This document shows, piece after piece, positions 1-64,000 of a DNA stretch of 64,000 bases. Source of the stretch: a virus; IMG/VR virus record IMGVR_UViG_3300036861_001052, positions 64,001-128,000 of that record. The stretch is one strand, 5' to 3'. Position 1 is the stretch's first letter. The number at the start of each line of letters is the position of its first letter. The notes under the pieces were generated by a model. That model had not been told where the DNA came from and ran no database searches. It worked only from the letters and a program-made list of their open reading frames with translations. Both the position numbers and the translations under genes were made by a program.

Positions 1-2
1 AC

Positions 3-182
3 AGGAAGGCTTACTACGATCGCGAAGCGGCGACCGATGACGCCGAGCTCATCGTCGCGAAAGATCGCAACGGTCCGACCGGCACGGTGCCGCTCCGCTT
101 CGTCGACGAGTACGTGCGCTTCTACGAGCGCGCCGAAGAGACCTACGACGATCTCACCCAGAACTTCGCCGAGGACCGATGA
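3..182 (+). CDS. dnaB: Replicative DNA helicase, C-terminal fragment (gene begins before window)
   Basis: Frame 3 reads RKAYYDREAATDDAELIVAKDRNGPTGTVPLRFVDEYVRF, the typical DnaB C-terminal motif; not in ORF track. Confidence 0.9.
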   Translation, partial: RKAYYDREAATDDAELIVAKDRNGPTGTVPLRFVDEYVRFYERAEETYDDLTQNFAEDR

Positions 183-391
183 GCGCCGTCACATGTGTGC
201 TCGGATACATTCTGGTCGGCATCGTGATCTCGCTCGGGATGCTCAGCATCGACGTCGTCCAGCACTGGCGTGGCAAGAACGACGGCGAGCACGACATGGA
301 CTTTCTGGTGAACAACATCGTCATCTGGCCGGTCACGGTCGTCGTCGTCCTCCGCGAGACGTGGCGGATGCATCGCGAGAAGAATCGGTGA
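179..391 (+). CDS. Small membrane protein
   Basis: ATGA overlap with dnaB; two hydrophobic segments. Confidence 0.7.
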   Translation: MSAVTCVLGYILVGIVISLGMLSIDVVQHWRGKNDGEHDMDFLVNNIVIWPVTVVVVLRETWRMHREKNR

Positions 392-651
392 CGGGCAGGA
401 AACCGGTAGTCTTTCTCGCCGAGTTCGACGACGGCGAGATGCACGCTTGCCGTGCTGCCGACGACATGGAGATCGTAAACCGACCGATGTGCGGCAAGGT
501 CGCGGCCTACCGGTCCCAGGGCGAGAGCGGGACCTTCGTGTGCGACGCTTGCATCCCGCTTCTCGCCGCGGCGCTCGGCATCGATCCGGACGACTTCGCC
601 CGGAGGCTCGAAGCCGTGAAGTCGGGGCGTGACGATCCGGACGGTTCTTAG
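388..651 (+). CDS. Hypothetical protein (Cys-containing)
   Basis: GTGA overlap; VTGRKPVVFLAEF...CDAC. Confidence 0.6.
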   Translation: MTGRKPVVFLAEFDDGEMHACRAADDMEIVNRPMCGKVAAYRSQGESGTFVCDACIPLLAAALGIDPDDFARRLEAVKSGRDDPDGS

Positions 652-679
652 CCGAAAAAGACGGGGGCGCGCCGAAGGC

Positions 680-708
680 TTGAGCACGCCGCCCGTACGG
701 CGTACTCT
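680..708 (+). promoter_or_regulatory. Sigma70-like promoter
   Basis: TTGAGC-17nt-TACTCT ending 7 nt before GTG 716. Confidence 0.5.
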
Positions 709-715
709 CGTAGGC

Positions 716-2419
716 GTGTCAGACGAGCTCGAGCTGTACGACATCCCGCCGGCCTTCCAGAACCGGCTGCTCCGTTGGCTCGACAAGACCGGCGAGTCGC
801 TGACGATCACCGCGTTGTTCAAGGACCTGAGAAGCACGCCCTCGGTTCCGCACTTCCTGGTCACGCCGAAAGACGCGCGCGATGGATCGTCGGAACACCG
901 GAGTCTCGAGCACGCCCTGAACCACGCCATGGGCTCACGAGCCGAGACCAGGTACATCGGCAAGAAGTTCGAGAAGCGAGTGCACGCCTGGCTCGCCGAA
1001 CACGAGGGACGCATCGTGATCCGCGGCGCTGGAAACGAATTCAGGCTGACGCTGTCGGTCCCGGGAGCGAGCGTCGAGGTCTCGGACGAAGATCTCGAAG
1101 TCGCGCTCGTCATCGCGGAAGACGAGCTAGAGCTCCAGAGCATCGAGCCGGAGCCCGAGACGCGCGAGGCGATGACTCGCGCAGCGCCAACGCGCGCCGC
1201 GAGAACGCACCGGATGACGTTCGAGGACGAGCCCGAGACAGTTGCCGCGCCGACACGGATGGCCGAGACGCGCGCCACGGCGACGAAGCTCTTCGGCGGC
1301 GACACCGATCGCACGATGCGCGAAGCCGGCCTCGAGCCGAACCGTGACTACCCGGAAGAGTTTGCGCAGGGTGCGCGCTGCGGTCACCTCGAAGGCAAGG
1401 GCCGCGCGGGACAGTACGTGATCGGCGAAGAGATCCGGCTCGCCGAAGAAGCGACGGACGCGCAGGGCCTTCCGCGCGCCGCGGCGCGCGAGTGGTGCGC
1501 CGGCTACACGCACGGCTACCGGCGAGCCGCCGAGGGCTCCGAGCTCGAACGCGACTACTGCGAGCCGTGGCTCGAAGAGAATTCTCGCTGGTCTCGCGCG
1601 TACGTGAACAGCTTGCCGGACTCGGCGTTCTTGCACGTCGAGCCAGGCGGAAAGAAAGACCGCATCGGTCGCAGTCACCCGCTCTCGCTCCGGCACTTGC
1701 CGTACAAGAATCGCTCGGGTCGCATCGACCGCGCGCATCTTCGCGCGGCGCTCTCGCGCTCGCATCAGGCAAAGACGAAGCTCCCCGCGCGGGTGAAAGA
1801 GCAAGCGTTCCGGCGGGCGCAGGAGCTCTACCGGCGCGAGTACGGCGAGGCCGACTACGAACTTGCCGCAAACGCTTCCCGACTGCCTCGGCCACGGCCG
1901 AGCATGCGCGGCCGGGAGCTTCCGTCGACGACCGAGCTCGTCGAGCGCGAAGAAGCGCGCACTCGGCGAGAGCAGAGGCCGTTCGATCCGGAAGAGCGGC
2001 GGGAGCCCTACGCGCGCACGCACCACTTTGCCGTGAACCGGCATGCCGACCGGGACATGCTTCGCGAGGTAGCGCTCGGCGACACTGGCTACGTGCTCGT
2101 GCTCTGGGACACGCACAACGTCGACCGGATGGGTAAGAGCATCCTCGGCTATGCGTTCTACGCACCCGATGAAGAAGCACCGCTCTTCGAGGGCGAGGAC
2201 TACGGCGCCTCGCCCATGCACGCGATCGACTCGGACGAATCGGTGCGCGGTCTCATCGGCTTTCTGACGCTGAGGCCGGGCGACACCGATCGCGAATACT
2301 TCTCCGGCTACACGGAGCGCCAGCTCGACTTCGCGCGCGGTGACGCCGAAGGCCTGCAAGAGTTCGGGATGGAGCCCGAGGCCGGATACGAGCAGCCTCC
2401 GCTCGTCGACGTCCGATGA
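716..2419 (+). CDS. Multidomain protein with LPDSAF...RHLPY...DRAHLRAALSR module (DUF6582-like, tentative)
   Basis: Track ORF 629..2419; GTG 716 preferred because of the promoter; modules separated by LEPN, LEEN, LAAN, FAVN. Confidence 0.75.
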   Translation: MSDELELYDIPPAFQNRLLRWLDKTGESLTITALFKDLRSTPSVPHFLVTPKDARDGSSEHRSLEHALNHAMGSRAETRYIGKKFEKRVHAWLAEHEGRIVIRGAGNEFRLTLSVPGASVEVSDEDLEVALVIAEDELELQSIEPEPETREAMTRAAPTRAARTHRMTFEDEPETVAAPTRMAETRATATKLFGGDTDRTMREAGLEPNRDYPEEFAQGARCGHLEGKGRAGQYVIGEEIRLAEEATDAQGLPRAAAREWCAGYTHGYRRAAEGSELERDYCEPWLEENSRWSRAYVNSLPDSAFLHVEPGGKKDRIGRSHPLSLRHLPYKNRSGRIDRAHLRAALSRSHQAKTKLPARVKEQAFRRAQELYRREYGEADYELAANASRLPRPRPSMRGRELPSTTELVEREEARTRREQRPFDPEERREPYARTHHFAVNRHADRDMLREVALGDTGYVLVLWDTHNVDRMGKSILGYAFYAPDEEAPLFEGEDYGASPMHAIDSDESVRGLIGFLTLRPGDTDREYFSGYTERQLDFARGDAEGLQEFGMEPEAGYEQPPLVDVR

Positions 2420-3366
2420 CGGGCTACGCGCTTGGCCTCGTCGTAAACCCGAAGCTCGCGCGGCCCGTCCTCGCGTACTGGGACGGCCGCGAGATGGATA
2501 TCTTGGCGCTCGACGACGACGAGTGGCTTTCGATCGGCACGGGCTACTACGGCGACACCGATGATCCGGCAACGAGCGCGACCGGCTATCCTCGCTCGCA
2601 CACGCCGAGCGGCGTCCAGATCAAGAAGCAGGGCTACGGCACGTGTCTCTACACGGCGCTCTGCTTGGGCGCGCACCACAACGCCGACGGGGCGCTCAGG
2701 CTCTTTCGCTACGGCCCCGACGGCGACGGCATCTCGTCTGAGTCGAACAGCCGGAGCACGGAGGCAGATCACTGGTGGAGCCGCGCTAAGGAGCTCGGCC
2801 TGGCTAGCGAAGTGGTCGAAGATCAGACCGAGGAGGGCGTCGACGTCACGAGCGAGCTCTCGGACATCGTCTCGGGTCAAGAGGTCGACGGGAAGCTCGT
2901 GAGCTACGTGAACACGATCAACGTCGACGTCGAAGCGAGCGTGACGGCCGACGTGTACCCCTACGACAACGCCGAGGACCACGACCTAGTGCTTGCCGAA
3001 TTCGTCGCGGACATTCCGTTCACGGGCGTCGAGTCGCTCTGGACGATGATCCGAGACCGAGAGTCCACGGACTTGAAGCTTCTGGTGCACGCCGAGCGGA
3101 TCCTCGCGTGCGACGTCCGAGGCCTCTCGGTCTCCGCCATGAACCTCCTCGGCATCCTCGCCGAGCGCGGCGGCGCGCCCGAAGAAGATCTCCATGCGCT
3201 GCGTTTCCGGTGGGAGCACGGGCTCGACCCTGGGGCGCCCGTGAAGCAGATGCGCCTGCCGTTCAAGGCAAATAGCTCCGAGGCCCGGCAAGCGACTGAG
3301 ATCCTAAAGGCCACCAAAATGCTGCGGTCCGAGACCGGTTGGGACGACCTCCGCACGCTGCCGTAG
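2416..3366 (+). CDS. GNAT-like acetyltransferase domain protein
   Basis: KKQGYGTCLY resembles GNAT motif A; downstream S..A..WW pattern. Confidence 0.5.
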   Translation: MTGYALGLVVNPKLARPVLAYWDGREMDILALDDDEWLSIGTGYYGDTDDPATSATGYPRSHTPSGVQIKKQGYGTCLYTALCLGAHHNADGALRLFRYGPDGDGISSESNSRSTEADHWWSRAKELGLASEVVEDQTEEGVDVTSELSDIVSGQEVDGKLVSYVNTINVDVEASVTADVYPYDNAEDHDLVLAEFVADIPFTGVESLWTMIRDRESTDLKLLVHAERILACDVRGLSVSAMNLLGILAERGGAPEEDLHALRFRWEHGLDPGAPVKQMRLPFKANSSEARQATEILKATKMLRSETGWDDLRTLP

Positions 3367-3400
3367 ACAGACGGCGCCCCGGTCGGATATTCTCCGGGCC

Positions 3401-3994
3401 ATGGCATTCACGAACGTCTTCTACGAGAACGCCGACCTCTTCGCCCTGTCGTTTCCGGCGCCGGCCACGTCGCTCTTGGTCAAGACCGTAGAGGCCGCGG
3501 AAGCTCCGGTGATGGAAGCGCTCGTGCAAGAAGCGCTCGACGAAGTCACCGCCCAGAACGTACTCATCGCAGCGGCGATCCCGGACGAAGCCGGCGTGCT
3601 CCTGACGCTCGCCGACGCAGATCTCGCAGGAGCCGGTGACGGTCACACGTTCGTGACGACGCTCTTCTTCGTTCCCTCCGACCTGAACGGCATTCAGGAG
3701 ATCTTGGGCTCCGGAGCGCTGCTACCGAACCTCTTCCGGTTCAAGTTCGGCCTGGCGAGCGAAGACGAGTCTTTCGCGACCGAGATCAATAGCGCCATCA
3801 CGCGCAACATCGGTGAGTTCGATATGCCGGCGATCTTCCAGTTCACGCGAGGTGCTGCCAAGGGAACGCGGTTCATGTTCGGCGTCGGCGGGATCCCGGA
3901 AGGCATCAGCGAGTCCCGCCTCGGTAACCGCACCGGCCTCCGCGCGAAGCTCTTCGCTGCCGGGGTCGCCGCCAAGGGCGAGCCGACCGGCTGA
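3401..3994 (+). CDS. Stand-alone paralogue of the fibre N-terminal domain
   Basis: Shares LAGAGDG.xF, LAS.(D/E)(D/E) and GAxKG..FM with 38171 and 40991. Confidence 0.75.
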   Translation: MAFTNVFYENADLFALSFPAPATSLLVKTVEAAEAPVMEALVQEALDEVTAQNVLIAAAIPDEAGVLLTLADADLAGAGDGHTFVTTLFFVPSDLNGIQEILGSGALLPNLFRFKFGLASEDESFATEINSAITRNIGEFDMPAIFQFTRGAAKGTRFMFGVGGIPEGISESRLGNRTGLRAKLFAAGVAAKGEPTG

Positions 3995-4075
3995 AAACGT
4001 GCGCCCGGGCTAGCCCGGGGCCGTTCGGGCTTGAGGCAGAGCCGGCCTCTGCCGTATCCTTCGGGGACTCCGGGC

Positions 4076-4438
4076 ATGTCCGACCCCGTGAACCATCCGC
4101 GGCACTACAACGTGCACCCGTCGGGTCTCGAAGCGATCGAGATCTGCGAGCACCTCTCGTTCTGCGTCGGCAACGCCGTCAAGTACGTCTGGCGCGCCGG
4201 CGAAAAGGGCGACCGGATCGAAGATCTGAGAAAAGCCGAATGGTACCTCACCCGGCAGCGGTCGCAACGGTGGGGCCACGAAGAGCTCCAAAGCACATGG
4301 TTGCAAGACAGGCTCCAGCGCTTGTGGCAGCCGTACCCTGAGCACGACTTCCTCGGGAAGTTTCTCTGGTATCTCGTGACTCGCAGTCTCGAGGAAGCGC
4401 GCACGCTCGTGCGGGAAGAGATCAAGAAGGCGTCGTGA
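4076..4438 (+). CDS. DUF3310 family phage protein
   Basis: DPVNHPRHY...EAIEI...GNAVKYVWRAGEKG...EDLRKAEWYL. Confidence 0.9.
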   Translation: MSDPVNHPRHYNVHPSGLEAIEICEHLSFCVGNAVKYVWRAGEKGDRIEDLRKAEWYLTRQRSQRWGHEELQSTWLQDRLQRLWQPYPEHDFLGKFLWYLVTRSLEEARTLVREEIKKAS

Positions 4439-4749
4439 CGCGCAAGCTCTACGCCGCAATCGGGCTCTCGAACGCCGAGGCCGACGCGCTCGAGTGGGCG
4501 CTGCACCTCGAGAAGGGGCTCGACGGCGCCGCGACCGGTACGGGCAGAAACCTTCGCCTGAGGACGATGCGCGCGCTCGAGAAGCGCGGCTACGTCGAAG
4601 AGACGTATGCCGTGATGGTCGACGACGACGGCTTCCATCTCGAGCCAGAGCGTGAGCGGCGCTGCTTTCGGCTGACCGAGGCGGGTCGAGCAAAGGCGCA
4701 CGAGGCGCTGCGTGTCGACTCCGAGCGTTACCTCCGGAGCGCGTCGTGA
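4435..4749 (+). CDS. Winged-helix-like hypothetical protein
   Basis: TMRALEKRGYVE...FRLTEAGR. Confidence 0.6.
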   Translation: MTRKLYAAIGLSNAEADALEWALHLEKGLDGAATGTGRNLRLRTMRALEKRGYVEETYAVMVDDDGFHLEPERERRCFRLTEAGRAKAHEALRVDSERYLRSAS

Positions 4750-5138
4750 AGTACGAAGACGTCCCGCCGCTCTATCGCGACACATGGGCGACGTACGATG
4801 CGCTTAGGCGCCTTGGGTTTCGAGACGAGCAGATCAGTCACGTCGCCAGTAACGTCGTCATGGCCGACGGCAGGGTGCTCGACGGCGAGCAGATCGTCGT
4901 CGTGCTCACGGCAGACTGTCGCGACGTGAAGTTCACGATAGGGCCGCTCGATAGGCCGTTCGAGGAGGCCCGGGCCTTGCTCGAGGCTGTGCGGTGTGCG
5001 GTTGCCGACGGAAGCCTCGACGACCGTACGCTCCTCCGTCTCTGGGACACGAGCCCGCTCGGGCGGCTCCAGGTCTTCGAGGCGATGGTGCTCACGGTGA
5101 TGGAAAAGGGCATCACGATCCCTGTCTTCCAGAACTAG
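4746..5138 (+). CDS. Hypothetical protein
   Basis: GTGA-coupled ORF with protein-like composition. Confidence 0.65.
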   Translation: MKYEDVPPLYRDTWATYDALRRLGFRDEQISHVASNVVMADGRVLDGEQIVVVLTADCRDVKFTIGPLDRPFEEARALLEAVRCAVADGSLDDRTLLRLWDTSPLGRLQVFEAMVLTVMEKGITIPVFQN

Positions 5139-5140
5139 CC

Positions 5141-5395
5141 ATGCAGAACAGGCCCTACACCACCAGCTGGCTAATGCAGCTCCAGAACGGATTCATGGTC
5201 GTGTATTGCTTGGCGGTCATCGGCACGATGTACCGGAGGTTCGGGCTGGACGCCGCGATGGCACCGCTCGCACTCGTGTTCTGTGGGTTCGTTTTCGGTC
5301 AGCGGATGCGGTTCACGAAGTGGGAGCGCGATATGGACGAAGAGCTCGAACGAGCGAAGCGCCTCCGGGCGGAGGCAGAGGAAGACGACGAATGA
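5141..5395 (+). CDS. Small two-TM membrane protein
   Basis: MQNRPY...; two hydrophobic helices then charged tail. Confidence 0.65.
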   Translation: MQNRPYTTSWLMQLQNGFMVVYCLAVIGTMYRRFGLDAAMAPLALVFCGFVFGQRMRFTKWERDMDEELERAKRLRAEAEEDDE

Positions 5396-5862
5396 CCGAA
5401 GCAGCCGAGAAGCCAGAGCCGTTCGATGTCGCGGACTACTACGATTGTCGCGAGTCGGAGGAGCTCACGAGCGAGACCGTGGAGGAGGAGCTCGAGCAGT
5501 TCATCGACAGAAACCTTTCTCCGGAATGCGACGTCACCGAGGAGATCCGGAAGATCTGTCCGATCGAGGTGGTGGCGCTCTCGCGAAAAGAGATCACGGA
5601 GCACTTCGTCCGCAGGGTTGCCGAAGAGTGCTACGCGCGGCTCGCGGAGCTCTTCCACGAGGAGTACGGCGAGATCGAAGGCGACTATGTCGACTTCGAC
5701 AAGGAGTCCGCCGAGCAGGTCATGAGGGACTTCGTGCCCGTCGTCCGGAAAGCCGCCGCGCGCGGCCACGTGTGGCAGTGCGAGCAAGTTGGCAAGCGCG
5801 AGTACGACTTCGAAGAAGTGCTCCGGCTCATGCGGGAGCACTGCCCGGAGTGGTTCGAATGA
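5392..5862 (+). CDS. Acidic hypothetical protein
   Basis: ATGA-coupled; MTEAAEKPEPF... Confidence 0.7.
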   Translation: MTEAAEKPEPFDVADYYDCRESEELTSETVEEELEQFIDRNLSPECDVTEEIRKICPIEVVALSRKEITEHFVRRVAEECYARLAELFHEEYGEIEGDYVDFDKESAEQVMRDFVPVVRKAAARGHVWQCEQVGKREYDFEEVLRLMREHCPEWFE

Positions 5863-6131
5863 AGGACGAGCTCTCGGTCGAAGAGCGGGACCATCTGCGC
5901 CGCCGGCTCGCAGCGCGCGTGGCTGACGAGAACGCGGTGCTCACGGCGCTCGGAGCTAAGCTCGGGGCCATCGAAGACGCGATCGGAAACTACTTCGTGT
6001 ATTGGGGCGCCGAGCACGAGAACGAGGACTGCCCGCAAGACGACGGGTGCGAGTGCCCGCGCTTGACCGCCCTGAACGAAGCGCTCTCGAATCTACGCGC
6101 CATCGTGCGGTCGCTGAGGGACGACACGTGA
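5859..6131 (+). CDS. Hypothetical protein (H/C motif HxxxxCPQDDGCEC)
   Basis: ATGA-coupled. Confidence 0.65.
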   Translation: MKDELSVEERDHLRRRLAARVADENAVLTALGAKLGAIEDAIGNYFVYWGAEHENEDCPQDDGCECPRLTALNEALSNLRAIVRSLRDDT

Positions 6132-6397
6132 CCACCGAGTCGGACGACGAGCTCTTTCCGCACGGGCGCGGCCCGGGCATAGAGCAGTCGACGCCGGTCG
6201 AATGCGATCAGTGCGGCAGGGTCATGTATCGGGCGACGGCGACCGGGATCAAGTACGGCGAAAACAACATCCGTCCGATCAGGATCACGATCGGCCACAA
6301 GAGGTTCTTGCTGTGCACGCGCCGGTGCTTGGATCAGCTGGTCACGTCGCTGTCCGATTCTGATCTCAGGGAGGGCGGTTGGCCGCTCCCGTGGTAA
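6128..6397 (+). CDS. Zn-finger hypothetical protein
   Basis: CDQC...CTRRC; GTGA-coupled. Confidence 0.6.
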   Translation: MTTESDDELFPHGRGPGIEQSTPVECDQCGRVMYRATATGIKYGENNIRPIRITIGHKRFLLCTRRCLDQLVTSLSDSDLREGGWPLPW

Positions 6398-6627
6398 TGA
6401 GCGGGCCGCGGTCGGTCACTCGCGATCTCTTCGATCGGTTGTCGGCGCCTGGGCGGCTCGTGAAGAGCTTCATGACGCATCTCGACGCGCTCGAAAAGTT
6501 TTTGGCCGCCGCGAGCGGTCATCCGCGGTCTCTTCACACGCCGGACGATAACTGCGCGCAGTGCGGCGCTCCGGAGCGGACGTTCCGGGCTTGGCTCCGG
6601 CTCCTTGCGTACTCGGAGCGCGAGTGA
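6397..6627 (+). CDS. Hypothetical protein
   Basis: TAATG overlap; CAQC. Confidence 0.55.
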   Translation: MSGPRSVTRDLFDRLSAPGRLVKSFMTHLDALEKFLAAASGHPRSLHTPDDNCAQCGAPERTFRAWLRLLAYSERE

Positions 6628-6857
6628 GCCGTCGCCGTCTAAACTTCGAGGTCTGGGAGCTGACGTACCCGACGCATGGTCGGATTTGGTCTCTGGCCGC
6701 TCCCGACGCGCGCGCCGCAGCGCGCCTGTGCAAGAAAGTGATCCCCAAGAACGTGCCGTATACTATCGAGCGTGCGCGCCCGCTGCGCGTCGAGTCCGTC
6801 GACCGCGAGCAGGGTATCGTGCGCCTGTCCCTTTCGCAGAAAAGGAAAAGCCTATGA
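6624..6857 (+). CDS. Hypothetical protein
   Basis: GTGA-coupled. Confidence 0.55.
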   Translation: MSRRRLNFEVWELTYPTHGRIWSLAAPDARAAARLCKKVIPKNVPYTIERARPLRVESVDREQGIVRLSLSQKRKSL

Positions 6858-7036
6858 CAGGAAGGCTTCGTGTGCGGCGTAGCCGGTTCCAGATGTTCCT
6901 CAGCGACGCTGAACGTGAGGAGCTCGATCGTCGGGCCCGGGCGGCAGGGATCAGTCGCAGTGCGTTGATCAGGCTCTGCGTCTTTGCTTCAGAAGATTGG
7001 CAGCGCGTTGCCAAAGAGCGAAGGAAGCGACAATGA
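6854..7036 (+). CDS. Ribbon-helix-helix (CopG-like) DNA-binding protein
   Basis: RFQMFLSDAEREELDRRARAAGISRSALIR. Confidence 0.8.
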   Translation: MTGRLRVRRSRFQMFLSDAEREELDRRARAAGISRSALIRLCVFASEDWQRVAKERRKRQ

Positions 7037-7425
7037 ACATCATCATCCAGTATTGGCCGCTCCTCGAGCGAGTGACGGACTCCGAGGGTAACCTGATCCG
7101 ATCGGGCAAGGGCTACAGGCGCACCAAGGAGCCCGGAATGGATCGCGAGGTCGAGGTCTTGGAGTTCGTGTCGGCGGCGCGCGTCCAGATCTACTTCGGC
7201 ACCGGCGACAGCCGGCTCTTTAGTCTCCGCACGGGCCGCGGCGTGCAGCTCCCGGACTGGATCATCCGGAAGGACTCGCTCAGGGCTCTCCGCGACAAGG
7301 CGCGCGAGCTCTTTCCCGAGGAAGTGAAGGCGCTCGACAAGGCCCTGAAGGCTCTATGTGGCAGCGCCACGCCGGCCGAGGCGCTGTCCGCCTCCGCCTC
7401 CCCCGCGAACGACGTCGCGGGCTGA
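7033..7425 (+). CDS. Hypothetical protein
   Basis: ATGA-coupled; MNIIIQYWP... Confidence 0.65.
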   Translation: MNIIIQYWPLLERVTDSEGNLIRSGKGYRRTKEPGMDREVEVLEFVSAARVQIYFGTGDSRLFSLRTGRGVQLPDWIIRKDSLRALRDKARELFPEEVKALDKALKALCGSATPAEALSASASPANDVAG

Positions 7426-7475
7426 CGGGCGCCCGCGCGGCGTGATATGCTCGGACGCAAAGGAGCCCTCCGCCG

Positions 7476-8012
7476 ATGGCGATCGACAAAGATCTCGAGC
7501 AGGCACTGGAGGCGCTCGCGCGCCGCGAGGGAAAGTCCGGAAGTGAGCTCCTCGGAGAGCTCCTCGGCGGCCGCGCGAAGGAGGCAGTAGCCGAAAAGGC
7601 GCCGCTCGCGCGCTCCGGGCCTGACGACAGGGAGCTCGGGCGCGCCGAGGCCATCGAGCGGCACCACGCGAACGATTTCCCCGGAACGCCGGTCGTCCGC
7701 TACCGGGAAGACCCCTACGGCGAGACCGCGGAAGAAGCGAAAGAGCGCTGGCTCGCCGAAGAAGCGGAGCTCATCGACGGCGTCCACGGGCTCGGAGGGC
7801 AGAGTGCAGGCGGGATTTTCGGCGACGCGGCGGTCGCGACCAGCATTTACGACCCGGGGGCCGAGCACCGAGCGCTAAGCCAGGCCGGCCACGCAGGGAG
7901 CCTCCGCCTGGCGCGCGTTCTCGAGCGGATCGAGCAGCGGCTAGACGCCGCGGAGCCCGCTCGGGCGTTGCCTGGCGGAAAACGCCGCCAGCTTGGCCGC
8001 GGAAACCGCTAA
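7476..8012 (+). CDS. Hypothetical protein with possible N-terminal RHH
   Basis: AAGGAG RBS; IDKDLEQALEALARREGKSGSELL. Confidence 0.65.
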   Translation: MAIDKDLEQALEALARREGKSGSELLGELLGGRAKEAVAEKAPLARSGPDDRELGRAEAIERHHANDFPGTPVVRYREDPYGETAEEAKERWLAEEAELIDGVHGLGGQSAGGIFGDAAVATSIYDPGAEHRALSQAGHAGSLRLARVLERIEQRLDAAEPARALPGGKRRQLGRGNR

Positions 8013-8027
8013 GCCCCCGGAACCACC

Positions 8028-8435
8028 GTGAAAACCGGTATTCCACGTGAAGTCTGGCCGAACGTCCAGGCCGCGGGCACCCTGATTTTCGCCGCCGACA
8101 CGGGGCGCGTACTTCTGCTCGACCGGACGGACGAGGGAGGGTGGTGTCAGCCTGGAGGCCATCGCGAGCCGGGCGAATCGGCCTGGCAGACTGCGCAGCG
8201 TGAGCTTGAAGAGGAGACCGGCCTCGCCTTTACCGGCGAGCCGGCCGGCGTTTTGCCGATTGAGACGCCGGCAGGCTGGGACTACGCGGTCTTCGTGCTT
8301 ATTGTCCCGACAGAAGCGGCTCCGGTGCTGAATTTCGAGCATCGGGCCTACACGTGGGCAGATCCGGACGACTGCGGGCCGCATTTGCACCCGGGGACGG
8401 CGGCCGCGCTCGATTACGCCAGGAGAAACCGATGA
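8028..8435 (+). CDS. Nudix hydrolase
   Basis: Nudix box GGHREPGESAWQTAQRELEEETGL. Confidence 0.92.
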   Translation: MKTGIPREVWPNVQAAGTLIFAADTGRVLLLDRTDEGGWCQPGGHREPGESAWQTAQRELEEETGLAFTGEPAGVLPIETPAGWDYAVFVLIVPTEAAPVLNFEHRAYTWADPDDCGPHLHPGTAAALDYARRNR

Positions 8436-8899
8436 ACCCGTGGGTTATCACCTCGATAGTGCTCGCGATATTCGTGGCTTACGTCTACTTCGCGCGGAGA
8501 GCGCAAAAACGCTTCCGGAGGGAGCTCCTCCAGGTCGGAGAGCGCGCTCGTAAGCACGAGCGGCGCGCCGACGAGTACCTGGGGCTCATTTTGGGCCTGG
8601 AAGGAGAGCGAGACACGTGGCAGCGCTTCTACTTCGAGGCGGCTCACAAGTCGGGGGTCGCCCAAAACTGGCTTTTGCGAGATTTGCAGGGCGCCGTCCT
8701 CCGAGCGAACGCTTTTGCTCAAGAACTCCGAAAAAGAGGCGTCAAAGCGGCCGACGTTATCGTCGACCCGGCCCTAAAAGAGGTGCTCGGCGAGTACGCC
8801 CAGGAGCATCCGGCGGCTCCGGAGGCCGTTCCGAAGGCCCCAGGACTCGAAGAAGCGAAAAAACTGGACGCCGGGCTCGGAGTCGACCGGCCCGCCTGA
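8432..8899 (+). CDS. N-terminally anchored coiled-coil membrane protein
   Basis: AGGAGA RBS; MNPWVITSIVLAIFVAYVYF then heptad-like region. Confidence 0.75.
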   Translation: MNPWVITSIVLAIFVAYVYFARRAQKRFRRELLQVGERARKHERRADEYLGLILGLEGERDTWQRFYFEAAHKSGVAQNWLLRDLQGAVLRANAFAQELRKRGVKAADVIVDPALKEVLGEYAQEHPAAPEAVPKAPGLEEAKKLDAGLGVDRPA

Positions 8900-8942
8900 C
8901 GAAGTTGTGTACACAGGTGTGCTAGCAGGATAGCTACACACC

Positions 8943-8971
8943 TTGCCCCGGGCTAGCCTGGTGCTTAGTGT
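8943..8971 (+). promoter_or_regulatory. Sigma70-like promoter with GGCTAGCC palindrome in spacer
   Basis: TTGCCC-17nt-TAGTGT, 9 nt before ATG 8981. Confidence 0.5.
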
Positions 8972-8980
8972 GTGGCCTAA

Positions 8981-9739
8981 ATGTCCGATTCGGAGAAACC
9001 TCGCGATGAGGCGAGCCCCGACGCCGCGGAAGTGGCTCACAAGGCGACCGAGGACGCCGAGACGGAGTTTCACCCGTTCGACGAGCTCGACGAGGACTTC
9101 AAGCCGTCACCGGCGCTCAGGGTCTCGGGACCGGATGGCCTGCCGCTCACGGTCGACCAGACGACCCAGAGCGATATCCCCGCGCTCTCGAAGGACACGC
9201 TCATCTGCATGGGCGACTTTTCGTCGTTCGTGGTGAGGGACCAATGGCGCGCGGAGCTCTATGCATTTCCGCCGTCCGACGTCGAGCGCGCGCCCGACGG
9301 GCGCTGGCGCATCTCCATAGAGAAAGTCATCGAACGCTGTCGGCCTCTCATCGCGGAGTGTCGTGCCGCCCTCGGTGTCACGGTCGCGAACTTCACTGAC
9401 GAGCAGCTCATATTGAGCTGGTTCCACACAAACTATCACAGCGGGACGGCCGGCTTCCTCGTCGTCGAGCCTAAGCGTCCCCCGTGCCGGCACTACGTGC
9501 GCCAGGCGATCGACCGGGAGATCTACCGGCTCTGCGCGGCGAGGCGGACGACCGAGGGGACGTTCATGACGGTCAGGGATCTCTCGGTCCGCGCGTGCGA
9601 CATGCGCGATCCGTATGATCCGGCGCTCTCGGCGCGGCTCGACGAGTTCGATGAGATGAAGATCGAAGAAGGCGCCCATCGGGAATACTTGCCGATGTTC
9701 GGCGGCGGCATTTTCGATTCGAAAGGTGGAGACAAGTAA
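8981..9739 (+). CDS. Hypothetical protein
   Basis: 252-aa ORF, first of coupled operon. Confidence 0.75.
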   Translation: MSDSEKPRDEASPDAAEVAHKATEDAETEFHPFDELDEDFKPSPALRVSGPDGLPLTVDQTTQSDIPALSKDTLICMGDFSSFVVRDQWRAELYAFPPSDVERAPDGRWRISIEKVIERCRPLIAECRAALGVTVANFTDEQLILSWFHTNYHSGTAGFLVVEPKRPPCRHYVRQAIDREIYRLCAARRTTEGTFMTVRDLSVRACDMRDPYDPALSARLDEFDEMKIEEGAHREYLPMFGGGIFDSKGGDK

Positions 9740-10273
9740 ATGGCAGACGGAGCGACGGAGAAGGAAGAAGCGGAGATCGAAGAGGGCGTGAGTCTCGAGG
9801 AGGAGTGCCGGACGCTCTTCACTGAAGTGGAAGAGGCAAAGTCGCGGCTCGGAAAGCTCGCGACGGCTGCCGAGGGGAATAACCTCCCGAACATTGCCGC
9901 GCTCTATCGGGAGATGAGCGGCACCGTGCTTTCGATCCTCTCCGACCTCACGGCGACGGTCGGCGGAGGCTTCGCGGATATCGAAGAGGACGTGGAGCGT
10001 CTCTACACGCGCGGCGGCGGAGACGAGCCGACCGAATCCGTGCTCCTCGAAGAGGACGGCAAGCGCTACGTCGCCTACCTCGAGCAAGTCCGCCGCCTGC
10101 TCGAAGAGCTCGAGCGTCAGGCCTCGGGGCAGGCCGAGCAAGCGGAGGTCTTCAAGACTCTTCTCCGGCTGACGGACGAGCTCCTCACGTTCACGAAAGA
10201 GATTACTGCCGAAGAGGACGAAGACGAGCCCGAAGCGGGCGAAGACGACGAGCCCGAAGCGGACGAGGACTGA
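9740..10273 (+). CDS. Acidic helical protein
   Basis: GGAG RBS; E/D-rich termini. Confidence 0.75.
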   Translation: MADGATEKEEAEIEEGVSLEEECRTLFTEVEEAKSRLGKLATAAEGNNLPNIAALYREMSGTVLSILSDLTATVGGGFADIEEDVERLYTRGGGDEPTESVLLEEDGKRYVAYLEQVRRLLEELERQASGQAEQAEVFKTLLRLTDELLTFTKEITAEEDEDEPEAGEDDEPEADED

Positions 10274-12801
10274 TGACGGAGCAGGACGCGGCATTGCCGC
10301 ATGAAGGCGCGAGGGAAGTCGACCGGCAGCTTCTTGCCGAGTGCAAGCGCTACAGCGTCCCGTACAAGTCGTGGCTCGAGATGTCGGTCGGAGAGCGGGG
10401 AGCGGTCAAGGCGAAGTACACCCGTGGGCTTCGTCACGAAGCGAAGCGCCGCGGCATCGACGACGACGAGTTCGTGAAGATGACCGACGAGGAGCGCGAC
10501 CGGGTGCGAGAAGAGTACCCGGAGAGGCCGCCCGGAAAGAGAAAGCCGCGGACTGTCGATGAGGTTGCTCAGGCGCACGCCGCGCGCGTTGCGGACGTGG
10601 TGGATCAAGATCTCTCGTCGCCGGGCCCCTACTCGCCTGCATCCGAGGTGCCGGCGATCGAGGAAGACCCCGCGCGGCGCGACAGGCCGACGCTCGACGA
10701 AGTCGTGCCTGTCGAAAACAAGGATCTGGTCGGATGGGAGACACCGCGGAATCTTCGTGACGTCTTCGCGCGCTACACGATCGGCGACGGCCAGCACTAC
10801 ATCCGGGTCGAGCGCATCGAGCCGCGAGTCTTCCAGCAGATCGCTACCTCGGGCTACCTCGGCGAGATCCGGGAGCCGCTCACGGAGGAAGAGTTTCACG
10901 CTTTCTACGGCGGGCGGATCTACGAGCTCAGCGTCTACGGTCCCGACACGCAAGGCAGGCGCGATCCCGTGACGGGGCATCCTCTCATCAAACCGAAGAC
11001 GAAGCCCTTCCGGTACACGGTGCCGATGTATCCCCCGAATCTCGCCGTGCTTCCGGGCACGAATCCGACGAAGAAGAAAAACGGAGATCCCATGCATCCC
11101 TTCTCCATGTTCCAGTCGCCTGTCCTTCCGACGACGCCGGCGGACGCATCCATGCACAAGTCGAACCTCGACTTCGTAGCGCAGGTCATCGAGCGCTCGG
11201 CCGAGGAGAGTCGTGAGCTACGAAAAGAGCTTCAGTCGAAAGGATCGGCCGACGTGGACGTCCTGCGTGTGATTGGTGACCAGAGTAAGAGCGTCGTCGA
11301 GCAGGCAAACCGCGCCTCTGAGGCGCGCGAGCGAAGCCTCCTCGACCAGCTCGAAAACGAACGCGAGCAGCGGCGCGAGCTCGCCGCAAAGCTCGACAAG
11401 CTCCAGGAGCAGATGTCGGCCGAGCCCCGGCAGAGCCCCGTGAAGGACGCGGTCGAGCTCATGAAGGTGACGAACCCCGCGCAGACCGCCGAGCAGCATC
11501 TCTCCCGCCAGAACGAGTCGCACCGCTCCGAGGTCGCGAGCCTGAAGGAAAGCCACCGGGACGCCATCGAGACCTTGAAGTCGACGCATCGCGACGCGAT
11601 CGAGACTATGAAGAGCCGCCAGGAGGAAGAGCTCAAGCGTCTTCGCGAGCGCGCGGACGAAATAGAGCGAAGCTACGGGCGCCGGCTCGAGGACGCGGAA
11701 AGGCGCCAGCGAGAGGTAGCACAAGAGCACAAGGATCAGATGGAGCAGCTCCGGCGGGACGAGCGGGCGGCAGCCGATCAGCGTGTGAAGGACACGGAGA
11801 AGCGTTTCGAGGACAGGATCAGCGATATCAAGCTCCAGCAGGAGCGCGAGCTACGAATGCAGGAGGAGCAGCACAAGACGCGGGTCGAGACGACCAAGAG
11901 CAATCTCGAGCTCCAGCTCTCGAACCAGAAGGAGCGCGTGAAGCGTCTCGAGGACGAGGTCAGCGAAGCGCGCGCGGAGCTCGCCGAGGCGGGAGATCCA
12001 GTGGCGGTCGTCGAGAAGCAGGAGAAGATCGCAAAGTCTCTCGGCTGGAGGAAAGAAGAGAAGGACGGGCCGCAGACGGCCGGGGAAAGATTTGCGGCGA
12101 CGGTCGGCATCGGCCTCGGCAAATCACTCGAGGACATGGGGACGTGGCTCCCGAAGGTTGCTGAGGCGTTTCGAAAGCAGCCGCTCGGGGGCCCGCCGGT
12201 TGGCGTGCCGCCGGGTCTGCCCGGGCGAAGGCCGGGGCCGCCGGGGCAGCGAGGACCGGGACCGGGACAGCGGCGAGCGGTCGCGTGGGCGACGCAGGGA
12301 TCGATCCCCATCACCGATCACCGCCCGAGCATGCCGCCCGAAGCGCCGCCGGCCGCGCCGCCTCCTCAGCCAGAGGCAGCGCCCGCGCCGCAGCAGCAAG
12401 CCGCGCCTCCGCCCGAGGCGCCTCCGCCAGCGGCCGCTCCGGCCGAGCCCGCGCCTTCCAATGGTGCGGCGCCGTACCCGGGAGGGATCCCGGAAATTCC
12501 GATGGAGTTCGTGCAGGCGTTCCGGACGGAAGTGGAGATGTCGATCGACGGCGGACGGAGCCCAGACGAATTCGCACGGCTCTTCGTCGAGCGGTTTCCC
12601 GATCCCGCGCGCGAGCTCGTCACGCTCTACAAGGCCGAAGATCTCATGAAGCTCGTCGAGTCCCTCCCGAACGGCCCCTCGAGCAACATCCTCCGCCGTG
12701 ACGGAAAGCGCTGGGTAGAAAAGCTCTGGGCCGCGATCCCGATCGAGTACGCAAAAATGGCGAGCGCTGCAGCGGCGGCTCAGGCATCATCCGGCGTATG
12801 A
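10273..12801 (+). CDS. Large coiled-coil, Pro-rich protein
   Basis: About 300 aa of E/K/R/Q heptads, Pro/Ala linker, helical C-terminal domain. Confidence 0.8.
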   Translation: MTEQDAALPHEGAREVDRQLLAECKRYSVPYKSWLEMSVGERGAVKAKYTRGLRHEAKRRGIDDDEFVKMTDEERDRVREEYPERPPGKRKPRTVDEVAQAHAARVADVVDQDLSSPGPYSPASEVPAIEEDPARRDRPTLDEVVPVENKDLVGWETPRNLRDVFARYTIGDGQHYIRVERIEPRVFQQIATSGYLGEIREPLTEEEFHAFYGGRIYELSVYGPDTQGRRDPVTGHPLIKPKTKPFRYTVPMYPPNLAVLPGTNPTKKKNGDPMHPFSMFQSPVLPTTPADASMHKSNLDFVAQVIERSAEESRELRKELQSKGSADVDVLRVIGDQSKSVVEQANRASEARERSLLDQLENEREQRRELAAKLDKLQEQMSAEPRQSPVKDAVELMKVTNPAQTAEQHLSRQNESHRSEVASLKESHRDAIETLKSTHRDAIETMKSRQEEELKRLRERADEIERSYGRRLEDAERRQREVAQEHKDQMEQLRRDERAAADQRVKDTEKRFEDRISDIKLQQERELRMQEEQHKTRVETTKSNLELQLSNQKERVKRLEDEVSEARAELAEAGDPVAVVEKQEKIAKSLGWRKEEKDGPQTAGERFAATVGIGLGKSLEDMGTWLPKVAEAFRKQPLGGPPVGVPPGLPGRRPGPPGQRGPGPGQRRAVAWATQGSIPITDHRPSMPPEAPPAAPPPQPEAAPAPQQQAAPPPEAPPPAAAPAEPAPSNGAAPYPGGIPEIPMEFVQAFRTEVEMSIDGGRSPDEFARLFVERFPDPARELVTLYKAEDLMKLVESLPNGPSSNILRRDGKRWVEKLWAAIPIEYAKMASAAAAAQASSGV

Positions 12802-13577
12802 CACCGACCATCGCGATTCTGAACCGGACCACGATCCTCGACGACGCGGCCTTTCATCCGGTCGTCTCCGCGCTTCAAAAGCAGGTCTCGGGAGACTTCG
12901 CGCCGCTCTGGAGGCGAGACGCCTCGCTCGTGCACGTGGCTAAGAGCGAGACGCCGCCTCCGGGAGCCTGGCAGGTCGTCGTCTCAGACACGATCGCGAT
13001 GGCGGGCGCGCTCGGGTATCACGATTTCACGCATGCGGGCCTTCCGATCAGCAAGGTCGCGGCCAAGACTCACGGCAAGTGGACGGTGACGTTGTCCCAC
13101 GAGGTGCTCGAGATGCTCGGAGACCCCGACATCGTGAGGGCGGCGTTCATACAGACGAGCCCCTTTCGGGCGCTCGTCTACGCCTACGAGAATTGCGATC
13201 CGGTCGAGGACGATCGCTTCGGCTACGACATCGACGGCGTGACTCTCTCGGACTTCGTGACCGAGGAGTGGTTCGAGCCGGGCAGGTTTGGTGTGAAGTT
13301 TTCGTTTCGAGACACGGTCAAGCGTCCGCTGACGCTCGCGCCAGGCGGCTACATTTCTGTCTACAGGACGCCGGGCATCGGGCGCTGGATACAAGTCACG
13401 GCACGCGAGGACACGTACGCCGTGCACGAGGGCAATGTCAGCGAGATCACGCGCATGTACGCCGGGGAGCAGCACGGCTCCTACACGAATCTCTACCGGA
13501 ATCTCCCGAACGTCGGCTCCCGCCGCGAGCGCCGGAACCGGTCGCGCATCGAGTGGATGCGAAGCGACACCCCGTGA
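12798..13577 (+). CDS. Putative zincin-like metalloprotein (HExxE)
   Basis: LGYHD...SHEVLEMLGDP...AYENCDPVE...LSDFV. Confidence 0.55.
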   Translation: MTPTIAILNRTTILDDAAFHPVVSALQKQVSGDFAPLWRRDASLVHVAKSETPPPGAWQVVVSDTIAMAGALGYHDFTHAGLPISKVAAKTHGKWTVTLSHEVLEMLGDPDIVRAAFIQTSPFRALVYAYENCDPVEDDRFGYDIDGVTLSDFVTEEWFEPGRFGVKFSFRDTVKRPLTLAPGGYISVYRTPGIGRWIQVTAREDTYAVHEGNVSEITRMYAGEQHGSYTNLYRNLPNVGSRRERRNRSRIEWMRSDTP

Positions 13578-13597
13578 GCTACTCGGCGCGGCCTGCC

Positions 13598-13810
13598 ATG
13601 AAGCCCGAGACGCGGCAGCGTCTCATGCGGGACTACGCCTTCGCGCGAAAGCTCGTCGAGCACGGGCACCGCGCGGGCACGAGTAAGCACGGCGTCGTGG
13701 TTTCGTACAATGGCTACGTCTGGCGGGTCGTGGGTGGTGACGCCGTGCATCCTTCGCTCATGATCCTCCACGGCGTCCGCGAGGAGGACGTGTGCTGGAT
13801 GAGGCCGTGA
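13598..13810 (+). CDS. Hypothetical protein
   Basis: MKPETRQRLMRDY... Confidence 0.55.
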   Translation: MKPETRQRLMRDYAFARKLVEHGHRAGTSKHGVVVSYNGYVWRVVGGDAVHPSLMILHGVREEDVCWMRP

Positions 13811-13822
13811 CGGGCTAGCCCC

Positions 13823-13852
13823 TTGCCAGAGTCTCGGCCTCGGCAGTAAACT
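13823..13852 (+). promoter_or_regulatory. Sigma70-like promoter opening the structural block
   Basis: TTGCCA-18nt-TAAACT, 8 nt before ATG 13861; preceded by palindrome GGGCTAGCCC. Confidence 0.55.
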
Positions 13853-13860
13853 CCCGGGAC

Positions 13861-14394
13861 ATGTACCAGAGCACGGGACTTGGTCGCGGCGGCGGAGGTG
13901 GTGGGCACGGCGGCGGCGGTCATGGCGGGGGAGGCCACGGCGGTGGGGGTCATGGTGGCGGAGGCGGTGCTCGCGCGGGCGGTGGAGGCGGAGCGCGTGT
14001 CAGCGGAGGCGGCGGAGCGCGTCACGGCGGCGGCGGCCATCACGGTGGTCACCACGGCGGACGCGGCCGCGGTCCCACGAACGTTTTCGTGACCGACGGC
14101 GGCTGGGGACCTGGATGGGGCTGGGGGCCCGGCTATGCGGAGACCGTGTACGTCGACTCGTCGTGCGCTGTCGTCGACGACAGCGGCGTCTGTGTTTGTA
14201 AGTCTTTGAATCTCGACGGCAGCTGCGCGCGGCCCATCATCGGCTGGGTCGGCGGTCGCCCGGTCTACGGACTCGGCGCGGACGAAGAGAAGGCATCGGT
14301 CGCGCCCTGGATCGCCGGCGGGATCTTGCTCGCGCTTGCCGTCGGCGCGTACGCCCTCGATAAGAAGGGCCCAGCTCCGCTCCGTAGCTCGTAA
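13861..14394 (+). CDS. Gly/His-rich tail-anchored protein
   Basis: GGGGH repeats, Cys cluster, VYGLGA, C-terminal TM + KK. Confidence 0.75.
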   Translation: MYQSTGLGRGGGGGGHGGGGHGGGGHGGGGHGGGGGARAGGGGGARVSGGGGARHGGGGHHGGHHGGRGRGPTNVFVTDGGWGPGWGWGPGYAETVYVDSSCAVVDDSGVCVCKSLNLDGSCARPIIGWVGGRPVYGLGADEEKASVAPWIAGGILLALAVGAYALDKKGPAPLRSS

Positions 14395-14403
14395 TCGCGG
14401 ACC

Positions 14404-14655
14404 GTGCAGCTCAAGCGGTGCCGAGGAGTCTGCGGCGAAGAGTGGCCGATCGAGTCCTTCTCTCGCGATCCGGGTAACTCCGACGGTCGCCGGAACGAAT
14501 GTAACGCTTGCCGGCAGGAGCGGCGGGCAGCGCTCGCTCTGGGCGCAGCGCGGAAACGGCCGTGGCAGCACAAATTCGAGCGGGGCTATGACTACACGAC
14601 CGAGCGAGAGCGGCGGCGGGGCGAGGCTGCGGCGCGGCGGCGCATGATCGCATAG
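14404..14655 (+). CDS. Zn-finger protein resembling HNH endonuclease N-terminus
   Basis: CRGVC...FSRDPGNSDGRRNECNAC; no nuclease domain follows. Confidence 0.55.
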   Translation: MQLKRCRGVCGEEWPIESFSRDPGNSDGRRNECNACRQERRAALALGAARKRPWQHKFERGYDYTTERERRRGEAAARRRMIA

Positions 14656-14692
14656 GGGTTCTGGCCGGGAATTGCCCCGCCGGCGCCTCTAC

Positions 14693-14721
14693 TTGAGCTT
14701 CGGCCGGTGTCCCGGTAGAGT
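14693..14721 (+). promoter_or_regulatory. Sigma70-like promoter
   Basis: TTGAGC-17nt-TAGAGT. Confidence 0.45.
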
Positions 14722-14762
14722 GAAGGCTGCAGGGCGCTCCCGACGCCGGCCTCGGGAAAGTT

Positions 14763-15383
14763 GTGCGCTCGCTCCTCCACCATCAACCGGCGACCTTCAC
14801 ACCAGGCTATCCTGGTGCTCTCGGTTGGTATGGCGAGCCGATGGCGGGGACGCTCTCGAGAAATCCCCCGAACACGCTCGCGGGCTTTCAGGGGCACCCC
14901 GACACGCTTCGAGCGATGGTCCGCGCAGCGCACGGACCGCGGGGCGAGCAGAGCATCCTCGTCCGTAGCGTGACCGAGGAAGTGGTCGGGGACCTTCAGC
15001 CGAAGGACTACCTCGGTGAGATCTTGGCGATTCGCTACTGGGTGACCGAGCACATCCGGTACGTGAACGATTCTCTCCACGTCGAGATCGTGAAAGACCC
15101 GCAGCGAGTCATCGAAGAGATCCTCGCGCGCGGCCGCGCGGCGGAGGACTGCGACGGCATCGCTCTCATGATTGCCGTCATGTGCTTGCAGGTCGGACGC
15201 GTGGCGGAGTTCGTGGTGGTGGGCTTCGGCGAGCCGGGGCACTACAGCCACGTCTTCGTGAGAGTGAAGGAGCCACGGAGCGGCCAATGGATCGTGTGCG
15301 ATCCGGTTGCGGGCTCCGACGAGCGCGGCATGCTCGACCGCGTGACGACGTTTTACACGAAGAGCCTAGACGAGGCGGCCTAA
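14763..15383 (+). CDS. Transglutaminase-like (papain-fold) cysteine enzyme; candidate maturation protease
   Basis: WVTEHIRYVND, EDCDG (Cys), YSHVF (His), VCDP (Asp). Confidence 0.85.
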   Translation: MRSLLHHQPATFTPGYPGALGWYGEPMAGTLSRNPPNTLAGFQGHPDTLRAMVRAAHGPRGEQSILVRSVTEEVVGDLQPKDYLGEILAIRYWVTEHIRYVNDSLHVEIVKDPQRVIEEILARGRAAEDCDGIALMIAVMCLQVGRVAEFVVVGFGEPGHYSHVFVRVKEPRSGQWIVCDPVAGSDERGMLDRVTTFYTKSLDEAA

Positions 15384-16105
15384 TGTCGAGCAGGTTCCAG
15401 AGTCTCAGGCCTCCGTACCCGGTCTACGAGTCGCAACCGATCTTCGGCGGGGACTTGCCGACGATCGACGAGATCGGTCCGCCCGACGTCCGGGCTTCCG
15501 CCACGAACCCCTACTACGACATGTATCGTGGTGCGCACGGTCGGAATTTCTCTGGCCTCGGAGTAACCAACATGATGAGTGCAGACCGCGGTCTCCAGGA
15601 TTACCCGAACGAGCTAGATCTCCTGGCGGAGATGGACGACGTGCAAGGCAACGGCGTCTTCGATCCGCACGGCTCGCACGGAAACATCCATCCCGACGAG
15701 GGCGTCTTCGCCGATCACGAAAACCTCCCGGGCTATCTCGTCCGGGACGAGTACTACGCCCCGAGCCAGGTCATCGACGGCACGACGGGCGAGCCCGTGA
15801 TGTACGTGCCGGGCGGAGCCGTGGCGATCGATCAGTCGCAGCTCGACACCTACCGCGACCGGCAGCTCCTCTGGGAGATCCCGCCCGGGATGAGCGCTGA
15901 GCACCGAGAGGCGCCGCCGGACGGCGAGACGTGGATCCCACACGAGTACTCGTGGCCCATCTCGGGCATCGGCGAGGAGATTTCCCCGCCGGGGAGCGAC
16001 ACGGCGTCGCTTCCGGGGCAGAAGAGCAAGGTGCCGCTGATTGCGTCGTTCGCGATCATCGGCGTCGCCGTCGGAGTCTTCGTCGCAACACTGGTGAAGA
16101 AATGA
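15383..16105 (+). CDS. Tail-anchored putative virion protein
   Basis: FSGLG, ISGIG, C-terminal TM + KK. Confidence 0.75.
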   Translation: MSSRFQSLRPPYPVYESQPIFGGDLPTIDEIGPPDVRASATNPYYDMYRGAHGRNFSGLGVTNMMSADRGLQDYPNELDLLAEMDDVQGNGVFDPHGSHGNIHPDEGVFADHENLPGYLVRDEYYAPSQVIDGTTGEPVMYVPGGAVAIDQSQLDTYRDRQLLWEIPPGMSAEHREAPPDGETWIPHEYSWPISGIGEEISPPGSDTASLPGQKSKVPLIASFAIIGVAVGVFVATLVKK

Positions 16106-16512
16106 GCGGAGCCTACCAAAGCATTCTGCCGGAGTTCGATGTGTTCAGGTCGCCGGGTCCCGTGAGGGAGCCTCCCGGAGGTCAGATGCTCGGCGGCGTA
16201 AAGCCCCATCGCGCCGCCGCCTTCATCCTGAATCCCGGCGTTGCCGCGATGCGGGGCCTCGGGCAAACCGAGACGCCTGGCGCTCCGCCCGCGCCGGTCA
16301 TGCCGCCGGAGCCAAAGAAGCTTCCCGTGTGGGCCGCGGTCGGGATCTTGGGGCTCGTCGGATACCTCGGATACGAGATCGGGAGCGCGATGACGCCTTC
16401 CGGATCCAAGAAGACGACGTGGGGTCTCATCGGGATCCCCGTGACGCTTTTCACGGGCCCCTTGGGCCTCGGCGTGATGGGGATCGTCTCCAATCACCAG
16501 AGGAGAAGCTGA
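16102..16512 (+). CDS. Membrane protein, two C-terminal TMs
   Basis: MRGLGQ then TM segments + RRS. Confidence 0.75.
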   Translation: MSGAYQSILPEFDVFRSPGPVREPPGGQMLGGVKPHRAAAFILNPGVAAMRGLGQTETPGAPPAPVMPPEPKKLPVWAAVGILGLVGYLGYEIGSAMTPSGSKKTTWGLIGIPVTLFTGPLGLGVMGIVSNHQRRS

Positions 16513-16515
16513 GCC

Positions 16516-16797
16516 ATGAGAGGCATTGGAGCGTACTCACTAACCACGGCGAGTCATCCAGATCCAACCGGAATGCGGTGCGGAGACGGGAGGACCGCTA
16601 TCAAGGAGTCGAACGGTAGCATCTGGTGCTACTCCGATGCCGAGCTCGCTGCGCTCAGGGCAGCTGGTGCTGGCGTTACGGTGCGCAACGCGACTCCATT
16701 CGAGCGGTTTACCCATTCGCTCACGGAAGTTCCGTGGTGGGTCTATGCAGGCATTGGCGCTGGTGGACTCTGGTTCTTGTTGGGGAGGAAGCACTAA
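16516..16797 (+). CDS. Small tail-anchored protein
   Basis: Starts MRGIGA; ends TM + RKH; visibly more AT-rich. Confidence 0.7.
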   Translation: MRGIGAYSLTTASHPDPTGMRCGDGRTAIKESNGSIWCYSDAELAALRAAGAGVTVRNATPFERFTHSLTEVPWWVYAGIGAGGLWFLLGRKH

Positions 16798-17123
16798 TGG
16801 GCTGCGGTTGCTCGGCGCCTCTCGGTGACTCGATGAACACCTACCAGGGCCCTGTTCCGCCCGGCGTGCCGAATCCGTTCACGCCGATGCTGCACTCGTT
16901 TCCGACGCGCTACCACGGCCCGATCTACACGCGCCCCATGAACCAATTCCCCTGGCGCGAGCGCCCGAACGACTTCGCGCTCGAAGAGGGCATGCAGGGA
17001 CTCGGCGCGGACGACGACAAGGCAATCCCGCCGGCGTGGAAGATGGCCGTCGCCGCGGGCCTCGTGGGCATCACGATCTGGGCCGTCGTCAAATGGGCGG
17101 ACGCCCAGCCAAGGAGGGCGTGA
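16797..17123 (+). CDS. Tail-anchored protein
   Basis: MQGLGADD then TM. Confidence 0.75.
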   Translation: MGCGCSAPLGDSMNTYQGPVPPGVPNPFTPMLHSFPTRYHGPIYTRPMNQFPWRERPNDFALEEGMQGLGADDDKAIPPAWKMAVAAGLVGITIWAVVKWADAQPRRA

Positions 17124-17578
17124 TGTACAGGCGCGACGGTCAGCCGATGCCCGAGCACGAAGAGGGCGCCGCCTTCTTCAAGCCGATTGCGGGGCCCGAA
17201 GCGGAGACGGGTCAGATCTGGGGCGTCCAGAAGAATCTCCTCACGCACGGGTTCAATGTGCACGGTCTCGGCGTCCCGGCGATCGATCCCAACACGAGCA
17301 TGATCTCCGACGAGGAGGCCGCGCTCCGGAGCGGAGCGGAGACGCTCCCCGAAGTGAGGATCGAGGGCCAGCCCATGGGCGGCGCAGAGTTCTACGAGAG
17401 CTCCTTCTGGAGACTTCTCGCTGTCGCCGGCATGGCCGTCGGCGCCTACCACGGATACAAGCGGAACAATTCCGTGGGTTGGGGCATCGGCTGGGGACTT
17501 CTCGGCGGACTCGTTCCGATCATCGTGATCCCGATTGCACTCGCACAAGGGATCGGAAAACCCAAAGGCAGGTCGTGA
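17123..17578 (+). CDS. Membrane protein, two C-terminal TMs
   Basis: VHGLG; GAYHGYKRNNSVGWGIGWG. Confidence 0.75.
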   Translation: MYRRDGQPMPEHEEGAAFFKPIAGPEAETGQIWGVQKNLLTHGFNVHGLGVPAIDPNTSMISDEEAALRSGAETLPEVRIEGQPMGGAEFYESSFWRLLAVAGMAVGAYHGYKRNNSVGWGIGWGLLGGLVPIIVIPIALAQGIGKPKGRS

Positions 17579-18438
17579 TGGACGTCAATACTCGAGGCGG
17601 TCTTTTTGGTCCCGGCGGCTACGGCGGCGGGATCTTCGACGGATCCCAGATGGGCTTCGGAGGGCTCGGACAGTCCGAGCAGGCCGCGGCCGGCATCGGC
17701 CTCGGCGCGACGACCGGCGCCTTTCAGTGGTGCAGCAAGACGAGCCCGTGCGCGACCGGCGATCCGAGGGTGAAGTCTCTTCAGACGGCGCTTAACCGCG
17801 TGCTCGCGGCGCACGGCATGAAGCCGCTCGTCGTCGACGGGAAATTCGGCGCGGCGACGTGCGGCGCCATGGTGTGGCTCGCGGCCGTGCCGGTCGCCGA
17901 GTGGCAGAACGACCCCGTTCTCTCGTCGGCGCACGACTACATGATCGACGCGAGTGGCCACGCCGTGTGCCAGTCGTACACGGCTCCGACCCGGGTCGGA
18001 TCCACGACGCCGGTCGACATCAACAAGGAGATCGGGATCCAGCTCCCGAGCGTGTCGGCGCCCTGGATGCAGCCGAATGGAGATCTGCCGGGCCTGCAGC
18101 AGGGGATCAATCACGATCTCTCCGAGCACGGATTCGATCCGATCTCCGTGACGGGCATGCTCGACGCAGAGACCTGCGGAGCGATGCTCTACGCGAAGGA
18201 ACACTGGGGGATGAGCGAGTACCTCCAGCGCTACGGCCAGAACTGCCAGGCGTTCACGGCGCCGCACCAGCACGCCGTGCCGGTAACGCCCGGGCCTGCG
18301 CCCACGCACGACGAGGAAACGCCGCACGCGGCGGTCGGCGCGAAGAAGAGCGGCGTCTCGACGGCGTGGGTTCTCGGCGGCCTTGCTGCCGCGGCGGGCG
18401 TCGCGGGTCTGGTCGCCATGAACAAGAAGAGGCGCTAG
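17578..18438 (+). CDS. Tail-anchored protein with two peptidoglycan-binding-like domains
   Basis: VKSLQTALN...VDGKFGAAT and LQQGIN...VTGMLDAET; FGGLGQ; TM + KKRR. Confidence 0.8.
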   Translation: MDVNTRGGLFGPGGYGGGIFDGSQMGFGGLGQSEQAAAGIGLGATTGAFQWCSKTSPCATGDPRVKSLQTALNRVLAAHGMKPLVVDGKFGAATCGAMVWLAAVPVAEWQNDPVLSSAHDYMIDASGHAVCQSYTAPTRVGSTTPVDINKEIGIQLPSVSAPWMQPNGDLPGLQQGINHDLSEHGFDPISVTGMLDAETCGAMLYAKEHWGMSEYLQRYGQNCQAFTAPHQHAVPVTPGPAPTHDEETPHAAVGAKKSGVSTAWVLGGLAAAAGVAGLVAMNKKRR

Positions 18439-19049
18439 TGTCGAACTTCGGTCCCATCGCGTACGAAGACTTCTCCCAGCTGAACGCTCGGTGGGGAGAG
18501 GCGCGGCCTGCCGTTGCCGGTCTCGGCGTCGTGTCGGGGCCGCACGACTACGTCGATCTCTCCTACCTGAACGCCCACTACCGGCCGATCCAGCCGGCGG
18601 GCGTCGGCATGGGAAACGGGATCCTCTCCTCGAACTCGCTCGGCATGCTGTCGGGCGGAGGGCTCGGCGAAGATCCGAGCTATCCCTGGCGGGAGTACAG
18701 CGCGGACACGAAGGCGCTCCAGCAAGCGACCAACGAGGCCCTCCAGGCGCACGGCTACGCCCCGATCACGGCCGACGGAAAGCTCGGGCCCGCGACGTGC
18801 GGCGCCATCCGCGCCATGTGCCAGTACGCCGGCGCGGGCTGCGAGGCTCCGGGGACCTGTCAGGACTTCGCGGCGCCTGTGAAGGCTGGCGGCGGCTCGC
18901 TCCTCTCGAAGTCGACCGGGACGAAGACGACGACCGCGTCGCGCGCGAGCATGTTCGGGGGCGGCGGCACGAACTGGATGCTCATCGGCGGCGCGATCGC
19001 TGCGGTCGCGGTCGGCGGCGCCATCATCTACAAGGCGGCGAAGAAATAG
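18438..19049 (+). CDS. Tail-anchored protein with peptidoglycan-binding-like domain
   Basis: TKALQQATN...ADGKLGPAT; VAGLG, GGLGE; TM + KK. Confidence 0.8.
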   Translation: MSNFGPIAYEDFSQLNARWGEARPAVAGLGVVSGPHDYVDLSYLNAHYRPIQPAGVGMGNGILSSNSLGMLSGGGLGEDPSYPWREYSADTKALQQATNEALQAHGYAPITADGKLGPATCGAIRAMCQYAGAGCEAPGTCQDFAAPVKAGGGSLLSKSTGTKTTTASRASMFGGGGTNWMLIGGAIAAVAVGGAIIYKAAKK

Positions 19050-19421
19050 ATGCCGACTCCGATCGACGTCGTGCAGTCCCGGCTCGGTGTCCCGCGATCG
19101 GGACACTGGGATAGGACCACCGACGGGGCGATCCTCGCCTACCAGTCGAGCGGCAAGGGTCAGTACCCGATGCGGCCGACGGGGCATCCCGATCCGGCGA
19201 CGCTCGCCAATCTCGGCTACTTCGATCCCAAAGAGATGCTCCCCGAGCGCTGGGCGAACTACCTCGGGGGCGGGGCTAAACCGGGGACGTTCGGGAGGGA
19301 CGTCCGGACGGCGATCGATCAGGTCCCGCGCTGGGCGTGGGGCACGGTTGCCGCGGCGTTTTCGGTGTTCGCGATCATGGCGTACCGGACCGATCGAAAG
19401 CGCGAGAAAGGCGGCCGCTAG
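19050..19421 (+). CDS. Peptidoglycan-binding-like tail-anchored protein
   Basis: VQSRLGV..SG.WD..T..AI.AYQ...TG..D.AT...LG; TM + basic tail. Confidence 0.7.
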   Translation: MPTPIDVVQSRLGVPRSGHWDRTTDGAILAYQSSGKGQYPMRPTGHPDPATLANLGYFDPKEMLPERWANYLGGGAKPGTFGRDVRTAIDQVPRWAWGTVAAAFSVFAIMAYRTDRKREKGGR

Positions 19422-20302
19422 TGCTCGGAGATCTCGCCGACATGTACGACGAGCTCGCCGGAGCTCCGGGGATCCCGTGGGCGGGCCTCACGGCCGACGG
19501 CCACGGCATCGAGGAGAACGGCTACGACCCGACGTACATGGACTACATGCTCAAAGACGGAGCGGAGTTCTTCGGCGTCGTCGGAAGCCTCGGCCCGGAC
19601 TTCGTAGCGAAGTATCGGACGCTCCGTGAAGATGAAGGGCGCGCGAGCGTGACGCGCATCATGGCGATCATCGATCAGATGGGCACCGACGTCTGGCAGG
19701 CGGTGAAAGACGGCGACTGGGACGCCTTCGTGGCCTTGCCGCGAACGACGACCGTCGATGCGTTCGCGGCGCTTGCGGCCGCTGCCGCCAACGGCGCCTT
19801 CCTCCACTACGACGGCATCATGGAAGCGGCGATGCGGGCGAAGAAGCTCAAGCCCGCCGAGGTCGTCTCCCACGCGAACAACGTGACGAAGGTCTTTCAG
19901 ACGTTCGTGGACCTCGACAAGAACGGTCACTTCGCCGACTTGAAGAAGAAGCCGCCGCCCGTGGCGGGTCTCGGCCTCGCGCCGGCTCTCATTGCGGCCA
20001 TCGTCGCCATCGGCGTCGTGCTGCTCCTCGGGCTCTGCTATCTCATCTACGTCATAAAGCTCGCCGCCCCTGCGCAGCAGAAGGCGCTCGAGTGGTGCGA
20101 CAAGGTTGCCAAGGAGGGATCCAAGGAAGACGCGATGGCGTGCGCAAATCTCGCCGCCAGCATGGAGCAAAAGGGAAACCCGCTCCTCGGTAACATCTTC
20201 GCCCAGGCGCTCACTCCGATTTTCGTGGTGCTCGCCATCGGTGCGGCATTCTGGATCGCGCCGACGGTCATTCAGGGGATTCGCAAAACTCGAGCCGCGT
20301 GA
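19421..20302 (+). CDS. Membrane protein (two TMs)
   Basis: VAGLGL precedes first TM. Confidence 0.75.
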   Translation: MLGDLADMYDELAGAPGIPWAGLTADGHGIEENGYDPTYMDYMLKDGAEFFGVVGSLGPDFVAKYRTLREDEGRASVTRIMAIIDQMGTDVWQAVKDGDWDAFVALPRTTTVDAFAALAAAAANGAFLHYDGIMEAAMRAKKLKPAEVVSHANNVTKVFQTFVDLDKNGHFADLKKKPPPVAGLGLAPALIAAIVAIGVVLLLGLCYLIYVIKLAAPAQQKALEWCDKVAKEGSKEDAMACANLAASMEQKGNPLLGNIFAQALTPIFVVLAIGAAFWIAPTVIQGIRKTRAA

Positions 20303-20652
20303 TGTCGACGCTCATCTACTCGAGGTGGCGTCCGGACGAAGGTGGCTACGACTACTTTCAGTCCTCGCTCCGCCAGAACATCAACGACGATCTGCCCGCG
20401 CCCGAGCTCGTGGCCTCGAAGATCGGCGTGCCGTCGATCGAGGCGGGGCGGCCCATTCCGAATGACTCGGTGCCCATCGGAAGCGGCGAGGTGGCAGTGG
20501 GCCTCGTCGCCCCGGTCGACAGCTCGCGCATCGTCCGGAGGACGCGGTCCCTTTCCGGGAGCGATCCCATGAGCGTCTACAAGAGCCCGTGGTTTTATCT
20601 CGGCGGCGCGATCGCCGTCGGCCTCATCTATATGGTCATGAAGGACAAGTGA
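20302..20652 (+). CDS. Tail-anchored protein
   Basis: C-terminal TM + KDK. Confidence 0.75.
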   Translation: MSTLIYSRWRPDEGGYDYFQSSLRQNINDDLPAPELVASKIGVPSIEAGRPIPNDSVPIGSGEVAVGLVAPVDSSRIVRRTRSLSGSDPMSVYKSPWFYLGGAIAVGLIYMVMKDK

Positions 20653-21218
20653 TGACGGTCCGGGTCATAGAAACCAAGGACGTCGCTACGAAAACGTTCG
20701 AGACGTTTTACGATCGGCCAAGCAAGAGGGAGATCCCGCTCGAGTTCGGGTGGCCGAAGGAGCTCCAGGAGGTCGGCGTCGGCAAAGCGGAGATGTACAC
20801 CTCGAACAAGTGGAAAAAGAGCCGCTCGGACTTCGAGGACTACAAGCACGTCGCCGAGGGCCTTCGCACGGTGTACGCCGAGCCCGGCTTTCTGCGAGTT
20901 GGCGCGCACCCGGCGCGCATGATGCCGGTCTACGGACCGATGGCGAGCTTCGAGGAGCCGATGCCGAAGCACTTCGCGAGGCTCGGGCCGCTTCTCGGTG
21001 TGCAGGTCAGGCTCTACGACCGGGACGACAAGGGTGAGCTCTACGTGCCGGGCGGCGACGATCGGGTCTACGAGGTCGAGATTGCGCGCGCCTGGCTCGG
21101 CTCGGCCAGGCACCCAGGCACCAAAGAGACCTTCCTCTTCGTGTACACTCCGGATGGCGTCCACATGATCCTCACGGGAGACAAGCTCTCCATCGAAAAG
21201 GACGGCATTGCCGGGTGA
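20652..21218 (+). CDS. Soluble hypothetical protein in structural block
   Basis: TGATG overlap; beta-rich. Confidence 0.75.
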   Translation: MTVRVIETKDVATKTFETFYDRPSKREIPLEFGWPKELQEVGVGKAEMYTSNKWKKSRSDFEDYKHVAEGLRTVYAEPGFLRVGAHPARMMPVYGPMASFEEPMPKHFARLGPLLGVQVRLYDRDDKGELYVPGGDDRVYEVEIARAWLGSARHPGTKETFLFVYTPDGVHMILTGDKLSIEKDGIAG

Positions 21219-23143
21219 CGTATTCTCTCACGGCGTCTGGCCTTTACGTCCCGGAGAGACTCCGGGGCTTGGGCGTCACTCCGCCTCCGCGGATGCCGCT
21301 CCCGCCCGACGCTGGCACTTCGAATAATCCCGCCGACCAGGCGCGCGGCTTCATCCCGCCGGAGGAAGCCGCTGCGGCCCGCAATGCCTACCCGTCGGGG
21401 CAGATGCCGTGGGTACCGACGACGCCGACCGAGGTCGGGCCGTGGGCGAAGGAGCAGGCGAAGCTCTTCGCCTCGAAACAGATCCAGGAGGGCATCGAGC
21501 GCGGTAAGCGGATCTTCGAAGACAAGCTCTCGGGCGCGACCCCGGTCACGGTCGAGCCGTTTCCTCCCATGAAAGAGGACGAGATCGAAGCGTGGGTGAA
21601 GTTTTTCGTCCTTGCCCACGGCTACCCTACGAACGCAGCCGACGGCGTCCGGTTTGCGCGAGAGTTCGTGCTCGCAAACTGCGATCAGATCGGGCTTCCA
21701 CCGGAGTTCATTGCGGCGAGCGATCTGATTCAAAACTTCCCCGACACGCCCGAAGAGGCCGTGACCTGGGCCATTAACCTCGGCTCCTCGTTCCTCGCGT
21801 CGTTCGGCGTGCCGCTCGTGGACGTGTCGGACGCCTCGAGCTTCATCTCCGCGAGCGCGCGGGCGGCCGTTGCTCAGGTCGCTCCGGGCGTGCCGTTTGA
21901 CTTGTTCGAGACGACGTTCGATGCGCTCTCGGACGGGCGCGTGACCTCGGCAGAGGCGAAGGGCATCGTCATCGGCGCCGCGGGCTTCGTCGGCGCCGTG
22001 ATTGGGCAAGCGTTTGGCTTGCCAGCTCCGCTCGGCGCCCTTCTCGGTCAGCTCATCGTCGGAGGCCTGTCCGAGGCATTCGGGTGGGGACCGGACGATT
22101 CGGAAAAGCTCAAGAGCGCGCAGGACGCCGCGGCCGCCGCGGCTGCGACAGCGCACTCGCAGTGCCAAGATCTCTCCATCGCGCTCTGGCTCGAGTACCA
22201 GCACTACTGGGATGCGATCGCAAAGACTCTCGATGCCACCATTCGCCAGAACCAGTCCTGGCTCACGCCAGAAGGCTCCTGCCTCCGAACGAACGGCATC
22301 CGCCTCTTCGGCTCGACGACGCTCGACATCATCCGTGACGGCGCTGGCATGCCCCTCATCACGAACCCCGCCGAAGTGAAGAAGGGCGCGCGGCCGAAGT
22401 ACCGGACCTATCCTGTCAAGATGACGAGGTCGTGCGGCGATGCGCGCGGCTGCCCGTACCTCTCCATGCCGATGGAGAAAATGCTCAGTCGGGATAAGTG
22501 GCCGCTCGCTCCTGACGATCTCCGCCGTGTGCCGTCGATCTCCGCCGGCTCGGCGGGATGCGACGCCACGGGCGCGCTCCTCTTCTGGGGAGCTCGCCGG
22601 TACGTTAATCCCATGCATGTCTTTTACGCCATGCAAGGGAAAGCCAATCAGTGGGTCGAGCCCGACACGTACCGAGCGACCGAGCTCTCGAGCCGGAACG
22701 TCCGCCGCTGGGAAGAAATCGTGCACTCGGACTACGACTACCTCTCGTCGGTCGTCGGCTACGTCGGCACGATCAACTTCGGCACGGCCGTGAGCGAGTG
22801 TCCGGCGCCGGCGTGGGCGGCGTTCATGTTCAAGTCGCTGGAGCAAGCGGCGGCAGCGGTTGCGCTCGTGCAGCGGGATCTCGCGCGCACGGTCTCCGCG
22901 GCGACGACCGAGTACGGAATCAAGTACCACATGGAGCAGGCGGCCCAGGTAAACTGGGAAGTCGCGACCACAACGCAAAAGCGCCAAGCCGCGCGCCAGG
23001 TTGCCGCGCAGGCAGCGGGTCTCCGGCACGCGGTCGTGGAAGCGAAGCGGCGCGGTCGCGAAAAGTCCGACCTCTTGAATTACGGCCTCCTCGCTGCGGG
23101 CGGCGCGGCCGTCTTCGGGCTAGCTCTCGGGAGCAAGCGATGA
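21215..23143 (+). CDS. Large tail-anchored protein with internal Gly/Ala hydrophobic hairpin
   Basis: LRGLG near N-terminus; IVIGAAGFVGAVIGQAFGLPAPLGALLGQLIVGG; C-terminal TM + KR. Confidence 0.8.
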   Translation: MTYSLTASGLYVPERLRGLGVTPPPRMPLPPDAGTSNNPADQARGFIPPEEAAAARNAYPSGQMPWVPTTPTEVGPWAKEQAKLFASKQIQEGIERGKRIFEDKLSGATPVTVEPFPPMKEDEIEAWVKFFVLAHGYPTNAADGVRFAREFVLANCDQIGLPPEFIAASDLIQNFPDTPEEAVTWAINLGSSFLASFGVPLVDVSDASSFISASARAAVAQVAPGVPFDLFETTFDALSDGRVTSAEAKGIVIGAAGFVGAVIGQAFGLPAPLGALLGQLIVGGLSEAFGWGPDDSEKLKSAQDAAAAAAATAHSQCQDLSIALWLEYQHYWDAIAKTLDATIRQNQSWLTPEGSCLRTNGIRLFGSTTLDIIRDGAGMPLITNPAEVKKGARPKYRTYPVKMTRSCGDARGCPYLSMPMEKMLSRDKWPLAPDDLRRVPSISAGSAGCDATGALLFWGARRYVNPMHVFYAMQGKANQWVEPDTYRATELSSRNVRRWEEIVHSDYDYLSSVVGYVGTINFGTAVSECPAPAWAAFMFKSLEQAAAAVALVQRDLARTVSAATTEYGIKYHMEQAAQVNWEVATTTQKRQAARQVAAQAAGLRHAVVEAKRRGREKSDLLNYGLLAAGGAAVFGLALGSKR

Positions 23144-23289
23144 CCGACGCCGACGTGAAGAAGGCCCTCCTGGCGATCGCCGCCGAGCTCAAGCGCCAGG
23201 AGCACGCGGAGATCCGCCTCGGCATCATCGGTCTCATCGGACTCGGTCTCATCGGAACCGCTGGCTACTTCCTCTGGAGGAAGCGGTGA
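23140..23289 (+). CDS. Very small tail-anchored protein
   Basis: ATGA-coupled; TM + WRKR. Confidence 0.7.
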   Translation: MTDADVKKALLAIAAELKRQEHAEIRLGIIGLIGLGLIGTAGYFLWRKR

Positions 23290-24335
23290 CCTACAGCGGG
23301 CTAGGATTCGGCTTCTTCACGGAGCCGTGCGGCATCAACGTGGAAGGCACGGATCATTTCGTGGCCGGCCCGACCTATCAGGCGCTCGAGACCGTGGCGC
23401 AGGACACCGTCACCGTGCTCCTTTCGGGGCACGGCAACGTGCAGCTCTGCGGAAATCTCCTCCCCTACGTGGCTCCGGCTCCAGGAGTAGCGGCCGTCTT
23501 CGGGGCGCACGAGCAAACGGCGCGGCTGATTGCAGCGACCGTGCTCGCTTCGCTCATGGAGCAAGAGAGGAGGAAGGCCCACGGGACTCGAGCCTCGACC
23601 CGCATGCTCGCCGAGAGGCTCGTCCCGGAGATCGTGCAGACGCTGACGCACAACGGAGACCCCGCGGCCTGTCAGATCGAGTTCGAGGCGTCGTTTCGGA
23701 ACTGGTCGGGCCTCTCGGCGCTGAAAGTGCCGACGACGGTCTCGAAGACCGGCTGGTGCGAGAAGAGCCTCGCTCTGCCGTGGGATAGTGCCGGCCACAT
23801 CCGGTCGTGCGAGGCGCAAGCGATCTGCAAATCTGTCATCGGCGCGGGCGGGGCGATCCAGTACGTCACGAGCCCTCCGCCGGCTCCGACCGATCCGCGC
23901 GTGGCCGCGAGCGCGCCCGGGACGACGCCGTCGCCGCCTCCGACGAAAGCGGAGATCGAGGCGGAAGTCCGCCGGAAGATGGTGGCGAGCGGAGAGACCG
24001 TAGCGGACCGAGAGAACAAGCAGGAGTTCACAGAGCTCGCGGCGTACTTGAAGGCGCTCGGAGAGGCGCGGCGCTACCTCACGATGGCGCTCGGGATCCC
24101 GGACAAGTCGACCGACGCGGCCGTAGCCGCGGCGCTCGGTCACGAGGGGATCGCCACGGCAGAGGTGCTCGACTGGTTTTTGGGCTGTAACTTCGAGCCC
24201 GGCTGCTTTCGCGAGCAGATGAATCTCTCGCTCGGCGAGGCGAGGCGCTACTCGAGAGACACGCGCGCGAAGATCGCTGTCGCCGTGGGAGGAGTCCTCG
24301 CCGTGGGATTTCTCCTCTTTAGGTGGAGACGCTGA
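23286..24335 (+). CDS. Tail-anchored protein
   Basis: Starts xTYSGLG; ends TM + RWRR. Confidence 0.8.
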   Translation: MTYSGLGFGFFTEPCGINVEGTDHFVAGPTYQALETVAQDTVTVLLSGHGNVQLCGNLLPYVAPAPGVAAVFGAHEQTARLIAATVLASLMEQERRKAHGTRASTRMLAERLVPEIVQTLTHNGDPAACQIEFEASFRNWSGLSALKVPTTVSKTGWCEKSLALPWDSAGHIRSCEAQAICKSVIGAGGAIQYVTSPPPAPTDPRVAASAPGTTPSPPPTKAEIEAEVRRKMVASGETVADRENKQEFTELAAYLKALGEARRYLTMALGIPDKSTDAAVAAALGHEGIATAEVLDWFLGCNFEPGCFREQMNLSLGEARRYSRDTRAKIAVAVGGVLAVGFLLFRWRR

Positions 24336-24694
24336 TGCCGCCGCCACCACTCTTGAAGGCGCCGAGCTGGGAGCAGGGGCGCCCCGCGCGAAACCTCGCG
24401 TACGTTGCCGTGCTTTTACAGGAAGCACACATCGACCCGAAGAAGATCCCGAAAGGTCAGGTCATCTTTGCGCTGGCAACGCCGTACGAGCAGCGCGGCG
24501 TGACGGGCAGAGACATCGAGCGCTGGGCGCTCGAATGCGATCCGGCTAAAAAGCCCGCCTGGGATCCGGTCGAGTGCTTCCGAAAGAAGGCCCGGGCGGC
24601 GATGGCGCCACGGCCAGGGCTCGGCACCAAGGTCGCGCTCATCGCCGGAGCCTCGTTTGTGGCGGCTTTTGGCCTTGCGCGCTGGCTCCGGTAG
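24335..24694 (+). CDS. Tail-anchored protein
   Basis: C-terminal TM; W.L.C...P..CFR resembles end of previous protein. Confidence 0.7.
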   Translation: MPPPPLLKAPSWEQGRPARNLAYVAVLLQEAHIDPKKIPKGQVIFALATPYEQRGVTGRDIERWALECDPAKKPAWDPVECFRKKARAAMAPRPGLGTKVALIAGASFVAAFGLARWLR

Positions 24695-24722
24695 CCCTTC
24701 CGGCCCGAGGGAAACGCCGGTG

Positions 24723-24751
24723 TTGACGGCGTTTCGGGCAGAGGCTAGTCT
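24723..24751 (+). promoter_or_regulatory. Sigma70-like promoter of core/capsid operon
   Basis: TTGACG-17nt-TAGTCT in intergenic gap. Confidence 0.6.
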
Positions 24752-24815
24752 CAGTTCTTAGTTAGCGGGCGCCTTCCCGACGCCTCGCGACCCCTAGTGG
24801 TTTGCGAGAAGAGTC

Positions 24816-27272
24816 GTGAGAGGCAAGCACAAAGCGTACGGTCGAGCGTTTCCAATCCGGGAAGCGGACGTCGGCTCGTACAAGGTAGCGCGTCACCGTC
24901 CCTATCGAGCGAATCCGATGGGCGTGACGACGCTGTCGAGCGTCAACGGCCCGGGCGCGTATTCCGCGCGTGCGGCCTCGAGTGGGCTTTCCCGCGCCGA
25001 GCGTCTGCGGCGCGCGCGCCGGCTCATGGAGAACCGAAGCATGCAAGGACACAAGGTGCACAGGGCCAAGTTCGTACGGCGCATGAAGGCAAACAGCGGT
25101 CGGATGACCTCGAACGCTGCCCGACGCCGCGCGGGCAAACGCCTCGCTGCGTTTCAGGCAGCTCGGCGTCGTGGGCTTTCGAAGGAAGCGGCGATGCGGA
25201 GCGCGTCCCGGAAGTTTCCGAAGAGTCGCCGGCGTGGCTACCGCCGAAACGAGGGACCGGCTCAGGTCGCTTCCCCCGCCTACCGGTCGGGCCACGAGCG
25301 GATCTACGGGAAAAAGGCTCAGCGAAGGCGCGCCGCCGCGGCAAAGCGGAAAGCGCATCGCGCCGAGGTCGCCGCGCGTAAGCGCGCTCGTAAGGCTGCC
25401 GCTCGCGCGAAGAAGCGCGCAGCGATGACGCCGGAAAAGCGCGCTTCGCTCCGAAAGCGCCGCCGCAGGGCGAGCTTTCCTAAGCAGTACAAGAAGGTGC
25501 GGGGCCGAAGGGGCAAGATGCACCGAGTGCGAGTGGCGTACGGACCGTACCGCCGCGCGCGCCTTTCCGATCCGAGGTCAGGCCGAAAGCGCCTCTCCTA
25601 CACCTATCGAGGCAAACGCGGCAAACGCCGCAAGATTCCGCAGTGGGCCGTTGCCGGAGCAGTCAGTGCGCGCGACTACAAGACGTCGAGCGTGTACGGG
25701 CGCGCCCGGGAGCGGATCGCACGGCGTCGTAAACGTGCTGCCGCTCGCGTAGAGCGCAGCGGAGATGCGTTCGTTCCGAACGCGGGAGCAAGAAAAGTGG
25801 CAAGACGAAGAAAGCGAAAAGGGCACAAGCGTTCCCGCCGGGGACGTCGCAAGGTGAAACGGACGCGCGGTCGCGCGCGGCGCCGATCGGCGGGTCACAC
25901 CGTCCGCAGGCGCAAGAGGCGCAAGTCAGCGAGCCGCCGGACAGCCCGGAAGCACCGTGCGAGCCCGCATCGCCGGAAGAAGCGTCGTGCGCACGCGAAG
26001 AGGCGTTCCACGCGCCGCCGGTCCAAGCGCCGGTCGCACCCGCGTCGGATCGGTCGCCGCAAGGTGAGGCGCCTGAGAAAAGGCATCTACCTGGTCGCGA
26101 ACCGCCGTCGCCGTCGCTCGCGCCGCCGCTACGAGGAAAACCGCAGGGTCCGCCGGCATCGTCGTCGGAAGCTCGCGGCAAATCCGCGTCGCAGGCGTCG
26201 CTCGCGGCGTCACGTCGCAAACCGCAGGCGCCGAACGCATCGGCGTCGGAGCTACCGTCGTAACCGGAGCTACCGCCGTAACGGCTTCATGGGCGACTTG
26301 AAGACGCTCGCGAAGATGGGCTTCCTGGTCCTCGGCGGCTTCTTCCTCCACAAGGGGATCACGGGCGGAATCATTCGGGCGCTGACGTCTACGGACGCCT
26401 CGACCGGAGCGATGACGTTCGCCTCGCTGCCGATGATCGGAGCCGACGGCAAACCGACGGTTCTCGCGACTTGGCAGAAGCCGCTCGTCGGAGGCCTGTT
26501 CGGCGGTCTCGGCATCTTCGGGATCTCCAAGCTCCCGATGAAGTCGGACACCCGGAATGCGCTGTCAGCGGGCGTGGTGACGTCGTTCCTTCAGAGCCTC
26601 GTCCACACGATCCTGACTGTCGCAAACCAGCCGGAGGTCCTCTCCTATCTCGAGGGTTACCAGAACAGCGCAGCGTACTCGCTCCGCGGTACCCGAGGGA
26701 AACGGCGCCGTCACCCGATGCGAGGCCTCGGCGTCGCACGGAACGCGACGTCGATCATGCCGCACTACGCACCTGTCGGACAGTTCCAGCAGGCCGCAGC
26801 CGGCATGGGCGAGTACTTCGCGGCTCAGAGCGGCATGGGTGAGTACTTCGCGGGTCCCGGCGTCGAAGGCGTCGGTCACTACGAGAAGGCTGGCCCCTTG
26901 GCGCTTCAGCCCTCGACGAGCCGGATGGGTAACCTTCCGATCGACGACGGCATTCGCCCCGACTCGAACCTCGACCACGTGATGGATCTCGCGGAAAGCG
27001 CGGCCGGTCTCGGCCAAGGTTTCCGTCAGGCCGCCGCGGGAGTCGGGGCGGGCCCGGGTTACCGGCAGGCAGCTGCCGGTATGGGCGAGTACTTCTCGGC
27101 TGCCCCGCAAGACGGCGGCTACAAGGAGTTCTCGGTCCCGACGCAGTCGCAGTGGATCCCCTCGGGGCCCCTCTGGGCCGGCACGATGAGTGCCGACGCT
27201 GCGTACACGGAGAGCGAGCTCCCGGCTGGGATCCTCCAGGGTCCTGGCGGAAACGGAGTGCTCTCGGGCTGA
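24816..27272 (+). CDS. Protamine-like Arg/Lys-rich membrane polyprotein; candidate DNA-condensing core protein
   Basis: About 490 aa of R/K-rich sequence, hydrophobic segments, MRGLG, three GMGEYF repeats. Confidence 0.8.
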   Translation: MRGKHKAYGRAFPIREADVGSYKVARHRPYRANPMGVTTLSSVNGPGAYSARAASSGLSRAERLRRARRLMENRSMQGHKVHRAKFVRRMKANSGRMTSNAARRRAGKRLAAFQAARRRGLSKEAAMRSASRKFPKSRRRGYRRNEGPAQVASPAYRSGHERIYGKKAQRRRAAAAKRKAHRAEVAARKRARKAAARAKKRAAMTPEKRASLRKRRRRASFPKQYKKVRGRRGKMHRVRVAYGPYRRARLSDPRSGRKRLSYTYRGKRGKRRKIPQWAVAGAVSARDYKTSSVYGRARERIARRRKRAAARVERSGDAFVPNAGARKVARRRKRKGHKRSRRGRRKVKRTRGRARRRSAGHTVRRRKRRKSASRRTARKHRASPHRRKKRRAHAKRRSTRRRSKRRSHPRRIGRRKVRRLRKGIYLVANRRRRRSRRRYEENRRVRRHRRRKLAANPRRRRRSRRHVANRRRRTHRRRSYRRNRSYRRNGFMGDLKTLAKMGFLVLGGFFLHKGITGGIIRALTSTDASTGAMTFASLPMIGADGKPTVLATWQKPLVGGLFGGLGIFGISKLPMKSDTRNALSAGVVTSFLQSLVHTILTVANQPEVLSYLEGYQNSAAYSLRGTRGKRRRHPMRGLGVARNATSIMPHYAPVGQFQQAAAGMGEYFAAQSGMGEYFAGPGVEGVGHYEKAGPLALQPSTSRMGNLPIDDGIRPDSNLDHVMDLAESAAGLGQGFRQAAAGVGAGPGYRQAAAGMGEYFSAAPQDGGYKEFSVPTQSQWIPSGPLWAGTMSADAAYTESELPAGILQGPGGNGVLSG

Positions 27273-27447
27273 GCTGTAGCGCTTAACACCGCCGGCCCCG
27301 GTAGGACGAGCGCGCCTCACCGCTCTCGAGCCCCGGGGCAGCGGTGTCAGAACCGACCGGCGGAAAAGCCCCGAAAGGGGCCGGGACGACACCCGACCAA
27401 AACGGATCTTCCGGTCACCCACCCGTTTCCAAAGGAAACATACCAAC

Positions 27448-27483
27448 ATGGCAAAACTGACGAACGTCAGAGAGCGTGTGCAT
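27448..27483 (+). CDS. Putative major capsid protein, exon 1
   Basis: AAAGGAAA RBS; MAKLTNVRERVH, ends in T at the predicted 5' splice site. Confidence 0.8.
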
Positions 27484-28260
27484 CACGCGGACGTTCGGTG
27501 AAAGCGAAAGCTGGTGCCCCTCGGCGGTAACGCCGGGGTGATAACTGGGTGAATCAAACCGTTTCGTGATGAGAATGAGAACTTCAGACACAGACATCGC
27601 CTGGCTTGCTGGAATCGTGGACGGCGAGGGCTGCTTCTCCGTGAAGCGTCCCATCGTTCGCAAGACCTACAAGAAGGGGCGAGTGACGAGCTACCAAGTG
27701 TGGCTGGTCGTCTGTAATACGTCCGAGCCGATGGTACGTCGGGTCACGGAGATCTTCGGATCTCTCGGGATCGGGCACCAGCCGGTGAGGCGCGTCTGGA
27801 AGGGAAAGAAGGCAACTCGGTGGCAGTACTGGGTGCACGTCGCGCGAAAGCACGAGCTCTTGCGTCTGACGGAACTCCTCCTGCCTTTCCTCGTGGCCAA
27901 AAAAGACGAGGCCGAGATCGTGCGCTGGTTCCTATCGAGGGCTTGCAGCACGAGGCAATACGTTCCCACTCTTCTCGATCGTACCGCGCTCGAAGCGATG
28001 GCCACGATCAAGCGACACGGCGGGGAAGCCCCTGCTGAGGTGCGAGAGCTCCTTCGCGAGGTAATCCCGAGCCAAGCCGTTTCTGGGATCCGTGCGGCCC
28101 ACGGATTGGAGACGGAAGGCGTAGAGACTAGGTCGGTGACTCCCAAGAATAACCCGACCCACGAGTGCCCGGCGCCCCTCCACTTGGTGGGGTGATGAGA
28201 TAGCCCGACACTCCGGGAAACCGGAGAGCCCGCATAAACAGCGGGCATGACAGAAGCAAG
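27484..28260 (+). ncRNA. Group I self-splicing intron (777 nt)
   Basis: U before 5' site and terminal G; IGS GCTGGTGC (27510-27517) pairs with GCAT (exon 1) and CAGC (exon 2); core-like AATCCCGAGCCAAGC, GTAGAGACTA, GAGATAGCCCGA; GNRA hairpins for P2 and P9. Confidence 0.9.
27566..28195 (+). CDS. Intron-encoded LAGLIDADG homing endonuclease (single motif)
   Basis: IAWLAGIVDGEGCFS...VCNTS...LLPFLVAKK. Confidence 0.92.
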   Translation: MMRMRTSDTDIAWLAGIVDGEGCFSVKRPIVRKTYKKGRVTSYQVWLVVCNTSEPMVRRVTEIFGSLGIGHQPVRRVWKGKKATRWQYWVHVARKHELLRLTELLLPFLVAKKDEAEIVRWFLSRACSTRQYVPTLLDRTALEAMATIKRHGGEAPAEVRELLREVIPSQAVSGIRAAHGLETEGVETRSVTPKNNPTHECPAPLHLVG

Positions 28261-29028
28261 CAGCCGTTTTACGACACGCTCATCCGAACCTCCGGTCTCG
28301 GCGGTTCCATCCCCAAGGTGAATCAGCGGACCTCGCTGTTCACGAACCAGGCTCGCCAGGACGACATCAACGCCCTGACGAACCTGCCGAACGGTTCGAC
28401 GCTCCCGTCCGACCAGAGCCACGTGACGCTCGCGCTTCGCGTGTTCATCTGGTTCCGCAATCCGCAGATCCGCGCAAGCGGCTTTGCGAACGGTGCGATC
28501 AAGAACAACGGCGACTTCTCCCAAGCGGGAGCGGCGGCGTTCTTCTCGCAAGGCGGAGTCGACCCGAACGGCGCGACCGCGGGCCCCGGCGCCTTCAACT
28601 ACCCGGGCTCGATCGAGGACGTCTACCGCCTGTACTGGCAGTCGGAAGAGCAGCTTCACTGGAGCTACGGCACCGGTGACAAGTTCTCGATCACGAACAT
28701 GCCGACGAAGTACTTCCCGGACGGCGGTGGCCTCTGGGGTGACCTCGGTGGCTCTTCGGATCTCATCCACTTCAACAACGGCACGCCGGACCACACGGCA
28801 ATTCTCCGGCTCGCGCGCGCGATCCTTCTGCCTCCCCGGCAGAACATCAAGTGCGCCGCCGAGATCGTGCCCTTGCCCGACGGTGGAAACGCCCAGATCG
28901 CTGGATCGACCGTGACCGGCAACGGCCGGAACATGCTGTCGCTCCAGGACAACCTGAACGCGACCGACGGGATCAACAAGGTGATTCAGTTCACCTTCGA
29001 CGGTCTCTTCGCCCGCGACGTTCAGTAG
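28261..29028 (+). CDS. Putative major capsid protein, exon 2 (candidate single jelly-roll; 267 aa spliced)
   Basis: In-frame join gives RERVH/QPFYDTLIR; beta-rich; structured leader and 3' hairpin. Capsid role is inference. Confidence 0.65.
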   Translation, partial: QPFYDTLIRTSGLGGSIPKVNQRTSLFTNQARQDDINALTNLPNGSTLPSDQSHVTLALRVFIWFRNPQIRASGFANGAIKNNGDFSQAGAAAFFSQGGVDPNGATAGPGAFNYPGSIEDVYRLYWQSEEQLHWSYGTGDKFSITNMPTKYFPDGGGLWGDLGGSSDLIHFNNGTPDHTAILRLARAILLPPRQNIKCAAEIVPLPDGGNAQIAGSTVTGNGRNMLSLQDNLNATDGINKVIQFTFDGLFARDVQ

Positions 29029-29075
29029 CTTCGAACGCAGGTTGATCGCGCGCCTGAGCCAAGCGCGGTACGGCA

Positions 29076-29110
29076 CGGACGGCGGTTTCCCTCAAAAGAG
29101 CCGCCGTCCG
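29076..29110 (+). terminator. GC hairpin after putative capsid gene (stabiliser or attenuator)
   Basis: CGGACGGCGG / CCGCCGTCCG perfect 10-bp stem; no U tract. Confidence 0.5.
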
Positions 29111-29139
29111 GTACTCCTCACGGAGGCACGAAAAAAGAC

Positions 29140-30132
29140 ATGGCAAGTTGGGAACAGGTCATTCGAGACCTGCAGAACACGGCAGGCTTTGCCGCCGCAA
29201 AGGCGAAGGAAGCGATCGACAAGGCAGGCCGAAACGAGAGCGCCCTCGCGCTCGTCCGGCAAGAGCTCGAACGCGAGCAGCGCTCCATGCAAGCGCTCGC
29301 CGACGCGCTCGAAAAGGTCCAGGGCCGCGGCGCGGGCTACGGTAACGGTAACGTCGGCGTCGACGAGCGCGTGCGCTACATCGAGTCGATCCCGGGTCGC
29401 AGGATCCCGTTCGACTTCGTCGTGACGATTCCTATTTCTTCGAACTCGGTCTCGCAGGTCCAGGGCACGAAGACCGTGAGCCAGGACGGGCCGTTCGTGG
29501 CGGTTGCGCGCTACGCGGCGTTTCAGTCCGCGTTCCAGTTTCAACGGGTAGACCCCGTCACGCAGGAGAAGGCGGTCTTTCAAGGACGCTCCTTCGGCCG
29601 TTTTCGTCCGATGCACTCCATGTGGGACCTGAACGATGCCTCGACCGGCGTCTTTCAGCCGACGACCGGCATCGCTCAGCCGGGCACGGGCGCGCCGATC
29701 GTGGCGGCTCCCTCGAACATGTCGTCCTTCCGCACGATGGAAGGCGACTTCATCATCCAGATGCTGAATCAAGGCGCTGGCTACCCTCGCGACAATCAGG
29801 ACGGCGGCATTCCGAGCGCCTGGTACTCCGAGAGCATCAACAGCCCCTTCCAGCTCGGAGCCTTGGACTTCTTCGAGCGCGGCGAGACGATCCAGTGGAA
29901 GGTCACGCCGACGCACGTCAATAACCCGCCGGCAGGTAACCTTTCGGGTTACGCTGCGGGTGGCGTGTTCCCGTTCCTCGCGAGCCAGTACGACGTGCAC
30001 GAGGGCATCAACGACCAGCTCGATCCCGAGGCAACGAGCGATCCCATCACGAGGCTCCCCGACGGGATCTTGTGGATAGGGATGCACGGGATCAAGATCG
30101 TGCAGCCCCCCGGGCCGGTGAGGCTCACCTAA
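29140..30132 (+). CDS. N-terminal coiled coil plus beta-sandwich; candidate second capsid protein
   Basis: GGAGG RBS; PFDFVVTIPI, QDGPFVAV, DFIIQM, ETIQWKVT, LWIGMHGIKI strands. Confidence 0.6.
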   Translation: MASWEQVIRDLQNTAGFAAAKAKEAIDKAGRNESALALVRQELEREQRSMQALADALEKVQGRGAGYGNGNVGVDERVRYIESIPGRRIPFDFVVTIPISSNSVSQVQGTKTVSQDGPFVAVARYAAFQSAFQFQRVDPVTQEKAVFQGRSFGRFRPMHSMWDLNDASTGVFQPTTGIAQPGTGAPIVAAPSNMSSFRTMEGDFIIQMLNQGAGYPRDNQDGGIPSAWYSESINSPFQLGALDFFERGETIQWKVTPTHVNNPPAGNLSGYAAGGVFPFLASQYDVHEGINDQLDPEATSDPITRLPDGILWIGMHGIKIVQPPGPVRLT

Positions 30133-30140
30133 GGAGAATT

Positions 30141-31046
30141 TTGACCCTCCGATCACATTTGACGCCGCGGCAGGTCAAGGGGCTCGGCCTCGGAGCCCCG
30201 TCGCCGCCGGCGGAGCCCGTACGCGTGCTCGATCCGTGGCGAGGCGATCCGCCTCCTCCTCAGCCCTACGAGGGCGAGGGGATCAGCCACGGCTGCGACG
30301 CTTCCCGGGTCCAGCTCGCCGGAGGGGCGCTGAACACCCTCCTCGTCCATCCCGAGGTGACGCCCTTCGAGCAGCTCTACCGGCGCCTGCCCGAGGAGGG
30401 GATGTTTCTCGACTCGGTCGGCCCGGAGAATCCGTTCACGTTCGAGCTCGGGGCGTTCCGCGTGCCGGACACGTTCACGCTGCTCTTGTTCGATTTGAGG
30501 CCAGACATCTATCGCTTCAGCGGCGTGGATCCGGGAGACACGATCCCGGTCGAGGCGCGGCGCTTCAGCTCGGTTCTCGGCTTTCAGATCACGGTCGACC
30601 AGCGCCAGCCCGCCAATCTCCTCTACCAGCTCGATCCGGCGCCGATTCAGACGTTTCCCGAGGCCTTCACGAATCCGATCGGCGCTCCCGGCGAGCTCCC
30701 GCCCGCCATCGCGGCGGCAATCGGTTTCCAGAACGGATCGCGCTTCAACCTCTCTCAGGCGACGAGCGTCGCGACGGCTTCGGGCGCCGGAGACCAGCTC
30801 CAGCCACAGAGGCCGACCCGGTACGGGCCCTTGTCCGTGCCGTTTACGATGTACATCCGGCCCGGGCAGACGTTTCAAGTCCGCTGCGTGATCTTCAATC
30901 CGGTGCCGAGCCCGATTGCGTTCATCGAGTACGACATCGCTGGCATGCTCATGCCGGACACGTGGGTGACGACGATGACCGAGTGCATGAAGCCGCTCTC
31001 GAACGCTTCGCACGGTCCAGGCTCTCTCGGGGGAGGTCCACGGTGA
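30141..31046 (+). CDS. Beta-sandwich protein; candidate minor capsid or penton
   Basis: AAGGAG then TTG start; VKGLGLG; FELGAFRVP, MYIRPGQTFQVRC, IEYDIAG. Confidence 0.55.
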   Translation: MTLRSHLTPRQVKGLGLGAPSPPAEPVRVLDPWRGDPPPPQPYEGEGISHGCDASRVQLAGGALNTLLVHPEVTPFEQLYRRLPEEGMFLDSVGPENPFTFELGAFRVPDTFTLLLFDLRPDIYRFSGVDPGDTIPVEARRFSSVLGFQITVDQRQPANLLYQLDPAPIQTFPEAFTNPIGAPGELPPAIAAAIGFQNGSRFNLSQATSVATASGAGDQLQPQRPTRYGPLSVPFTMYIRPGQTFQVRCVIFNPVPSPIAFIEYDIAGMLMPDTWVTTMTECMKPLSNASHGPGSLGGGPR

Positions 31047-31048
31047 CT

Positions 31049-31173
31049 TCGGTGAAGGAGGCCAGCCGGCCGCCGTCGCGCTTCCAGCGGGTATGGACGA
31101 ACGCACCCCTATCGGACATGGGGGCTGTCGAGTCTTACTCGGGAAACGGCGGACGGCTGGCCTCCTTCACCGA
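31049..31173. repeat. 28-bp inverted repeat enclosing three small hairpins; candidate structured RNA
   Basis: 31049-31076 and 31146-31173 are reverse complements with 1 mismatch. Confidence 0.85.
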
Positions 31174-31191
31174 GCTCGAGGCGTCATGGTG

Positions 31192-31953
31192 ATGCAGAGC
31201 TACGTCGAAGGCGGCGCCTCCCAGATGGGGACGGCGTGGGACGAGATCGGGATCTTGCCTGCTCCCCCCGGAACGTCGCTCGGCCAGATGGACGCGATGA
31301 GTCTCTTCTCGGAGGTCTCGGACGCGCTCCGCCTGCGGCCCATCGGTGTCGTGACGCCCTGGGCAGCACGCGTCGGTGATCTCGAGTGGGAGGACATTCC
31401 CCATCCCGACACGAACGTGATGCTCTGGGAGCTCACGGACGCGGCCATCAATGCCGTGCCGGAGGTGACGTTCGGGAGTCCCTTGCCGTTCGTGGGGATC
31501 GTGACGTCGCGGCCGATGAGCGTCGCAGAGACGCGAAAGATGTGGGAGGGGACAGCCTACGCTCCGTACGAGACGCAAGCCGTCTACCGGCAGGACGACG
31601 CGAAGGATCCGCCGACTGCGCTCTTCTTGCACTGGGGCGAGCGCATCGACATCGCGAAGCTTCCGAAGGAGGTCTTGCTCCTCGGCCCCCGCGCTTCGGC
31701 CGCCGCGGGAAGCCTCGTCTTCGCGGCTCAGATCCCAGCGCAGAATTCGACCACGCGCGCAGCTCCGTCGAGCTCGTTTGCTTCGGTCCTCGCGCGGCAG
31801 GCGCCGCTTCCGCCGGAGCCGCCGCCGAATCCCACGCCGGGCCCGATCCCTCTCGGCCCTGTCAAAGAGGACAAGATGAATCTCGGCGTGCCGATCGCCG
31901 TAGGGCTAGGGGCAGCGGCTCTCGGCTTCTTGCTCTGGAAGAGGAAGAGGTAA
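31192..31953 (+). CDS. Tail-anchored protein
   Basis: Pro linker, TM + WKRKR. Confidence 0.75.
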   Translation: MQSYVEGGASQMGTAWDEIGILPAPPGTSLGQMDAMSLFSEVSDALRLRPIGVVTPWAARVGDLEWEDIPHPDTNVMLWELTDAAINAVPEVTFGSPLPFVGIVTSRPMSVAETRKMWEGTAYAPYETQAVYRQDDAKDPPTALFLHWGERIDIAKLPKEVLLLGPRASAAAGSLVFAAQIPAQNSTTRAAPSSSFASVLARQAPLPPEPPPNPTPGPIPLGPVKEDKMNLGVPIAVGLGAAALGFLLWKRKR

Positions 31954-31958
31954 GGCGC

Positions 31959-32333
31959 ATGTATACGGGCGTTGGACAAGACTCTGGCATGGTGTTTCTT
32001 CCTGGGAGCATCACTCCGCGCCCGACGGCGCCGGCCCCTTCCCAGCCGCCGCGCCTGATCCTTAAGCTCAAGCCGGACGGCGGCACGTGCGACTTCGCCG
32101 AGCAGTGCGCCGGTCACATTTGCCGGAACGGCCTCTGCCGCTCGGGCGTGATACTCAAGCAGCCATCGCGTCCCCCGGCCGAGTCGACACCAGCGCCCGT
32201 CCCGTCGCTGGTCGTCAGCGAAGGCGAGCCCACTACCGAGCCCGGAGCTCCGAAGTCATCGAAGCTCCCGCTCTACATTGCGGCGGGCGGCGTTGCCGTG
32301 CTCGGCATCGCCTGGCTCGTCATGAGAAAGTAG
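31959..32333 (+). CDS. Cys-knot-like tail-anchored protein
   Basis: MYTGVGQ; C-x5-C-x4-C-x4-C; TM + RK. Confidence 0.75.
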   Translation: MYTGVGQDSGMVFLPGSITPRPTAPAPSQPPRLILKLKPDGGTCDFAEQCAGHICRNGLCRSGVILKQPSRPPAESTPAPVPSLVVSEGEPTTEPGAPKSSKLPLYIAAGGVAVLGIAWLVMRK

Positions 32334-32344
32334 GAGATAGAGAG

Positions 32345-33172
32345 ATGTTCGTAGGACAAGGCATGGGCCGGCGCGCACAAGGCGGTCTCGGTCTCTATCA
32401 GCCGACGCCTACCGGCATCAAAGTGACGGCGCTTCCGACGTGCGCATTTCCCGCGGAGAAGGCGGAAGCAGCGAGCAAGTGTCAGACGATGAGTCTTCAC
32501 GGGCTCGGTCAGACGATGACGCGGGTCACGGGGCCGATGACGGGCAGGCTCGCCGGCTACTCGCCCTGCGACATCGTGAACTACCCCGTCTGCCCCGAGC
32601 CGAAGTGCATCGACGAGCAGACGGTCACCACGATCCTGAAGTGCGCCAACGGCCTACCGGTAGAGGGCGTCGACTGTAACACGCCGAGCACCGCTCTCTA
32701 TCTCTACTCGCTGTCGCTTCTGCCCTATTGCGGCAAGCCGAGCTTTTTGGCGCCGCCGCCCTCGTGTCTCTCGAAAGACCAGCAAGCCCTCATCGGGTAT
32801 TGCGACGCGCATCCCGACTTCAAGGGCCCGAACAAGTCGTGGAACAACATCTGCTGGGTCAACACGCACGACCCCGTGTACTGGGCGAAGCTTCGAGCGG
32901 TGAGGCCGTGCCCGGTGGCCGCGCCGGCCGCTCCACCTCCGGTGAGGCCCCCGCCGGTCTTGAAGCCTCCGCCCGCGGCGCCGCCGCCGGTTCGTCCTCC
33001 TCCATCGGCTCCGCCGCCCGTCACGGCGCCGCCGTCGGACATGGTCCCGCCGGAAGACATTCCGGACGAGCCGGAGCATCGAGAGTCCGCCATGATGGGG
33101 CTCTGGGGGATCCTCGCGCTCGTGGCCGTGGGAGGCGGGGGATACTACCTCTACAGGCGCTACAAGAGATGA
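32345..33172 (+). CDS. Cys-rich tail-anchored protein
   Basis: AGGAG RBS; GQGMG, GGLG, LHGLG; Pro stalk; TM + RRYKR. Confidence 0.8.
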   Translation: MFVGQGMGRRAQGGLGLYQPTPTGIKVTALPTCAFPAEKAEAASKCQTMSLHGLGQTMTRVTGPMTGRLAGYSPCDIVNYPVCPEPKCIDEQTVTTILKCANGLPVEGVDCNTPSTALYLYSLSLLPYCGKPSFLAPPPSCLSKDQQALIGYCDAHPDFKGPNKSWNNICWVNTHDPVYWAKLRAVRPCPVAAPAAPPPVRPPPVLKPPPAAPPPVRPPPSAPPPVTAPPSDMVPPEDIPDEPEHRESAMMGLWGILALVAVGGGGYYLYRRYKR

Positions 33173-33366
33173 CCATGAACCTCGTCGCCATCGCCGGAGT
33201 GCCCTTCGGGGAGAGCGTGACGCTGCCCCCGGGCTCGGGCCCCTCACAGCCCTACGTGGCGACGACAGAAGACAAGAAGGCGATGTGGATGGCGCTAGCG
33301 GCGCTCGGCGTCGGCGCAGTCGTGGGCTACGTCTTTCTCGGTGACATGGTGCGGAGGGGCGCGTGA
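33169..33366 (+). CDS. Small tail-anchored protein
   Basis: ATGA-coupled; C-terminal TM. Confidence 0.65.
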   Translation: MTMNLVAIAGVPFGESVTLPPGSGPSQPYVATTEDKKAMWMALAALGVGAVVGYVFLGDMVRRGA

Positions 33367-33587
33367 GAGATCCCGTCCGCACAGCCGCATCGGCTGCCGA
33401 GGTCCTCGGGCCCGCGATGGACGATGTGGGAGGCCCGGTCGGGCTCGTCGGGCGGGCCATGGGGCTCGGAGCCGACGAGATCGACGCCGGCATTCCCGGC
33501 TGGGGCTGGTTTGGCGTCGGCGTCGTAGCCGGCGGGATAGCCATGTACTTTTTGCGTGACCGGCTCCGCGCTTTCGCCGCGGACTGA
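33363..33587 (+). CDS. Small tail-anchored protein
   Basis: AMGLGADE then TM. Confidence 0.7.
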   Translation: MRDPVRTAASAAEVLGPAMDDVGGPVGLVGRAMGLGADEIDAGIPGWGWFGVGVVAGGIAMYFLRDRLRAFAAD

Positions 33588-33621
33588 GCCACGGTAGGAT
33601 TGACTCAGAAGGACCATCCAC

Positions 33622-34584
33622 ATGAACTCACTCGGCGCCTACTTCGGAAGCACGCGAATCGTTCAAGGGGCAGGTGGGCTCGGCGACGACTACCTCCAGG
33701 CCTATGCCGACGGCGTCGTCGGCGGGAGCGCCCCGAATGCGGAGATGCCGGGTCCGATCACGGCGTACCGCGACGGAAGCCTCGGCCGGATGTCGCACCA
33801 GTACGGCGGAGGCGACTCGGGCGAGCTAGCCGCTTGGGCTGACGGCGTCGTTGGTGGGAACGCCCCCGACGCGGTCCCGGGCGAGCTCTTCGCCTATCAC
33901 GACGGAAGCCTCGGTGCCGAATCGAACCCCGCGACGATCGGCGACGACATCTCGTCCTATCACGACGGCGTCCTCGGCGACCGCAAGAACTTCGTTGTCC
34001 CTGGCTTCGGACCGCTCCAGTCCTTTCACGACGGAAGCCTCGGCGCGTACGCGGCTGCGATCGGAGCGGCGGCGGAAAACGTCCTCGATCTCGGCGACGC
34101 CAATGTCTTGAAGGAACTCAAGGTGGCGATGAGCTTCATCGCTCCCGAGCAGACGCTCACGATGGACGGCCAGAAGGTGTACACGCCCGACTGGTACACG
34201 AACGGGATCTGGGATCCTCAGGCCTCGCTTCTCTGGCAGTACATCGTCAGTAAGACGAGCGCCTTCAAGGGCAAGAGCGTCTCGGTCGACATCGGCGCGC
34301 AGACCTACCCGAACGCGACCGGCATCGGCTTCATGGTGGCGGCTCTAGCCGCGCCGCAGTCCGGGACCTACGGCCCCGACTACGTGAAGAAGAACCTCCC
34401 CGCGCTCTACGCCTGGTTTACGGCCGGCGGAGGCACAGTGCTCGCTCCGTACCTGTCCCTCACGGACAAGACGAAGGGCGCGCGCGGCACGCCGAGCTCG
34501 GAGATGAAGATGAGCACCGTCGCGCTCTACGGCCTCGGAGCCGTGGCGCTCTTCGGCGTCGCACTCGTCTTTTGGAAGAAGTGA
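33622..34584 (+). CDS. Tail-anchored protein with six [YWF]xDG[SV][LV]G repeats
   Basis: Repeats in 33697-34045; TM + WKK. Confidence 0.8.
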   Translation: MNSLGAYFGSTRIVQGAGGLGDDYLQAYADGVVGGSAPNAEMPGPITAYRDGSLGRMSHQYGGGDSGELAAWADGVVGGNAPDAVPGELFAYHDGSLGAESNPATIGDDISSYHDGVLGDRKNFVVPGFGPLQSFHDGSLGAYAAAIGAAAENVLDLGDANVLKELKVAMSFIAPEQTLTMDGQKVYTPDWYTNGIWDPQASLLWQYIVSKTSAFKGKSVSVDIGAQTYPNATGIGFMVAALAAPQSGTYGPDYVKKNLPALYAWFTAGGGTVLAPYLSLTDKTKGARGTPSSEMKMSTVALYGLGAVALFGVALVFWKK

Positions 34585-34587
34585 GCC

Positions 34588-34824
34588 ATGTGGTTAGCAT
34601 TCACAGGAGCCGACAGAATCTGGCCTGCCTGCAATAGCCAGAGGTGCGGATTTGTAAAGGTTCCTGGCACAAACACGAGCCAGCCGGATCTCAATTGTGA
34701 TCCGGATGCGTGGCAGCACTGCGTCGACTCGTTGGCTCACGAACAACAGACCCAGCAGCGCATGGTCATAGGCGCCGGACTCGTAGCAGTGGTCGGCATG
34801 GCGTGGCTATTTTTCAGAAAGTGA
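34588..34824 (+). CDS. Small Cys-containing tail-anchored protein
   Basis: Four Cys; TM + RK; more AT-rich. Confidence 0.7.
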   Translation: MWLAFTGADRIWPACNSQRCGFVKVPGTNTSQPDLNCDPDAWQHCVDSLAHEQQTQQRMVIGAGLVAVVGMAWLFFRK

Positions 34825-34834
34825 GTTCGTCATC

Positions 34835-35350
34835 ATGATGAGCGGACTAGGAGCAATGCGGCAAGAGAGCCCGGACGTGGCGCGGCTCAGGCACGCGCTC
34901 ACGGCATGGGCGGCGAGCCCGAACGACCGCGCGGCGATCAACGGACTCTACGGCGCCGCGTGGATCTGGACGGCGAAAGTCAGGCCGCGGTTTACGGCGC
35001 TCGACAATGCGCTCGCTTCCGCTCTCGCCCAGTGGGGTAAGAGCCCGAGCGACGTCTCGAGCCAGCGCCTGGTGAGCGCGGCGGCCGCGCGGTGGATGGC
35101 GGGCGTGCACGCGCTCGGTGAATACTTTTCGGGCACTGGCGAATACTTCGCGGCTCAGGGCATGGGAGAGTACTTCTCTGGAACGGGCGAGTACTTCTCG
35201 GGTGCGGACGGGCTCGGAGCGGACATCGCCATGGTCTGCTCCGAAGAGTGCATGAAGTACGTCAAGGCCGACAAGAAGCGCCTCATGCTCATGACGGGAT
35301 CCATCGCGCTCGGCCTCGGGCTCTTCGCGGGCATGGTCGTCTTTCGGTGA
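34835..35350 (+). CDS. Tail-anchored protein with four GEYF repeats
   Basis: MMSGLGA; LGEYFSGTGEYFAAQGMGEYFSGTGEYFSG; DGLGAD; TM. Confidence 0.8.
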   Translation: MMSGLGAMRQESPDVARLRHALTAWAASPNDRAAINGLYGAAWIWTAKVRPRFTALDNALASALAQWGKSPSDVSSQRLVSAAAARWMAGVHALGEYFSGTGEYFAAQGMGEYFSGTGEYFSGADGLGADIAMVCSEECMKYVKADKKRLMLMTGSIALGLGLFAGMVVFR

Positions 35351-35371
35351 CGGAGAAAGGGCCTCTCCGTT

Positions 35372-35992
35372 TTGAAAGACATCTTCGCAACTTTCGGTCG
35401 TAAGGTTTCCCGGATCCCCTGGGGGGCCGTTGCGGGCGTTGTCGTCGAGCAGCTCCATGCGCAGGGCGGCGTCGCGGGGCAGGTTCTCGCGCAGCTCCAG
35501 GAGTGGGCGGGTCATCTCGCCGCGAACGCCGTCCGTGAGTGGCCCGGAACGATCGCGAGTCACGCTCCCTGCGCCTGCCCGAACGTAGCTTCCGGCACAC
35601 CGAAGAAGTGCCACGCCTCGGCCGTCGTCGTCTGCGACATCTGCAATCGCAAATGCTGCCTCGCGCACGCTCGGATCGATTACCTAGCCGGCGCCATCTG
35701 CGAGATCTGCATCGGCGAAGCCAAGGCGCGGGCACGGGCGGCGGGACCAAAAGCTCCGGGTCAGGCGGCTCCGAAAAAGGACGTCGACCGGGCGTTCAGG
35801 ATCTTGGATCTCGGTCGCACGGCGACCTGGGAGGAGATCAAGAAGCGCCACCGCGAGCTCGTCTTCAAGCACAACGCCGACCGGCCGCAGACGGACAAGA
35901 TGCGAGCCCAGAACACGGAGCGCCTGAAGAAGGTGAACTGGGCGCTCGAGGTCCTACGGAAGTTTCATGAGGACAAGAAGGAGGCCGCGTAG
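35372..35992 (+). CDS. Zn-finger plus J-like domain protein (HPD replaced)
   Basis: CDIC...CLAH...CEIC; AFRILDL...ATWEEIKKRHRELVFKHNADR...LKKVNWA. Confidence 0.75.
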   Translation: MKDIFATFGRKVSRIPWGAVAGVVVEQLHAQGGVAGQVLAQLQEWAGHLAANAVREWPGTIASHAPCACPNVASGTPKKCHASAVVVCDICNRKCCLAHARIDYLAGAICEICIGEAKARARAAGPKAPGQAAPKKDVDRAFRILDLGRTATWEEIKKRHRELVFKHNADRPQTDKMRAQNTERLKKVNWALEVLRKFHEDKKEAA

Positions 35993-36189
35993 TGGCCCTC
36001 TACAAGGTGAAGCTCCGCGTCGACTACGTCCTCGACATCCTCATCGAGAACGCCCCGAGCGCCGATGAGGCGAAGCGCAGAGCGGCATTCGAGGCCACGA
36101 AGGCCGTCGAGCGCGCGTTTCCTGAGAGCACGAGCATGATCGGGCAGGCTCAGCCCCTCTCCGCCGTCTGCGTGAACAGCCTGGAGTAG
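35992..36189 (+). CDS. Hypothetical protein
   Basis: TAGTG overlap, GGAGG RBS. Confidence 0.6.
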   Translation: MALYKVKLRVDYVLDILIENAPSADEAKRRAAFEATKAVERAFPESTSMIGQAQPLSAVCVNSLE

Positions 36190-36200
36190 AGCCCGATGAA

Positions 36201-36383
36201 CTACTTCACCCCGAACATGCGCTTGACCTCTTCGTGCGAGGTTCTGGTCTCCGGGCCCTCTCTGCGGCCTTGGGCGATCTGCTGCCAGAGCGCTTCGTTC
36301 GTCGCCCAGTACCAGTCTTCGTCGTCCATGTCCGCGACTGCGGTAAAAAGGTTTTGCGCGTCGCTGGGCTCGATTGGTTTCAT
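36201..36383 (-). CDS. Small antitoxin-like protein (tentative)
   Basis: Lone minus-strand ORF filling a gap; ends SHEEVKRMFGVK. Confidence 0.45.
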   Translation of the reverse strand: MKPIEPSDAQNLFTAVADMDDEDWYWATNEALWQQIAQGRREGPETRTSHEEVKRMFGVK

Positions 36384-36413
36384 GGGGTGCCCTGCTGTTT
36401 TAGCAGGTGCAGA

Positions 36414-36800
36414 ATGACGTACCACCCCGTAGGTGCCGGCCCTGGGCCCGTCGAAAAGTACAAGGTCGACGCGCCGTGGCCCTGGGGCGACAACACGGAG
36501 ATCGCGCTTCCGATCCAGGAGCTCGTGAGCGACGCCTGGGCTGCGGCTCGTCCCCGCATCGACGAGCTCGAGGCGAAGCTCATCGACGACATGGAAAACG
36601 AGATGTCTCTCTACGGGCCACGGCTCGTGAAAGACATCATGGACAACGTCGTCACTCCCGAAATGAACAAGGAGCTCGAGGTCGCGATGGCCGAGCTCGA
36701 CGTCATGAAAACGGACGTCACGAGGACTCTCTTTGCCGTGGGCGCTTCTCTCGTCATCGCTGTCGGGCTCGGCGCCTGGTGGCTGAAGAAGGGTAAGTGA
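36414..36800 (+). CDS. Tail-anchored protein, paralogue of 37087
   Basis: VGAGPG.V..Y.VD.P.PWG..TE..LP.Q.LV.DA; TM + KKGK. Confidence 0.8.
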   Translation: MTYHPVGAGPGPVEKYKVDAPWPWGDNTEIALPIQELVSDAWAAARPRIDELEAKLIDDMENEMSLYGPRLVKDIMDNVVTPEMNKELEVAMAELDVMKTDVTRTLFAVGASLVIAVGLGAWWLKKGK

Positions 36801-37084
36801 TGGGCAAGCGCGGCCCCGTCTTCTTTCAGATCCCCGTCGAGCTCAGGTTCGTGGTGACGGTGCAGCTCCCGGCCTTGCCGGAGTCGGGGCAGTACATGTC
36901 TCGGCCGTACGGTCTTTCGCCGGCCGAGGGGAAGGAACTGCGGGACGAGGCAGAGGCGATTGCGTGGGAGTTTTTGGAGCGGAAGATCGATGTGGGCGGC
37001 GGAGAAGCCATTGCGGCTCACGTGGAGGAATGGGAGCTCACTCGAGGCGGTCGCTCTGGCGTAAAAAGTCGAAGGGGCAGATAA
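36800..37084 (+). CDS. Hypothetical protein
   Basis: TGATG overlap. Confidence 0.6.
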   Translation: MGKRGPVFFQIPVELRFVVTVQLPALPESGQYMSRPYGLSPAEGKELRDEAEAIAWEFLERKIDVGGGEAIAAHVEEWELTRGGRSGVKSRRGR

Positions 37085-37086
37085 CG

Positions 37087-37320
37087 ATGTACCGAGCCGT
37101 CGGCGCTGGACCCGGAGACGTGACGACCTACCGCGTGGATCTCCCGCTTCCGTGGGGCAGGGACACGGAGGTGACTCTGCCCATGCAGGCGCTCGTCGAC
37201 GACGCGTACGCCGCCATGGAGCCTAACCTCACGGCCGCCATCAACAAGGGAGCGATCGTCATCGCTGCGTCCGTGGCCCTCGCCGTAGGCCTCGCAGCGA
37301 TGTGGATCAAGAAAGGATGA
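37087..37320 (+). CDS. Tail-anchored protein, shorter paralogue of 36414
   Basis: Same N-terminal motif; TM + KKG. Confidence 0.8.
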   Translation: MYRAVGAGPGDVTTYRVDLPLPWGRDTEVTLPMQALVDDAYAAMEPNLTAAINKGAIVIAASVALAVGLAAMWIKKG

Positions 37321-37321
37321 C

Positions 37322-37561
37322 GTGGCTTCTCTCTGGCGCTTCGTCGTCGACATCTACGAGCCCGGGACGAGCACGGCGTATCCGGTGCTCCGCCACGTCT
37401 TTTTTGGCCTCGACGAAGAGGAAGCCTACGGCACCTTCGAGGCGCACATGACGACGGACGAGTTTTTGCGCGGGTGCGTGGAAAAGGGCCGCTGGAACGG
37501 CCTCGACTGTATTGCCAAGGCGCAGTGGCTTGCTCCGGGAGAGCAAATCCCCGAAGATTAG
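37322..37561 (+). CDS. Hypothetical protein
   Basis: Fills gap; protein-like composition. Confidence 0.6.
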   Translation: MASLWRFVVDIYEPGTSTAYPVLRHVFFGLDEEEAYGTFEAHMTTDEFLRGCVEKGRWNGLDCIAKAQWLAPGEQIPED

Positions 37562-37570
37562 GAGACCCCG

Positions 37571-37879
37571 ATGTCCTACTGGAACGTTCCGGACCAAGAC
37601 TACCATGAGCTCCCCGTGGCGACGCCGTTCTGGCAGTCGGCGCCGGTGCCGGGCTGGGGCAAAAACCCGCTTCGCGCCGGTCCCCGGCGGGTCGGCATCG
37701 GCGGCGGGATCTGGGAAGAGGATGCGTTTCTCCCTCACTACATGTCGATCGGCGAAGATCCGGCGGCGAGCTACCGCGAGACGAGCTACGGCGTCGTGGC
37801 GCTGTCTGGCGCGGGCGGGATCATGCTCGGGATCTTGTTCGGCTACGCCTGGTGGGGGATGAAGAAACGGGCGGCGTAG
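37571..37879 (+). CDS. Tail-anchored protein
   Basis: AGGAG RBS; RVGIGG; TM + KKR. Confidence 0.75.
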   Translation: MSYWNVPDQDYHELPVATPFWQSAPVPGWGKNPLRAGPRRVGIGGGIWEEDAFLPHYMSIGEDPAASYRETSYGVVALSGAGGIMLGILFGYAWWGMKKRAA

Positions 37880-38169
37880 TGAACGGCTACGGATACGTCT
37901 CGTATCCGACGAGCACGGGACAAGTCGAGTCTCGGGTCGCCGTCGTCACGTGCCCCGAGTGCTCCTTTCTCAAGAACGGCGACTGCGTCGTCTGCATCGA
38001 CGGCGAGGATCATCCAGCCTGCAATGGATGCTCGGACGGTCAGATCGTCTGGTACCGGCGTCCGCTCTTCGTCTCGGTAGCAACGGCAATCGTCGTGTCG
38101 ATCATCGCGGGCATTACCGTGCATCAGATCGAGAAGCATTCCTCGGTGCTTCGAAGGCTAAGGTCATGA
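37879..38169 (+). CDS. Cys-rich tail-anchored protein
   Basis: CPEC, CVVC, CNGC; TM. Confidence 0.7.
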
Positions 38170-38170
38170 T

Positions 38171-40927
<2,757 letters not shown>

Positions 40928-40978
40928 GAATAGCAAGAGAAACGCTTTCTCGTAGAGGCCTCGGCGCGGGGGCTGTAG

Positions 40979-42457
<1,479 letters not shown>

Positions 42458-42464
42458 GGTTACC

Positions 42465-42770
42465 ATGGACGTAGCGATCATCCCCGGCACAGAAGACGAC
42501 AGGCGCGCCGCTTTCCTCGCGTTCTCGTCGGTCATCGGCGGCGGCATCATCGCTTACGAAGCTGCGCGCGCGATCCGGGACGGAGAGCTCCTCGGGACCG
42601 ACGAGGTAGAGAAAAATCCGAAGGCGGGTTTTTTCGCGATGGCCGGCGGCATCGCCATGCTCGGCGTCGCCATGAACGAGACCGCGAAAGAAGTCGGCTG
42701 GAAGCCGCTCCTACTCGGCGGCGCCGGCATCACGGCGTTCGTGATGGTGGCTCGGGCCGTGCGTCGGTGA
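42465..42770 (+). CDS. Small multi-TM membrane protein
   Basis: Three hydrophobic segments; GAGG RBS. Confidence 0.7.
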   Translation: MDVAIIPGTEDDRRAAFLAFSSVIGGGIIAYEAARAIRDGELLGTDEVEKNPKAGFFAMAGGIAMLGVAMNETAKEVGWKPLLLGGAGITAFVMVARAVRR

Positions 42771-42817
42771 CCCAGGCGGGCGCATCTCGTACGACATTTC
42801 GTCGATGATGTCGCTCA

Positions 42818-43090
42818 CTAGCCCGCGCTCCGTCTGCGCACGCGCTCGATGGCCTGCTCTCGGGCACTGACCTCGACGGCGCCCTCCAGGATGGCCGCGC
42901 GCCTCCGCCGCGGCGTGAGGTCGTAATGCGGCGCCGACGGGTGCTCCTGAAACCAGGAGCGCTTGAGACCAATCTTCCGCGCGAACGCGTGGAGAGCGTC
43001 GAGGGGGCCGTCGGTCGTGAGGTGACAGGAGCCGCGGTGGAAGGGCGGCGGAGCCCCGGGCCAAAGACGAAGCTCGTCGACCATGATCAT
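42818..43090 (-). CDS. DUF4031 family protein
   Basis: VD...CHL..D...LHAFARKIGLKRSWFQ...HYDLT..RR..AI..GA. Confidence 0.85.
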   Translation of the reverse strand: MIMVDELRLWPGAPPPFHRGSCHLTTDGPLDALHAFARKIGLKRSWFQEHPSAPHYDLTPRRRRAAILEGAVEVSAREQAIERVRRRSAG

Positions 43091-43274
43091 TGGCGGTCCA
43101 AGATGGCGACCCACCAGAGCCACCCGGTTTGCAAGTACCAGCCGCCCAAGCACCGATCGAAACTCAGCCACGGGAGCCACCGAAACCAGCCGTTATCGCC
43201 GCGACCGACGGAGAAGTGCATGGGGACGCTCCTTGACAACTTTAGCAGGACCGGCTAGCAGTGATAGCCACAAA

Positions 43275-43877
43275 ATGTCCGAAGACAAGGGCGAGCGCTC
43301 GACGCTCGGTGGCGCCGGCCCCGAGATCATCGTGAAGGGCGGGACTGTCCCGAGCTCTTACGAAAAGGAGCGAGAGGAGCAGCGGAAGGCCGCTCTACTC
43401 GGCCAAGAGCATCAGGACAAGCAGATGCGGGCGGCTGCGGCGGGCGACCAGCTGACCCCCGACGGCTTCGTGAGCTCGAAGCTTCACTCGCTCCGGATGA
43501 TGGACAGCGGTTCCCCTCGCCTGGTCCTCTACTACCTGAACCGCGACAAGACCGTGCGGCAGGAGTGCGTGAGCGAGCTCGTCGTGACTCCCGACGGCGA
43601 CGAAGTCTTCACGATGATCTGCCCCCGCTGCCTCGAGCGAGGCGAGCCAGCGGCGCGCGCGCAGATCATGGTGAGAAAGAGTCATCGGAAGTGGGAGCTC
43701 GACACGCGGGAAGAGGGGAAATTCATCATGCTGGTCGATCCCTACGGCGAGCCCTTCTCGGTCCGGATCTGCGGCACGGTGTCCTGTCAGGACACGCTCC
43801 GCTGCGCGAACTTCAACTGTAACTGGGCCGTGCGCGTCGAGAGCCGTGGCGGTCGCACGGAGGTCGTCGAGGTCTGA
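43275..43877 (+). CDS. Zn-binding hypothetical protein
   Basis: ATG 43275 downstream of TTGACA (43233); CPRC, CxxxxC. Confidence 0.7.
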   Translation: MSEDKGERSTLGGAGPEIIVKGGTVPSSYEKEREEQRKAALLGQEHQDKQMRAAAAGDQLTPDGFVSSKLHSLRMMDSGSPRLVLYYLNRDKTVRQECVSELVVTPDGDEVFTMICPRCLERGEPAARAQIMVRKSHRKWELDTREEGKFIMLVDPYGEPFSVRICGTVSCQDTLRCANFNCNWAVRVESRGGRTEVVEV

Positions 43878-44074
43878 TGATGCAGAGGATGAGCGACGAG
43901 GCGCGCCACAATCGAAAAGTGATCGATGCGCTCCGGGAGCTCCTCGGCATCGGCCCCCTCTACGGTCGCGAAAGGCCTGTAGATCTCCGGCCGGTATTTT
44001 GCGCGCCCATGGAGGCCTACCGTCACCAGCAAGAGCAGATCCCCGCCACAGGAAAGGACAGAAGCAGACTATGA
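43877..44074 (+). CDS. Hypothetical protein
   Basis: Coupled on both sides. Confidence 0.55.
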   Translation: MMQRMSDEARHNRKVIDALRELLGIGPLYGRERPVDLRPVFCAPMEAYRHQQEQIPATGKDRSRL

Positions 44075-44370
44075 AGATCATTCCTTTGCAAGACCGCGTG
44101 CTCGTCAAGCGTGACGACGCCGAGACCAAGATCGGCTCCATCGTCATTCCTGACACCGCCAAGGAGCCCGTCACGCGCGGCGTGGTCCTCGCCGTCGGCC
44201 CGGGTCGCATCCTCGAGAGCGGTAGCCGCCTCGAGCCGAGGCTCAAGGCGGGCGACAAGATCATCTTTGGCAAGTACTCCGGCTCCGAGTTCGAGAACGA
44301 CGGTGAGAAGCGGATCTTCATGAAGGAAGAAGACGTGCTCGCCATCCTCGTCGAAGACGACGCCCCGTGA
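44071..44370 (+). CDS. groES: Co-chaperonin GroES
   Basis: MKIIPLQDRVLVKR...GSIVIPDTAKE...GVVLAVGPG...LKAGDKIIFGKYSGSE. Confidence 0.96.
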   Translation: MKIIPLQDRVLVKRDDAETKIGSIVIPDTAKEPVTRGVVLAVGPGRILESGSRLEPRLKAGDKIIFGKYSGSEFENDGEKRIFMKEEDVLAILVEDDAP

Positions 44371-44537
44371 GCCTGAAGAAGCGCATCTCCGATCGCATCG
44401 AAGCGAGAGAGGTCGTGACGAAGTCTCCGGAGGAGGTCCCTCCGACGCACACGGAGAAGATGATGTTCGTGCCGCACCCGGCCCGGGTGCTCAGTCGGAA
44501 CAAGCGAAAGCAGAAGCGCCGCGCGGCGCGGAGGTAA
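44367..44537 (+). CDS. Small basic protein
   Basis: GTGA-coupled; ends LSRNKRKQKRRAARR. Confidence 0.55.
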   Translation: MSLKKRISDRIEAREVVTKSPEEVPPTHTEKMMFVPHPARVLSRNKRKQKRRAARR

Positions 44538-44540
44538 AGC

Positions 44541-44810
44541 ATGCCGAGATCACATCACCTCGACTGGGAGACTCGAGCCGAGTGTCTGGTCGCCATTGCC
44601 GACTCGTACGGCGAGTACCCGCCGGTCGGCGAGACGCCCGAGTGGTGGAAGGCGTTCGAGAAGTGGTACCAGGAAAAGAAGAAGGACGCGCGTGACGGCG
44701 TCGTCTCGGTCGTCCTTCGTACCGAAGCGCGTCCCTACGAAGACGAGGCCGAAGAGGAAGAGGACGAAGACGAGGACGAAGACGAGGACCCCGAGGACGA
44801 GCCGGAGTGA
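44541..44810 (+). CDS. Small protein with acidic tail
   Basis: GGAGG RBS; EDE repeats. Confidence 0.65.
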   Translation: MPRSHHLDWETRAECLVAIADSYGEYPPVGETPEWWKAFEKWYQEKKKDARDGVVSVVLRTEARPYEDEAEEEEDEDEDEDEDPEDEPE

Positions 44811-46174
44811 CGCTCCCCGGCGGATTCGAGGGTCTCGAGCGCTTCCGCGCCCCGAGCTCCATCCTGGAGGGCGACGGTAAGCCTCCGGATCCGACCGAGG
44901 CGGAGCTCGAGAGAGCTCTCGTCGCCCCTGGCGGCGACGCGCTCCTTCCCGCCGGCATCGTCTACCAGGCGGGCTACGAGCAGGCGGGAGACGGTCTCGC
45001 GCGCCACGCGCGCGCGCAGGCGCGCGCCCTCGCGCGCGCGGGGGTGGCCGTCTCTCTTCAGTCCCTTCCCACGTCACGCATGATGCTCGAGGACGAGATC
45101 GAGGAGAGCGTCCGGCGCGAGGTGCAGCACTTGCGCATGACCTCTGTTGGCTCGGCGCCCATCGCGATCCGGCAGATCATTTTACACAGCCACCGGTATC
45201 TCGAGAACGTGGTCGCGCCCGCGGGAGCGCGCCTCGCGGACTTCGACAACGAGATGAAGGTCTACCGATCGACCGTGGTCTACACGTCGTGGGAGCGGAG
45301 CACGGTGCATCCAGAGGTCGTGGAGATCTTGAACCGATGCGGCCGCGTCTGGGTCCCCTGTAACATGAACTACAACGTCTTCCGCAATGCCGGCGTTAGA
45401 AACGTGGACGTAATCCCCTGCCCGTTCGATCCGGAGACGTCGCTCACGGCCGGCGTCGCCGCGCCGCGCGGCAAGGAGACGGCGCCCTCGGGCAAGCGCT
45501 TCTACGCGATCGGAAAGTGGGAGCCGCGGAAAAACTACCACGCGCTTATCGGAGCGTTCCTGTCGGCCTTCACGATGGAGGACCGGGCGTCGCTCTTTCT
45601 GAAGACGCACGAGTGGGGCGCATGGAAGGACTACCCGTCGATCGGCGAGAGCGTCGAACACTGGCTGTCGGATTTCCTGGTCAGGGATAACGGCTGGACG
45701 CGGGACAATTACGGTAAACGCTTGCGCGTCGTGACGAAGAAGCTCCCGGACGAGAAGATCCTTGCGATTCATAGGGACAACAACATCTACGTCACGTGCT
45801 CTCACGGCGAGGCGTGGGATCTCCCAGCCTTCGATGCGCGGGTCGCCGGTAACCGCTTGGTCTACACGGGCTGGGGCGGAGCCGAGGACTACGCCGCCGC
45901 GGAGGACATCAGGATCCTCGTCGAGCACGGTAAGGTTTGTGAGCCAGTGCATCCGGGCTACGGGTGGGAGTCTGGCGCGGAGTGGGCGAGGTGCCCGGTT
46001 GCGGATATCATGCATGCGCTTGTGGAGGCGGAGCCGCCGGCCCGGCGGATGCTCCCTCCTGATCTCTACCGGGACTTCGGAAGCCACGCCGTCGGCCGTC
46101 GTATGCTCATGAGCCTTAATAACGTGTCGGCCGGCACGGTAGAGGATCTTCTCGTGCAGGGAGGGTTCGGGTGA
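44807..46174 (+). CDS. Glycosyltransferase, GT-B/GT4-like
   Basis: IGKWEPRKNY..LI.AF; YVTCSHGEAWDLPAFDA. Confidence 0.88.
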   Translation: MTLPGGFEGLERFRAPSSILEGDGKPPDPTEAELERALVAPGGDALLPAGIVYQAGYEQAGDGLARHARAQARALARAGVAVSLQSLPTSRMMLEDEIEESVRREVQHLRMTSVGSAPIAIRQIILHSHRYLENVVAPAGARLADFDNEMKVYRSTVVYTSWERSTVHPEVVEILNRCGRVWVPCNMNYNVFRNAGVRNVDVIPCPFDPETSLTAGVAAPRGKETAPSGKRFYAIGKWEPRKNYHALIGAFLSAFTMEDRASLFLKTHEWGAWKDYPSIGESVEHWLSDFLVRDNGWTRDNYGKRLRVVTKKLPDEKILAIHRDNNIYVTCSHGEAWDLPAFDARVAGNRLVYTGWGGAEDYAAAEDIRILVEHGKVCEPVHPGYGWESGAEWARCPVADIMHALVEAEPPARRMLPPDLYRDFGSHAVGRRMLMSLNNVSAGTVEDLLVQGGFG

Positions 46175-46275
46175 GGGGCGTGCTCGAGGGGTTCGTGCTA
46201 CAGCACGTGTTCGGGCGACAGGCCACCCTGGCATTCATCGCCGATGATCTCGAAGCAGCCATTCAGGAGAACAAC

Positions 46276-46596
46276 ATGAAGCAGAAACTGGAAGAGCACC
46301 ATAACCTCGACGCAGCTGGTAACCCGGCTGGAGGCCGCTCGAAGGGCGTCGGCTTCGACATCGAGTGGCAGGACGGCCCGCTCGGTCGAGGCGCCGATCG
46401 AAAAGACCCGAACGGCGCGTTCGTGGAAGGGATCGTCCAGGCAGCGATCGGGCGCCTGCACTTCTACCAGTCGTCGAAGTTTTCCTGCCGGGAGAACGCG
46501 ATTGCGCTGACGCACCTCGAGACCGCGCTTCTTTGGCTCGGCAAGCGCACTGCCGATCGGGAAGAGCGCGAAGTGGAGGGCACGAACGTCAAGTGA
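46276..46596 (+). CDS. tad1: Tad1-like immune-signal sponge (anti-Thoeris / anti-CBASS family)
   Basis: AGGAGA RBS; WQDGP...NG...RL.FYQ..KFSCRENAIALTHLETALLWLGKRTADREEREVEGTNVK matches my recollection of the Tad1 C-terminal pattern. Confidence 0.8.
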   Translation: MKQKLEEHHNLDAAGNPAGGRSKGVGFDIEWQDGPLGRGADRKDPNGAFVEGIVQAAIGRLHFYQSSKFSCRENAIALTHLETALLWLGKRTADREEREVEGTNVK

Positions 46597-46672
46597 ACCG
46601 CTGGGCGCTCGGGACGGTGGGCTGCGTCGCGCTCGCACGCAGCAATCGCGTACCATGCAGGGAGCATCCCCA

Positions 46673-46903
46673 ATGAATCCTCGCATGAAAAAAGTCTGGC
46701 AGTACGTGAAGGAGCAAAAGGTCGGAGACGTCGTCGACCAGCTCCGTGACTACCTCGACAACGTCCGAGACGGCGCCGATCCGATCGAGGCCATGTCCGG
46801 CCACCTCTGTGGGCCCGACTGCTGGCACTGGGACCACATCGACGAAGAGCGGAAAGCAAAGCTCCGGAAGGCGCCATGGAATCGGAAACGAAAGGATCCG
46901 TGA
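46673..46903 (+). CDS. Hypothetical protein
   Basis: GGAG RBS; HLCGPDCWH. Confidence 0.65.
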   Translation: MNPRMKKVWQYVKEQKVGDVVDQLRDYLDNVRDGADPIEAMSGHLCGPDCWHWDHIDEERKAKLRKAPWNRKRKDP

Positions 46904-47280
46904 AGGCCCGGGTCCTGGTCTACGAGGCCCTACGAGCTGCGTCGAGCGTGGCGCACGCTAGGCGCATTCTCGGGGTGACCCCGCTGGAGCTTCGGGCGCT
47001 CGTGAGAACGTATCGGCTGGACGCTGCGTTCGTGCGGCTCGAACGCGGCAAGTACTGGCAGCACCCGTGTTTCGTCAGCATGGACGGCAAGGAGCTCTTC
47101 GACGGAGTTCTCACCGTGGTCTCGCGCGCTACGAATTCTCCCCACGGAAATGCGCGGTGGGAGGTCAAGTTTCGGGCGTGCGGGCACACGGACGTCTTCG
47201 AGGGGATCAGGCTCCGGGAGAAGCGGGTGGCGCCAAAGTGCCGGGTTTGCGTGGCCCTGGGCCAGCCCGGTGGCGTTTAA
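46900..47280 (+). CDS. HTH plus Zn-ribbon-like protein
   Basis: AHARRILGVT; LTVV...ARWEVKFRACGH...CRVC. Confidence 0.55.
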   Translation: MKARVLVYEALRAASSVAHARRILGVTPLELRALVRTYRLDAAFVRLERGKYWQHPCFVSMDGKELFDGVLTVVSRATNSPHGNARWEVKFRACGHTDVFEGIRLREKRVAPKCRVCVALGQPGGV

Positions 47281-47321
47281 GGGTGTTTTACGTGCCGCTG
47301 ATATTGCAAGCTTCGAGGCCG

Positions 47322-47555
47322 ATGACCACCGAGCCGCCCGGCGACGAGGAAAAGTCCGAAGAGGAACGGATCTCGGACATTCTCGGCGAAAACCCCTTTT
47401 ACGACGATCGAGTGGACGTGCTCTTGAACTGCCTTGCGTTCGAGCTCGACGAGCTCGGCCTGCCGGAAGAAAAGTCGAGGGAGCTCTACCGGGAGCTCCG
47501 CGGCGTCATCGACAAGTACGAGCTCCTCTTGCCCGAGAAAGGCGCCACGAACTGA
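47322..47555 (+). CDS. Acidic hypothetical protein
   Basis: MTTEPPGDEE... Confidence 0.6.
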   Translation: MTTEPPGDEEKSEEERISDILGENPFYDDRVDVLLNCLAFELDELGLPEEKSRELYRELRGVIDKYELLLPEKGATN

Positions 47556-47827
47556 TGCCCGGTTTCTGTGACTCCACAATCGAAGATCTCACGGCCGAGA
47601 CGCTCGTGGATTGCCGCCGCTGCGGGCACTCGCTTGCGGTCCACCGAGGGACCGTCCAGGAGTGCGTGCTCTGTCACTGCGTGTCGTTCGTGGGGGAGGA
47701 CTGCCGGCCTCCGGTCGAGACGAAGACCGCGAAAGAGCTCGGCATGGTGGAGGCGAGTGGCGATGACGAGGCCGTATGGTGCGCGGTCGAGGACGCGGGG
47801 CTCACGGGAAAGCCGAAGAAGAAATGA
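47555..47827 (+). CDS. Zn-finger protein
   Basis: CRRCGH...H...CVLCHC. Confidence 0.65.
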   Translation: MPGFCDSTIEDLTAETLVDCRRCGHSLAVHRGTVQECVLCHCVSFVGEDCRPPVETKTAKELGMVEASGDDEAVWCAVEDAGLTGKPKKK

Positions 47828-48054
47828 GCGAGTGGCACGTCGTTCCCTTCGTTCAGAAGGTCCGGATGTACGCTCTCGCGAAGTTGAGCGGGCACGACCA
47901 ATATCAGCCGACCGGAGAATTCGTCTGCACCACATCGGACATTGCTCGCGTCACAGACGATGACTGGCGCTCATCGCGATGCAGGACATATCACCGGTCG
48001 CGTGCAGTGGCGGAAGCGCACGCGCGCAAACTGAATGCGCGGAATCAAAAATGA
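47824..48054 (+). CDS. Hypothetical protein
   Basis: ATGA-coupled. Confidence 0.6.
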   Translation: MSEWHVVPFVQKVRMYALAKLSGHDQYQPTGEFVCTTSDIARVTDDDWRSSRCRTYHRSRAVAEAHARKLNARNQK

Positions 48055-49160
48055 CGAAGTCCGTGCGGCTCTACGGCTACCTCCATGGCGAATCGTCCTT
48101 CGCGCAGGTAACGCGCGGTCTCCAGCGGACGCTCGAGGCGATGGGCGAGCTCGCCGGGCTCTATCCGGTCGATATGGACCCGGAGCTCGCACCGAGAGAG
48201 CTCCGCGGCGGCGAGAGCGCGCCTCTCTCCTTGAACTGCGGCTCCCCCGAGGGACTTCTCCGTGCGCACCGCTCCGGCGATCACAAGGAGCACTGGCTGC
48301 TTCTCGCCCCGAACAGCCAGGGCCTTCCGCATGGCTTCGTGGAGGGGCTCTTGAAGACGTCGGATATCTTGCCGCGCGGGACGCTCTCCGGAGGGATCCT
48401 CGCGCCGAGCCGGTGGGCGGCAAGCGTGTGCCAGGACGCGTTCCCCGAAAAGAAGGTCCTCGTCGCGCCGCACGGCGTCTCCCCCGAGGTCCACTCCGTG
48501 AATCCGAAGGATCTCGCGGCGAGCCGCCGAGACTTCAAGAACGGCCTCTTCGACGTCCTTCACATGGCGAGCACGGAGGCGGACAGGAAAGGCACTCGGC
48601 AGCTCATGCGCGCGTGGGCACACTTGAAAAGCCGACGGGAGCTACCGAGCGTGGCGCGCCTGCACATCATGATGAACCCGACGCACTGCTCGAAAGTGAA
48701 GTGGTGGGCAGCGGATCTCGGTCTCTCCGAAAACGACTACAGCGTGGCCCCTGGCCTCGTCCACGATCGCTACCAGGTTGCCAATCTCTACCGGGCCATG
48801 CACCTCGTCTGTCAGCCGTCGCGGGCGGAGGGCTTCGGCCTGGTCCCGCTCGAGGCGCTCGCCTGCGGGACTCCCGTGGCGATCACGATCTCGACGGGGC
48901 ACTCGGAGTACGCGTCGACGGGCCTTCCGGGCCTCATGGAGGTGCCCCACGGCCCCTTGGGTCCGATGGACGATTACCCCGGGTCGACGGCGCCCACGGT
49001 CACGGCGGAGGCGATTGTCCATGCCCTTTGGAGTGCGTACGATAGGTGGGAGAGTCTCTCGGCGCAGGCAGCCGACAACGCCGCCCCACTCGCCGAGGAG
49101 TGGTCCTGGGAGAAAAAGAACCGCCCTGCCCTCACGAAAATGATCGCGGAGAGCCCATGA
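48051..49160 (+). CDS. Glycosyltransferase, GT4
   Basis: RKGT..L..AW; PSRAEGFGLVPLEALACGTPV. Confidence 0.92.
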   Translation: MTKSVRLYGYLHGESSFAQVTRGLQRTLEAMGELAGLYPVDMDPELAPRELRGGESAPLSLNCGSPEGLLRAHRSGDHKEHWLLLAPNSQGLPHGFVEGLLKTSDILPRGTLSGGILAPSRWAASVCQDAFPEKKVLVAPHGVSPEVHSVNPKDLAASRRDFKNGLFDVLHMASTEADRKGTRQLMRAWAHLKSRRELPSVARLHIMMNPTHCSKVKWWAADLGLSENDYSVAPGLVHDRYQVANLYRAMHLVCQPSRAEGFGLVPLEALACGTPVAITISTGHSEYASTGLPGLMEVPHGPLGPMDDYPGSTAPTVTAEAIVHALWSAYDRWESLSAQAADNAAPLAEEWSWEKKNRPALTKMIAESP

Positions 49161-49390
49161 AAATGATTCTCAGCACCGGAGAGTTCGAGCAAGGAAAGAA
49201 GTTCTTCGAGGGACTGAAGACGGCTTTCATAGGCGCCGGGATCCCCAAAGAGCTCTGGTATGGGTATCTCGTTGGCTTCATCTACGGGCAGTTCCGACAG
49301 ACGATGAGCAAAGAAGAGGTCCGCAAGGCCTTCCTGGCGACGATCGCCGAGCTCGAGACCCAGTTCGACGAAAGTGCTCCGGAGGCGTGA
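49157..49390 (+). CDS. Hypothetical protein
   Basis: ATGA-coupled. Confidence 0.6.
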   Translation: MKMILSTGEFEQGKKFFEGLKTAFIGAGIPKELWYGYLVGFIYGQFRQTMSKEEVRKAFLATIAELETQFDESAPEA

Positions 49391-49602
49391 AGGTAACGAT
49401 GGCAGACAACGACCGAATCATCACGCTCTCGCACCGCCAGTTCCTCGAAGCGATCGGTGACTACCTCGCGAAGCACCGGCTGGCCCCGGACGGGCTCTAC
49501 CACTTCGCTGTGACCGTTGCGGCGGACAATGCCGTAATCGTCAAGATGATCAAGCAACCGGATCTCAGTGCGTTCGGGGACGATATCCCCACTACCGGGT
49601 AA
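49387..49602 (+). CDS. Hypothetical protein
   Basis: Coupled ORF. Confidence 0.6.
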   Translation: MKVTMADNDRIITLSHRQFLEAIGDYLAKHRLAPDGLYHFAVTVAADNAVIVKMIKQPDLSAFGDDIPTTG

Positions 49603-49604
49603 CG

Positions 49605-49868
49605 ATGGGAACGAAAGTCATTCGAACGACGCCCGACCGTTGGCATGTATCCGTCACCGTGAACCCGACGACGTTTGCTCCAGATGATCCGGCGCGAGCC
49701 ATGGCGCTGCATGTGGGGTGCACTTGCATCGTGCATGCGCAATACGTGCACGGCTCCGTTGTTGAAGTGGTCGAGCGGGCGCTTGAGGCGCTCGCTCTCT
49801 CGCCCGCGCTGGACAACCTCGGCGTTTACGCGGCCACCCAGGGAATCTCAGTCGAGCCCGAAAGATAA
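49605..49868 (+). CDS. Hypothetical protein
   Basis: Fills gap. Confidence 0.5.
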   Translation: MGTKVIRTTPDRWHVSVTVNPTTFAPDDPARAMALHVGCTCIVHAQYVHGSVVEVVERALEALALSPALDNLGVYAATQGISVEPER

Positions 49869-49883
49869 AGGAGAAAACAACAC

Positions 49884-50258
49884 ATGTCCGACCCAGAACC
49901 CGCGACGGAGTCCCCCGAGGCAACCCCGGCCCCAGAGAGCGAGAGCGGCTGGCTCATCTATCACGAGCGTCCCGTGATGCTCCAGCTCCGACAGCCGTAC
50001 ATCGGCGTCACCTACAACGCCAGGGCAGCGGACGGCGTCTACCGCGCGTCCATGAATGCCGAAGGGCACGTGCGCGCGAGTCCCATCCTGAGCGGAGTGC
50101 TCTTCGTGCGTCAGAGCGGAACGCCGAGCGGCGTCCTCTTGATTCTGAGAGTGCCAATTCCGGAGACGCACGACTTTACCCTCATCGCTCTTCATCCGGA
50201 CGATGTGCTCTACTGCACGCACATCCACCAGGCTGATAGCCGCATCGTCACTCCGTGA
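49884..50258 (+). CDS. Hypothetical beta-rich protein
   Basis: AAAGGAG RBS. Confidence 0.7.
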   Translation: MSDPEPATESPEATPAPESESGWLIYHERPVMLQLRQPYIGVTYNARAADGVYRASMNAEGHVRASPILSGVLFVRQSGTPSGVLLILRVPIPETHDFTLIALHPDDVLYCTHIHQADSRIVTP

Positions 50259-50884
50259 TCCTCGGCCGCACGAATTCGTTCCGGCGCTGGCTCTTCGATC
50301 GCGTCTCGAGCACTCCCTGGGCAACGAAGTCGATGTCGGATGCGGACGTCGAGCGCGCGGCCCACGAGCTCGGACTCGACGCGGAGTTTTTGCTCGAGGT
50401 GCGCGCCGAGACGAGGATCCGCCGGAACAAGCGCGGCTTTGCGGGACAGCTCAATGAAAAGAGGATGCTCTACCAGTACCATCTCTTCATGCCGGAGGTG
50501 GTCTGGAACGACTGGCACCGCGAGTGTGCATTCCGGGGCGTGGGAGGACCGATCCTACTTCGGAGTCTCATCCACGATTACCTTCTCGGCGACAGGGAGC
50601 CGCTCCCGGCAGGATCCTGGTACTGGAAGGGCAAGCGCTACGAGATGGGCGAGAACAAGAAGAGATGGAAGTTTCTCGAGCGCGCGGCAATGCCCCATGG
50701 GGCCAGGCGAGCTCTGCGCGCGCGTGCGGAGCGGCTCGGCACGATGCCTACGGCGGTTGCCCGCGCGCTCGTCATCGAGGCGATGAGCGGGCTTCACAGG
50801 GACGTGCCGCTCGTCGAGACGGGGATGATGTTCGATGACGAGAGGCGATATTTGGCCCGGGTTCCGGGGGCGCTTGACCGGTAG
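50255..50884 (+). CDS. Putative DNA-binding protein (tandem RHH-like)
   Basis: Two strand-helix-helix-like segments ending LLRSLI and VARALV. Confidence 0.5.
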   Translation: MILGRTNSFRRWLFDRVSSTPWATKSMSDADVERAAHELGLDAEFLLEVRAETRIRRNKRGFAGQLNEKRMLYQYHLFMPEVVWNDWHRECAFRGVGGPILLRSLIHDYLLGDREPLPAGSWYWKGKRYEMGENKKRWKFLERAAMPHGARRALRARAERLGTMPTAVARALVIEAMSGLHRDVPLVETGMMFDDERRYLARVPGALDR

Positions 50885-50903
50885 GGCCCCTGCCGGTTAG
50901 CCT
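50874..50903 (+). promoter_or_regulatory. Sigma70-like promoter
   Basis: TTGACC-18nt-TAGCCT, 7 nt before ATG 50911. Confidence 0.5.
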
Positions 50904-50910
50904 CTAGCGT

Positions 50911-51366
50911 ATGGCCATCGCCGTGGGCGACCGGGTACGACCGAGGCTGTCGAGCTCAGCGCTCGCCGCCTCCCGCCTGAATCCCCAGCCGCCGATACTC
51001 GGGGTCGTGACCAGGATCGTGGCGGGCGCCCCGAACCTGATCTTCGCGACCATCGCCGATAACGGCATCACGTGGTCGATCAACGCGAGCGCCCTCTCCC
51101 CGAACGGAGTCAGCGAAAGCTCGCTCGACCAGATCACGGCGCCCGATCCGACGATCCGCGACGCCTTCATCGACAAGGTCGTCGTCGGCTTTCGTTCGGC
51201 GATCTCAGATCCCCTCGATCTCTCCGAGCAGTACACGTCCGAGTACATCGGCATCGTCGTCGATGTCTACAACGTGAACGCCGTCGCGACCGTGCTCATC
51301 AAAACGCAGACGGGGGTCTTCTACGAGCTCCCCATCACGCGCGTCGCAATCCTGCCGTTTCGGTGA
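50911..51366 (+). CDS. Beta-rich hypothetical protein, paralogue of 51370
   Basis: L.PQ.P..G; LD.I..P; F...VV; E[YF].G.V...Y; G.[FY][YF]E. Confidence 0.75.
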   Translation: MAIAVGDRVRPRLSSSALAASRLNPQPPILGVVTRIVAGAPNLIFATIADNGITWSINASALSPNGVSESSLDQITAPDPTIRDAFIDKVVVGFRSAISDPLDLSEQYTSEYIGIVVDVYNVNAVATVLIKTQTGVFYELPITRVAILPFR

Positions 51367-51369
51367 ACC

Positions 51370-51852
51370 ATGGCAGACGTACAAAAGGTCGTTGCGGCTC
51401 GCATTCAGGCGACGTCGCTTTCCGCCGTCCAGCAACCGAGCCTCCAGCCCCAGGGCCCGCGCTTCGGTAACATCATCGCCGAGGAGTCTAGCGAGCTCCC
51501 CCCGAACGAGATCCGGACCGTCCTCTGGGACAATGGCCTGGTGGACGACGTGGACGCCGACAGCGTCGCGGCGCTCAATCTCGATGTCATCGAAAATCCA
51601 GCGGCCGACGTCATTTCGACCTTCGAGGGACAGGTCGTCCTTCGTATTGCGCCAGAGGGCGCCGTGCCGGGCGACGCGGCAGGCGGCACGAGCCGGGAGT
51701 TTTCCGGGCTCGTCCTCGCCATCTACAAGCGAACTCCGATCGAAGCGGAGGCGGGAAGCGGCGACGACTTCCTCCTCGTGCTCAATTCGTCGGGCACTTA
51801 CTTCGAGGACCTCGCCGGATCTTTCACGGTGCTCCGAAACCAGACGCCCTAA
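51370..51852 (+). CDS. Beta-rich hypothetical protein, paralogue of 50911
   Basis: Same motif order. Confidence 0.75.
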   Translation: MADVQKVVAARIQATSLSAVQQPSLQPQGPRFGNIIAEESSELPPNEIRTVLWDNGLVDDVDADSVAALNLDVIENPAADVISTFEGQVVLRIAPEGAVPGDAAGGTSREFSGLVLAIYKRTPIEAEAGSGDDFLLVLNSSGTYFEDLAGSFTVLRNQTP

Positions 51853-54800
51853 AACGGCGCTGTCATCGCCGTCATCATGCGGAGCGGGCTCGGCATGACC
51901 TCGCTCGCGCTCCGGATGGGGCGGAGCCCTGCCTCGAAGGCGTTCCGGGTGAGGAGGCGCCTCGGTGGGGCGTTCGGCAGGAGCTCTTCGTCCTCGTCCT
52001 CGCCGCCGACGGAGAAGTAGGTCTGGGGCGCTTTGGGCGCCTCGAGCACGGCTCTTCGTGGGCCCCCCTCCCGCGAGACGACCACGGTCGGCCGGCGCCG
52101 CATGACCTGAATATTGCCGCTCTCGACGGCAGATCGAGCGATGGCCTCGGTGACGTCCGGGCTCGGGAGGGCAATTTCTGCCCGGACGGAATCCTGGACG
52201 AGCCCTGCCTCGAGCACTTCGGCCGCTCCTGCCTCGTCGAGGCCCTCCTCGACGGCGATCCGGCGGAGGTCGTCCTCGCGGAGATCTTCGCTACTCCGGA
52301 GGATCCTGCGGGAGGCCTGCCGGAAGCCCGCCAGGTAGCGGAGGCGCGCCTTTTGTCCCGAGAGGCCGAGCTCGGCGGCGAGCCGCTTCTCGACTACCTC
52401 GGGGCAGGGAACGATCCAGGCGATGTAGGAGAGCATGACCGAGTAGAGAAGGCTGTACTCACTCGAGCGCTCGCCGCCGCGCAGGACGGGGATCCCATGG
52501 CGCCGGACGTGCTCCCACATGCCGCGCGCCGCCCTCCGCATCACGCACTCCGAGTCCCGCCCGTCGTAGCGGCGCCCGAACTCCTCTCGGAACGCCGCCG
52601 TGTGCACGATGGTCCGCTTCTTCGTGTCGATCCGGAAGGAGTCCTTGTCGAAGAGCGTGCTCCGGAGAATGTTGGCGTCGACGAGCTCGACACTAGCCGA
52701 TGGAAACGCCGCACGCAGGAGCGCCTCGATGCGGGCGTCGAGGGGCCTCGGGAGAGACGGCCGCTCCACCTTCGGATCGCCGACGCCGAGTGCGGCGAGC
52801 CTTTCCGTGATGAGCTTGAGGGTCTCGCGCTCCCGCTCGGCCTCGTCTTTTTCTTTGGCGCGCGACGCCTTCCGGAGCGACTCGACGCTCTCGTAGTAGC
52901 CCTTGAGGAGCTCGCGGGCTTCGCTGACTTGGATCTTCATCGCCTCCTCGGCGAAGCCGACTTCGGCGGAGCGCTCTTTCTCGCGCGCCACCGACAGATC
53001 CTGCCCCGTGATGGATCCGATCCATTTCAGAAACCAGGAAAACTCCTCCGGACTCTTGTCGTAGATGTCGCGCACGGGATCATCTGCGAGAAACCAATCC
53101 GGGAGCTCTTCGGCCGGGCTCACGCCGACGAGAGAGGCCTCGGCAAACTTCTCCATGAAGGCCGTCCACTCTTCGTCGTCCCGCTCGCTCCCACGCGGCC
53201 GCTCGATGTGCTCGAACGCCCGCACCGTCGTCGTGTAGCGCTCGGCGTTCTGCTCGAGCCAGCGGGCGAGGTAGTCGTCGTCGTGGGCGCGGATGTCTTT
53301 ACCGACCCGCGCTTCCGCATCGAACGGCACGAACCGAAACTTCCCCTTCGTGCCGCGGGATAGGCCCCGCTGGATCTCCTGGAACGCTCCCCACCACCGG
53401 TCGAGCCCGAAGGCTTTCGTCGGCGAGGTCTTCATCCACTCGGCGCGAAGAGCCTCGACTTTGGCAAACAGCGTGGGCGCTTTGATCTCCGAATAGAGCT
53501 GCTCGCCCGCGAAGACCGGCAAGGGGGGCACCGTGACCGTCTTCGTCTTCCCCTCCTTGTCCCGTACGGTGACCGTGACTTCTCCGTGCTTGGAGGCAGA
53601 GCCGCGCGCAAACCACGGAAGGAGCGAGAGCTCGCCGAGGCCGTAGCTCAAGGGCCACGGGTCGTAGTGCTCGCCGAGCCAGTGGTCTGCCTGCACCATG
53701 TCCTTGCCACGGCGCTCGTAGAGCGCGACCGTGCCAGGGCTCTTTCCCTGGCGGGGCTCGACGCGGGTGAAGTGGATCTTTTCTCGCGCTTCGTCGCGGT
53801 GCGAGCCCGGTGGGGCGCCGATGTCCGCGTACGCGTAGAAGGGGGAGCCGCGGGAGATGTCCTTCTTCGGCGGCGCGGGCGGCTCCTCGTCCTCGGCGAT
53901 CGCGACGAGGCCTCCCTCTGTCGCGGGCTCGGGCCCCATCTTCGGCGACTCGGCGACGAGAGTCGGATCGGCCTCTTCCCTGGCTTGGACGCCGTAGGTC
54001 TCGATGACTCGCGCGGGGGGAGGCACGGCCGGCGGCGTCCCGGCAGCCGCCCCGCCGGCAATGTACTCGAGGATCTCGTTTTGGCCGGACAGCACATCGA
54101 GCTCGCGTTCGTCTTCGATGTAGCCCTCGGTCACGACCACGCTCGAGTGACCGAGGATGCTCTGGATCTCCCGGATGGGTTTCCCCCGCTTCGACATCGC
54201 CGTCGCGGCGAAGTGCCGGAAGGCGTGGCTGTAGACGAGGCGGCTCTCCTCTGCCGAGAGGCCCGCTTTCTCGGCGATGCGCTTTAGAAGCGCCCGGAGA
54301 CACCACCTCGACATGGGCCGGCTGTGAGCGGGCCGCACGTTGGGTTTCATCTCCTGATACTGCGAGGGGGAGTTCGCTCCCCAGAAAGCGACCGGAGGAA
54401 AGAGCGGCGCGTCGGTCTCTTCGGAGAGCGCCCGGTAGCGCCAGGCTGCGCCCCCGCGCGGGACGTAGAGCTGCCCCTTCGGATCCTCGGACTGAGCGCC
54501 GGGGGGCGCCGCGCGCGCCGCGAGGGCCGACTGAAAGTCGTAGAGCGATCGGAGCGCGTACGGCGGGTAGGGAAGCCTGTGATGGACGCCGCCCTTCCGG
54601 ACGAGCTCGACCATGACGGGAGCTGTGCGCGGCTCGAGCCAGCCGGGCGTCCTCTCGAGCTCGGTCGCCTTCGGCTTCTCGCGAGTGAGCCGGCGGGCCT
54701 CGGTGGCTCGGACTCCCGTGAGGACCAGAAACCAGAAGATGGCGGCGTCGCGCTTTTCGACGAGCGAAGGCCCGCCGGTCGCGGCGAGGAGGCGCTCGAC

Positions 54801-55688
54801 TATCGCCGGGGTGAGCCTGGGGCGCCGTGCGCGCGCGGCGCGCTTGTCGGCAGAGAGGCCGCGGGAGACTCGCGCCGAGATCTCGTCGAAGACGTTCGTG
54901 CGAACGAGGGGCTCTACGTCCACGTCGGCGCGGGCGAGCTCGGTCCATAGGCGGGAGAGAGCCGCGAGCCGGAGCGCAATCGCCGAGCGTCCGAGCGGCC
55001 GCGGCACGGGCAGGCTGTAGATGAAGATGTCTTCGAGCGGGACTTCTTTCGTGCCGCCGCCGTCGCGCGGCACGGTCACGGTAAAGACGTCGATGCCGAT
55101 CTGGGAGTTCTCCTTACGGAGCTCGGAGAGGGTCGGCGACCGGACGAGGAGATCGTGGAGCACCATGCGGCCGAGCTCGCTCGCGAGCCAGGTCCGGAGG
55201 CCGACGCCGCCCTCGTGGGCGCGCGCGAGCCCCGCCGGAAGGCCGGCGAGGATGCTCTCGAGATCGGCCGAGCCGAGAGACTTCACTAGATCGTAGAGCG
55301 CCAGCCGCTCGGGCTGGTCACCGTCCCTGAGGCGCTCTCCCTCGAGCGTGAAGGATTTGGTCGCGAGCCACTCGACGTAGTCCTCGGCGTCCTTCCGGCT
55401 CACCTCCCGCGGCAGGACCACCCGGCGCTTGACCGTTGCGCTCCACTCGAAAAATTCCGCGATGGCGCGGCCGTACTCCTCCCTGGTCCGGGGTGAGTAC
55501 CTGCCCACATAGGAGCTGTAGCGGCCGCCCGGCGCGTCGGGGCCGGCGATGCGGCTCAAGATCTCCGCGTACCTCTCGGTGACCTTGCGGCTCCCCTCGC
55601 CAAAGGCCTCGGTCCACCGCTCGAGAGCCTCCGGGGTGCGCTTGCCCCTCGCGAGCGCAAGCTCCGGACGGTTCCGACCGAGCATCAC
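51849..55688 (-). CDS. Giant tyrosine recombinase/integrase (1279 aa)
   Basis: RDAAIFWFLVLTGVRATE, VRKGG, HAFRHFAAT, IQSILGHSSVVVTEGY: full R-K-H-R-H-Y set; long C-terminal extension. Confidence 0.92.
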   Translation of the reverse strand: MMLGRNRPELALARGKRTPEALERWTEAFGEGSRKVTERYAEILSRIAGPDAPGGRYSSYVGRYSPRTREEYGRAIAEFFEWSATVKRRVVLPREVSRKDAEDYVEWLATKSFTLEGERLRDGDQPERLALYDLVKSLGSADLESILAGLPAGLARAHEGGVGLRTWLASELGRMVLHDLLVRSPTLSELRKENSQIGIDVFTVTVPRDGGGTKEVPLEDIFIYSLPVPRPLGRSAIALRLAALSRLWTELARADVDVEPLVRTNVFDEISARVSRGLSADKRAARARRPRLTPAIVERLLAATGGPSLVEKRDAAIFWFLVLTGVRATEARRLTREKPKATELERTPGWLEPRTAPVMVELVRKGGVHHRLPYPPYALRSLYDFQSALAARAAPPGAQSEDPKGQLYVPRGGAAWRYRALSEETDAPLFPPVAFWGANSPSQYQEMKPNVRPAHSRPMSRWCLRALLKRIAEKAGLSAEESRLVYSHAFRHFAATAMSKRGKPIREIQSILGHSSVVVTEGYIEDERELDVLSGQNEILEYIAGGAAAGTPPAVPPPARVIETYGVQAREEADPTLVAESPKMGPEPATEGGLVAIAEDEEPPAPPKKDISRGSPFYAYADIGAPPGSHRDEAREKIHFTRVEPRQGKSPGTVALYERRGKDMVQADHWLGEHYDPWPLSYGLGELSLLPWFARGSASKHGEVTVTVRDKEGKTKTVTVPPLPVFAGEQLYSEIKAPTLFAKVEALRAEWMKTSPTKAFGLDRWWGAFQEIQRGLSRGTKGKFRFVPFDAEARVGKDIRAHDDDYLARWLEQNAERYTTTVRAFEHIERPRGSERDDEEWTAFMEKFAEASLVGVSPAEELPDWFLADDPVRDIYDKSPEEFSWFLKWIGSITGQDLSVAREKERSAEVGFAEEAMKIQVSEARELLKGYYESVESLRKASRAKEKDEAERERETLKLITERLAALGVGDPKVERPSLPRPLDARIEALLRAAFPSASVELVDANILRSTLFDKDSFRIDTKKRTIVHTAAFREEFGRRYDGRDSECVMRRAARGMWEHVRRHGIPVLRGGERSSEYSLLYSVMLSYIAWIVPCPEVVEKRLAAELGLSGQKARLRYLAGFRQASRRILRSSEDLREDDLRRIAVEEGLDEAGAAEVLEAGLVQDSVRAEIALPSPDVTEAIARSAVESGNIQVMRRRPTVVVSREGGPRRAVLEAPKAPQTYFSVGGEDEDEELLPNAPPRRLLTRNAFEAGLRPIRSASEVMPSPLRMMTAMTAPF

Positions 55689-55727
55689 GTTACCATAATC
55701 CTCGAGCCGCTCGATTCCTAGCGGCGT

Positions 55728-56180
55728 TTGGGCTTAGAGTCGGGTGTGCTCCATGCCTCCCGTATCACCGACGATCTCTGGGTCGGCTCCGCTCCGCCTC
55801 CCGGGCACTACTGGGGACGCTTCGACGTGCTGGTCCTCGTCTCGAGCGAGTACCAGCCGGCGTCCCGAGGCTTCCCCGGGCTCATCGTCCGGCGCTTCCC
55901 CTTCGACGACACGGAAGCCATGTCGAAGGCCGACGTAGAAGCGGCCTGGCGCGCCGCCGTCGCCGTCGCCGAGGATATCCTCGCTGGCCACCGCGTGCTC
56001 GTGACGTGCAACATGGGCCGGAACCGCTCCGCGCTCGTCGGCGCGCTCGCCCTTCACATGCTGACGGGCATGTCGGGTGAGAAGGCGGCGAAGATCGTCC
56101 GCTCTAAACGGGTCGACGCCCTCGGCGTCCGTGCCCTCTCGAACCCGACGTTCCGAGCGTTTCTTCGGAAACTGCCTTGA
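55728..56180 (+). CDS. Dual-specificity (CX5R) protein phosphatase
   Basis: ITDDLWVGS, FPFDD, VLVTCNMGRNRS. Confidence 0.9.
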   Translation: MGLESGVLHASRITDDLWVGSAPPPGHYWGRFDVLVLVSSEYQPASRGFPGLIVRRFPFDDTEAMSKADVEAAWRAAVAVAEDILAGHRVLVTCNMGRNRSALVGALALHMLTGMSGEKAAKIVRSKRVDALGVRALSNPTFRAFLRKLP

Positions 56181-56436
56181 GGGCGTAGCGGCCGGCCTGG
56201 ATGTCCGTCGCCCAGCGATTGTAGAGCGACTGCTCGATGAGCCGGTAGTGCCCGGACCAGGCTTCTTCGAGCCGGAAGGCGAAGAGGTCCCAGTCGATCT
56301 TTTCCGTGAGCCTCGGATCTCCTGGCCACGCGGCCTTGAGGTAGCGGGAGAGATCTTCTTCGTTGACGGCGAGCGGGTAGACGGCGCTCGTCCGGGTCAC
56401 CTTGTTGATCTTCGTGCGGTGCTTCGGCGGTCTCAT
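56104..56436 (-). CDS. Hypothetical protein
   Basis: Last gene of coupled minus-strand run; 3' overlap with phosphatase. Confidence 0.6.
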   Translation of the reverse strand: MRPPKHRTKINKVTRTSAVYPLAVNEEDLSRYLKAAWPGDPRLTEKIDWDLFAFRLEEAWSGHYRLIEQSLYNRWATDIQAGRYALKAVSEETLGTSGSRGHGRRGRRPV

Positions 56437-56600
56437 CGCTTCGCCGCCTCCGGCTTCGGGTAGATGCGGCCCGAGTACGTGTACTCGAGCACGGTGACCT
56501 TCTGGCCCTTGGCCCAGACGTCGAAGCCCTCGAGAGGCGCCTTCTCGAGCAGGTAGTGCTCACCGTTTTCGCGGATGATGACCCAGATGTGCTCGTTCAT
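56433..56600 (-). CDS. Hypothetical protein
   Basis: GGAG RBS; MNEHIWVIIRE. Confidence 0.65.
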   Translation of the reverse strand: MNEHIWVIIRENGEHYLLEKAPLEGFDVWAKGQKVTVLEYTYSGRIYPKPEAAKR

Positions 56601-56872
56601 GGGCGGTTCTCCTCCATGAGGCCGGAGGCGACAAGCGCCGCTTCGGTGGCAGCGAGACGCGCTTCCAGGCGTTTGATGTGCTGGTGAGCGCAGGCAATCT
56701 CGTGCCCGCGGGCCTCTATGTCGCTCAACCCGCGTCCGCCAAAGGCCAACTCGCGTCCGCACAAGGAACACGCGACTACAACGGATGGGGGCGGTGGCGG
56801 CGCACGCACTGGCCCCATCATATCCGGTGGCTGCTTCACGTGGCTCATGGGGTCCTTTCTGGTGCCGCTCAC
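56597..56872 (-). CDS. Hypothetical protein
   Basis: CSLC, coiled tail. Confidence 0.5.
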   Translation of the reverse strand: MSGTRKDPMSHVKQPPDMMGPVRAPPPPPSVVVACSLCGRELAFGGRGLSDIEARGHEIACAHQHIKRLEARLAATEAALVASGLMEENRP

Positions 56873-57337
56873 CTAGGCACCGGCTTTATGTCGCAATGCC
56901 TCCGCTAGCTCCTGGTTCTGCGGGGCCAGGAGAGCGGAGCGCAGGCGAAGCTCATCACTCGCGTCCGCCGCGCCAATGGATCGTAGAAAATCGATCATGA
57001 CGCCGATGACGAGTGCGTTCGTCGGCTCCGGCGTCTTACGGTAGTCGAACGCGCCCGCCATCAGCGTCACTTCTGCAAACGTTGCGTACGGAGCGAGCCT
57101 ATCCTCCAGGTCCTCTGCGCTCGTGTACCCGCGCGGAGAACGCACCTCGCGACCTGTGGCGGCGGCCACAATCGCGACACCAGCGAGAATCTGGCTCGGG
57201 TCCAAAGTCTTCCACTGCCCCACCGTCCGTTCCTTGGTGGAGGGCTTAGCCTTGCGCCTGATCTGGTGTTTCCGGTTTGCTGGCTTCGACTGCTTCAGTC
57301 CCAAATCGGGGTTCGCTGAACGTGATCCGCTCACCAT
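56873..57337 (-). CDS. Hypothetical protein
   Basis: Coupled ORF; start uncertain. Confidence 0.55.
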   Translation of the reverse strand: MVSGSRSANPDLGLKQSKPANRKHQIRRKAKPSTKERTVGQWKTLDPSQILAGVAIVAAATGREVRSPRGYTSAEDLEDRLAPYATFAEVTLMAGAFDYRKTPEPTNALVIGVMIDFLRSIGAADASDELRLRSALLAPQNQELAEALRHKAGA

Positions 57338-57570
57338 GACTCATAATCCGACACGTCGGCCTCCTTCCCGCAGCCCTGGCACTTCACGACGATCTTCGTG
57401 CCGATGCCCGTCGCTGTGAAGCGAAGCGTGAAGTCCAGCGCCGGACCGTGGTGCTTCTTCACGAACGCCGCGATGCTCTTGCGCTCGACGTCTGACACAC
57501 GGAACCAGTCTCGCTGGTCAGAAACAACCGGCGCGGCCTTCTTACGGCTCCGCTGAGTACCCTGCTTCAT
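57331..57570 (-). CDS. Zn-ribbon phage protein
   Basis: FTATGIGTKIVVKCQGCGKEADVSDYESW. Confidence 0.7.
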   Translation of the reverse strand: MKQGTQRSRKKAAPVVSDQRDWFRVSDVERKSIAAFVKKHHGPALDFTLRFTATGIGTKIVVKCQGCGKEADVSDYESW

Positions 57571-57788
57571 CTTCGCGACCCCTTCTTGGTGCTCCTGAGT
57601 AGCGATGCCTGTTTATAAAAAGCTAATTCCAGGATGCGCAGTGTTTCGTTGATCGACGGCGTGACCGCTCCAAGCGTCAAGACACGGGCCTCGTTCACTG
57701 CATGTGCGGCACGCAATGCCTGAATGGCGGACGTGCACCCGACTTGTCGAACGGCGTTCCGTACTCCGGTAGCGTCCTGCTTCATCAT
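57567..57788 (-). CDS. Hypothetical protein
   Basis: Coupled ORF. Confidence 0.5.
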   Translation of the reverse strand: MMKQDATGVRNAVRQVGCTSAIQALRAAHAVNEARVLTLGAVTPSINETLRILELAFYKQASLLRSTKKGSRR

Positions 57789-57790
57789 GA

Positions 57791-58021
57791 CTAGTTGAGT
57801 CCTCCACCTTCGCGCGGCGTGTCGTCGAACACGACCGGCTCGACCTTATGCGGACCGCCGGGACACTTCGCGTCGCGCTGTCCCTCGTCCCAGTGCTCGC
57901 ACCGCGTCGCAGCGGAATAGACCCCCGCGTCGCATTCGGCATCGCCGAGGTTGTGATACGGCAGGTGGCGACGTGCTCCGTCCGGGCAGACGATCTCCCA
58001 ACCGCTCGCGAGCTTGCTCAT
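57791..58021 (-). CDS. Cys-containing hypothetical protein
   Basis: MSKLASGWEIVCPDG... Confidence 0.6.
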   Translation of the reverse strand: MSKLASGWEIVCPDGARRHLPYHNLGDAECDAGVYSAATRCEHWDEGQRDAKCPGGPHKVEPVVFDDTPREGGGLN

Positions 58022-58071
58022 AGGTGTTCCGTCCTTCCGCGGATCAGGCCGCAACCGTGCTTCATTCTCGC

Positions 58072-58293
58072 TCACTCGTCCCCTGTGCTGACCCCGCTCA
58101 CCATCGGACACTCGTTGTCATGTTTGTTGCCTGGCGGCGACGTGTTGCAGAACAGACAATCCCCGGTGTCGCGCCACCAGTCGTAGCACGCCGCGTACAC
58201 CCAGCGTGCGCGCTCATCGCTGGGGATAGGTAGCGGCGCGACCGAAATAAACGCCGACTCCGTACTCTGCTCGTCCGTGTTTGCCATCATCAT
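58072..58293 (-). CDS. Zn-binding hypothetical protein
   Basis: GGAGG RBS; CLFC...H..ECP. Confidence 0.6.
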   Translation of the reverse strand: MMMANTDEQSTESAFISVAPLPIPSDERARWVYAACYDWWRDTGDCLFCNTSPPGNKHDNECPMVSGVSTGDE

Positions 58294-58312
58294 ACCTCCG
58301 TAGCGTCCTGCT

Positions 58313-58639
58313 TCATTCGCGCGGCTCCGATCCGTCTTTGATCCCGGCTGCCAAGCGCGCCCATCGCCGACCCTTTTGGGTCAGCGTAATCGTTGGGGGC
58401 CATGTCAGATTGTCTTTCGTTCCGTGCGACTCAATAACCAGTCCGTGCAGCCGCAAAATGCGCAGCGTGCGCTGCTCCTTCCGCGAGACCTGATGACCCG
58501 GGCTGAATAGCGTGGTGAGCAAAAGTCGCCACTGTGGGACCGTGAGCACTTTCCTTCGATCGCGCTCCGTTGAGGCGCGACGGTCGTCAGAATCGACCGG
58601 CGCGCCCGCCTCGGAATTCGACTGAGTCTCGTGCTTCAT
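58313..58639 (-). CDS. Winged-helix-like hypothetical protein
   Basis: TLRILRLHGLV...ITLTQKGR. Confidence 0.55.
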   Translation of the reverse strand: MKHETQSNSEAGAPVDSDDRRASTERDRRKVLTVPQWRLLLTTLFSPGHQVSRKEQRTLRILRLHGLVIESHGTKDNLTWPPTITLTQKGRRWARLAAGIKDGSEPRE

Positions 58640-58815
58640 CTGCGAACTCCTGTTCGCGCTCTCTTGGTTGTCGCCTCTTGGTAGCGGCGAGCGACGTGCC
58701 TATCGAGGTCATCACTAGGCTTACGGAACGCCCAGATGCCGCGGCCGACATGTACCAACAGCCCTGCCTTTTTCAGGCGCTCAACAGCCCGCAATTCGCT
58801 TTTGCTTGGCTTCAT
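58636..58815 (-). CDS. Small hypothetical protein
   Basis: VERLKKAGLLVHVGRGIW, wHTH-like. Confidence 0.45.
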   Translation of the reverse strand: MKPSKSELRAVERLKKAGLLVHVGRGIWAFRKPSDDLDRHVARRYQEATTKRARTGVRR

Positions 58816-58897
58816 CTCTTGCCACCGAGCCAGACCGCCAACGTACAGACGAACGTGGCTAACAGTCCGCCGACCAGAATTCCTAGGGCCAGGTCGC

Positions 58898-59428
58898 TCA
58901 TCGTCGCGCCTCGTAGTGCCTGAGGAAGTCGAAGAGCTCTCGGTTCCACCGCGCATCCGCGAGCGCGTTGTGCTCGCCCGCCAGCTGGGGCGGGTGCCTC
59001 GGATTGCCCAGCATGTAGGAAAGCTGCTTCAGATCCAGGCAGTACTTCGGGAAATGGTTCGGGAGGCCCATCATCGTGCCGTAGAGCTGGCAGAGCGCCA
59101 CCCAGTCGTAGTCGGCGTAGTAGGCCCAGAGCTCGACGTTCCGGTCGGTCGGGATGAAAGTGGCCAGTCTGTCGCGGATGGCCTCGCGGGGCATCCAGGC
59201 GGCGTCGCCGTAAGGAGGGAGCGAGGGCAGCACGTGATGGCGGACCCAGGACGAGACGAGATGGAGCTTCGCGTTCCGGTTCACGGCGTAAAACTCCTGC
59301 CCGTCGGACGAGACGACTCCGATCGAGATGAGGTCGATGGTCTCGCCGTCCTCGTAGAACTCCGTGTCGATGAAGAATCGCGTGAAGTCGTCGCGATACT
59401 CGATCTGCTGGCCTAGCGTTACTGTCAT
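58898..59428 (-). CDS. DEDDh 3'-5' exonuclease (Rv2179c-like)
   Basis: FFIDTEF...LISIGVV...YYADYDWV...HNALADARW. Confidence 0.9.
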   Translation of the reverse strand: MTVTLGQQIEYRDDFTRFFIDTEFYEDGETIDLISIGVVSSDGQEFYAVNRNAKLHLVSSWVRHHVLPSLPPYGDAAWMPREAIRDRLATFIPTDRNVELWAYYADYDWVALCQLYGTMMGLPNHFPKYCLDLKQLSYMLGNPRHPPQLAGEHNALADARWNRELFDFLRHYEARR

Positions 59429-59700
59429 GAGAGCCTTTGTCTTATCGCCCGCTGTAGGGTTTGCACGTCGGCCGGGATGGGCTCGTCCTTGGGCCAGGGC
59501 TCGCGCTGGAGAGTCTCTCCTGTGTAGACGGAGACGCCCCCGCACTGGATGCAGACGCTCAGATCTCCGGCGGCCGGGTAGCGCGTGTGGAAGCCGGTGG
59601 CCCGGTCTTGTTTGTCTCCACAGTACGGGCACGCGGCCTCAGGCACGCGCACGCTCGGCTTCAGCTCACGGCGGACGGGGTCGGACATGGTGGGACTCAT
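59425..59700 (-). CDS. Zn-finger protein
   Basis: CPYCG...CIQCG. Confidence 0.65.
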   Translation of the reverse strand: MSPTMSDPVRRELKPSVRVPEAACPYCGDKQDRATGFHTRYPAAGDLSVCIQCGGVSVYTGETLQREPWPKDEPIPADVQTLQRAIRQRLS

Positions 59701-59908
59701 TGAGAGCCAGATCAGCGAGGCGGCTTCTGACGCGCACAGCTAGTTTCAGTAGGTCGCTCCGGAGACCGTCCGGGAGCGGGAGCGCTGTCCGCTCGATTTC
59801 TTCGATCGCGGCAAGCAGGCCGAGCCGGTAGCCGGTTCGGAGCGCCTCGTGCATGACGGGCGGGTAGGCGTCCGAGAGGAGGTCGCCGAGGCTCTCCTTC
59901 GCGGTCAC
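59666..59908 (-). CDS. Hypothetical protein
   Basis: GTGA-coupled, GGAGG RBS. Confidence 0.5.
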   Translation of the reverse strand: MTAKESLGDLLSDAYPPVMHEALRTGYRLGLLAAIEEIERTALPLPDGLRSDLLKLAVRVRSRLADLALNESHHVRPRPP

Positions 59909-60435
59909 CCTGCCCTCCGGAGCGGCGTCACGCCGATCGTTTCCTTGCTGATGCCGCCGCGCTGGATTTCCACGATGACCTCTTCCTGCTTGAGCCTCGT
60001 AGCGATCTCCTCGCCGAGCTCGATCATCTGCTGCCGGAACTCCTTCACGGGCGAGCCCGCGAGATTCAGGATGATGATCTGAGAGCCCTGCTCGTCGACG
60101 ACGGACTGGTCACGCTTGCTCGTGTAGAGGCCGCGCTGGTAGAGAAACGTCGCGTCGGGGGTGCCGACCTGAGCCTTCCGGACGCGCTTGACGATACGGA
60201 CGACGTCACCCATCTTCCACCGCGGCTTCTCACCGACGTTGAAGCCGACGAAGATCCGCGCGGCGTAGATCGGCTGGCGGCTCGACCAGCCGGCGGGGTT
60301 TTCGACGTAGGCGTTGCTCCTGCCCTCGAGCGTCAGGCGGCCGTTCGGGCGAAAGAATCCGACGTCGCCGTTGGGGTTCTGCCAGGAGAACCGGCGCGTG
60401 TCGGCGGGGACTGTCATGTAGGCAGAGCGGGTCAT
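59905..60435 (-). CDS. DUF3574 / SAM-lyase-like ferredoxin-fold protein (tentative)
   Basis: ARIFVGFN...ATFLYQRGLY...VDEQGSQIII...IATRLKQEEVIV. Confidence 0.5.
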   Translation of the reverse strand: MTRSAYMTVPADTRRFSWQNPNGDVGFFRPNGRLTLEGRSNAYVENPAGWSSRQPIYAARIFVGFNVGEKPRWKMGDVVRIVKRVRKAQVGTPDATFLYQRGLYTSKRDQSVVDEQGSQIIILNLAGSPVKEFRQQMIELGEEIATRLKQEEVIVEIQRGGISKETIGVTPLRRAG

Positions 60436-60623
60436 TAGGGGACCTTCCAGTAAGGGCCGGCGAGCGCCTTCTCGAACTTGAATACGGCCTCGTCGAGCTC
60501 CGCGTCCACATGGCGTGCGATGGTCGTCGGATACTTCGGCGCGAGCTGAAACGTGATCTTCGCCCCGTGCTCGTCGAGCCAGGCCTGGAGCTCGGCCATG
60601 GTGGTTTCCGGTGTGACCCTCAC
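60435..60623 (-). CDS. Hypothetical protein
   Basis: Coupled ORF. Confidence 0.6.
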   Translation of the reverse strand: MRVTPETTMAELQAWLDEHGAKITFQLAPKYPTTIARHVDAELDEAVFKFEKALAGPYWKVP

Positions 60624-60862
60624 GAGTCCTCGAGCTCCGGAACGAGGTAACTACTGTGCTGGACGGGGACGCCGTGCGCGGTGCCGAGTCGGTAGACTTC
60701 CCTGGCAAGAGGCAGGTCGCTCGCCACCCAGCGGCATCGCCCGTCGGGCAATCGGTACACCAGGAACGTGTGACCCGGCTCGAGGCTTTCGAGCGCCTCG
60801 GTGTACGCCTGGTCGAACGCGTCGGGGGGCATCTGGTCTTCGAGCTCGGCCTGTTCGGTCAT
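60620..60862 (-). CDS. Hypothetical protein
   Basis: Coupled ORF. Confidence 0.6.
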   Translation of the reverse strand: MTEQAELEDQMPPDAFDQAYTEALESLEPGHTFLVYRLPDGRCRWVASDLPLAREVYRLGTAHGVPVQHSSYLVPELEDS

Positions 60863-61275
60863 GGATCTTCCGTCTTCTTTTCAGCCGTGTCGAGGTCTTT
60901 GCTCGGGATGTCGCCACGGGGATAGCCTGGCGCTCCGCGGAGCGGCCTGGCGTAGGCAGGGGGCTTGTCGACTTCTCGGAGGAGATAGTTCGGGGGGAAG
61001 GCCACGTAGGCGCGGCTCTCGTGCGGAGCGCCGCCGTCGTCGCGGTACCGGATGAGCCGGACCGCGAGAACAAACCCCTCGGTCCGAGCGCGCTCGAGGG
61101 CCCGCAGCGCGAACCTGTCTTCCGGCTTCATGAAGCGGGGGCTCTGAGCGCCGAGGCGCTTCTCGAGCCGGCGCTTCGAGGGAGCGTCGCAGATCTTGTA
61201 GTAGGTCGTCCCGGAGTCCCTCGTCAGGCGGTAGATCTTGCCGGGCTCGCACTCTTTCGCTGGTAGGGCCATCAC
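60859..61275 (-). CDS. Hypothetical protein
   Basis: Coupled ORF. Confidence 0.65.
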   Translation of the reverse strand: MMALPAKECEPGKIYRLTRDSGTTYYKICDAPSKRRLEKRLGAQSPRFMKPEDRFALRALERARTEGFVLAVRLIRYRDDGGAPHESRAYVAFPPNYLLREVDKPPAYARPLRGAPGYPRGDIPSKDLDTAEKKTEDP

Positions 61276-61544
61276 GTGCCCCCTGCTTTTGGGAAGTTTG
61301 GGAGCCTCGAGATTTCTACGTGCTCGCCAATGAACTCCTCGAGCTCTCGTACGCGCCGGAGGGCGTCGCGCCGCGAAGTCACCAGGCGATCGTAGTCCTC
61401 TCGCGGCACGCAGCAGACCCCGGCGACGCTCGTCACGAACTCGTCGGCGATCTCGAGCCAGTCGACCGCGTCCTTGTTCGGGACGGGCATCAGGCGGCAG
61501 AGCGCCCGGGCGATCGCGTAGTGCATGGGAATCGTTTCAGGCAT
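61272..61544 (-). CDS. Hypothetical protein
   Basis: GAGG RBS; MPETIPMHY. Confidence 0.6.
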   Translation of the reverse strand: MPETIPMHYAIARALCRLMPVPNKDAVDWLEIADEFVTSVAGVCCVPREDYDRLVTSRRDALRRVRELEEFIGEHVEISRLPNFPKAGGT

Positions 61545-61557
61545 GGCTGTCCTCGTG

Positions 61558-61625
61558 AAAAAGCCCCCGGCCGAGGCGGCAGCAGGATGAGGGAAGGACC
61601 CGCTTTCCTCGCCCCAGCCGGGAGC
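61558..61625 (-). terminator. Long stem followed by U tract; terminator or attenuator-like
   Basis: Minus strand GCTCCCGGCTGGGGCG...CGCCTCGGCCGGGGGC-TTTTT (16-bp stem with G-U pairs). Confidence 0.5.
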
Positions 61626-61632
61626 AAAAGTA

Positions 61633-62148
61633 CTACTTGAGCCGCACCTCGGGGGCGCTTGCACTGCCCTCGTGGTGCCCCACGAACTCGAAGCGCCGCG
61701 TGCCGACGGGCTCGCTGTCCTCGTCCCGTTCGAAAAAGATGATGTCGTTCCAGCCGTCGGGGTCGCCGCTGTGACCGAAGAGCGACCGCACACTCACGGT
61801 GCCGCGCTCGTGCGACAGGTAGACCACCATGGGTTGCCTCGACTCGTGGTGAAAGACGACGCCGAGCGCCGTGTACAGGCCGCCCTTGTAGTGGCGGTAG
61901 ATGCCGAGCGGCAGGCGGAGTGGCGCGCCCGAGCCAGGCTCCCACGCTGGCCATTTGCGAGCGAGCGCAATGCACTCGTCGAAGGCGGCAACGGCGGCAT
62001 CGCGAGCGAAGTCACCGTCGGTATCGCGAAGCGCCTGGAGCGCGACGCGGAAGGACTCGAACACTGCTTCGGGACGGGTCGAGTCGTCTGGGGGCGCCTC
62101 CGGTAGCGGGCCGTGGTGCTCGCCGATGTAGTCGTAGTCTTCGGACAT
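61633..62148 (-). CDS. DUF1653 domain protein
   Basis: GIYRHYKGGLY...HHES...MVVY...VR...RRF. Confidence 0.85.
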   Translation of the reverse strand: MSEDYDYIGEHHGPLPEAPPDDSTRPEAVFESFRVALQALRDTDGDFARDAAVAAFDECIALARKWPAWEPGSGAPLRLPLGIYRHYKGGLYTALGVVFHHESRQPMVVYLSHERGTVSVRSLFGHSGDPDGWNDIIFFERDEDSEPVGTRRFEFVGHHEGSASAPEVRLK

Positions 62149-62155
62149 TTGGATC

Positions 62156-62239
62156 TCACTTTCTGAACATCAGTCGGTACACCAGGGTCGCCACCACGAA
62201 CGCAATCCAGAACCCCACCCAGTCCCAGCCGATCGTCAT
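62156..62239 (-). CDS. Tiny membrane peptide
   Basis: MTIGWDWVGFWIAFVVATLVYRLMFRK; ATGA-coupled. Confidence 0.55.
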   Translation of the reverse strand: MTIGWDWVGFWIAFVVATLVYRLMFRK

Positions 62240-62709
62240 GGCTCGTCCCCCAGCCAGTCGACGTATTCGTCTTGGACCGTGAGGAGCCTGCGCTCCTCCT
62301 CGCCGAGGCGGCGACGAAGAAAGGCGATCTCCCGATGGATCTGGGCGGTCTTCGCTGCGAGCGGCGTTGGCGTTTCCGGGTAGTGTTTCTTCCTCCATCG
62401 GTAGAGGAGGAAGCGCCGTCCATCCGGGTGCTCGAGACCTTCGATCTCGCCGGTGCGGAACGCCCGGAGCGCGTAGCACTTCTCTCCTACGAGGGCGTCG
62501 AACTGCCGGCAGAAGAAGGCCGCTAACGTTTCTTTGAAGTCGGGGCCCGTGCTCTCGCTGAGAGCGAGCCCCCCGAAACTCTGTACAGAGCTGCCGGTCT
62601 CGCCGAGGGCGAGCGTGAGCGTGCACGTCAGGATCCCGTGGTCCTCGACACCGTAGAAAAAGTCACGGACCCAGGCCGGCTCCCGCGTCATGTCGTCTGG
62701 CTTTGCCAT
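62236..62709 (-). CDS. Hypothetical phage protein
   Basis: GVEDHGILTC.L...Q.FGG. Confidence 0.7.
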   Translation of the reverse strand: MAKPDDMTREPAWVRDFFYGVEDHGILTCTLTLALGETGSSVQSFGGLALSESTGPDFKETLAAFFCRQFDALVGEKCYALRAFRTGEIEGLEHPDGRRFLLYRWRKKHYPETPTPLAAKTAQIHREIAFLRRRLGEEERRLLTVQDEYVDWLGDEP

Positions 62710-63041
62710 CAGTGTTTGCTCCAGGTCTGTCCGCCGTCGTGGCTGTGGAAGCCCGCGGCGACGGCGGTGGGGTTCACCTTGCGGCCACTCATCTGCTCGG
62801 CGCGCATGACGGCTTGCTTGAGCGCCCAGGAATTCTCCGCGGCGAGCGTCCGGTACGCGCAGACGTCCGTCACGCTGTCGCGGTCGTTCCAGCCCATGAA
62901 GGCCACGGCGCCGTTCTGGGAGATGGCCACCTTCACGGTGCCCATTCGGAGCGACGCCTCGAGCCTCTGGAGCGCGGCCTTGACCTCGGCCATGCGCTCC
63001 TTCAGGGACTGGTTTACGCGGAGCTTCGTGTCGCAGGGCAT
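62709..63041 (-). CDS. Hypothetical protein in AAA ATPase operon
   Basis: TGATG-coupled; MPCDT... Confidence 0.75.
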   Translation of the reverse strand: MPCDTKLRVNQSLKERMAEVKAALQRLEASLRMGTVKVAISQNGAVAFMGWNDRDSVTDVCAYRTLAAENSWALKQAVMRAEQMSGRKVNPTAVAAGFHSHDGGQTWSKH

Positions 63042-63781
63042 CAGTGCACCTCGATATCGACGCGGCCCGCGGGGGCCACGGCCGGCGGAGCCGAGGGGAT
63101 GCTCTCCTCGAGCTCGAGGAAGGCGAAGCGCGCCTGCTCGATCGGCCCGCTCATGCTCTCGGCGACGGCCCGTACGGCCTCTGCGCCGTCGAGCTCGAGA
63201 TTCTTGACGATCTGCTTGGCGGCGTCCCTGGCGGCCTCGACGGCGCGGTTCACCTTAGCGGCCTGGTCGGCGTCGAGGATCTGACCGAGCTTCTTCGCCC
63301 GGCTCGCAGCGTCACGGATGGCCGTGACGTCGACCCGGCGAATGCCGGCCGTCATCTCGTCGAGGAGCTCCCGGACTTCCGAGGAGAGCGCCTTCACGGC
63401 CTCCTCGTCGGTCGAGGCGATGCGGCCGCGGAGGACGTAGATCCGGACCGAGGAGAAGTGCGCGGTCTCGTTGTGGGCGTCGATGAGCTGTCCGGCCTGA
63501 CGGATGGCGTCCTCGAGCTCGGCGCTCTTCGACTCCGGGCAGAGGAGGCCAAAGGCGGTGTTCACGCAGACGGAGCGGATGAGGGAGCCCGCGGCGGAGC
63601 GGACCTTGGTCGCCCGCTTGTGTTCGTCGGGGTCTTCGATCTTGCGGATCGTTTCCCAGCGCGCGATCTCCGCGGCGCCTTCCGGCCGCTCTGCGTCGAG
63701 GTCGATTCGACTGTACGAAACGCCCCCCGTTAGGCTCGTCTTCAGCGAGACTAGAAACCCTGGTTTCAAGAGTGTGGTCAT
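63041..63781 (-). CDS. Helical hypothetical protein in AAA ATPase operon
   Basis: AAAGGGAAAG RBS; 246 aa. Confidence 0.75.
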   Translation of the reverse strand: MTTLLKPGFLVSLKTSLTGGVSYSRIDLDAERPEGAAEIARWETIRKIEDPDEHKRATKVRSAAGSLIRSVCVNTAFGLLCPESKSAELEDAIRQAGQLIDAHNETAHFSSVRIYVLRGRIASTDEEAVKALSSEVRELLDEMTAGIRRVDVTAIRDAASRAKKLGQILDADQAAKVNRAVEAARDAAKQIVKNLELDGAEAVRAVAESMSGPIEQARFAFLELEESIPSAPPAVAPAGRVDIEVH

Positions 63782-63805
63782 CTTCTTTCCCTTTCAATAG
63801 AGAGC

Positions 63806-64000
63806 TCAGATGTCGAGCTCACGAGGCTTGCGGGGCGACTCGGCGACGGGCTTGGATGCGAAGCGCGCGCGGCCCTTTGCCCACTGGCGGAGCGCGAGGA
63901 TCTGCTCGCTGGCGGTCTCCGACAGCGGCACGACGTTCTTGGCGGAGGCGATGAGGTCGGCGGTCGTGATGGGCCGCTCGCCGTCGGCGAAGGCGAGGAA
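63806..64000 (-). CDS. Ycf46-like AAA ATPase, C-terminal fragment (gene begins beyond window)
   Basis: AFADGERPITTADL...VVPLSETASEQILALRQWAKGRARFAS. Confidence 0.8.
   Translation of the reverse strand, partial: FLAFADGERPITTADLIASAKNVVPLSETASEQILALRQWAKGRARFASKPVAESPRKPRELDI

What the first reader, a model, noticed from the sequence alone, without database searches (positions are those of the whole stretch)
27448..29028. Group I intron hides the true start of the putative major capsid gene
Seen: removing 27484-28260 joins MAKLTNVRERVH to QPFYDTLIR in frame (267 aa). The IGS pairs with both exon ends, with the expected U-G pair and terminal G. ORF callers give a truncated protein from 28318. 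Established: most phage group I introns sit in DNA-metabolism genes, fewer in structural genes. Inference: capsid production depends on splicing, and RERVHQPFYD is a highly conserved homing target.
Basis: partly seen in the sequence, partly recalled or inferred. Interest (0 to 1): 0.78.

Follow-up and report, generated by a model that had tools for sequence, protein, structure and literature searches.

The report
Self-splicing intron in viral capsid-like gene
A 777-base group I (self-splicing type) intron that carries its own homing-endonuclease gene hides the first 12 codons of a conserved virion-like gene of an uncultured soil virus; this is a known kind of selfish element, here at an insertion site 7 bases from that of all its known relatives.

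Summary
Removing 27484-28260 joins ATG 27448 to 28261 in frame and gives 267 aa. All 22 fetched homologues read M[AS]K[LM]TNVRER[VI]HQPF straight across the junction. All 6 related viral contigs have uninterrupted DNA there.

The insert is a group I intron. The 5' exon ends in U and the intron ends in G. Eight contiguous guide-sequence pairs (27510-27517) span both exon ends. A core P2-P9.1 is backed by covariation in 20 related introns: 95% of cells paired against 36-46% for slid controls, and 44 of 75 pairs have compensatory changes.

Rfam scores it only 18-23 bits against a threshold of 50. ORF-less homologues in sister genes score 68-77 bits.

The I-CreI-like LAGLIDADG gene sits in a helix inserted between P3 and P4. 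About 60 of its codons are also the ribozyme core.

Two points are new here. All 22 related loci carry the intron 7 nt downstream with a co-varying guide, so this copy has switched site. It also has an A.C mismatch in P7.

Splicing itself is not shown, because no RNA data exist. The "major capsid" role is unproven; the protein gives only a generic jelly-roll model.

This scan met the same intron family before on other DNA (e1-5356048).

The parts
27448..27483 (+). Exon 1: 12 codons, MAKLTNVRERVH, ending in U27483. An SD-like AAGGA lies upstream.
   Evidence: The same 12 residues start 22 of 22 fetched homologues.
27484..28260 (+). Group I intron, 777 nt, ending in G28260 (omega-G).
   Evidence: It is absent from 6 of 6 related viral contigs at exactly this point.
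27510..27517 (+). Internal guide sequence GCUG|GUGC. 27510-27513 pairs with exon 2 (P10). 27514-27517 pairs with GCAU of exon 1 (P1, U27483.G27514).
   Evidence: It is homologous in alignment column to the guide GUAGG|GCGGC of the relatives.
27519..27538 (+). P2 hairpin, 8 bp, with a GUAA loop.
   Evidence: 8 of 8 pairs have changes on both sides across 20 introns.
27545..27551 (+). P3 5' strand CUGGGUG, pairing with 28166-28172. It is followed by J3/4 AAU (27552-27554).
   Evidence: 2 pairs with compensatory change. Rfam's own alignment of ORF-less relatives calls the same motif P3.
27559..27566 (+). 5' strand of an extra helix ('Px') that pairs with 28013-28020 and closes the ~445-nt loop holding most of the endonuclease gene. 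Its 3' strand runs straight into P4.
   Evidence: 6 of 6 pairs have changes on both sides. The CC/GG extension was read.
27575..28195 (+). LAGLIDADG homing-endonuclease gene, 206 aa from ATG 27575 (209 aa from GTG 27566). The stop UGA 28193-28195 lies at the P8-J8/7 border. Codons from about 28013 on also encode P4-P8 of the ribozyme.
28021..28115 (+). P4-P6 domain. P4 is 28021-25/28065-69, P5 is 28031-33/28059-61, P5a is 28034-40/28051-57, P6 is 28077-85/28107-15, and P6a is 28088-94/28100-06.
   Evidence: P4 is invariant. In the P6/P6a helix 12 of 16 pairs have compensatory change.
28126..28130 (+). P7 5' strand GACUA, preceded by G28124 and the bulged A28125. It pairs with 28201-28205 (UAGCC). 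A28127.C28204 is a mismatch found only in this copy.
   Evidence: column pair 660/749: AU 15, GU 4, other 1 = window; 19 of 19 relatives have U at that position. The C recurs in a contig of another sample (X4 record 26).
28131..28159 (+). Hairpin between P7 and P3' (P7.1-like), with the stem GGUCGG/CCGACC.
   Evidence: 6 of 6 pairs have compensatory change and 100% of cells are paired.
28166..28172 (+). P3 3' strand UGCCCGG.
28174..28193 (+). P8 hairpin.
   Evidence: a hairpin at this place in 20 of 20 introns, with different sequences.
28211..28246 (+). P9 (28211-16/28221-26, GAAA loop) and P9.1 (28228-33/28241-46).
   Evidence: In P9, 5 of 6 pairs have compensatory change; in P9.1, 3 of 6.
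28261..29028 (+). Exon 2: QPFYDTLIR...ARDVQ, 255 codons plus stop.

Best explanation
27484-28260 is a mobile group I intron inside the 5' end of a conserved 267-aa virion-type (jelly-roll) gene.

Inferred mechanism, standard for the class:
1. The pre-mRNA folds so that guide 27514-27517 pairs with the last four exon-1 bases (U27483.G27514).
2. A free guanosine bound in P7 attacks after U27483.
3. G28260 then takes the G site, guide 27510-27513 holds exon 2 (P10), and the exons are ligated.
4. The product reads MAKLTNVRERVH|QPFYD... Without splicing, translation from ATG 27448 stops after 17 codons.

The intron carries an I-CreI-type single-motif LAGLIDADG endonuclease gene. The gene lies in the loop of an extra helix between P3 and P4, and its last ~60 codons are read through P4-P8. 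The enzyme presumably cuts intronless alleles in the conserved RERVHQPFYD-coding stretch and spreads the intron by repair.

This copy sits 7 nt upstream of the site used by all known relatives, and its guide sequence is re-tailored to the new exon ends.

Shown here: the insertion borders, the RNA structure conservation, the guide complementarity, the endonuclease family, and the presence/absence polymorphism. Inferred: splicing, cleavage, homing, and the virion role of the host gene.
For: (1) Insertion relative to homologues. 22 of 22 fetched proteins are continuous across the junction. 6 of 6 viral contigs read ...GTGCAT|CAGCC... or a synonymous variant. One DNA contig of another soil run joins 27483 to 28261 (X3, depth 3.6, side 26). 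That joint probably comes from a related virus and is weak.

(2) Group I hallmarks. U before the 5' splice site, G at the 3' end, and 8 contiguous P1+P10 pairs. Such a match arose in 454 of 100,000 shuffles.

(3) Structure. On 20 distinct homologous introns, 75 proposed pairs are 95.2% paired, against 36-46% when slid. 44 pairs have changes on both sides. 0 of 500 shuffles reach any of the five measures. P8 folds as a hairpin in 20 of 20.

(4) P10 covaries with exon 2 in the relatives: GUAGG-UCUAC, CCAGG/CUAGG-UCUGG, GAAGG-UCUUC, CCAAG-UUUGG. 17 of 19 relatives have 9-10 of 10 guide pairs.

(5) Rfam RF00028 matches the core end to end: 18.4 bits at E 0.047, and 23.0 bits at E 5e-4 when the 5' part is cut off. 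Homologous ORF-less introns in the same gene family score 77.4, 76.8 and 67.8 bits against a threshold of 50. They share the motifs CUGGGUGAAU, AAUCC..AGCCAAGC, AGAGACUA and GAUGAGAUAGUCC.

(6) Endonuclease. The LAGIVDGEG motif is present, the ORF is intact, and there are 106 homologues. The profile hits I-CvuI, I-MsoI and I-CreI at E 1e-7 to 1e-3.

(7) The genome is a complete 138-kb record with terminal repeats, and the intron-bearing form has word depth 25.4 and 19.7 in two runs that may be its source. This fits a viable virus.
Against: There is no RNA evidence, so splicing is not observed.

The window's intron does not reach Rfam's gathering score (no hit; best 23 of 50 bits).

P7 carries an A28127.C28204 mismatch next to the presumed G-binding pair. 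19 of 19 relatives have a standard pair there. This could slow or impair splicing.

P1 has only 4 exon pairs, and a local alternative fold can sequester both the 5' splice site and the guide.

This is the only one of 23 loci at this site, so its borders rest on protein and DNA homology plus the guide, not on sister copies.

Pfam's LAGLIDADG models are below their cut-offs (18.7 against 22.5, and 17.3 against 23.1).
Confidence: 0.88

Rival explanations
1. It is a group I intron in decay. After moving to an ectopic site and acquiring the P7 A.C mismatch it splices poorly or not at all, so the host gene is crippled. The virus would be defective or would depend on a helper or on low-level splicing.
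For: The A.C mismatch in P7 is unique among 20 introns. The insertion site is unique, 1 of 23 loci. P1 is short. The Rfam score is the lowest of the family: 18.4 bits, against 27-36 for four other endonuclease-bearing introns (three homologues at this site and one at another place in the gene).
Against: The guide sequence is exactly re-tailored to both new exon ends, with 8 contiguous pairs, which implies selection for splicing at the new site. Every other helix is intact. The endonuclease ORF is intact with all family-invariant residues. The same sequence, including C28204, occurs in contigs of three runs. An A.C opposition can form a wobble-like pair (recalled chemistry, not tested).
Confidence: 0.07
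2. It is not an intron. A free-standing endonuclease cassette or other mobile DNA has disrupted the gene, and a shorter protein is made from GTG 28318.
For: The ORF list gives 28318-29028 as an open frame of 236 aa. There is no Rfam hit at the gathering threshold.
Against: The RNA-level covariation, including the P3/P7 pseudoknot and P1/P10, is not expected of a DNA-only element. There is no SD-like motif before 28318, whereas a conserved one precedes 27448. The lost 31 residues are among the most conserved and include strand 15-22 of the model.
Confidence: 0.03
3. It is an intein or a group II intron.
For: LAGLIDADG enzymes also occur in inteins and in a few group II introns. The group II case is cited in PMC3706429 as its reference 36, seen there as a passage.
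Against: The exon-1 frame hits TGA 5 codons into the insert, and the endonuclease is in another frame, so it is not an intein. No group II family was reported by Rfam at E <= 10 on 27350-28400. The core aligns to RF00028 end to end.
Confidence: 0.01

Closest known systems
Capsid-gene intron of mycobacteriophage LittleE (Cluster J), PMC3706429 (passages read)
   Same: An intron in a virus capsid-subunit gene of a high-GC system. Exon 1 ends in U and the intron ends in G. It carries a LAGLIDADG (I-CreI-related) endonuclease gene. It was found by comparison with intronless relatives. In LittleE splicing was shown by RT-PCR and N-terminal sequencing.
   Different: In LittleE the endonuclease gene is on the opposite strand, and the intron type was called 'most likely group I'. 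The host gene there is the major capsid subunit of a siphovirus (its fold class is not stated in the passages I read). Here the ORF is on the same strand, lies between P3 and P4, and overlaps the core. The host gene is an unrelated jelly-roll-type protein. No splicing data exist here.
Group I introns in major capsid genes of giant viruses: Faustovirus E12 (PMC6247863, passages read) and Mimivirus L425 (PMC2688009, abstract read)
   Same: Capsid genes of large DNA viruses interrupted by introns. In Faustovirus five are group I, and two Faustovirus MCP introns (type not stated) carry homing-endonuclease ORFs. There are several introns per gene, as in relative L091 here, which has 3.
   Different: Those viruses infect eukaryotes and the Faustovirus endonucleases are GIY-YIG. 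Here the gene shows no sequence or significant structural match to those capsid proteins, the genome has bacterial-style SD motifs, and the host is unknown.
Rfam RF00028 (Intron_gpI) and the ORF-less introns of L091 and L109
   Same: The same core order and motifs: P3 CUGGGUG, J3/4 AAU, P4-P6 AAUCC..AGCCAAGC, J6/7-P7 AGAGACUA, a long hairpin between P7 and P3', J8/7-P7 GAUGAGAUAGUCC, and P9 with a GAAA loop.
   Different: The window's intron has a helix plus a ~445-nt ORF loop inserted after J3/4, so it scores only 18-23 bits. It also has a 21-nt longer P1 loop and another insertion site.
Yeast mitochondrial COX1 aI5-beta group I intron (PMC2396411, one figure legend read)
   Same: It has a non-canonical insertion between P3 and P4, so an insertion at this place has a precedent.
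   Different: From the passage I cannot tell whether that insertion holds an ORF. Here the insertion is a covarying helix that carries a homing-endonuclease gene.
I-CreI / I-MsoI / I-CvuI homodimeric LAGLIDADG endonucleases (PDB)
   Same: A single LAGLIDADG motif. The profile match covers residues about 6-136 at E 1e-7 to 1e-3.
   Different: There is an extra ~60-residue C-terminal tail encoded by the ribozyme core. Identity is low, and neither the target site nor the activity has been tested.

Membership tests
Group I intron | 5' exon ends in U that forms a U.G wobble with the internal guide sequence (P1) | tested here: met
   U27483.G27514, with GCAU/GUGC giving 4 exon pairs.
Group I intron | Intron ends in G (omega-G), and the 3' exon pairs with the guide (P10) | tested here: met
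   G28260. CAGC 28261-64 pairs with GCUG 27510-13. P10 covaries with exon 2 in the relatives.
Group I intron | Conserved core P3-P9 with the P3/P7 pseudoknot, supported by covariation | tested here: met
   95.2% of cells paired against 36-46% when slid, 44 of 75 pairs compensatory, 0 of 500 shuffles. P8 is a hairpin in 20 of 20. The structure was derived by me from these same sequences, which favours it over the slid controls.
Group I intron | Reaches Rfam RF00028 gathering score (50 bits) | tested here: not met
   18.4 bits, 23.0 bits when truncated, and no gathering hit. Homologous ORF-less introns score 77.4, 76.8 and 67.8 bits. The shortfall fits the ~450-nt insertion between P3 and P4.
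Group I intron | Intact guanosine-binding P7 (G-C pair with a bulged base beside it) | tested here: inconclusive
   G28126-C28205 and the bulged A28125 are present, but the next pair is A28127.C28204, whereas 19 of 19 relatives have A-U or G.U. The assignment of the G site is by analogy and is recalled.
Group I intron | GTP-dependent self-splicing | not testable with these tools
   No RNA run was listed.
LAGLIDADG homing endonuclease (I-CreI type) | LAGLIDADG motif with the catalytic acidic residue, and the family fold | tested here: met
   LAGIVDGEG at residues 14-22. A12-G22 is invariant in 37 homologues. The profile hits I-CvuI at 1e-7, I-MsoI at 2.8e-7 and I-CreI at 1e-3.
LAGLIDADG homing endonuclease (I-CreI type) | Pfam curated cut-off | tested here: not met
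   PF14528 scores 18.7 against 22.5. PF00961 scores 17.3 against 23.1. In one search, 5 of the 106 listed homologues carry PF14528 and 3 carry PF00961.
LAGLIDADG homing endonuclease (I-CreI type) | Cuts the intronless allele and drives homing | not testable with these tools
   Only presence/absence polymorphism with exact borders was seen.
Viral major capsid protein (jelly-roll) | Jelly-roll fold matching a known capsid protein | tested here: inconclusive
   Model pLDDT 76 and pTM 0.77. Foldseek found nothing at E <= 1e-3 in the PDB or BFVD. The VIA best score is Z 6.1, shared by TNF/C1q-like and assorted capsid jelly rolls.
Viral major capsid protein (jelly-roll) | Main component of the virion shell | not testable with these tools
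   Context only. The gene lies among conserved beta-rich and collagen-like genes, and there are no HK97 capsid, TerL or portal hits in the genome.
Intein | In-frame with the host protein | tested here: not met
   TGA lies 5 codons after the junction.

The most novel reading that the evidence does not exclude
This copy is a natural 'site-switch' of a mobile ribozyme. A ribozyme-plus-endonuclease unit sits after CCGU (inside the Phe codon) in all 22 related loci. Here it has re-inserted 7 nt upstream within the same conserved target, with its guide sequence rewritten on both the P1 and the P10 side. The unit also has an unusual build: the endonuclease gene lies in a helix inserted into J3/4 and shares about 60 codons with the catalytic core. 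It lives in a jelly-roll virion gene that is an intron hot spot, with up to three group I introns per gene, in an undescribed lineage of 110-300-kb viruses without recognisable tail, portal or terminase genes. If so, the family offers paired natural variants for asking how guide sequence, endonuclease specificity and insertion site co-evolve.
Probability: 0.5. Interest if true: 0.6.

Novelty: new member of a known kind. Interest (0 to 1): 0.42.

Why it matters
Practical point: gene callers miss the true start of a very conserved virion-type gene. They give 236 aa from 28318 instead of 267 aa from 27448. The same will happen in the other intron-bearing viruses of this lineage, of which I saw 22 loci.

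Biological points:
- The virus's supply of this structural protein depends on ribozyme activity.
- The family gives a clean comparative data set: 20 distinct introns, 44 covarying pairs, and two insertion sites 7 nt apart with matching guide sequences. It can be used to study how a mobile group I intron and its endonuclease retarget.
- It also shows how a protein-coding frame can be threaded through a catalytic RNA core.

None of this is a new kind of system. Endonuclease-bearing group I introns in capsid genes are documented in phages and giant viruses (PMC3706429, PMC6247863).

Tried and rejected
RNA evidence: no RNA holder was listed for 27300-29100, so nothing can be said about expression.

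I therefore could not fetch the contigs of the two closest endonucleases (P0123 and P0124, 76% identical) to see whether they share the window's insertion site.

A pattern scan of viral contigs for other copies with a G directly before CAGCC.TTYTAYGAYAC gave 2 stretches. Both are chance matches outside this gene family.

Cultured phages: there was no protein match to the host gene and no DNA match to the intron. The endonuclease gave only 35%-identical partial hits in 4 Streptomyces phages.

Idea tested and dropped: that the extra 21 nt at the intron's 5' end are a relic of duplicated exon sequence. The local alignment score was 5.0, against a shuffle mean of 5.15, and 69% of shuffles did as well.

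Polarity of the site switch: the endonuclease tree is a star. 24 rows form one supported clade and the inner forks are open. That the window's site is derived is therefore parsimony only (18 of the 18 other rows whose site is known use the downstream site), not a rooted result. Rows left out of the tree: L012, L096, L101 and L106 (identical or near-identical to rows kept) and L111.

Host-gene function: there was no significant Pfam or PHROG match, no sequence match in the PDB, and no clear fold match. The Atlas gave only weak leads at 0.77 to PRD1 P2/P3 families. The neighbour gene 29140-30132 folds with low confidence (pLDDT 62). Its best beta-domain matches reach Z 6.1-6.7 to PBCV-1 and EhV capsid chains, within the noise range stated by the tool.

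Host: 6 MAG contigs from five different phyla or domains carry the gene, so nothing can be said about the host.

Literature: a search for 'group I intron' + 'J3 4' + 'homing endonuclease' + 'inserted' found 0 papers. 'between P3 and P4' found 5 papers, of which one passage was read. I therefore do not claim that an ORF at this position is unprecedented. Supplements were not consulted because they are closed.

Recalled from memory and not from any call: the Tetrahymena and Azoarcus comparisons, the role of the pair next to the G site, ORF-core overlaps in other introns, and reverse splicing as a route to new sites.

Full report
WHAT IS THERE

The window is bases 64001-128000 of a 138,414-bp virus record with direct terminal repeats, estimated complete.

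At 27448 an ATG, preceded by an SD-like AAGGA, opens 12 codons reading MAKLTNVRERVH that end at 27483. Five codons further the frame hits TGA. From 28261 the same reading continues as QPFYDTLIR... for 255 codons, to a stop at 29026-29028. A mechanical ORF list finds this frame only from GTG 28318, giving 236 aa.

THE INSERTION IS REAL

The exon-2 protein has 573 database relatives at E <= 1e-3. The best are 252-271 aa long. All 22 that I fetched start M[AS]K[LM]TNVRER[VI]HQPF[YFW]D, so they are continuous across the proposed junction.

Six related viral contigs (54-91% protein identity) have uninterrupted DNA at this point. L005, for example, reads ...GAGCGTGTGCAT|CAGCCC.... Five of six MAG contigs match residues 1-267 in one piece.

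A DNA contig in a different soil run joins 27483 directly to 28261 (X3: depth 3.6, 26 letters on the shorter side, laid at 85% likeness). It is most likely an intronless relative, and I count it as weak support only.

The borders can slide by two bases (CA on both sides). Only the stated register gives a 5' exon ending in U and an insert ending in G.

IT IS A GROUP I INTRON

Rfam gives no hit at the gathering threshold. It does align RF00028 end to end over 27970-28227, at 18.4 bits and E 0.047. With the 5' part cut off the score is 23.0 bits at E 5e-4. The weak score has a structural reason, described below.

The endonuclease inside the insert has 106 relatives. Using their alignment (A1) I fetched 22 loci that carry a homologous insert in homologues of the same host gene: 3 viral and 19 metagenomic. 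These are 19 distinct sequences.

I aligned the 19 with the window's insert (A3) and read off a secondary structure. I then tested the structure with the count of structure pairs:
- Of 75 pairs, 95.2% of cells form standard pairs, against 36-46% when the 3' partners are slid by 1-3 columns.
- 44 pairs show changes on both sides.
- None of 500 shuffles reaches any of the five measures.

The structure was derived from these same sequences, which by itself favours it over the slid versions. The compensatory changes do not suffer from that bias.

Per helix the support is:
- P2: 8 of 8 pairs compensatory.
- P3: 2 of 7 pairs compensatory.
- An extra helix 'Px': 6 of 6.
- P6/P6a: 12 of 16.
- P7: 1 of 5.
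- A P7.1-like hairpin: 6 of 6.
- P9: 5 of 6.
- P9.1: 3 of 6.
- P4 is invariant and is therefore uninformative.
- P8 is too variable to align, but it folds as a hairpin at the same place in 20 of 20 sequences.

P3 and P7 cross, which is the group I pseudoknot.

P1 AND P10

In the window the guide GCUG|GUGC (27510-27517) pairs with CAGC of exon 2 and with GCAU of exon 1, including the U27483.G27514 wobble. That is 8 contiguous pairs.

In shuffles of the first 45 intron bases, such a match appeared anywhere in 454 of 100,000 trials. Here it lies in the same alignment columns as the relatives' guide.

In the relatives the guide is NNNGG|GCGGC. The P10 half follows exon 2: GUAGG with UCUAC, CCAGG or CUAGG with UCUGG, GAAGG with UCUUC, and CCAAG with UUUGG. 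17 of 19 relatives have 9-10 of 10 pairs. Two (L099 and L104) have a weaker P10 at the homologous place, about 7-8 pairs by my own reading's table.

HOMOLOGY TO INTRONS THAT PASS RFAM

The same gene in L091 holds two further ORF-less inserts, and L109 holds one. They score 77.4, 76.8 and 67.8 bits on RF00028, against a threshold of 50.

Their cmscan alignment labels CUGGGUG as the P3 5' strand, followed by AAUU and then P4 GCGGG. They share with the window's insert the motifs AAUCC..AGCCAAGC, AGAGACUA, a long hairpin between P7 and P3', GCCC.GC (P3'), GAUGAGAUAGUCC, and a GAAA-capped P9.

So the window's ribozyme belongs to a family that includes undisputed group I introns.

THE ENDONUCLEASE AND WHERE IT SITS

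The ORF 27575-28195 (206 aa; 209 aa from GTG 27566) has the motif LAGIVDGEG.

Pfam's LAGLIDADG models match below their cut-offs. PHROG 5046, labelled HNH endonuclease by PHROGs, matches at 2e-14. A profile of 37 homologues hits the single-motif enzymes I-CvuI (1e-7), I-MsoI (2.8e-7) and I-CreI (1e-3) over residues about 6-136.

In ORF-less relatives P3 is followed directly by AAUU and P4. In the window P3 (27545-27551) and AAU are followed by CAAA and then a covarying helix, 27559-27566 with 28013-28020. Its 3' strand runs straight into P4 at 28021. Most of the ORF lies in the ~445-nt loop of that helix, and the start codon lies 9 nt after the 5' strand.

The ORF then continues through P4, P5, P6, J6/7, P7, P7.1, P3' and P8, and stops at UGA 28193-28195. 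About 60 codons are therefore both protein and catalytic core.

This explains two things. First, the tail GGEAPAE...EVIPSQA...EGVETRSVSPNDNPTHECPAP stays conserved even in homologues that are only 35-40% identical overall. Second, the covariance model, which must bridge about 450 nt between P3 and P4, scores low.

An insertion between P3 and P4 has a precedent in yeast aI5-beta (PMC2396411, one figure legend read). I do not know of an ORF there, but my searches are too thin to call it new. Another note of this scan on the same stretch (e1-6165923) and a follow-up on a related intron in another genome (e1-5356048) describe the same arrangement. I reached it independently.

WHAT IS DIFFERENT IN THIS COPY

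(a) Insertion site. In all 22 related loci the intron follows ...CAY CAR CCG U and precedes UC UAC/UGG/UUC GA, so it lies inside the Phe codon of HQPF. Removing it restores RERVHQPF[YWF]D in every case. In the window it lies 7 nt upstream, between His12 and Gln13. The homologous splice positions of the relatives cannot be used in the window, because they would leave the in-frame TGA in the message. The window's intron has 21 extra bases in the P1 loop and 4 extra bases before the terminal G, and a guide changed on both halves to fit the new exon ends. How it moved is open. Reverse splicing or imprecise repair after endonuclease cleavage are the textbook routes, which I recall and did not test. 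A relic-of-duplication idea failed. The endonuclease tree is unresolved.

(b) P7 mismatch. P7 has A28127 opposite C28204, where 15 relatives have A-U and 4 have G.U. The C is also present in a 151-nt contig of a fourth run from another study, with no differences (X4 record 26, depth 2). It is therefore not an assembly slip. By analogy with studied ribozymes (recalled), this pair adjoins the guanosine-binding pair, so it may cost activity. The re-tailored guide and the otherwise intact helices argue that the intron is still under selection to splice.

THE HOST GENE

'Major capsid' is not established.
- The protein has no significant Pfam or PHROG match and no PDB sequence match.
- An AlphaFold model of the 93%-identical intronless homologue P0002, built with 49 sequences, has pLDDT 76 and pTM 0.77 and is a beta-sandwich.
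- Foldseek finds nothing at E <= 1e-3. Its weak rows are mostly viral jelly-roll capsid proteins.
- VIA-align's best score is Z 6.1, with 107 residues aligned at rmsd 3.3. It is tied among TNF/C1q-like domains, PRD1 P5, and SPV1 and HCIV-1 capsid proteins. That is within the range the tool calls a common arrangement.
- The genome gives no hit to Terminase_6N, TerL_ATPase, Phage_portal or the HK97-type Phage_capsid family. It gives one sub-threshold FtsK-like P-loop match just upstream of the window.
- Nearby genes include two collagen-repeat proteins.

A structural role in a non-tailed virion is plausible and agrees with an unchecked first-reader note (e1-6165905). It is context, not proof.

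COMPARISON WITH WHAT IS KNOWN

Endonuclease-bearing group I introns in virus structural genes are documented. The LittleE capsid intron has a LAGLIDADG ORF, and its splicing was shown by RT-PCR. The same paper cites a capsid intron in lactococcal phage Tuc2009 (PMC3706429, passages read). Faustovirus and Mimivirus capsid genes carry group I introns, some with endonuclease genes (PMC6247863, passages; PMC2688009, abstract).

So this is a new member of a known kind. Two features are worth a specialist's notice: the 7-nt site switch with a co-adapted guide, and the ORF threaded from a J3/4 helix through the core.

VERDICT

Confidence that this is a group I intron whose removal at 27483|28261 is needed to make the 267-aa protein is 0.88. 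Interest is moderate.

Noticed in passing
L091:2506-2747 and L091:2930-3173; L109:2430-2668: The same host gene in relative L091 carries two further ORF-less group I introns (RF00028 77.4 and 76.8 bits) besides the endonuclease-bearing one, making three introns in one ~260-codon gene. L109 carries one further intron (67.8 bits). The gene family is an intron hot spot.
   Followed up: partly
L110:737-1056, L112:1814-2129 (also L111): A more distant relative of the endonuclease (42% identity) sits with a group I core (29.6-35.6 bits) at another place in the same gene family, between residues of about 77 and about 136-163 of the host protein.
   Followed up: partly
whole genome G000; window 1-651; G000:C1:63379-63447: There is no hit to Terminase_6N, TerL_ATPase, Phage_portal or the HK97 Phage_capsid family anywhere in the 138-kb genome. 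One sub-threshold FtsK/SpoIIIE P-loop match (14.8 bits) lies in a 539-aa frame that runs into the start of the window. Together with the jelly-roll models this hints at a large non-tailed virus.
   Followed up: partly
window 29140-30132: The neighbour gene (330 aa, 583 homologues) is predicted as a 57-residue N-terminal helix plus a beta-sandwich (pLDDT 62). Its best beta-domain matches reach Z 6.1-6.7 to PBCV-1 and EhV-201 capsid chains, which is not decisive. It may be another capsid component.
   Followed up: partly
window 24816-27272: An 818-aa protein lies directly upstream. About 490 residues are extremely Arg/Lys-rich, followed by hydrophobic segments and GMGEYF repeats. There is no Pfam or PHROG match.
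   Followed up: no
window 38171-40927 and 40991-42457: Two proteins have collagen triple-helix repeats (Pfam E 9e-37 and 3e-24). They are possibly virion fibres.
   Followed up: no
window 51849-55688 (- strand): A 1279-aa protein has a tyrosine-recombinase (Phage_integrase) domain at residues 455-526, in an unusually long frame.
   Followed up: no
L170-L175: Homologues of the host gene lie on MAG contigs labelled Pseudomonadota, Pirellulales, Pseudomonadales, Methanomicrobiales and Gemmatimonadota. The labels disagree, so they say nothing about the host and probably reflect binning of viral contigs.
   Followed up: no
L010 (contig of 297,749 bases): One intron-bearing relative lies on a 298-kb viral contig, while the others are 110-140 kb. 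Genome size in this lineage varies at least twofold.
   Followed up: no
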